21,029 bases of DNA from Candidatus Iainarchaeum sp. GTDB taxonomy: Archaea; Iainarchaeota; Iainarchaeia; Iainarchaeales; Iainarchaeaceae. This document shows positions 1 through 21,029 of the stretch, in pieces (positions within the stretch are counted from its first letter, which is position 1; each line of letters opens with the position of its first letter). A program made the translations under genes and the position numbers. The stretch lies in contig JBDRLP010000029.1 of the NCBI GenBank assembly GCA_043812975.1, positions 1 through 21,029 of the forward strand, in the 5' to 3' direction. Below the pieces are notes generated by a model. It worked only from the letters and a program-made list of their open reading frames with translations, had not been told where the DNA came from and did no database searches.

Positions 1-14
1 ATAATTTAGATAAA

Positions 15-176
15 ATGCCTAAAAAAAAGAAAGGTGGTGGTGCGGTGCGTTTATCCGTATCTGTTACAACAGAAGAACAAGAATTTCTTGAAAGTAACCA
101 ATACAGCCCTTCAAAGCTGTTAAAGTGGGCATTAGAGAAAAAAGGATTTAAAAAACCTGAAAAAGGCAATAAGTAG
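15..176 (+). CDS. Small ribbon-helix-helix (CopG/MetJ-like) DNA-binding protein, 53 aa; not in ORF track
   Basis: Manual translation MPKKKKGGGAVRLSVSVTTEEQEFLESNQYSPSKLLKWALEKKGFKKPEKGNK*. Alternating beta-strand VRLSVSV, helix TEEQEFLES, turn, helix SPSKLLKWALEK match the RHH pattern. ATG at 15, TAG at 174-176. Confidence 0.6.
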   Translation: MPKKKKGGGAVRLSVSVTTEEQEFLESNQYSPSKLLKWALEKKGFKKPEKGNK

Positions 177-198
177 TTAAAATTGTTGTTTCATGATG

Positions 199-292
199 TG
201 TAAAGAGAGTGGCTCATTTCCATGTGCGGATTACCTTCCTCGGAGGGTTCCTGCAAGGATTTGAGCCCTTTTTCCCTATTTTTCCCTTTACA
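199..292. ncRNA. Candidate structured non-coding RNA or DNA element (multi-stem junction)
   Basis: GC-rich island in an AT-rich intergenic region. Nested pairings: TGTAAAG(199-205)/CTTTACA(286-292); GGCTCA(211-216)/TGAGCC(262-267); internal hairpins TCC-atgtgc-GGA, ACCTTC-ctcg-GAGGGT, TCCT-gca-AGGA. TATA-like box at 315-322. Confidence 0.4.
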
Positions 293-442
293 ATACTAAT
301 ATTCTCAATACCTTTATTTAAACCTTCCTATAATTCGCATCAATTATCAATATTATTAACATCAATAACAGGTTCAGAAGTTGATTTCTAAGAAAACTAA
401 AAAACGATACTATTTAAAAGTTTAAATGATGCTAATTATTAC

Positions 443-1267
443 ATGTCTAAAAAAGAAAATTATCTAAAAGTAGATATTCCAAGAGATGGATTTTATACTA
501 CTAAATTCTTTGACTTCTTAAATAGCATTCAAAATAGAGGCGGGAAGGCTACAAAAGCAGAATTATTAAAAGACTTGAAACTAGAAAATACAAGTGGTTC
601 TACTATCAATACTTTAATTGTCAGTTGTAGAAGATATGGCTTATTAGTTCCTGCAAGAAGTAAACATATACAATTATCTAAATTAGGAAAATCTTATTTT
701 AAAGAAAGCAAAGAGGGTAAAAAAGCCGTTCTTATTGAAGCTTTTCTAAATGTGCCAAAGTTTAGAGCATTCTTTGAAAATAATGATTTTATTGAATTAC
801 CTAAATTTAGTCTAATGAAAGATATTGTTAAAAGAGAGGGATTGCCCGATAAATATATAGCAATTGCCACTACACTCATTAGAGGTAATATAGACTATTT
901 AAATTCAAGTTTTAAAGAAATCAAAAACTTTAATGAAGTTGAAAAAAATACATCAAATCAACCAATAGAAGAAAGAGAAACTAAGAATGAAATGAAAGAA
1001 GGTAACTCAACCAAAGCATACTACAAAAAAGGATTTGAATTAGGAATACTTGTTGGTTCACTTTTTTTGAAAAATACCTTAAAAATAGACGATTTACAAG
1101 ATTTAAAAGATAAAGTTGAAGAGTTACCTAATTTATCTACTGAAATAAATAGGGCAATTGACCAAAATGCTAAAGGACTACTTGATGAGGATAAACTCTT
1201 GAATTATGCAAAAATTTACTTTAAAGAAGCTTTAGAGAAAGATTTAGATATTCCTATTAAGTTATGA
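443..1267 (+). CDS. Hypothetical protein with N-terminal winged helix-turn-helix domain(s), probable DNA-binding
   Basis: 274-aa ORF. GGKATKAELLKDLKL...SGSTINTLIVSCRRYGLL...IQLSKLG is a wHTH-like pattern. TTTAAAT at 421-427 lies just upstream. Codon usage is visibly AT-richer than the housekeeping genes. Confidence 0.6.
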   Translation: MSKKENYLKVDIPRDGFYTTKFFDFLNSIQNRGGKATKAELLKDLKLENTSGSTINTLIVSCRRYGLLVPARSKHIQLSKLGKSYFKESKEGKKAVLIEAFLNVPKFRAFFENNDFIELPKFSLMKDIVKREGLPDKYIAIATTLIRGNIDYLNSSFKEIKNFNEVEKNTSNQPIEERETKNEMKEGNSTKAYYKKGFELGILVGSLFLKNTLKIDDLQDLKDKVEELPNLSTEINRAIDQNAKGLLDEDKLLNYAKIYFKEALEKDLDIPIKL

Positions 1268-1333
1268 CTTTAAGTGCAACTTTCAGACTAAAAGTGCAAA
1301 AGGCACTAAAGGTGCAAAGCCTTGAAGTGTACT
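1267..1333 (+). repeat. Array of 3-4 imperfect 14-bp direct repeats, consensus ACTwwArGTGCAA
   Basis: ACTTTAAGTGCAAC 1267-1280, ACTAAAAGTGCAAA 1287-1300, ACTAAAGGTGCAAA 1305-1318, degenerate CCTTGAAGTGTACT 1320-1333. Confidence 0.7.
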
Positions 1334-1335
1334 AG

Positions 1336-1347
1336 TTTTTTATAAAA
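1336..1347 (+). promoter_or_regulatory. TATA box of prs (probably leaderless transcript)
   Basis: TTTTTTATAAAA centred about 25 nt upstream of ATG 1366, with no SD motif in between. Confidence 0.6.
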
Positions 1348-1365
1348 GGAATATAATAGTAGTAC

Positions 1366-2241
1366 ATGATTGTATTTCCAATGAGCAATTCCCCTGAATT
1401 AGGGAAAAGCATTGCCAAAAAAGCAGGAGTAAAGCTTGGAAAACTCAAATCAGAACTGTTTCCTGATGGAGAATTTCATATGCAGTACCTTAATGAGGTA
1501 AGAGACAGGGAAGTAGTACTGGTTCAGAGCCTTCATCCTAATCCGAATGATACTTTGATGGAACTTTACTTTGCAGGAAAAACAGCAAAAGAATTAGGAG
1601 CAAAAAAAGTAACAGGAGTTATTCCTTACTTAGCTTACATGAGACAGGATAAGAGATTTCATAATGGAGAAGTTGTTTCTAATCATCTAATGGCACACTT
1701 ACTCAATATTAGTTTGGATAAAATCATTACAGTTGACCCGCATTTACACCGAGTTCATGATTTGACAGAATTATTCCACATTGAAAGAAGAAAAATTACA
1801 GCTAATGAGGCTATTGCTGATTATATTTCGGAAAAATTCTCAAAACAAAACACAGTAATTATTGGACCGGATATTGAAAGCTATCAATGGGCATCTCGCA
1901 TCGCTGAAAAAATAAAATTTCCTGTAAGTATTTTCCTGAAAGAAAGGTTTTCCTCCAGAAAAGTTAAAGTAAAAGTAATGAAAGAACTTGATTGGAAAGA
2001 AAAAAATATTGTAATTGTTGATGATATTATAAGTTCAGGCCACACAATGATTGAAGCAATAAAATCAATGCGCAAAAAAGGAGCAAAAACAGTTCACTGT
2101 ATCTGCGTTCATGCAGTGATGGCTGAAAATGCATTTGAAAAAATGAAAAAAGCCGGAGCAAAAAGCATTATTTCATGCAACACTATTCCTCATAAAAGCA
2201 ACAAAATAGATTTGGCAAAAACAATTGTAGAATACTTGTAA
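1366..2241 (+). CDS. prs: Ribose-phosphate pyrophosphokinase (PRPP synthetase)
   Basis: Motifs FPDGE, PYLAYMRQDK, VDPH, IIGPD, and PRPP-binding IVIVDDIISSGHT. Confidence 0.97.
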   Translation: MIVFPMSNSPELGKSIAKKAGVKLGKLKSELFPDGEFHMQYLNEVRDREVVLVQSLHPNPNDTLMELYFAGKTAKELGAKKVTGVIPYLAYMRQDKRFHNGEVVSNHLMAHLLNISLDKIITVDPHLHRVHDLTELFHIERRKITANEAIADYISEKFSKQNTVIIGPDIESYQWASRIAEKIKFPVSIFLKERFSSRKVKVKVMKELDWKEKNIVIVDDIISSGHTMIEAIKSMRKKGAKTVHCICVHAVMAENAFEKMKKAGAKSIISCNTIPHKSNKIDLAKTIVEYL

Positions 2242-2242
2242 A

Positions 2243-2866
2243 TTATTTTTCTAAAAAGAGGTTAACACCAGCAGTCTGGTTTTTTCCTTTCTCGTCTTTA
2301 ACAGAAACCTCAAAACCACTAACACTAAAACCTTTTAGTTTTCTGGAACGAACCATTTGCTTCAACTGCTTTACTTCCTTTTCCTGCAGTTCAGCAATTC
2401 CTTTTCCTCCGGAATAAAGATCCATTGTTCTGAAAGAAAGAAAAGCCTTTCCGCCTTCAGCTAATGAGTTTTGAATTTTTTCAACAATTTTTTCAGGCTC
2501 GCCTATTTCGTGCAAAGTTCTGAATGAAAAAACAAAATCAATTTCCTTAGGAAACTCGGATTCAATTGCGTCTCCCAACACAGATTCATCAGGGTGTTTT
2601 TCAGGCGCCAATAAATCAAGACCTATAGTATGTACTTGTTCACCAAATTTTTCTTTCAAATCAGCAAGAAAACCGCCATTACCGCAACCAAGATCCATTA
2701 TTCTTACAAAAACCTTATCCTCTAGCTTTTTTTCTATAAGATCTTCAATCTTTTCCTTAAAACCCATGTTCTGAAAGAAAGAATTATACTGTTCCAGAGA
2801 GTTCTCCACTTCAGTAACTCCAAGAGTGTACTTCTCAACATACTTCTTTACTACTTCTTTTCGCAT
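2243..2866 (-). CDS. Class I SAM-dependent methyltransferase
   Basis: Motif I IMDLGCGNG, post-I GLDL, GDA, DFVFS...LHE, L.EGG. Start moved to ATG 2866 because a TATTTAAA box (minus strand, 2889-2896) lies about 25 nt upstream. Confidence 0.85.
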   Translation of the reverse strand: MRKEVVKKYVEKYTLGVTEVENSLEQYNSFFQNMGFKEKIEDLIEKKLEDKVFVRIMDLGCGNGGFLADLKEKFGEQVHTIGLDLLAPEKHPDESVLGDAIESEFPKEIDFVFSFRTLHEIGEPEKIVEKIQNSLAEGGKAFLSFRTMDLYSGGKGIAELQEKEVKQLKQMVRSRKLKGFSVSGFEVSVKDEKGKNQTAGVNLFLEK

Positions 2867-2923
2867 GAAAAAAAAGGGTTTCATAAGGTTTAAATACTAT
2901 GGGGGAAGCTATTATTAGAATAG

Positions 2924-4416
<1,493 letters not shown>

Positions 4417-4421
4417 TTCGC

Positions 4422-5336
4422 ATGCTTAAAACAAAATTCTGCAACCTAAACCTAAACAACCCAACCAGACTTGCATCCGGAATAATGGGAGTAAACGCAG
4501 GACAGCTTATAAGAGTGGCAAAAGAAGGAGCAGGAGCTGTTACAACGAAAAGTATCGGCCCAAAAGAACGCAAGGGTCATAAGAATCCTGCAGTAATTGA
4601 ATGGGAACATGGTTTACTGAACGCAGTTGGTTTGCCAACTCCAGGCTATAAAAATACTGAAGAAGAATTTGAAGAATTAAAAGCACTGAAGAAAAGTGGT
4701 GTTCCTCTTATTGCAAGCATTTATGGAAGTAAAGTAAGTGAATTTCTGGAAGTAGCAGAATATGTTGCTTCAAAAAAACCAGAAGCAATTGAATTAGATA
4801 TTTCATGCCCAAACACAGAATGGGGCGGAACACAGTTTGCATGTGACCCTGAAATAAGTCACAAAATAATTTCAAGTGTCAAAAATGTCGTGGGGAAAAT
4901 TCCTGTAATTGCAAAACTAACTCCAGCAGCAACAAGTCCTATAGCAGTAGGAGTTGCTTGTGAAGAAGCAGGAGCTGATGCAATCTGCGCAGCAAACACA
5001 ATGCCAGGAATGATAATTAACATTGATGCTAGAAAACCAATTTTAGCTTTCAAGAAAGGTGGAATGTCAGGACCTGCATTAAAACCAATTAATTTGAAAA
5101 TTGTTTACGAACTTTACGGAAAAGTAAAAGTTCCAATAATAGGAGAAGGTGGAATCACTAATGGAAGAGACGCTCTTGAATATGTGATGGCTGGTGCTAC
5201 ATTATGCGGAATTGGAAGTGCTGTTTACAAACATGGTTCGGGAGTTTTCAAAAAAACAACTGGCGAAATAGAAAAGTGGCTGAAGGAAAATAGTTATTCA
5301 AAATTAAGTCAAGTAAGAGGAATTGCTCATGAATAA
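4422..5336 (+). CDS. pyrD: Dihydroorotate dehydrogenase family 1B catalytic subunit
   Basis: ASG, TTKS, LNAVGL, ISCPN, AKLTP, NT, GGMSGPALKP, GGI. ATG 4422 follows SD-like GTGAT; GTG 4413 is the alternative start. Confidence 0.95.
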   Translation: MLKTKFCNLNLNNPTRLASGIMGVNAGQLIRVAKEGAGAVTTKSIGPKERKGHKNPAVIEWEHGLLNAVGLPTPGYKNTEEEFEELKALKKSGVPLIASIYGSKVSEFLEVAEYVASKKPEAIELDISCPNTEWGGTQFACDPEISHKIISSVKNVVGKIPVIAKLTPAATSPIAVGVACEEAGADAICAANTMPGMIINIDARKPILAFKKGGMSGPALKPINLKIVYELYGKVKVPIIGEGGITNGRDALEYVMAGATLCGIGSAVYKHGSGVFKKTTGEIEKWLKENSYSKLSQVRGIAHE

Positions 5337-6186
5337 AAAAGAATGCAAAGGAAACTGTAGCTGTGATGAGTGGCCTTCAGAAACCAAAACAAGAATGGTT
5401 GAAATAGAAAAAGTTCGCGAAGAATTCCCAGGAAATAAAACTTTTTTTATGAAAGAAGAACTTGAATTTGAACCTGGGCAGTTTGCAATGATTTGGCTTC
5501 CAGGAGAAGATGAAAAACCAATTGCATTAATACCTAACGGAAAAAAATACGCACTTAATATTGAAGGAAAAGGCGGAGCAACAAAAAAGATTCTAAAATT
5601 CAAGAAAGGTCAGAAATTAGGGGTAAGAGGACCTTATGGAAAAGCATTTTCTTTGAAAGGAATCAAAAAAGCTTGTATTATTGCAGGCGGAGTTGGTATT
5701 GATTCAATAATCCTGCTTGCACAAAAACTTAAAGAGCAAAAAGCAAAAGTAAAAATTATTCTTGGAGGAAGGAATAAAGAAAGAATTATTTTTGAAAAGG
5801 AACTCAAAATAACCGGAGAAGTATACATAACAACTGATGATGGTTCTTATGGGGAAAAAGGATTTAATGTACAGGTTCTTGAAAGACTCCTGAAAAAGGA
5901 AAAATTTGATCTTATTTATGCTTGTGGGCCTGAAATAATGACAATAAACGCATTAAAAGTGGCTCAGAAGTATAATATGAAGTTTGAAGGATCATTAGAA
6001 AGGTACATGAAATGCGGGATAGGCATATGTGGCCAGTGCGTGGTAGATGACAAACTTGTTTGTAAAGATGGCCCTGTATTTTCGGGAAATGAATTAAGCA
6101 AAATGAAAGAATTTGGAAAAACAGCTTATTTGAAAAGCGGCAAGAAAGTTTCGCTTAAAGATTACTATGCGTGGAGAGACGAATGA
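5329..6186 (+). CDS. pyrK: Dihydroorotate dehydrogenase electron transfer subunit
   Basis: PGQFAM, VRGPYG, AGGVG, TDDGSYG, YACGP, and 2Fe-2S motif ERYMKCGIGICGQC...CKDGPVF. Confidence 0.95.
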   Translation: MNKKECKGNCSCDEWPSETKTRMVEIEKVREEFPGNKTFFMKEELEFEPGQFAMIWLPGEDEKPIALIPNGKKYALNIEGKGGATKKILKFKKGQKLGVRGPYGKAFSLKGIKKACIIAGGVGIDSIILLAQKLKEQKAKVKIILGGRNKERIIFEKELKITGEVYITTDDGSYGEKGFNVQVLERLLKKEKFDLIYACGPEIMTINALKVAQKYNMKFEGSLERYMKCGIGICGQCVVDDKLVCKDGPVFSGNELSKMKEFGKTAYLKSGKKVSLKDYYAWRDE

Positions 6187-7451
6187 ACCTCGCACTAATA
6201 AATGGAAAAGTTTTCATTAAAGGAAAGCTGGTGAAAACAAATATTCTGCTTCAAAATGGAAAAATCAAAAAAATTACTTCTTCAAAAATAAAAGCAGAAA
6301 AAGAAATTGATTGTAAAGGAAAAATAATTCTTCCAGGAGCAATAGATGTACACGTACATTTCAGGAGCCCTGGATTTGAGTATAAAGAAGATTTTTTCAG
6401 CGGATCATTAGCAGCACTTCATGGAGGCATCACAACAATAATGGATATGCCAAACACACAACCTGTTACCTCAACAGTAAAAGCACTTGAAGCAAAAAGA
6501 AAATTTGCTGGAAAAAACTGCCTTACAAATTTTGAAATTTACATAGCTGCACTAAATAATAATCTTGGCGAAATTTCTAAAGCAAAAAATATTCGCGCAG
6601 TAAAACTTTATTACGGTTCTACAACAGGAAATATTTTAATGAATAAAGAAACAGCAATTAAAAAATTGTTCAAAATTGCAAAGAAAAAAGGATTCGTGGT
6701 TGTAATTCATGCAGAAGATGAAGGAACAATAAAACAAAATGAAGAAAAATTCAAAAAAAGCAATAATCCAGGAGTTCATGCAAAAATAAGAAGTGAAAAA
6801 GCCGAAGTAAAAGCGATTTCGGAAATACTTTCAATTCAAAAAAAGATTGGAAACAAAATCCACATAGCGCATATTTCCTCAGAAAAAGGACTTGCTCTTA
6901 TTAAGAAAGCAAAGAAAAGAAAATTCGGAAAGCAAATTACCTGTGAAGTAACACCGCATCATTTATTTTTAGATTCTTCAGATTACAAAAAACTTGGAAA
7001 CCTGATAAAATGCAATCCTTCAATTAAAGAATCAAAACATAGGAAAGCACTCTTTAATGGTTTGAAAAATGGAACAATAGATATTGTTGCAACAGACCAT
7101 GCTCCGCATTCTTTTAAGGAAAAAAAACAAGGTTATTGGAAAGTACCTTCCGGAATTCCGGGGGAAGAAACAATGCTTCCCCTTTTGCTTGACACAGTGA
7201 ACAAAAAACAAATTTCTTTGAAAAGAGTTGTTGAAGTTATTTCTGAAAAACCAGCACAAGTTTTTGACTGGAAAAAAAAAGGATTCATTAAAACAGGATT
7301 TGATGCGGATCTCGTGATTATGGACATGAATGGAAAATACAGGGTTGAGAACAAGAAATTGTTCACAAAAGCAAGGTATTCGCCCTGGAACAAGAAAACA
7401 TTAAAAGGACACATTGAAAATACTATAATAGGAGGACAGGTTTTTGGGTGA
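6183..7451 (+). CDS. pyrC: Dihydroorotase (type I, amidohydrolase)
   Basis: PGAIDVHVHFR.PG, DMPNT, HAED, HIAHIS, CEVTPHHL, NP, ATDHAPH. ATGA overlap with the pyrK stop gives start 6183. Confidence 0.95.
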   Translation: MNLALINGKVFIKGKLVKTNILLQNGKIKKITSSKIKAEKEIDCKGKIILPGAIDVHVHFRSPGFEYKEDFFSGSLAALHGGITTIMDMPNTQPVTSTVKALEAKRKFAGKNCLTNFEIYIAALNNNLGEISKAKNIRAVKLYYGSTTGNILMNKETAIKKLFKIAKKKGFVVVIHAEDEGTIKQNEEKFKKSNNPGVHAKIRSEKAEVKAISEILSIQKKIGNKIHIAHISSEKGLALIKKAKKRKFGKQITCEVTPHHLFLDSSDYKKLGNLIKCNPSIKESKHRKALFNGLKNGTIDIVATDHAPHSFKEKKQGYWKVPSGIPGEETMLPLLLDTVNKKQISLKRVVEVISEKPAQVFDWKKKGFIKTGFDADLVIMDMNGKYRVENKKLFTKARYSPWNKKTLKGHIENTIIGGQVFG

Positions 7452-7461
7452 AGAAAAAATA

Positions 7462-7740
7462 ATGCTTAATGAACCAGAAATCGCAGAAATTATAAGGATT
7501 GAAAATTCTAGAAAGACAATGGAAGCAAGCGTGCTTATAGCAAGAAAAGCGAAAGCAATAGCTGATCAAAGAGGGTGCAACAAAAAAGCAGTCATACTAG
7601 CGATTGTTAGACAAGCAGGGTTAACCCCAGTATTGAATGAAATTTTGCTGAATCCAAAAGGAAAAGGTCCCCACGGACGAGCACAAAGAGAAAAAAAACA
7701 TAAAGAACTATTTGGTAGACCAAGTAAAAGAAGGTACTGA
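7462..7740 (+). CDS. Small basic hypothetical protein (92 aa) inside the pyr operon
   Basis: Fills the pyrC-pyrE gap. SD GGTGA (7447-7451) precedes ATG 7462, and the stop lies 1 nt before the pyrE ATG. No recognisable motif. Confidence 0.65.
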   Translation: MLNEPEIAEIIRIENSRKTMEASVLIARKAKAIADQRGCNKKAVILAIVRQAGLTPVLNEILLNPKGKGPHGRAQREKKHKELFGRPSKRRY

Positions 7741-7741
7741 A

Positions 7742-8359
7742 ATGACCAACGAAGAATTAGCATTAAAACTCCATGAAATAGGAGCAATAAAATTTGGATT
7801 ATTTACGCTTAAGTCAGGGTTGAAAAGCCCTATTTACATAGACCTCAGGGTTTTGATTTCTTATCCAGAAGCTTTGAAAATGGTTGGAAAAGCTCTTGGA
7901 GAAAAAGCAGAAGGCCTGGATTTTGATTTAATTGCAGGAATTCCTTTTGCAGCAATTGCAATAGCAACAGCAGTCTCACTTGAAAAGAACTGGAGAATGG
8001 TTTTCCCAAGAAAAGAACAGAAGGAATACGGAACAAAAGCAAAAGTAGAGGGAAAATATTCTAAAGGAGAAACATGCTTAGTAATAGATGATTTGATTAC
8101 TGATGGCGGAAGCAAGTTTGAAGCAATAGCACCTCTTGAAAAAGAAGGTTTGAAAATCAAAGATGTTATTGTTCTTGTTGACAGGGAACAAGGAGGCAAA
8201 AAAACTCTTTTGAATGAAGGTTATCATTTGTATTCAGTTTTCAAAATAACAGAATTACTGGAAATACTGCACAAACACAAAAAAATTGATGAACTTATTT
8301 ATGAAAGTACAAAAAAATATTTTGAAGACCCAAAAAAATGGCACGGTGATTCTGAATGA
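7742..8359 (+). CDS. pyrE: Orotate phosphoribosyltransferase
   Basis: FG.FTLKSG.KSPIYIDLR, RKEQKEYGT, LVIDDLITDGGS, VDREQG. Confidence 0.96.
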   Translation: MTNEELALKLHEIGAIKFGLFTLKSGLKSPIYIDLRVLISYPEALKMVGKALGEKAEGLDFDLIAGIPFAAIAIATAVSLEKNWRMVFPRKEQKEYGTKAKVEGKYSKGETCLVIDDLITDGGSKFEAIAPLEKEGLKIKDVIVLVDREQGGKKTLLNEGYHLYSVFKITELLEILHKHKKIDELIYESTKKYFEDPKKWHGDSE

Positions 8360-9060
8360 GTACAATAAAAATAGACAAAAGTATTGTGCCAGCATGTGAT
8401 TTTGATTCACTGGAAGAATTTGAAAATCTTGTAAAAGAAACTGCAGGAGTTGAAGGAATCGGAGCCTACAAAGTAGGTTTTGAACTCGGGTTAAAATATG
8501 GTTTGCCAAAAGTTGTTGAGGTTGCAAGGCAGCATACTGATAAACCAATTATCTACGACCATCAAAAAGCAGCAACTGATGTTCCGTTTACAGGAGAAAA
8601 GTTTGCAAAAGTTTGTAAGGAAGCAGGAATCAACACAGTAATTCTTTTTCCACAGGCGGGTCCCGAAACAGAAATTGCGTGGATAAAGGCCTGCCAAAAA
8701 GAAGGTTTGGGAGTTATTATCGGAGGAGAAATGACTCACCCTGGTTATTTAGAAAAGGAAGGGGGATTCCTAAGAGATGATGCTCCATTGAAAATGTATG
8801 AAATTGCAATAGAACACGGAGTAACTGAATTTGTGGTTCCCGGAAATAAACCGGAAAAAATCAAGAAATATAAGGAATTTTTTGATTCAAAAGGAATTGA
8901 TGCAGTACTTTATTCCCCAGGTCTTGTTGCGCAGGGAGGAAGCATTTCTGCTTCCGGAAAAGCCGCAGGTTCAAAATGGCATGCAATTGTAGGAAGAGGT
9001 ATCTACAAAGCTGACGATAAAAAGAAAGCAGCAGAAGAACTTTCAAGCCAGTTGAAGTGA
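8356..9060 (+). CDS. pyrF: Orotidine-5'-phosphate decarboxylase (divergent)
   Basis: ACD, YKVG, variant catalytic motif YDHQKAATDVPFT, MTHPG, VPG, SPG..AQGG, IVGRGIY; last gene of the pyr operon. Confidence 0.88.
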   Translation: MSTIKIDKSIVPACDFDSLEEFENLVKETAGVEGIGAYKVGFELGLKYGLPKVVEVARQHTDKPIIYDHQKAATDVPFTGEKFAKVCKEAGINTVILFPQAGPETEIAWIKACQKEGLGVIIGGEMTHPGYLEKEGGFLRDDAPLKMYEIAIEHGVTEFVVPGNKPEKIKKYKEFFDSKGIDAVLYSPGLVAQGGSISASGKAAGSKWHAIVGRGIYKADDKKKAAEELSSQLK

Positions 9061-9109
9061 ACTGAGCAAAGAAACAAAGTTTAAAAACCCCAAGAGCTTA
9101 TTCTTTAGA

Positions 9110-10639
9110 ATGAGTCCGGAAAGTAGCTATTCCCAGAATTTAAGAATCAGAACTATTGATATACTGTCAGGAAAACTGATTGTGGTTCTGAACGAAATTG
9201 ATGCTAAAGAACTCGGAGTAATGCCACTCGAAAGAGTAGAACTCACAAACCTAAGAAATAAAAAAACCGTAAACGCAGTCGTTGATGTTACTGACACAAT
9301 GATTGAAGAAAACGAAATAGGAATATTCAAGGATGTTCATAAAATTCTTGGAACTAAAAACGGAAGTATTGTACGAGTACGACCAAGCGGAAAACCAAAA
9401 AGTATTGAATTTATCAAGAAAAAAATGGATGGATATAAACTAAACCAGGATCAGTTAAAACAGATAGTGAATGATATTGCATCTAACAAGCTGAGTGAAA
9501 TAGAAGCAACAGCGTTTATATCCGCAGTATACATGAAAGGTTTTGATTTAGAAGAAACCGTGTTCATGACACAAGCACTTATTGAAAACGGAAAAACACT
9601 TGAGATTCCGAATGCTACAGTTGTTGATAAACATTCAATCGGGGGAACCAACGGAAGAGCAACAATGATAATAGTCCCTATTATTGCAGCCGCTGGTTTT
9701 GCAATACCAAAAACAAGTTCAAGATCAATAACATCAGCATCAGGAACAGCAGATGCAATGGAAGTTCTTGCAAATGTTTCGCTTTCATTAAACAAGATAA
9801 AAGAGGTTGTTGAAAAAACAGGAGGCTGTATCACATGGGGAGGCGCAGTTGAATTAGCTCCGGCAGATGATAAAATAATAAAAATAGAGTACCCGCTTTC
9901 ACTAGACCCTGAAGGCCAAGTCATTGCCAGCGTAATGGCAAAAAAAGCAAGTGTAGGGGCAAAGTATGTTGTAATAGATCTTCCTGTAGGACCTTTTGTA
10001 AAAGTTCAGTCAAGAGACAAAGCAGAAGAAATGGCTTTGAAGTTTATAGAAGTAGGGAAAAAGTTTGGAATAAAAGTAGAAGTTGTTCTTACTAACGGCT
10101 CAGAACCAAGCGGAAAGGCTTTCGGACCGGCATTGGAAGCAAAGTATGCTTTAGAAATACTTGAAGGAAAATTTTTTGATAATTTAGCCCAAAAATCAGT
10201 TGAGTTAGCAGGAGCATTGCTTGAATTAACCGGACAGGTTTCAAAAGGAAAAGGCTTTGAAAAAGCACTTAATATTTTAGAATCAGGAGAAGCACTTGCA
10301 AAAATGAAAAAAATAATAATAGCTCAAGGAGGAAAAATAGTTTCTTCTGGACAAATTAGCGAAGCCAAATTCAAAAAAGCATTTGTTTCAAGGCATTCAG
10401 GAGAAATAAGTTCAATTAACGTTGGTTTACTGAATAAAGTTGCAAGACTAGCAGGAGCTCCTTCTCACAAAAAAGCAGGTTTAATGCTTAATGTTGAACA
10501 AGGAAACAAAATAAGCAAGAACCAAGTACTGTTTGAAATTTATGCAGAAAACAAAAGAAAATTGGAAGTAGCTTACGATTTTGCAAAACGAAACCAGATT
10601 GTTTCATTGAAAAGAATTATTCTTGAGAAATTTTCTTAA
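9110..10639 (+). CDS. AMP phosphorylase (archaeal thymidine/AMP phosphorylase family)
   Basis: N-terminal extension plus DKHSIGG, PKTSSRSITSASGTADAME, WGG...LAPADD, SVMAKK, ARLAGAP. TTTAAAAA at 9080-9087 lies upstream. Confidence 0.93.
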   Translation: MSPESSYSQNLRIRTIDILSGKLIVVLNEIDAKELGVMPLERVELTNLRNKKTVNAVVDVTDTMIEENEIGIFKDVHKILGTKNGSIVRVRPSGKPKSIEFIKKKMDGYKLNQDQLKQIVNDIASNKLSEIEATAFISAVYMKGFDLEETVFMTQALIENGKTLEIPNATVVDKHSIGGTNGRATMIIVPIIAAAGFAIPKTSSRSITSASGTADAMEVLANVSLSLNKIKEVVEKTGGCITWGGAVELAPADDKIIKIEYPLSLDPEGQVIASVMAKKASVGAKYVVIDLPVGPFVKVQSRDKAEEMALKFIEVGKKFGIKVEVVLTNGSEPSGKAFGPALEAKYALEILEGKFFDNLAQKSVELAGALLELTGQVSKGKGFEKALNILESGEALAKMKKIIIAQGGKIVSSGQISEAKFKKAFVSRHSGEISSINVGLLNKVARLAGAPSHKKAGLMLNVEQGNKISKNQVLFEIYAENKRKLEVAYDFAKRNQIVSLKRIILEKFS

Positions 10640-11441
10640 AAACATTAACAAAGTCTTCTGTTTCCAAAAGATTAGTTTTAATATCTTCTAATTCGAAATC
10701 AACACAAACTTGCATCGGATCAATTTTCTTAAAATCTGATTTCATTGATTTTGCACAATTTTTGAGAGAATTTGAAAAGTTTTTGTTCTTGTAACGAAAA
10801 ACATTCTTTAGGAAAATAATATATTTTGGGAAATTTTTTAGCATAGTATTTTTGTTTTTTCTTTTTAGCTTTAACAAAGAAGAATAAGTTTCTGGTTTTG
10901 GAAAAAAAGCTTTTGGAGAAACATTCTGAATAATAATTTCTGGTTCAAAAAGCTGATCAGTTAGTACTGAGAGAAAAGAATATTCCTTAAAGCCCGGTTC
11001 TGCAACAAGCTTCTCAACAAACTCTCTTTGAAAAACCAATAAGGCTGATTCAAAATCCTCCTTAAACAACCTAACCATAATATCTCCAGAAATATTGTAT
11101 GGAGGCAAAGCAACTATTTTGTTGAATTTTGGCAATTTAACAGTAATTATGTTTCCCTCTACTAATTGGAAATTTTTTTCAGAAGAAAACCTGGATTTCA
11201 GGATTTCTATCATTTTTTCATCTAACTCAACACCAATAACTTTGCAGTGTTTAAGTAATTCCTTAGTAAGAGAGCCGGAACCGGAACCTATTTCCAGAAC
11301 AACATCTGTTTTTTTGAGTTTGGCTTCAGAAACCATTTTTTCAACCAGATTTTCATCAATAATAAAATTCTGAGAAAACTTCTGGTTTGGCCTGAACCTA
11401 TAGTCAACCATAAACTGGTTTAAATCTGACATTAAAGACAT
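10617..11441 (-). CDS. rsmA: 16S rRNA m6,2A dimethyltransferase (KsgA/Dim1)
   Basis: QNFIID, VLEIGSGSG.LT, VELD, PYNIS, QREF..KL.A.PG, F.PKP; conserved position after DUF655. The 3' end overlaps AMP phosphorylase by 23 bp. Confidence 0.9.
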   Translation of the reverse strand: MSLMSDLNQFMVDYRFRPNQKFSQNFIIDENLVEKMVSEAKLKKTDVVLEIGSGSGSLTKELLKHCKVIGVELDEKMIEILKSRFSSEKNFQLVEGNIITVKLPKFNKIVALPPYNISGDIMVRLFKEDFESALLVFQREFVEKLVAEPGFKEYSFLSVLTDQLFEPEIIIQNVSPKAFFPKPETYSSLLKLKRKNKNTMLKNFPKYIIFLKNVFRYKNKNFSNSLKNCAKSMKSDFKKIDPMQVCVDFELEDIKTNLLETEDFVNVFKKISQE

Positions 11442-11462
11442 AACTAAAAAATTGAGATTTAT

Positions 11463-12044
11463 TCAAAATCTTCTTCTTGGCCTGAACTCTCTATCTCTTG
11501 AAGGCGGCCTTACGAATAAATAATACTTAACATCCATGCCTTCAAGTTCTTCCACAATTCTTTTTACCAAAGCATGTTTTGGATTAGGAACAGAATGAAC
11601 CCTTTTTTTAATATCATCAAATGAAGTAAAGGCTCCTTTTTCTCTTTGCTCAATAATCTGAAGCATGTGCTTTTTACCCATTCCAGGTAAAAGTTCAATC
11701 TGATGCCTTTTCAAAGTAATGCTTTTTGAATTATTGAAAAAGTCAACATATTTCTTTTCAGAATCACTGGCTATTTTTTCAATAGCATTCTCTAAATCAG
11801 CCAAAGAAGTATTTGTTAAGTCCTTATAAGAAATTCTTTTCTTGATAAAATCAATCTTAGGCCTTTCATCCTTACCAACATAAACCTCTTCAAGAGATTT
11901 TAAACTAACATTTTCCTTAGGAACAACTTCCAAAAGAGTAAAGTATTCAGTTCCTATAAGCTGTGCTATAGGTTCTGTTTTGTAATCAGAACTCCTGCCC
12001 CTTGCAAGATAATCTAAAACTAGTGCTTTTTCTTCAACCTTCAT
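11463..12044 (-). CDS. DUF655 family putative RNA-binding protein
   Basis: VLDYL, AQ.IG..YFTLLE, HQIELLPGMGKK (helix-hairpin-helix), KYYLFV; conserved rpl21e-rpoF-DUF655-ksgA synteny. Confidence 0.92.
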   Translation of the reverse strand: MKVEEKALVLDYLARGRSSDYKTEPIAQLIGTEYFTLLEVVPKENVSLKSLEEVYVGKDERPKIDFIKKRISYKDLTNTSLADLENAIEKIASDSEKKYVDFFNNSKSITLKRHQIELLPGMGKKHMLQIIEQREKGAFTSFDDIKKRVHSVPNPKHALVKRIVEELEGMDVKYYLFVRPPSRDREFRPRRRF

Positions 12045-12069
12045 AGTAACACCTGAAAATTAGTTGATT

Positions 12070-12411
12070 TTATTTTTTCGCGTGCTTTGAAGTTAACTCA
12101 ACAACCTGTTTGAGTTTTTCATCGTCAAGGTTAGGGTTTGTCCTGTAAGCTATTAGTTTAGCTGTATCCAAATCAGTTGGAAGAATATCTACTGCTTTAG
12201 TAATAAAATCGTCGTCCAAACCTTCAATTGCCTTTAAGTCCTTCAAAAGTTTTTCACCTTTAGAAGTACTTACTTTAGCAAATTTTTTAGAATAATCAAA
12301 CGCAGCCTGCTGTTCATAACTAAGCTCTCCATCCTTATTTCTTTCAGATAAAATCTGCTTTAACTCGAATAAGGGAATATTTTCCTGAGAAACTATCTTT
12401 TTTCCAATCAT
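12070..12411 (-). CDS. rpoF: DNA-directed RNA polymerase subunit F (Rpo4)
   Basis: MIGKKI, ELSYEQ..A.DY..KF.K, K.VDILP; synteny. Confidence 0.93.
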   Translation of the reverse strand: MIGKKIVSQENIPLFELKQILSERNKDGELSYEQQAAFDYSKKFAKVSTSKGEKLLKDLKAIEGLDDDFITKAVDILPTDLDTAKLIAYRTNPNLDDEKLKQVVELTSKHAKK

Positions 12412-12737
12412 GCCGCCACCTTTTCCTTTTCAACAATTTTTTCCTCTTGCTTTTCAACAGTTTGAGAAACATCCAAATGAGCAGGGCCAACAACTAATTT
12501 TACACCCTGTCTTTTTAATTCAATCAAATAAGCACGCCCCTGCTTGCCAACAACTTCACCAGTAAAACCGTGGAATTTCTTATCAGGAATTCCCGAGTGT
12601 ACTGAAGACTCTATTCTGATATCCGCCTTAGAGCCAATAGGTATTTGCTGAAGTAACTTATTCACAGTTATCTTCCTTTTGCTCTTGAACTTATCTCTTG
12701 TTTTTGCTCTTTTTCCTTTTGCTTTTCTGTTTGGCAT
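12408..12737 (-). CDS. rpl21e: 50S ribosomal protein L21e
   Basis: KG.R.KTR, SVHSG.P...FHG.TGEVVGKQGRAY, PAHL. Confidence 0.95.
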   Translation of the reverse strand: MPNRKAKGKRAKTRDKFKSKRKITVNKLLQQIPIGSKADIRIESSVHSGIPDKKFHGFTGEVVGKQGRAYLIELKRQGVKLVVGPAHLDVSQTVEKQEEKIVEKEKVAA

Positions 12738-12855
12738 TTATATCACTATCAAAAACTTCGAATATAATAATCTGCAATAATAAGGTTTAAATAGGTGAGT
12801 TTTCAAGCTCAATTTACTTTAATTTTGCTAATTTTTCCAAAAAAACATTCCACGT
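12684..12855 (+). repeat. Direct repeat copy 1 (rpl21e 5' end + promoter + 3' remnant of upstream ORF)
   Basis: Aligns without gaps to 14889-15060 (offset 2205). 7 mismatches in the first 120 bp and 17 in the last 52 bp by manual count. Confidence 0.93.
12814..12855 (-). pseudogene. C-terminal remnant homologous to ORF 15019-15450
   Basis: Translates TWNVFLEKLAKLK* versus TWDIFLEELVKLG* at the end of the 15019-15450 ORF, with stop codons aligned at the same offset. Confidence 0.8.
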
Positions 12856-12863
12856 ACATGAAT

Positions 12864-13610
12864 TTAACTATTCGCCAAAATTTCTTTTTTCAGGTAATCA
12901 AAATCTTTTACTGCTAAAACGGTTCCCTGGCCATTATCCGGATCTATAAAAAAAACATGCCAATCATCCAATTCACTAAATGCCTTAAAAGGCCCACTTT
13001 GTGTTCTACGACACGAGTCATGAGATATAAGAATTCCTTTTAATGCAATTTTTGGCAACACAATTTTCAGTTCATTTTTAACATTTTCATATGAGTGATC
13101 ACTATCATGAAAAAACAAGTCAAAATTCTTAGGAGTAATTGTTGAAAGCAAAGAAAGCGGCTCTTGGCTCGCATGAAATTCTATATTATCATTCAATAGT
13201 TTTTTTGGTATCCCCCATCCCGCATTAGGATTTATGTCAGTTGTTATTACTTTACCAAAACCATTTTTTTTCATTGCCGATGAAAAATGAACTGCCGAAT
13301 AACCTGCAAAAGTCCCTGTCTCAACAACAACCTTTGGCCTTGTTAGTTGGGTAAAAATATATAAAAATATGCCAACATCAGGCTGAACAGAAATCGCTCC
13401 ACGAGCAAGTTTTTTAATTCCCATTACTTCCCATAACTTTCTATAAATTTTTCTTAAAATATTATCTTTAAGTTCGAAATTGTTTGCAGAAGAATACTTT
13501 TCTCCTAAAGTATGCCTGTATTCTTTGAGGAATTCGTTATATTTACTTTTTTTCAAACCTAATTCATTAACCAGAAATTTTTCAAAATTATCACAAAATA
13601 CACGTTTCAT
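12864..13610 (-). CDS. Class I SAM-dependent methyltransferase (Methyltransf_24-like, probably glycan-modifying)
   Basis: RPKVVVETGTFAGYSA, TTD, DLFFHDSDHSYE, GILISHD. Confidence 0.88.
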   Translation of the reverse strand: MKRVFCDNFEKFLVNELGLKKSKYNEFLKEYRHTLGEKYSSANNFELKDNILRKIYRKLWEVMGIKKLARGAISVQPDVGIFLYIFTQLTRPKVVVETGTFAGYSAVHFSSAMKKNGFGKVITTDINPNAGWGIPKKLLNDNIEFHASQEPLSLLSTITPKNFDLFFHDSDHSYENVKNELKIVLPKIALKGILISHDSCRRTQSGPFKAFSELDDWHVFFIDPDNGQGTVLAVKDFDYLKKEILANS

Positions 13611-13681
13611 AAAAAATTACTCTCAATTCATTAAACTATTTTTTTAATTATAAATGTGACTTATTTTAAATTGTTTTTAAT

Positions 13682-14818
13682 TTAAATATCAATTGTTTTG
13701 AAAAATGCCTTTTTTTGATGACGCCTATCAAAAATTGTTTCTGCCAGTATTCTATTATTCACACTGCTTTTTTCCAATAATTTTTTGTTACCCACAATTT
13801 TTTTGAGGTTTTGTGAAAATTCACTCCAAGAATAATCTATTCCCCCTACATTATTTTTTGAAAAAAACTTATCCAATTCAGACCCTTTTGGGCCTTTTGC
13901 AAGTATATGAAGTCCAGCAGCACAATAATCAAATAACTTAACAGGAAGACTTGTTCTGAGATAATCAGGCCATGGAAGAATACCTATTTCACAAGCTGAA
14001 AGATACTTATATACTTTAGCATAAGGTATATTTTGCCTTAAAATTATTTTATTACCTAATCCACTTTTGTTTATTTCTTCTTTTAAAACATCAAATTCTT
14101 TTTTACCGTATTTAGTGGAATCAAAAGCAATCAGAAGAAGAAGCCTCGCTTTTTCTTGCACTATAGGATCTTTAAATGAATCAATTAATTCCCCAGTTTC
14201 TTCAGTTCCAATACTACCCGCATAAACAACTAGAGTTTCTGATTCTTTTACACCCAACTCTTTTCTCATACGCTCTCCTTCTTTCTTGTCACGTCGCATT
14301 ACCTTAGTGTCAGTACCATTCATCACCATAACAAGTTTCTTCTTTTCAATCCCATAACTCTGAATTGCTTCAGCCATATCAGATTCAGTGAGAAACATTA
14401 GCCTATCCGAGAATAAATAAGTGAATCTTCTAAATAAAAGCAATAACTTGTTTTTGATTTTTAACAAAAAATTACCCAATCTCGGATTATAAACATCAGC
14501 ATCTTCTTTTGCATCAAGAATAAATTTTGCCCCTGTGATTTTTGATGCAACAAGCGCCTTGAAAGCAATCATAAGAGGCGGGGAAACACCTATAACTAGA
14601 TCTGGTTTTTCTTTCCACATAAATGAGAAAAAATCACGATCAGTAGTAAATCTCTTGTTTTTATTCAATTCCTGAACCATAGGTTTTTTTGGAGAAACTG
14701 TTTTTACAGAAAATCCCTTTTCTTCCAAAGAAGATTTGAAAAAATTTACTCTTAAAGTACATGCACCAGTTTCAGGTTCACAAAAAGGAGTTACAATTAC
14801 TGCTTTTTTTTCAGTCAT
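13682..14818 (-). CDS. Glycosyltransferase family 4 (GT-B)
   Basis: PDLVIGVSPP, NGTD, VYAGSIG, YLSACEIGILP...PVKLFDYCAAG; SD AGGAG upstream. Confidence 0.9.
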   Translation of the reverse strand: MTEKKAVIVTPFCEPETGACTLRVNFFKSSLEEKGFSVKTVSPKKPMVQELNKNKRFTTDRDFFSFMWKEKPDLVIGVSPPLMIAFKALVASKITGAKFILDAKEDADVYNPRLGNFLLKIKNKLLLLFRRFTYLFSDRLMFLTESDMAEAIQSYGIEKKKLVMVMNGTDTKVMRRDKKEGERMRKELGVKESETLVVYAGSIGTEETGELIDSFKDPIVQEKARLLLLIAFDSTKYGKKEFDVLKEEINKSGLGNKIILRQNIPYAKVYKYLSACEIGILPWPDYLRTSLPVKLFDYCAAGLHILAKGPKGSELDKFFSKNNVGGIDYSWSEFSQNLKKIVGNKKLLEKSSVNNRILAETIFDRRHQKKAFFKTIDI

Positions 14819-14885
14819 TTTTTATCTCCTGAAATTATTTCAGTTTTTTTAGAAATATCCAAAATGAGCCCACCAACAAATAATT

Positions 14886-14942
14886 TTACTTGAACTTATC
14901 TCTTGTTTTAGCTCTTTTTCCTTTTGCTTTTCTGTTTGGCAT
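14886..14942 (-). pseudogene. Truncated rpl21e 5' fragment (18 codons then TAA)
   Basis: MPNRKAKGKRAKTRDKFK* is identical in amino acids to the eL21 N-terminus, with one synonymous change (GCA/GCT). Confidence 0.88.
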
Positions 14943-15060
14943 TTATATCGCTATCAAAATCATTGAATATAATAATCTGCAATAATAAGGTTTAAATAGA
15001 TGGGTTTTAGGACTGCTTTTAACCTAATTTCACCAATTCTTCCAGAAAAATATCCCACGT
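14889..15060 (+). repeat. Direct repeat copy 2
   Basis: Gapless match to 12684-12855. Confidence 0.93.
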
Positions 15061-15450
15061 GCTCTTATACTTCGAAGCATCTTTTCTTCTAAACCGTCCA
15101 CTCGCTCTCGGATTTGCTTTTCTTGCTTCCAAAAACAAATCCAAAACATCAAACCTAAACCTACCGTGCGTTTCAGCTTCTCTTTTAAGAGCTACAGCAA
15201 CCTTTTGAGGAACCTTCAAAAATCCAGCAACAGTTTTTACATTCTCTGTACGCATAAAAGAAGCATATTCATCAGGCAACTTATAAGAACGTTTTCCGCC
15301 AAGAGATACTCTTCCTTTAGGAAAAATTTCAGAAACACCAGTTACGAGACGATGCTCTATTTCAGCAGCAGTCAGCGGACCAGTAAGCCATTCACCAAAA
15401 AATCTTCTTCTGCCAGGATTTTTGACTTCATTGATTTTTCTTCTACGCAT
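15019..15450 (-). CDS. Basic hypothetical protein
   Basis: Open ORF, probable start MRRRKINEVK at 15450 (ORF track starts at 15480). Its C-terminus is conserved in frame in the duplicated remnant at 12814-12855, which supports coding status. Confidence 0.7.
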   Translation of the reverse strand: MRRRKINEVKNPGRRRFFGEWLTGPLTAAEIEHRLVTGVSEIFPKGRVSLGGKRSYKLPDEYASFMRTENVKTVAGFLKVPQKVAVALKREAETHGRFRFDVLDLFLEARKANPRASGRFRRKDASKYKSTWDIFLEELVKLG

Positions 15451-15494
15451 AAAAACAATTACTCTAAGATAGTATATCAAAGTTTCCTATTTTT

Positions 15495-16097
15495 TTATCT
15501 TCTTGGCAGGCTTCCTTTTTCCGCTCGTGTCATTGGTAATTTTCCACTTCGTTTTGTAAGGACAATCTTTTCAGGACGTAATGGTTTTGAGGGAAACCTG
15601 ATGTTGATTTCTTTTTCCGCTTCTTTTATTACAAAATCAAAGAATTCAACTAAGTTTTCAAGTTCTTTTACACCGCGATTTTTGCCCCAAAAAGAAATAG
15701 TTTCCGAATACTCAATCATTCTTTGCACTTCTTTTATTTCAAGGTTCTTTTCAACAATAAAATTTTCTAACTTGCGTTTAGATGCAGTTTTAATGAATGA
15801 AAGAGTTTCAGCCCTAACCTCTTTTAATTTTCCAAGAGAACGAGCGCCCAAATAACCTCTAAGTTGTTTTTGCAATTCAAGTTGTTTAGGTGAAAGTCCT
15901 TCCATTCTTTGACTAGTCAGAATAATTTTTCCAGCACGCCCAACTGAATCATTTACTAACACTCTTTGCCAGCGCGGTGATTCAATTGCGCCAATCAAGG
16001 ATAAACCAACTGCCCCCCCTATTGCAACTGTTTTCTTGTTAATTGCTTTTTTGAAAGCGGAAGCTGATTTTTTTATCCTATTAATTGTTTTACCCAT
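15495..16097 (-). CDS. Basic hypothetical protein with N-terminal hydrophobic segment
   Basis: 200-aa ORF; Lys-rich N-terminus followed by VAIGGAVGLSLIGAI; TATA-like element at about 16121-16128. Confidence 0.7.
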   Translation of the reverse strand: MGKTINRIKKSASAFKKAINKKTVAIGGAVGLSLIGAIESPRWQRVLVNDSVGRAGKIILTSQRMEGLSPKQLELQKQLRGYLGARSLGKLKEVRAETLSFIKTASKRKLENFIVEKNLEIKEVQRMIEYSETISFWGKNRGVKELENLVEFFDFVIKEAEKEINIRFPSKPLRPEKIVLTKRSGKLPMTRAEKGSLPRR

Positions 16098-16199
16098 GGA
16101 AAAACAATGGTTTTGAGGATATTAAATTGTATCTCCTTTATGATAAACACTCTAAACCAATCCAAAAAGATTAAATAACAAAAAAGCCTTATTTATTGG

Positions 16200-17207
16200 A
16201 TGTCTTTTCACGCTATTGATTTGATTAGTCCTGCAATTGAAAAAACAAAGGCTTTTTTCACAGGCCCTGATTTGAGGACAAAATGGATAAAAATAGGAAT
16301 TCTTGTTTTCATATTTACTATTCTCTCAGGAGGCGGAGGAGGTTCTGGTGGAAATTTTGGTTCTCCGGGAGACAGCACGGAATTCAACGAAGTTGGGCCT
16401 CAAATACAATCAGCAATAGATTCAATAACTCCTGAAACATGGTCATTGATTATAACTGTGGCAATTGTTGGATTCATACTTCTTTTCCTGCTTGGAATAC
16501 TTCTGAACCAAATAAAAAATATCACTTTTTTTGCTATATTAGAAAGCCTGAAAACAAACAAAGTACTGATAGTTCCTTATTGGAAAAAATTCTGGGGAAA
16601 AGCAATCTCCCTGACAATCTTCAACACAATTATTGGCGTATTATCAATTCCATTAATATTTGGTCTTCTTTTTGTTGTTTTTGCAGGATTTGCATTGCTT
16701 TTCGGAATTGATATATCAGTATTCGGACCGCTTAAGTCACTTGTTACAATACCTGCATTGTTAATAATCGGATTAATAGTTTTTATCGGCATGATAGTAT
16801 TTTCATTAATCGGATTTTTGCTAACCCAGTTTGCAATGTACTGGATGCACATAAGTGAAATGAAAGCTTTCGAAGCATTCAAGAAAAGTTATCATCTTGC
16901 AGTAAAAAATCTTATGGAAGTAGTTGTCCTAATAGTAATGAAAACAATATTAGGAATCGCAATCGGAATAATATCAATAATAGGAGTAATAATTATTCTG
17001 ATTCCGTTTGCAATCATTGCAATAGTATTAGGAGTATTATTAGTGCCATTCATAATCGCTTCTCCAGCACTACTAATCCTCAGCATACTAATCCTTATAA
17101 TCGGCTTACTAATTTTCGCACTAATAGCAACAATAATCCTAGCACCACTAACAATATTCGAATTCAACTACAACCTAATGTTTTTGGATAAATTATTAGG
17201 GAAATGA
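16200..17207 (+). CDS. Multi-pass membrane protein of unknown function, resembling a conserved archaeal family
   Basis: About 6-7 hydrophobic segments; N-terminal AID...A...TK...W.K...SGGGGG pattern; TTAAATA at 16171-16177. Confidence 0.8.
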   Translation: MSFHAIDLISPAIEKTKAFFTGPDLRTKWIKIGILVFIFTILSGGGGGSGGNFGSPGDSTEFNEVGPQIQSAIDSITPETWSLIITVAIVGFILLFLLGILLNQIKNITFFAILESLKTNKVLIVPYWKKFWGKAISLTIFNTIIGVLSIPLIFGLLFVVFAGFALLFGIDISVFGPLKSLVTIPALLIIGLIVFIGMIVFSLIGFLLTQFAMYWMHISEMKAFEAFKKSYHLAVKNLMEVVVLIVMKTILGIAIGIISIIGVIIILIPFAIIAIVLGVLLVPFIIASPALLILSILILIIGLLIFALIATIILAPLTIFEFNYNLMFLDKLLGK

Positions 17208-17257
17208 GAAATACAACTTCCAGAAATTAATATAAAGCCTAAAAACATTCCTTTTTT

Positions 17258-17758
17258 ATGCGATTGCCAGGAAACAGAAGAATAGTCAGGTGGATGTTTG
17301 CGACTGGAGAGGGAGGGGCATCCCGGGGAAGATGGAAAGGAAAACCCAAAATACATACCCCAGAACCTGGGATAATAGTAATGTGCTTGTCTGGCGGCCA
17401 TTCTCTAGAAAATGCTAAAATATTGAGGGAAACACTGCGATTAATGCGTGAACGCCTCTCAAAAAGAATGCCTGGAGGAATACCGCTTCTCTTTGGAGAG
17501 GAAGCAACAAAATTAGAGAAAATGGCTGAAAAACTATTCAGGAGCAGTGGGAAGTTGTTAGCAGAAAACATCACTGGCGGGAAATCACCAGAGAGAGGGG
17601 AAATTTCCGGAATACTGAGAAAGTTAATTTTCCATTATGCCCAGTATTTTGAGAGTTATGAATTAATGGAAATAAGGGAAGAACGATTGGACGCAAAACG
17701 CAGAAATCCGGATACAAAGAGCAACACCAGACAACAGAGAAAAGAATGGAATCCCTGA
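17258..17758 (+). CDS. Hypothetical protein, paralog A of tandem pair
   Basis: 166 aa; shares PGI, IPLxFGEE, FRxxGxLxAxNITG and ILxxLIxHYxQY with the next ORF; TATA-like TTAATATAAA at 17227-17236. Confidence 0.8.
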   Translation: MRLPGNRRIVRWMFATGEGGASRGRWKGKPKIHTPEPGIIVMCLSGGHSLENAKILRETLRLMRERLSKRMPGGIPLLFGEEATKLEKMAEKLFRSSGKLLAENITGGKSPERGEISGILRKLIFHYAQYFESYELMEIREERLDAKRRNPDTKSNTRQQRKEWNP

Positions 17759-17776
17759 ACACAGGACTTTATTATT

Positions 17777-18262
17777 ATGCCATTACCAAAGAGACAGACA
17801 ACAAGAGCTGCAGCTGCTAAAAAGCCAGCCGCTTCTAAGGGTGGAAGTCCAAAAAAGCATCACGCCTACCCCGGAATAGTAAGATTGCACATGAGGGAAA
17901 CTCCTTTTTCAACAAACGAAACTTCAAGGAAAACACTGGAAATCGTGCATGAACTCCTCACAAAAAAAAGAATACTTGAAAGAATACCGTTGCGCTTTGG
18001 AGAGGAAGAAGAATTAGAAATGAAAACTGAAACAGTATTCAGGGAAGGCGGGGATTTATTCGCCAGAAACATTACAGGCCAAAGAAAAGCTGGACTGAAA
18101 AAACAAATTCATGTAATACTGCAAGATCTTATTCTTCATTATGGCCAATACCTTACCCCCAAGGAATTACATCAAATCAGTAGAACTCTCCTGGATTCAA
18201 TAAATAGTAGAAAGGAAACAGTTGGAGGAGACCCTCCCAAAAACAAGCGAGGTACTTGGTAA
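17777..18262 (+). CDS. Hypothetical protein, paralog B of tandem pair
   Basis: 161 aa; same shared motifs; basic low-complexity N-terminus MPLPKRQTTRAAAAKKPAASK. Confidence 0.8.
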   Translation: MPLPKRQTTRAAAAKKPAASKGGSPKKHHAYPGIVRLHMRETPFSTNETSRKTLEIVHELLTKKRILERIPLRFGEEEELEMKTETVFREGGDLFARNITGQRKAGLKKQIHVILQDLILHYGQYLTPKELHQISRTLLDSINSRKETVGGDPPKNKRGTW

Positions 18263-18281
18263 GCCCCCCACCGAAATCCCA

Positions 18282-18325
18282 TTTATAAAGCCCCCCTTTA
18301 TAAACCTTTTTAAAGGGTTTATAAA
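18282..18325 (+). promoter_or_regulatory. tbp promoter with three TTTATAAA boxes, two within a 29-bp near-palindrome
   Basis: TTTATAAA at 18282-18289, 18297-18304 and 18318-18325; TTTATAAACC(18297-18306)/GGTTTATAAA(18316-18325) inverted repeat. Confidence 0.75.
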
Positions 18326-18354
18326 TAACCAGAAAGGTTTGAAGGGGGTCTTTC

Positions 18355-18984
18355 ATGAAATACACTATTGTTAATATTGTTGCTTCGGCAAATTTGAATA
18401 CAACTATTGATTTATACAACTTGGCTATTACAATTCCCAATATCGAATATGAGCCAGAACAGTTCCCAGGAGCAATCCTGAAACTAAAAGAACCAAAAGT
18501 ATCAATGCTTCTTTTCAAGAACGGAAAAGTAATCTGCTCAGGAGCATCAAGCGAAATACAAATACCACAGGCAATTTACAAAGCCTCAAAAATGATACAC
18601 GAAATACAAAAGAATGTAAAAATACAAAAGAACGCAGATTATACAGTTGTAAACCTAGTTACAACAGCTAATCTACACATGACACTTGATTTGTTCAAAA
18701 CAGCAATGGAATCTGATAACGTTGAGTATGAACCTGAACAATTCCCAGGCGCTATTCTAAGAATTCATGATCCAAAGCTAACATTATTGCTGTTCAAGAA
18801 CGGAAAACTGATTTGTGCAGGAGCAAAAAACGAAGAACTCTTAAAAAAAGGTTTGAGAAAAGCCTCAAAAATGATAAGAGAAATTAATGCTCCAACAAAA
18901 CCAAAAAAAGCAGCAACTACGAAGTCCCCGCAAGGGAAAAAAGCAGATGCAAAGAAACCTGTGACAAAAGCTAAGAAGAAGTGA
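18355..18984 (+). CDS. tbp: TATA-box-binding protein
   Basis: Two internal repeats VN.V..A...YEPEQFPGA....PK...LLF.NGK.IC.GA; Lys/Ala-rich C-terminal tail. Confidence 0.97.
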   Translation: MKYTIVNIVASANLNTTIDLYNLAITIPNIEYEPEQFPGAILKLKEPKVSMLLFKNGKVICSGASSEIQIPQAIYKASKMIHEIQKNVKIQKNADYTVVNLVTTANLHMTLDLFKTAMESDNVEYEPEQFPGAILRIHDPKLTLLLFKNGKLICAGAKNEELLKKGLRKASKMIREINAPTKPKKAATTKSPQGKKADAKKPVTKAKKK

Positions 18985-19024
18985 AAACTATAGCTTTTTA
19001 AAGGTTCCACGAGCAAAATATTAT

Positions 19025-19143
19025 TGATTAGCGGTCATAGCGGCAGGGAAACACCTGTTCTCATTCCGAACACAGAAGTTAAGCCTGCTAGCGTATTGGT
19101 TTGCACTGTTCTTCGAACGGAGCATCCGAAGCGCTGCTAATCA
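19025..19143 (+). rRNA. rrf: 5S ribosomal RNA
   Basis: Conserved GCGGTCATAGCG...GAAACACCTG.TCTCATTCCGAACACAGAAGTTAAGC; terminal helix TGATTAGCGG/CTGCTAATCA; TTTTTAAA box at 18995-19002. Confidence 0.95.
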
Positions 19144-19144
19144 C

Positions 19145-19183
19145 TTTCTATTTATTCTTATTTTTTTATTTTTTATAATTTTA
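19145..19183 (+). terminator. Oligo-T archaeal terminator after 5S rRNA
   Basis: Several T-runs (TTTTTTT, TTTTTT, TTTTT) immediately downstream of the 5S gene. Confidence 0.55.
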
Positions 19184-19263
19184 AATTCACTGTTTTTAGG
19201 GCAATATTTGGAAAATTTGGCTGAATAGTTAGTAATATATTATAATATTTAATATTATTAGCG

Positions 19264-21029
19264 ATGAAGCCTGCTTGGCTGGGGCTGGGGGTAATAGCCT
19301 TATTATTAATCGGCTTTGTCTCAAGCCAAGATACAAACATTCAAAACAGTCCCGCACTTGCTGATGGGAATAGCCTAAACCTTATTGTCAACTTTAATAC
19401 TGCTGATGCTAATTCAACAACGCCTGAGGAAGATACTAATTCAATAATTCCTGATGAGAATATATTTGCAGAAGAAACTGATTCAAATAATCTTAACCCA
19501 ACATTAACATTTATTCAGCCATTAAACCTTGAGGTTATAAGCGGAGTAATAAAAATAATTGTCTCGCTGCAAAATTTTGGAATAATAACAGCAAACTGGT
19601 TTCACATAAATAACATTGACTTCAATACAATCATAACAAAAAACATTTTATCAGTGGACATCAACACCTTGGATTTCAATAACAACTTATACAAATTAGA
19701 AGCAAATGTTTGTGATGAAGAAAAATGTTATTCGGAAATTATTAGTGTGACAATAGAAAATGATTTGAATACACAACAGACAATAAAACAACAAGACCAA
19801 AACACAAGCATTGGTGTTACACCCCTTGATGAAAATTCAACTATAAGTGATACAAATAATTCAATTGACCAGAATGTTGCGGTTATTGATGCAAACAATT
19901 TTACAGAACCGGAAAACAAAGATACCAATGCTATTAGTCCTAACCAGAACAAGGAAACACACACCGCACAAAAAAACAATTCAAACAACCAGATTTCATT
20001 TGACAGGCACCTTGACTGTCACAGGTGTGGTCAACATAAAGCCCCGCCAAACACAGAGATAAATATGACTATCTCAGTGACAGACGCAAATGTTAACAAC
20101 ACTTTTTTTGTTGATTATTTTCCAGTTGAATGGGAAATAGTTGATGCCAACAACGGGTTGGTTGAATCATTTGATTCTGAATACAACAAAATCTCTTGGG
20201 AAATAATATCTCCAACAACAGAAATTGAAAAAAGTTATGTGGTAAAAAGCCCATCGCTTACAAGCCCACCGACAAAATACTCATTCTACACAGAATTAGG
20301 AGCAGAAACATCAGCACTATGGAATATAATAGTTGCTGACCCCGAAACGCTTTATCTTACATCTGGAGCAGGCGATGCATGTGGTGTTGGAAGCGATGAA
20401 GCATTAAGCGGAACTGCTGGTGCGAGCAATGCAACAAAACTGGTTGCCACAACAGGGGATTCCTGGACTTTTGTTGAATCAGCAAGGTCAATTGCTACCG
20501 GGACATGGGATGTTTACCTTGACTTAACACACGATAATTCTGGAGGCCAGGGTTCTGAGAGAGATACAAGAGTTTTGTTAAGGCACATGAACAGTTCTTG
20601 TGTTGAACAGGCAATTTTAATAGACGTAACTCAACAGCCGGGTAAAGGAGCCACTGCAGAATTCACTTTTGAGGCCACAAGTGTTGCACAAATAGACTAC
20701 ACAGCAGGGGACATTTTGCTTTTAGAAGTCTTTAACCCAAATGCTGCGGAAAACACAGTATATTACAACAATTCAACCTCTGCTTACGATTCAAGAATAG
20801 TTCACCCTGCAGAGATTATTCCTAACGTCGCACCTGATATTACAGGTTCAATAACCAATGATGGTTCGGTTTACCATGGCACTGCCATTACTTTTACCGG
20901 TGCTTGTACAGATGCAGGTGATAATTTCAGGTTAGTTGTATGCAGGAATGGTGCAACGTGTGATTCAACAACAAGCGGTGCAGATTTAATTTGTGCAGGT
21001 TCAAACGGAACTGATACAACTCCTAGTTG
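19264..21029 (+). CDS. Large secreted/cell-surface protein, 5' part (>588 aa, runs off the window); not in ORF track
   Basis: ATG 19264, with no in-frame stop to the window end (read codon by codon). Signal peptide MKPAWLGLGVIALLLIGFVSS; N/T/D/S-rich linkers; beta-rich Ig-like segments (PTLTFIQP...YKLEANVCD, NVAPDIT...ITFTGACTD); several paired Cys. Confidence 0.9.
   Translation, partial: MKPAWLGLGVIALLLIGFVSSQDTNIQNSPALADGNSLNLIVNFNTADANSTTPEEDTNSIIPDENIFAEETDSNNLNPTLTFIQPLNLEVISGVIKIIVSLQNFGIITANWFHINNIDFNTIITKNILSVDINTLDFNNNLYKLEANVCDEEKCYSEIISVTIENDLNTQQTIKQQDQNTSIGVTPLDENSTISDTNNSIDQNVAVIDANNFTEPENKDTNAISPNQNKETHTAQKNNSNNQISFDRHLDCHRCGQHKAPPNTEINMTISVTDANVNNTFFVDYFPVEWEIVDANNGLVESFDSEYNKISWEIISPTTEIEKSYVVKSPSLTSPPTKYSFYTELGAETSALWNIIVADPETLYLTSGAGDACGVGSDEALSGTAGASNATKLVATTGDSWTFVESARSIATGTWDVYLDLTHDNSGGQGSERDTRVLLRHMNSSCVEQAILIDVTQQPGKGATAEFTFEATSVAQIDYTAGDILLLEVFNPNAAENTVYYNNSTSAYDSRIVHPAEIIPNVAPDITGSITNDGSVYHGTAITFTGACTDAGDNFRLVVCRNGATCDSTTSGADLICAGSNGTDTTPS

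Follow-up and report, generated by a model that had tools for sequence, protein, structure and literature searches.

What keeps Asp and Asn exactly two residues apart, time after time, in a surface protein of an uncultured archaeon? The window, by which we mean the whole 21,029-nt stretch of contig JBDRLP010000029.1 of Candidatus Iainarchaeum sp. (Iainarchaeota, DPANN) that was analysed, ends in an open reading frame (19264..21027(+)) that encodes 588 amino acids and is open at the contig end. A first reading of this DNA, made from the letters alone (the sequence-only reading), had pointed to the Asp-x-Asn (DxN) motif in this protein, the target below, and had proposed either an Asn-modifying enzyme that reads DxN by itself or a repeated Ca2+-binding/Asx-turn element. 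The window neighbours of the gene are pyrimidine synthesis genes, housekeeping genes and TBP, with no glycosylation-related gene among them, and Pfam and NCBIfam searches assigned no family to the target.

DxN excess in the target protein

Within target residues 23-296 (19330..20151, the span marked in the sequence-only reading), 18 of the 22 Asp are followed by an Asn at +2, where 3.8 would be expected. Over residues 1-300, which hold 22 Asp, 48 Asn and the same 18 DxN, the shuffle mean is 3.5, and for either span none of 20000 composition-preserving shuffles matched the count of 18. The inverted pattern, NxD, appears only twice in the first 300 residues compared with 18 times for DxN, and residues 301-588 contain 20 Asp and no DxN. 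The middle residue varies (DTN and DAN four times each; DEN, DFN and DQN twice each; DGN, DSN, DIN and DLN once each), and 4 of the 18 sites continue as DxNx[S/T], while NxS/T in the target occurs 13 times against 12.2 expected. Our recount and shuffles thus reproduce the tally of Asp in DxN, the list of middle residues and the mere four PglB-type completions that had been claimed. As the sequence-only reading had also stated, the motif is not a DNA repeat, because Tandem Repeats Finder returned only two short arrays on 19200..21029 (Table 1).

Twelve of the 18 sites fall within two linkers of low model confidence (pLDDT <50 at residues 17-76 and throughout residues 168-242); since the model of the target is of low quality (mean pLDDT 45.7), describing these linkers as disordered rests on low confidence and composition. 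Linker 1 is unalignable among homologues, yet each homologue's version is DxN-rich. Domain 1, with strands at residues 95-164 (pLDDT 70-87), is common to the target, its paralogue on contig C25 and the relatives G015, G020 and G006, and its DxN at residue 132 is kept in four of these five sequences and is ExN in the remaining one. Domain 2 is the most widely shared part, residues ~240-362 being matched by most of the 150 homologues listed; its two DxN are not kept in P0002, P0003 and G002. The final 70 target residues are 90% identical to the C25 paralogue.

Table 1. Positions of the features discussed in the text (window coordinates unless a contig is named).
Feature	Position	Strand	Details
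Tandem array	19237-19258		5' of target start; Tandem Repeats Finder
Signal-peptide-like N-terminus, residues 1-21	19264..19326	+	Hydrophobic translation; helix 4-15 in model; aligns with homologue N-termini
Linker 1, residues 22-76	19327..19491	+	6/6 Asp in DxN: 23, 34, 48, 57, 64, 73
Beta-sandwich domain 1, residues 77-167	19492..19764	+	DxN at 119, 132, 137, 167
Linker 2, residues 168-242	19765..19989	+	6/6 Asp in DxN: 178, 189, 196, 202, 209, 220
Tandem array	19771-19807		Period 16, 2.4 copies; Tandem Repeats Finder
Cys-containing conserved domain 2, residues 243-358	19990..20337	+	DxN at 274, 294; pLDDT 66-91
C-terminal part, residues 359-588	20338..21027	+	19 Asp, 13 Asn, DxN 0; low pLDDT throughout
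Companion S-layer protein	C44:38852-41935		TIGR01564 48.5 bits (cut-off 25); PF05124 45.2 bits (cut-off 23.9)

DxN among the proteins of the genome

The DxN excess of the target does not reflect a genome-wide bias, because the proteome as a whole has 795 DxN against 897 expected (O/E 0.89; counted in 1098 crude ORFs that are 100 aa or longer). When these 1098 ORFs are ranked by per-protein binomial p-value, the eight lowest values all belong to signal-peptide or surface-type proteins, and these DxN-rich eight span different families (S-layer, VWA, Ig/MG2-like and unknown). Asp stands at -2 of 109 of their 392 Asn, compared with 455 of 10084 in cytoplasmic ORFs, and the ratio of DxN to NxD is 109:15 in the eight versus 456:494 in cytoplasmic ORFs. 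The companion S-layer protein carries S-layer domains at both its N- and C-terminus, along with a DUF1608-like fold; Foldseek matched it to 3u2g and 9fsa at probability 1.00, and a profile match to 9fsa had an E value of 2e-7.

A general excess in signal-peptide proteins, for which a check had been proposed, is absent: the crude signal-peptide class overall has 224 DxN against 216 expected, and the excess is confined to about eight proteins. Signal-peptide-type proteins minus the DxN-rich eight have 115 DxN against 185 expected, a figure skewed by the fact that DxN itself was the criterion for taking the eight out, and positional binning of this remainder revealed no generally favoured stretch behind the signal peptide. 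Pilin-like proteins show no DxN enrichment, three giant paralogues are DxN-poor (3/9.6, 3/10.6 and 2/5.5, observed/expected), and membrane proteins have 65 DxN and 101 NxD versus 456:494 in the cytoplasmic set (Fisher p 0.035), a weak depletion not seen in the relative G038 (15:15 in a 400-kb sample). These counts are suggestive of DxN avoidance in the other envelope proteins of this genome.

Conservation across the lineage and in homologues elsewhere

Target homologues in relatives carry DxN at 27/6.0 (G015), 20/4.5 (G020), 26/6.0 (G026) and 6/0.6 (G006, all observed/expected), and a 247-aa neighbour of the G026 homologue gene reaches 10/1.2. The Pro-rich linkers that follow the signal peptide evolve fast and cannot be aligned, and here 6 of 6 Asp in the target, 6 of 8 in G015 and 4 of 6 in G006 lie in DxN, as do both Asn of the C25 paralogue linker. 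The observed number was reached by none of 5000 linker shuffles for the target (mean 1.19, observed 6) and none for G015, by 6 of 5000 for G006 and by 18 of 5000 for the paralogue. P0009, P0147 and a G038 lipoprotein have the same linker pattern as the target.

Each of the 25 S-layer orthologues in the order holds 7-17 DxN where 4-6 are expected, and 68 S-layer homologues from public genomes together hold 827 DxN versus 336 expected, with 257 NxD, 129 ExN (182 expected) and NxS/T near expectation (899 versus 824). Asp and Asn are gained and lost together at S-layer sites: at one example site 27 sequences have both, 34 neither, 2 only the Asp and 2 only the Asn, and at a second the corresponding numbers are 37, 24, 5 and 1. 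About eight S-layer sites are kept in 17-20 of the 25 orthologues, although the sequences are only 30-35% identical, and these often have a conserved hydrophobic residue (L, V or Y/F) at +2; they look more structural than typical glycosylation sites. Sequence comparison supports the view that the DxN excess in extracytoplasmic proteins is kept by selection throughout the lineage, including in non-alignable and probably disordered linkers.

The 113 homologues that reach 300 aa include 48 selected at NxS/T of at least 1.6 times expectation, which have 2059 NxS/T against 858 and 266 DxN against 277, and the 11 selected at DxN of at least twice expectation (two of them from this genome) have 157 DxN against 44 and 127 NxS/T against 110. 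Two NxS/T-rich homologues are labelled Aenigmarchaeota, and taxon labels overall are too sparse to place the two groups in phyla. Enrichment of DxN and of NxS/T showed no anticorrelation across 76 homologues (Spearman -0.04, p 0.73).

Residues flanking the motif

Flanks were counted at 199 sites in 12 homologues from other genomes, chosen for their DxN richness. Pro is scarce both at the middle position and at +1 (2 versus 8.5 expected in each case), acids are depleted at +1 (D 2 versus 13.5, E 3 versus 10.7 expected), and at +3 Gly is depleted (5 versus 15.8 expected) and Asp is in 1.6-fold excess. An isolated exception for Pro is a DQNP in G015. Ser/Thr at +2 is mildly favoured, with 51 of the 199 sites against a background of ~18%, and follows 35 of 109 sites in the DxN-rich eight of this genome. 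The same 12 homologues contain 24 ExN against 37 expected; judging from such counts, Glu is no substitute for Asp at -2. In the DxN-rich eight, V and I are enriched 2.6-fold and 1.8-fold at +1, and I, L and Y are enriched 3.1-fold, 1.7-fold and 2.1-fold at +3.

AglB and other candidate machinery

The genome encodes one AglB, on contig C49, in which WWD is kept as WWDEG (WWDEGHW) and the DK-type Lys is present, so its +2 Ser/Thr pocket looks intact. A search for altered WWDxG and DK motifs, as had been proposed, thus gave no support to an AglB with a lost +2 pocket. AglB was found in 41 of 41 relatives searched, with WWDEG in 22 of 28 and the DK-type Lys in 22 of 27 (Arg in 2 more), while 3 of 28 have WWN and are without the DK Lys. 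An invariant Lys stands 11 residues past the EL5 Glu in all 19 Iainarchaeal AglBs compared; it might be a counterpart of PglB R331, a residue that a review equates with yeast D362 (PMC7226087). The AglB profile matched PglB (3rce, E 1e-4). Next to AglB lie Alg13/Alg14-like genes together with a gene for a multi-pass membrane protein, apparently AglH-like, and the N-glycosylation gene set of the genome looks complete.

Contig C63 encodes, between two GT4 genes, a second GT-C-like membrane protein, 509 aa long and with a weak match to PMT_2. It was found in 26 of 41 relatives, and no copy was detected in G038 (99% complete) or G035, both of which have DxN-rich surface proteins; this distribution mismatches the trait, and we rejected the gene as the DxN reader. 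A search for an asparaginyl-endopeptidase gave no Peptidase_C13 match in this genome, which is 94% complete.

Possible roles of DxN

The reading that we place first, with a probability of roughly 40%, is that DxN would serve throughout the lineage as the acceptor motif at which Asn is modified; the likeliest modification is N-glycosylation, with an Asp at -2 as for PglB and less strictness at +2. DxN would then be a short linear motif selected on a subset of Iainarchaeota extracellular proteins, namely the S-layer protein, large adhesin-like proteins including the target, a VWA protein and small secreted proteins, and once these proteins are translocated, the Asn of the motif would be modified. 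The foremost candidate process is N-glycosylation by AglB, of which the lineage has a single one: the enzyme would favour or require an Asp at -2, much like PglB of bacteria, would not accept Pro next to the Asn on either side and could cope with a +2 residue that is neither Ser nor Thr. We infer all three steps, namely modification of the Asn, a glycan as the group attached and AglB as the enzyme responsible. The restriction of DxN to the surface and its apparent selection across the lineage are as expected for a modification sequon. The accessible text of a preprint describes the S-layer protein of a cultured micrarchaeon, of the same architecture, as PAS-positive and heavier than its E. coli-made form (10.1101/2021.04.28.441871).

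Against N-glycosylation by AglB, the enzyme is canonical where it can be judged, which argues for a normal reading of Ser/Thr at +2, offered by only a minority of DxN sites. Also counting against it are the missing general excess in signal-peptide-type proteins, the well-kept S-layer sites with a hydrophobic +2, the lack of anticorrelation between DxN and NxS/T enrichment, the membrane-protein depletion that did not recur in G038, and the preference for Asp over Glu at -2, in which DxN differs from the PglB sequon. The proposal of an oligosaccharyltransferase that reads DxN alone has fared unevenly: its motif is indeed sequon-like and found on surface proteins throughout the lineage, but the single AglB keeps WWD and the DK-type Lys. 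To our knowledge, all characterised STT3/AglB/PglB enzymes require a hydroxyl residue at +2, and our full-text literature search listed no paper on a D-x-N-only sequon or on Iainarchaeota glycosylation sites. A bolder form of the acceptor reading has the Iainarchaeota coat glycosylated at Asp-x-Asn (x not Pro), recognised from the N-terminal side of the Asn and independently of +2, as the main site in place of N-x-S/T, by a WWDEG-type AglB or an unrecognised enzyme; we hold this only tentatively, as something that may be so but on which we would not bet.

The main rival is that DxN is a structural element. In this view Asp i would form an Asx-turn by capping the NH of the i+2 backbone, while the Asn would start a beta strand or help to bind a cation, stabilising or rigidifying beta-sandwich domains and the S-layer lattice with nothing attached. 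The alternation of V/I at +1 and I/L/Y at +3 in the DxN-rich eight would suit a strand starting at the Asn. Also in favour of a structural role are the roughly eight well-kept S-layer sites with their frequent hydrophobic +2 and several S-layer sites that are modelled at a loop-to-strand transition. There is also precedent, as surface structures of archaea and bacteria are known to assemble in a Ca2+-dependent manner (PMC12518558). Yet the 12 target sites in the linkers lie in segments of pLDDT <50 without alignable structure, as do nearly all Asp and Asn of the homologues' Pro-rich linkers, and the motif spans unrelated folds. Moreover, the 13 sites of the S-layer protein share no common secondary-structure context in its model, the flanks are unlike DxDxDG or cadherin-type calcium loops, and homologous domains outside the lineage get by without the motif. 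We consider a structural role somewhat unlikely on balance; the Ca2+-binding/Asx-turn alternative of the sequence-only reading is still tenable for sites in folded domains, but the linker sites fit it poorly.

Many DPANN archaea live attached to hosts, and a linear motif might serve another purpose, such as a different Asn/Asp modification, docking to the S-layer or a host surface, or a processing site. The evidence from linkers and flanks applies equally here, without identifying the chemistry, and the canonical-looking +2 pocket of AglB leaves room for a different reader, for which the second GT-C-like membrane protein might be put forward. That gene is in only 26 of 41 relatives and was not found in G038 or G035, however; the processing site is left with no Peptidase_C13 match in this 94%-complete genome, and the literature search found no known D-x-N-reading partner or enzyme. 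These roles seem to us improbable. Chance, composition, low complexity or a DNA-level repeat, which a region rich in Asn (48 of 300 residues) and the AT-richness of the genome (35% GC) might invite, is refuted by the shuffles, by the 2 NxD against 18 DxN, by the lack of a tandem repeat and by the recurrence of the excess at conserved protein positions and in orthologues of different GC (G038, 43%), and has next to no credence left.

Comparison with known systems

If DxN is an acceptor motif, its nearest likeness is the Campylobacter PglB sequon D/E-X1-N-X2-S/T, with which it shares an acid at -2, the avoidance of Pro at both X positions and an occurrence in flexible segments of translocated surface proteins. 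Unlike that sequon, DxN is enriched for Asp only, ExN being at or below expectation, and Ser/Thr stands at +2 in no more than roughly one quarter to one third of the sites (4/18, 35/109 and 51/199 in the three sets), which departs from the PglB-type requirement; the archaeal oligosaccharyltransferase is, moreover, an AglB with a DK-type motif rather than the MxxI of PglB. The canonical N-X-S/T system is matched by the single AglB with WWDxG, DK-type Lys and Alg13/Alg14-like neighbours, and many target homologues in other lineages are loaded with N-X-S/T, whereas N-X-S/T on Iainarchaeota surface proteins is at expectation and D-x-N is 2.5-4x over.

Glycosylation outside the usual sequon has haloarchaeal precedents without Ser/Thr at +2 or without AglB: Asn-2 of the Halobacterium salinarum S-layer glycoprotein is N-glycosylated without a sequon, and the low-salt N-glycosylation pathway of Haloferax volcanii is AglB-independent. 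These concern single sites, in contrast to a proteome-wide motif, and we know of no Asp(-2) rule for them. The general O-glycosylation motif of Bacteroidota, D-(S/T)-(A/I/L/V/M/T), which has been shown experimentally, resembles DxN in being lineage-wide, three residues long, headed by Asp and spread over many extracytoplasmic proteins, but it belongs to a bacterial phylum and is O-linked to the Ser/Thr directly after the Asp. EF-hand-like DxDxDG and cadherin DxNDN loops have further acids and Gly at fixed positions, a feature that the flanks of DxN lack apart from the 1.6-fold Asp excess at +3.

Implications for the surface of Iainarchaeota

If the acceptor reading is true, a system in which an upstream Asp suffices to select the Asn would widen the rules of N-glycosylation and would offer a new short tag for glycoengineering. 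Glycosite prediction in DPANN archaea would change as well, as counting N-x-S/T would miss the DxN sites. Even if its role is structural, DxN would mark the surface proteome of this uncultured lineage across the phylum and could be used to spot the lineage's exposed proteins, among them the S-layer protein and the adhesin-like proteins that likely mediate cell contact.

A DxN excess in the surface protein

The window comprises contig C29 in full. The surface-protein ORF studied here encodes 588 residues and is open at the contig end (Table). A recount of residues 1–300 returned 22 Asp, 48 Asn and 18 DxN (Asp, any residue, Asn), with the middle residues exactly as the sequence-only reading had listed them and, as it had stated, four of the 18 sites continuing as DxNx[S/T]. 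The enrichment is confirmed. Composition-preserving shuffles gave mean DxN counts of 3.8 (residues 23–296) and 3.5 (residues 1–300), and in both cases none of 20 000 reached 18, which excludes chance as the source of the excess. The reversed pattern NxD, of identical composition, occurs twice in residues 1–300, and residues 301–588 hold 20 Asp and no DxN. Because Tandem Repeats Finder yields just two short arrays in and around the ORF, DxN is not repeated DNA here, in agreement with the sequence-only reading.

Neither Pfam nor NCBIfam supplied a family name for the protein, whose N-terminus is signal-peptide-like. Its AlphaFold model is poor (8 sequences in the alignment, mean pLDDT 45.7), with two confident domains; 12 of the 18 DxN lie in two low-confidence linkers, in which all 12 Asp belong to DxN. 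The last 70 residues (window 20818–21027) match an internal segment of a paralogue on contig C25, a shared repeat that the assembler probably could not resolve and that would explain the break at the contig end.

Upstream of the ORF, the window holds no glycosylation-related genes, and contains instead pyrimidine biosynthesis, housekeeping and TATA-binding protein genes. The pyrimidine row (window 2939–9060) comprises aspartate carbamoyltransferase catalytic and regulatory chains, dihydroorotate dehydrogenase and its Fe-S subunit, an amidohydrolase (dihydroorotase-like), a phosphoribosyltransferase and OMP decarboxylase. The TATA-binding protein (window 18355–18984) has a Lys/Ala-rich basic C-terminal tail of ∼30 residues, and the ORF directly upstream of it (window 17777–18262), which is without a family match, has a similar Lys/Ala/Pro-rich basic start.

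DxN-rich proteins of the genome

The genome (1.24 Mb, 68 contigs, 35% GC) was represented by 1098 crude ORFs (ATG start, at least 100 aa, overlaps removed greedily), among which DxN is not over-represented (795 versus 897 expected). Secretome-wide enrichment, a proposed check, was not found either: taken together, the crudely defined signal-peptide class holds 224 DxN versus 216 expected. Binomial tests run protein by protein pick out eight proteins (P from 4e-8 to 3e-3), all of surface type (Table). Asp stands at −2 (positions counted from the Asn of DxN) to 109 of their 392 Asn, compared with 455 of 10 084 in cytoplasmic ORFs, and their DxN:NxD ratio is 109:15, compared with 456:494. The C44 member is an S-layer protein, matching TIGR01564 and PF05124; its AlphaFold model (25 sequences, mean pLDDT 77.6) matches both the Methanosarcina S-layer DUF1608 domain (3u2g) and the Methanococcus voltae S-layer anchoring domain (9fsa) with probability 1.00.

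The opposite trend is seen in three giant surface proteins (1560–2553 aa; C23:2583-9854, C5:4751-12412 and C5:1-4681), which are DxN-poor (observed/expected 3/9.6, 3/10.6 and 2/5.5 respectively); two of them have near-identical acidic N-termini followed by a membrane helix. Membrane proteins are weakly DxN-depleted (65 DxN to 101 NxD, Fisher P = 0.035 versus cytoplasmic ORFs), a depletion that we grade as no more than suggestive, because the distant relative G038, sampled over 400 kb, did not show it (15:15).

Table. Locations of the DxN-rich proteins, of segments of the surface protein under study (target) and of candidate glycosylation genes in this genome (G000).
Feature	Location	Strand	Remark
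Target	C29 19264..21027	+	DxN-rich
Beta-sandwich	target residues ~95-165		confident, AlphaFold model
Second domain	target residues ~264-356		confident, AlphaFold model
Low-confidence segments	target residues 17-76, 168-242, 359-588		pLDDT <50, AlphaFold model
Target's paralogue, 1578 aa	C25		DxN-rich
Segment matching target C-terminal end	C25 23037-23249	-	90% identity over 70 residues
Two more proteins, same cluster as paralogue	C25		DxN-rich
VWA-domain protein	C27		DxN-rich
Secreted protein, 202 aa	C36		DxN-rich
Pilin-like protein	C17		DxN-rich
S-layer protein, 1027 aa	C44		DxN-rich
Compact N-glycosylation cluster (L010)	C49 12411-16430
Alg14-like gene, 150 aa	L010	-	read from sequence
Alg13-like gene, 198 aa	L010	-	read from sequence
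AglB, 657 aa	L010, after Alg13/Alg14-like genes	+
Multi-pass membrane gene, AglH/GlcNAc-1-P-transferase-like	L010, after AglB		read from sequence
Second GT-C-like protein, 509 aa	L182 1204-2733 (C63 ~33554-35083)		multi-pass

DxN in relatives and homologues

Within the same order, each of the 25 full-length S-layer orthologues holds 7–17 DxN (4–6 expected), with the canonical sequon N-x-S/T at about expectation. In 68 S-layer homologues from public genomes there are 827 DxN versus 336 expected, 257 NxD, 129 ExN (Glu in place of Asp) versus 182 expected and 899 NxS/T versus 824 expected. About eight sites are kept in 17–20 of the 25 orthologues, the +2 residue being variable or conserved hydrophobic. 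D and N tend to co-occur or to be missing jointly, as seen at most of the well-populated sites (for example DN 27, neither 34, D only 2, N only 2; and DN 37, neither 24, D only 5, N only 1), counts that are alignment-dependent and drawn from sequences that are not phylogenetically independent. Full-length Iainarchaeota-type S-layer proteins (31–32% identity over 1–1024) are also encoded at L087 and L088, on contigs filed as Chloroflexota / Chloroflexi bacterium MAGs, probably archaeal contigs that were binned wrongly.

DxN richness extends to the target's homologues in relatives (observed/expected 27/6.0 in G015, 20/4.5 in G020, 26/6.0 in G026 and 6/0.6 in G006) and to a small protein encoded beside the G026 gene (10/1.2); adjoining cytoplasmic-looking ORFs have zero DxN. 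The stretch from the signal peptide to the first conserved domain is non-alignable among homologues and Pro-rich in most. Within it, 6/6 Asp of the target, 6/8 of the G015 protein and 4/6 of the G006 protein belong to DxN, as do 2/2 Asn of the C25 paralogue; the observed DxN counts were reached by 0, 0, 6 and 18 shuffles respectively, each of 5000. Like runs follow the signal peptide in the database homologues P0009 and P0147 (42 DxN versus 6.2 expected) and in a small G038 lipoprotein. In segments that are probably unfolded, DxN persists through turnover of the neighbouring sequence, and so looks like a recognition site and not a fold element.

An exhaustive search listed 150 homologues, most sharing domain 2, of which 113 are at least 300 aa long. 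When groups are set by enrichment of one motif and then compared on the other, 48 of the 113 have N-x-S/T at at least 1.6 times expectation (NxS/T 2059 versus 858 expected, DxN 266 versus 277), and 11, two of them from this genome, have DxN at at least twice expectation (DxN 157 versus 44 expected, NxS/T 127 versus 110); four show both enrichments and 50 neither. Across the homologues the two enrichments show no general rank correlation (rho −0.04, n = 76). Aenigmarchaeota is the label of two NxS/T-rich homologues, and the majority carry no label. The family thus occurs in an ‘N-x-S/T-decorated’ and a ‘D-x-N-decorated’ form, which suggests by analogy that the two motifs may serve the same purpose.

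Flanking rules

Motif rules were drawn from 199 sites in 12 homologues of other genomes, a set picked for DxN richness that can therefore inform on flanking positions only. At these sites Pro is scarce (2 at the middle position and 2 at +1, each versus 8.5 expected), the acids Asp and Glu are under-represented at +1, Lys hardly occurs at −6 to −3, −1 and +2, and the middle position prefers Leu, Met and Ala. Ser/Thr occupies +2 at 51 sites, compared with an 18% background, and ExN in the same homologues numbers 24 versus 37 expected. The eight proteins of this genome show a hydrophobic/polar alternation after the Asn (V/I at +1, T/S at +2, I/L at +3). Like the bacterial PglB sequon, the motif avoids Pro; it resembles that sequon in part at −2, where the acid is Asp and not Glu, and differs from it in not needing Ser/Thr.

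Candidate enzymes

The single STT3-family gene of the genome encodes the oligosaccharyltransferase AglB, whose neighbours, judged by sequence, look to be of chitobiose-core and GlcNAc-1-P-transferase type. AglB is present in 41/41 relatives, and its profile matches PglB (3rce, E 1e-4). Passages of a review have WWD and the DK-motif Lys binding the +2 Ser/Thr, and R331 of PglB, equivalent to yeast D362, contacting the −2 acid (PMC7226087). A check for altered WWDxG and DK motifs had been proposed; the relatives largely keep both motifs, with WWDEG in 22/28, WWDYG in 2 and WWDQG in 1, and a DK-type Lys in 22/27 and Arg in 2 more. The AglB of this genome itself reads WWDEG and has a DK-type Lys, so that its +2 pocket looks intact, an argument against a simple model of lost +2 reading. 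A Lys 11 residues past the EL5 Glu is invariant in 19/19 Iainarchaeal AglBs.

Three relatives from three different families (G013, L147; G023, L154; G031, L160) have WWN instead of the near-universal WWD and also lack the DK-motif Lys (Ala or Ser instead). Among STT3-family enzymes, a paired change in the pocket for the +2 Ser/Thr is unusual. Otherwise full-length matches to AglB in G006, G002 and G012, and to a second, GT-C-like protein in G008, G015, G019, G009 and G027, are reported to contain a single in-frame stop codon (TAA, TAG or TGA).

This second protein has a weak PMT_2 match, under the curated cut-off, and its gene is flanked by two GT4-type glycosyltransferase genes. Among 41 relatives searched it was found in 26, often sharing a contig with AglB, and not in two that have DxN-rich surface proteins. 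A search of the genome for Peptidase_C13 gave no match.

What the motif may do

Our leading, still tentative reading (probability roughly 0.4) is that DxN is a putative acceptor motif whose Asn would receive a modification, most plausibly an N-glycan, with Asp at −2 as a PglB-like determinant and a relaxed +2 position. Passages of a preprint on Candidatus Micrarchaeum harzensis describe an S-layer protein of the same domain architecture that is PAS-positive and heavier on gel than its E. coli-made form (10.1101/2021.04.28.441871); DPANN S-layer proteins of TIGR01564/PF05124 type can hence be glycoproteins, and these passages map no sites. No paper describing a D-x-N-only sequon, or glycosites of Iainarchaeota, was among those that full-text literature searches listed.

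The main rival, in which DxN forms a turn with a structural or cation-binding role, is somewhat less probable: it accounts for conserved sites within folded domains but not for those in the linkers. That DxN is a linear motif with another role is less probable again.

Whichever role it has, D-x-N is under selection throughout the lineage as a tag of some Iainarchaeal surface proteins, the S-layer protein among them, a phenomenon much broader than the single protein in which it had been noticed.
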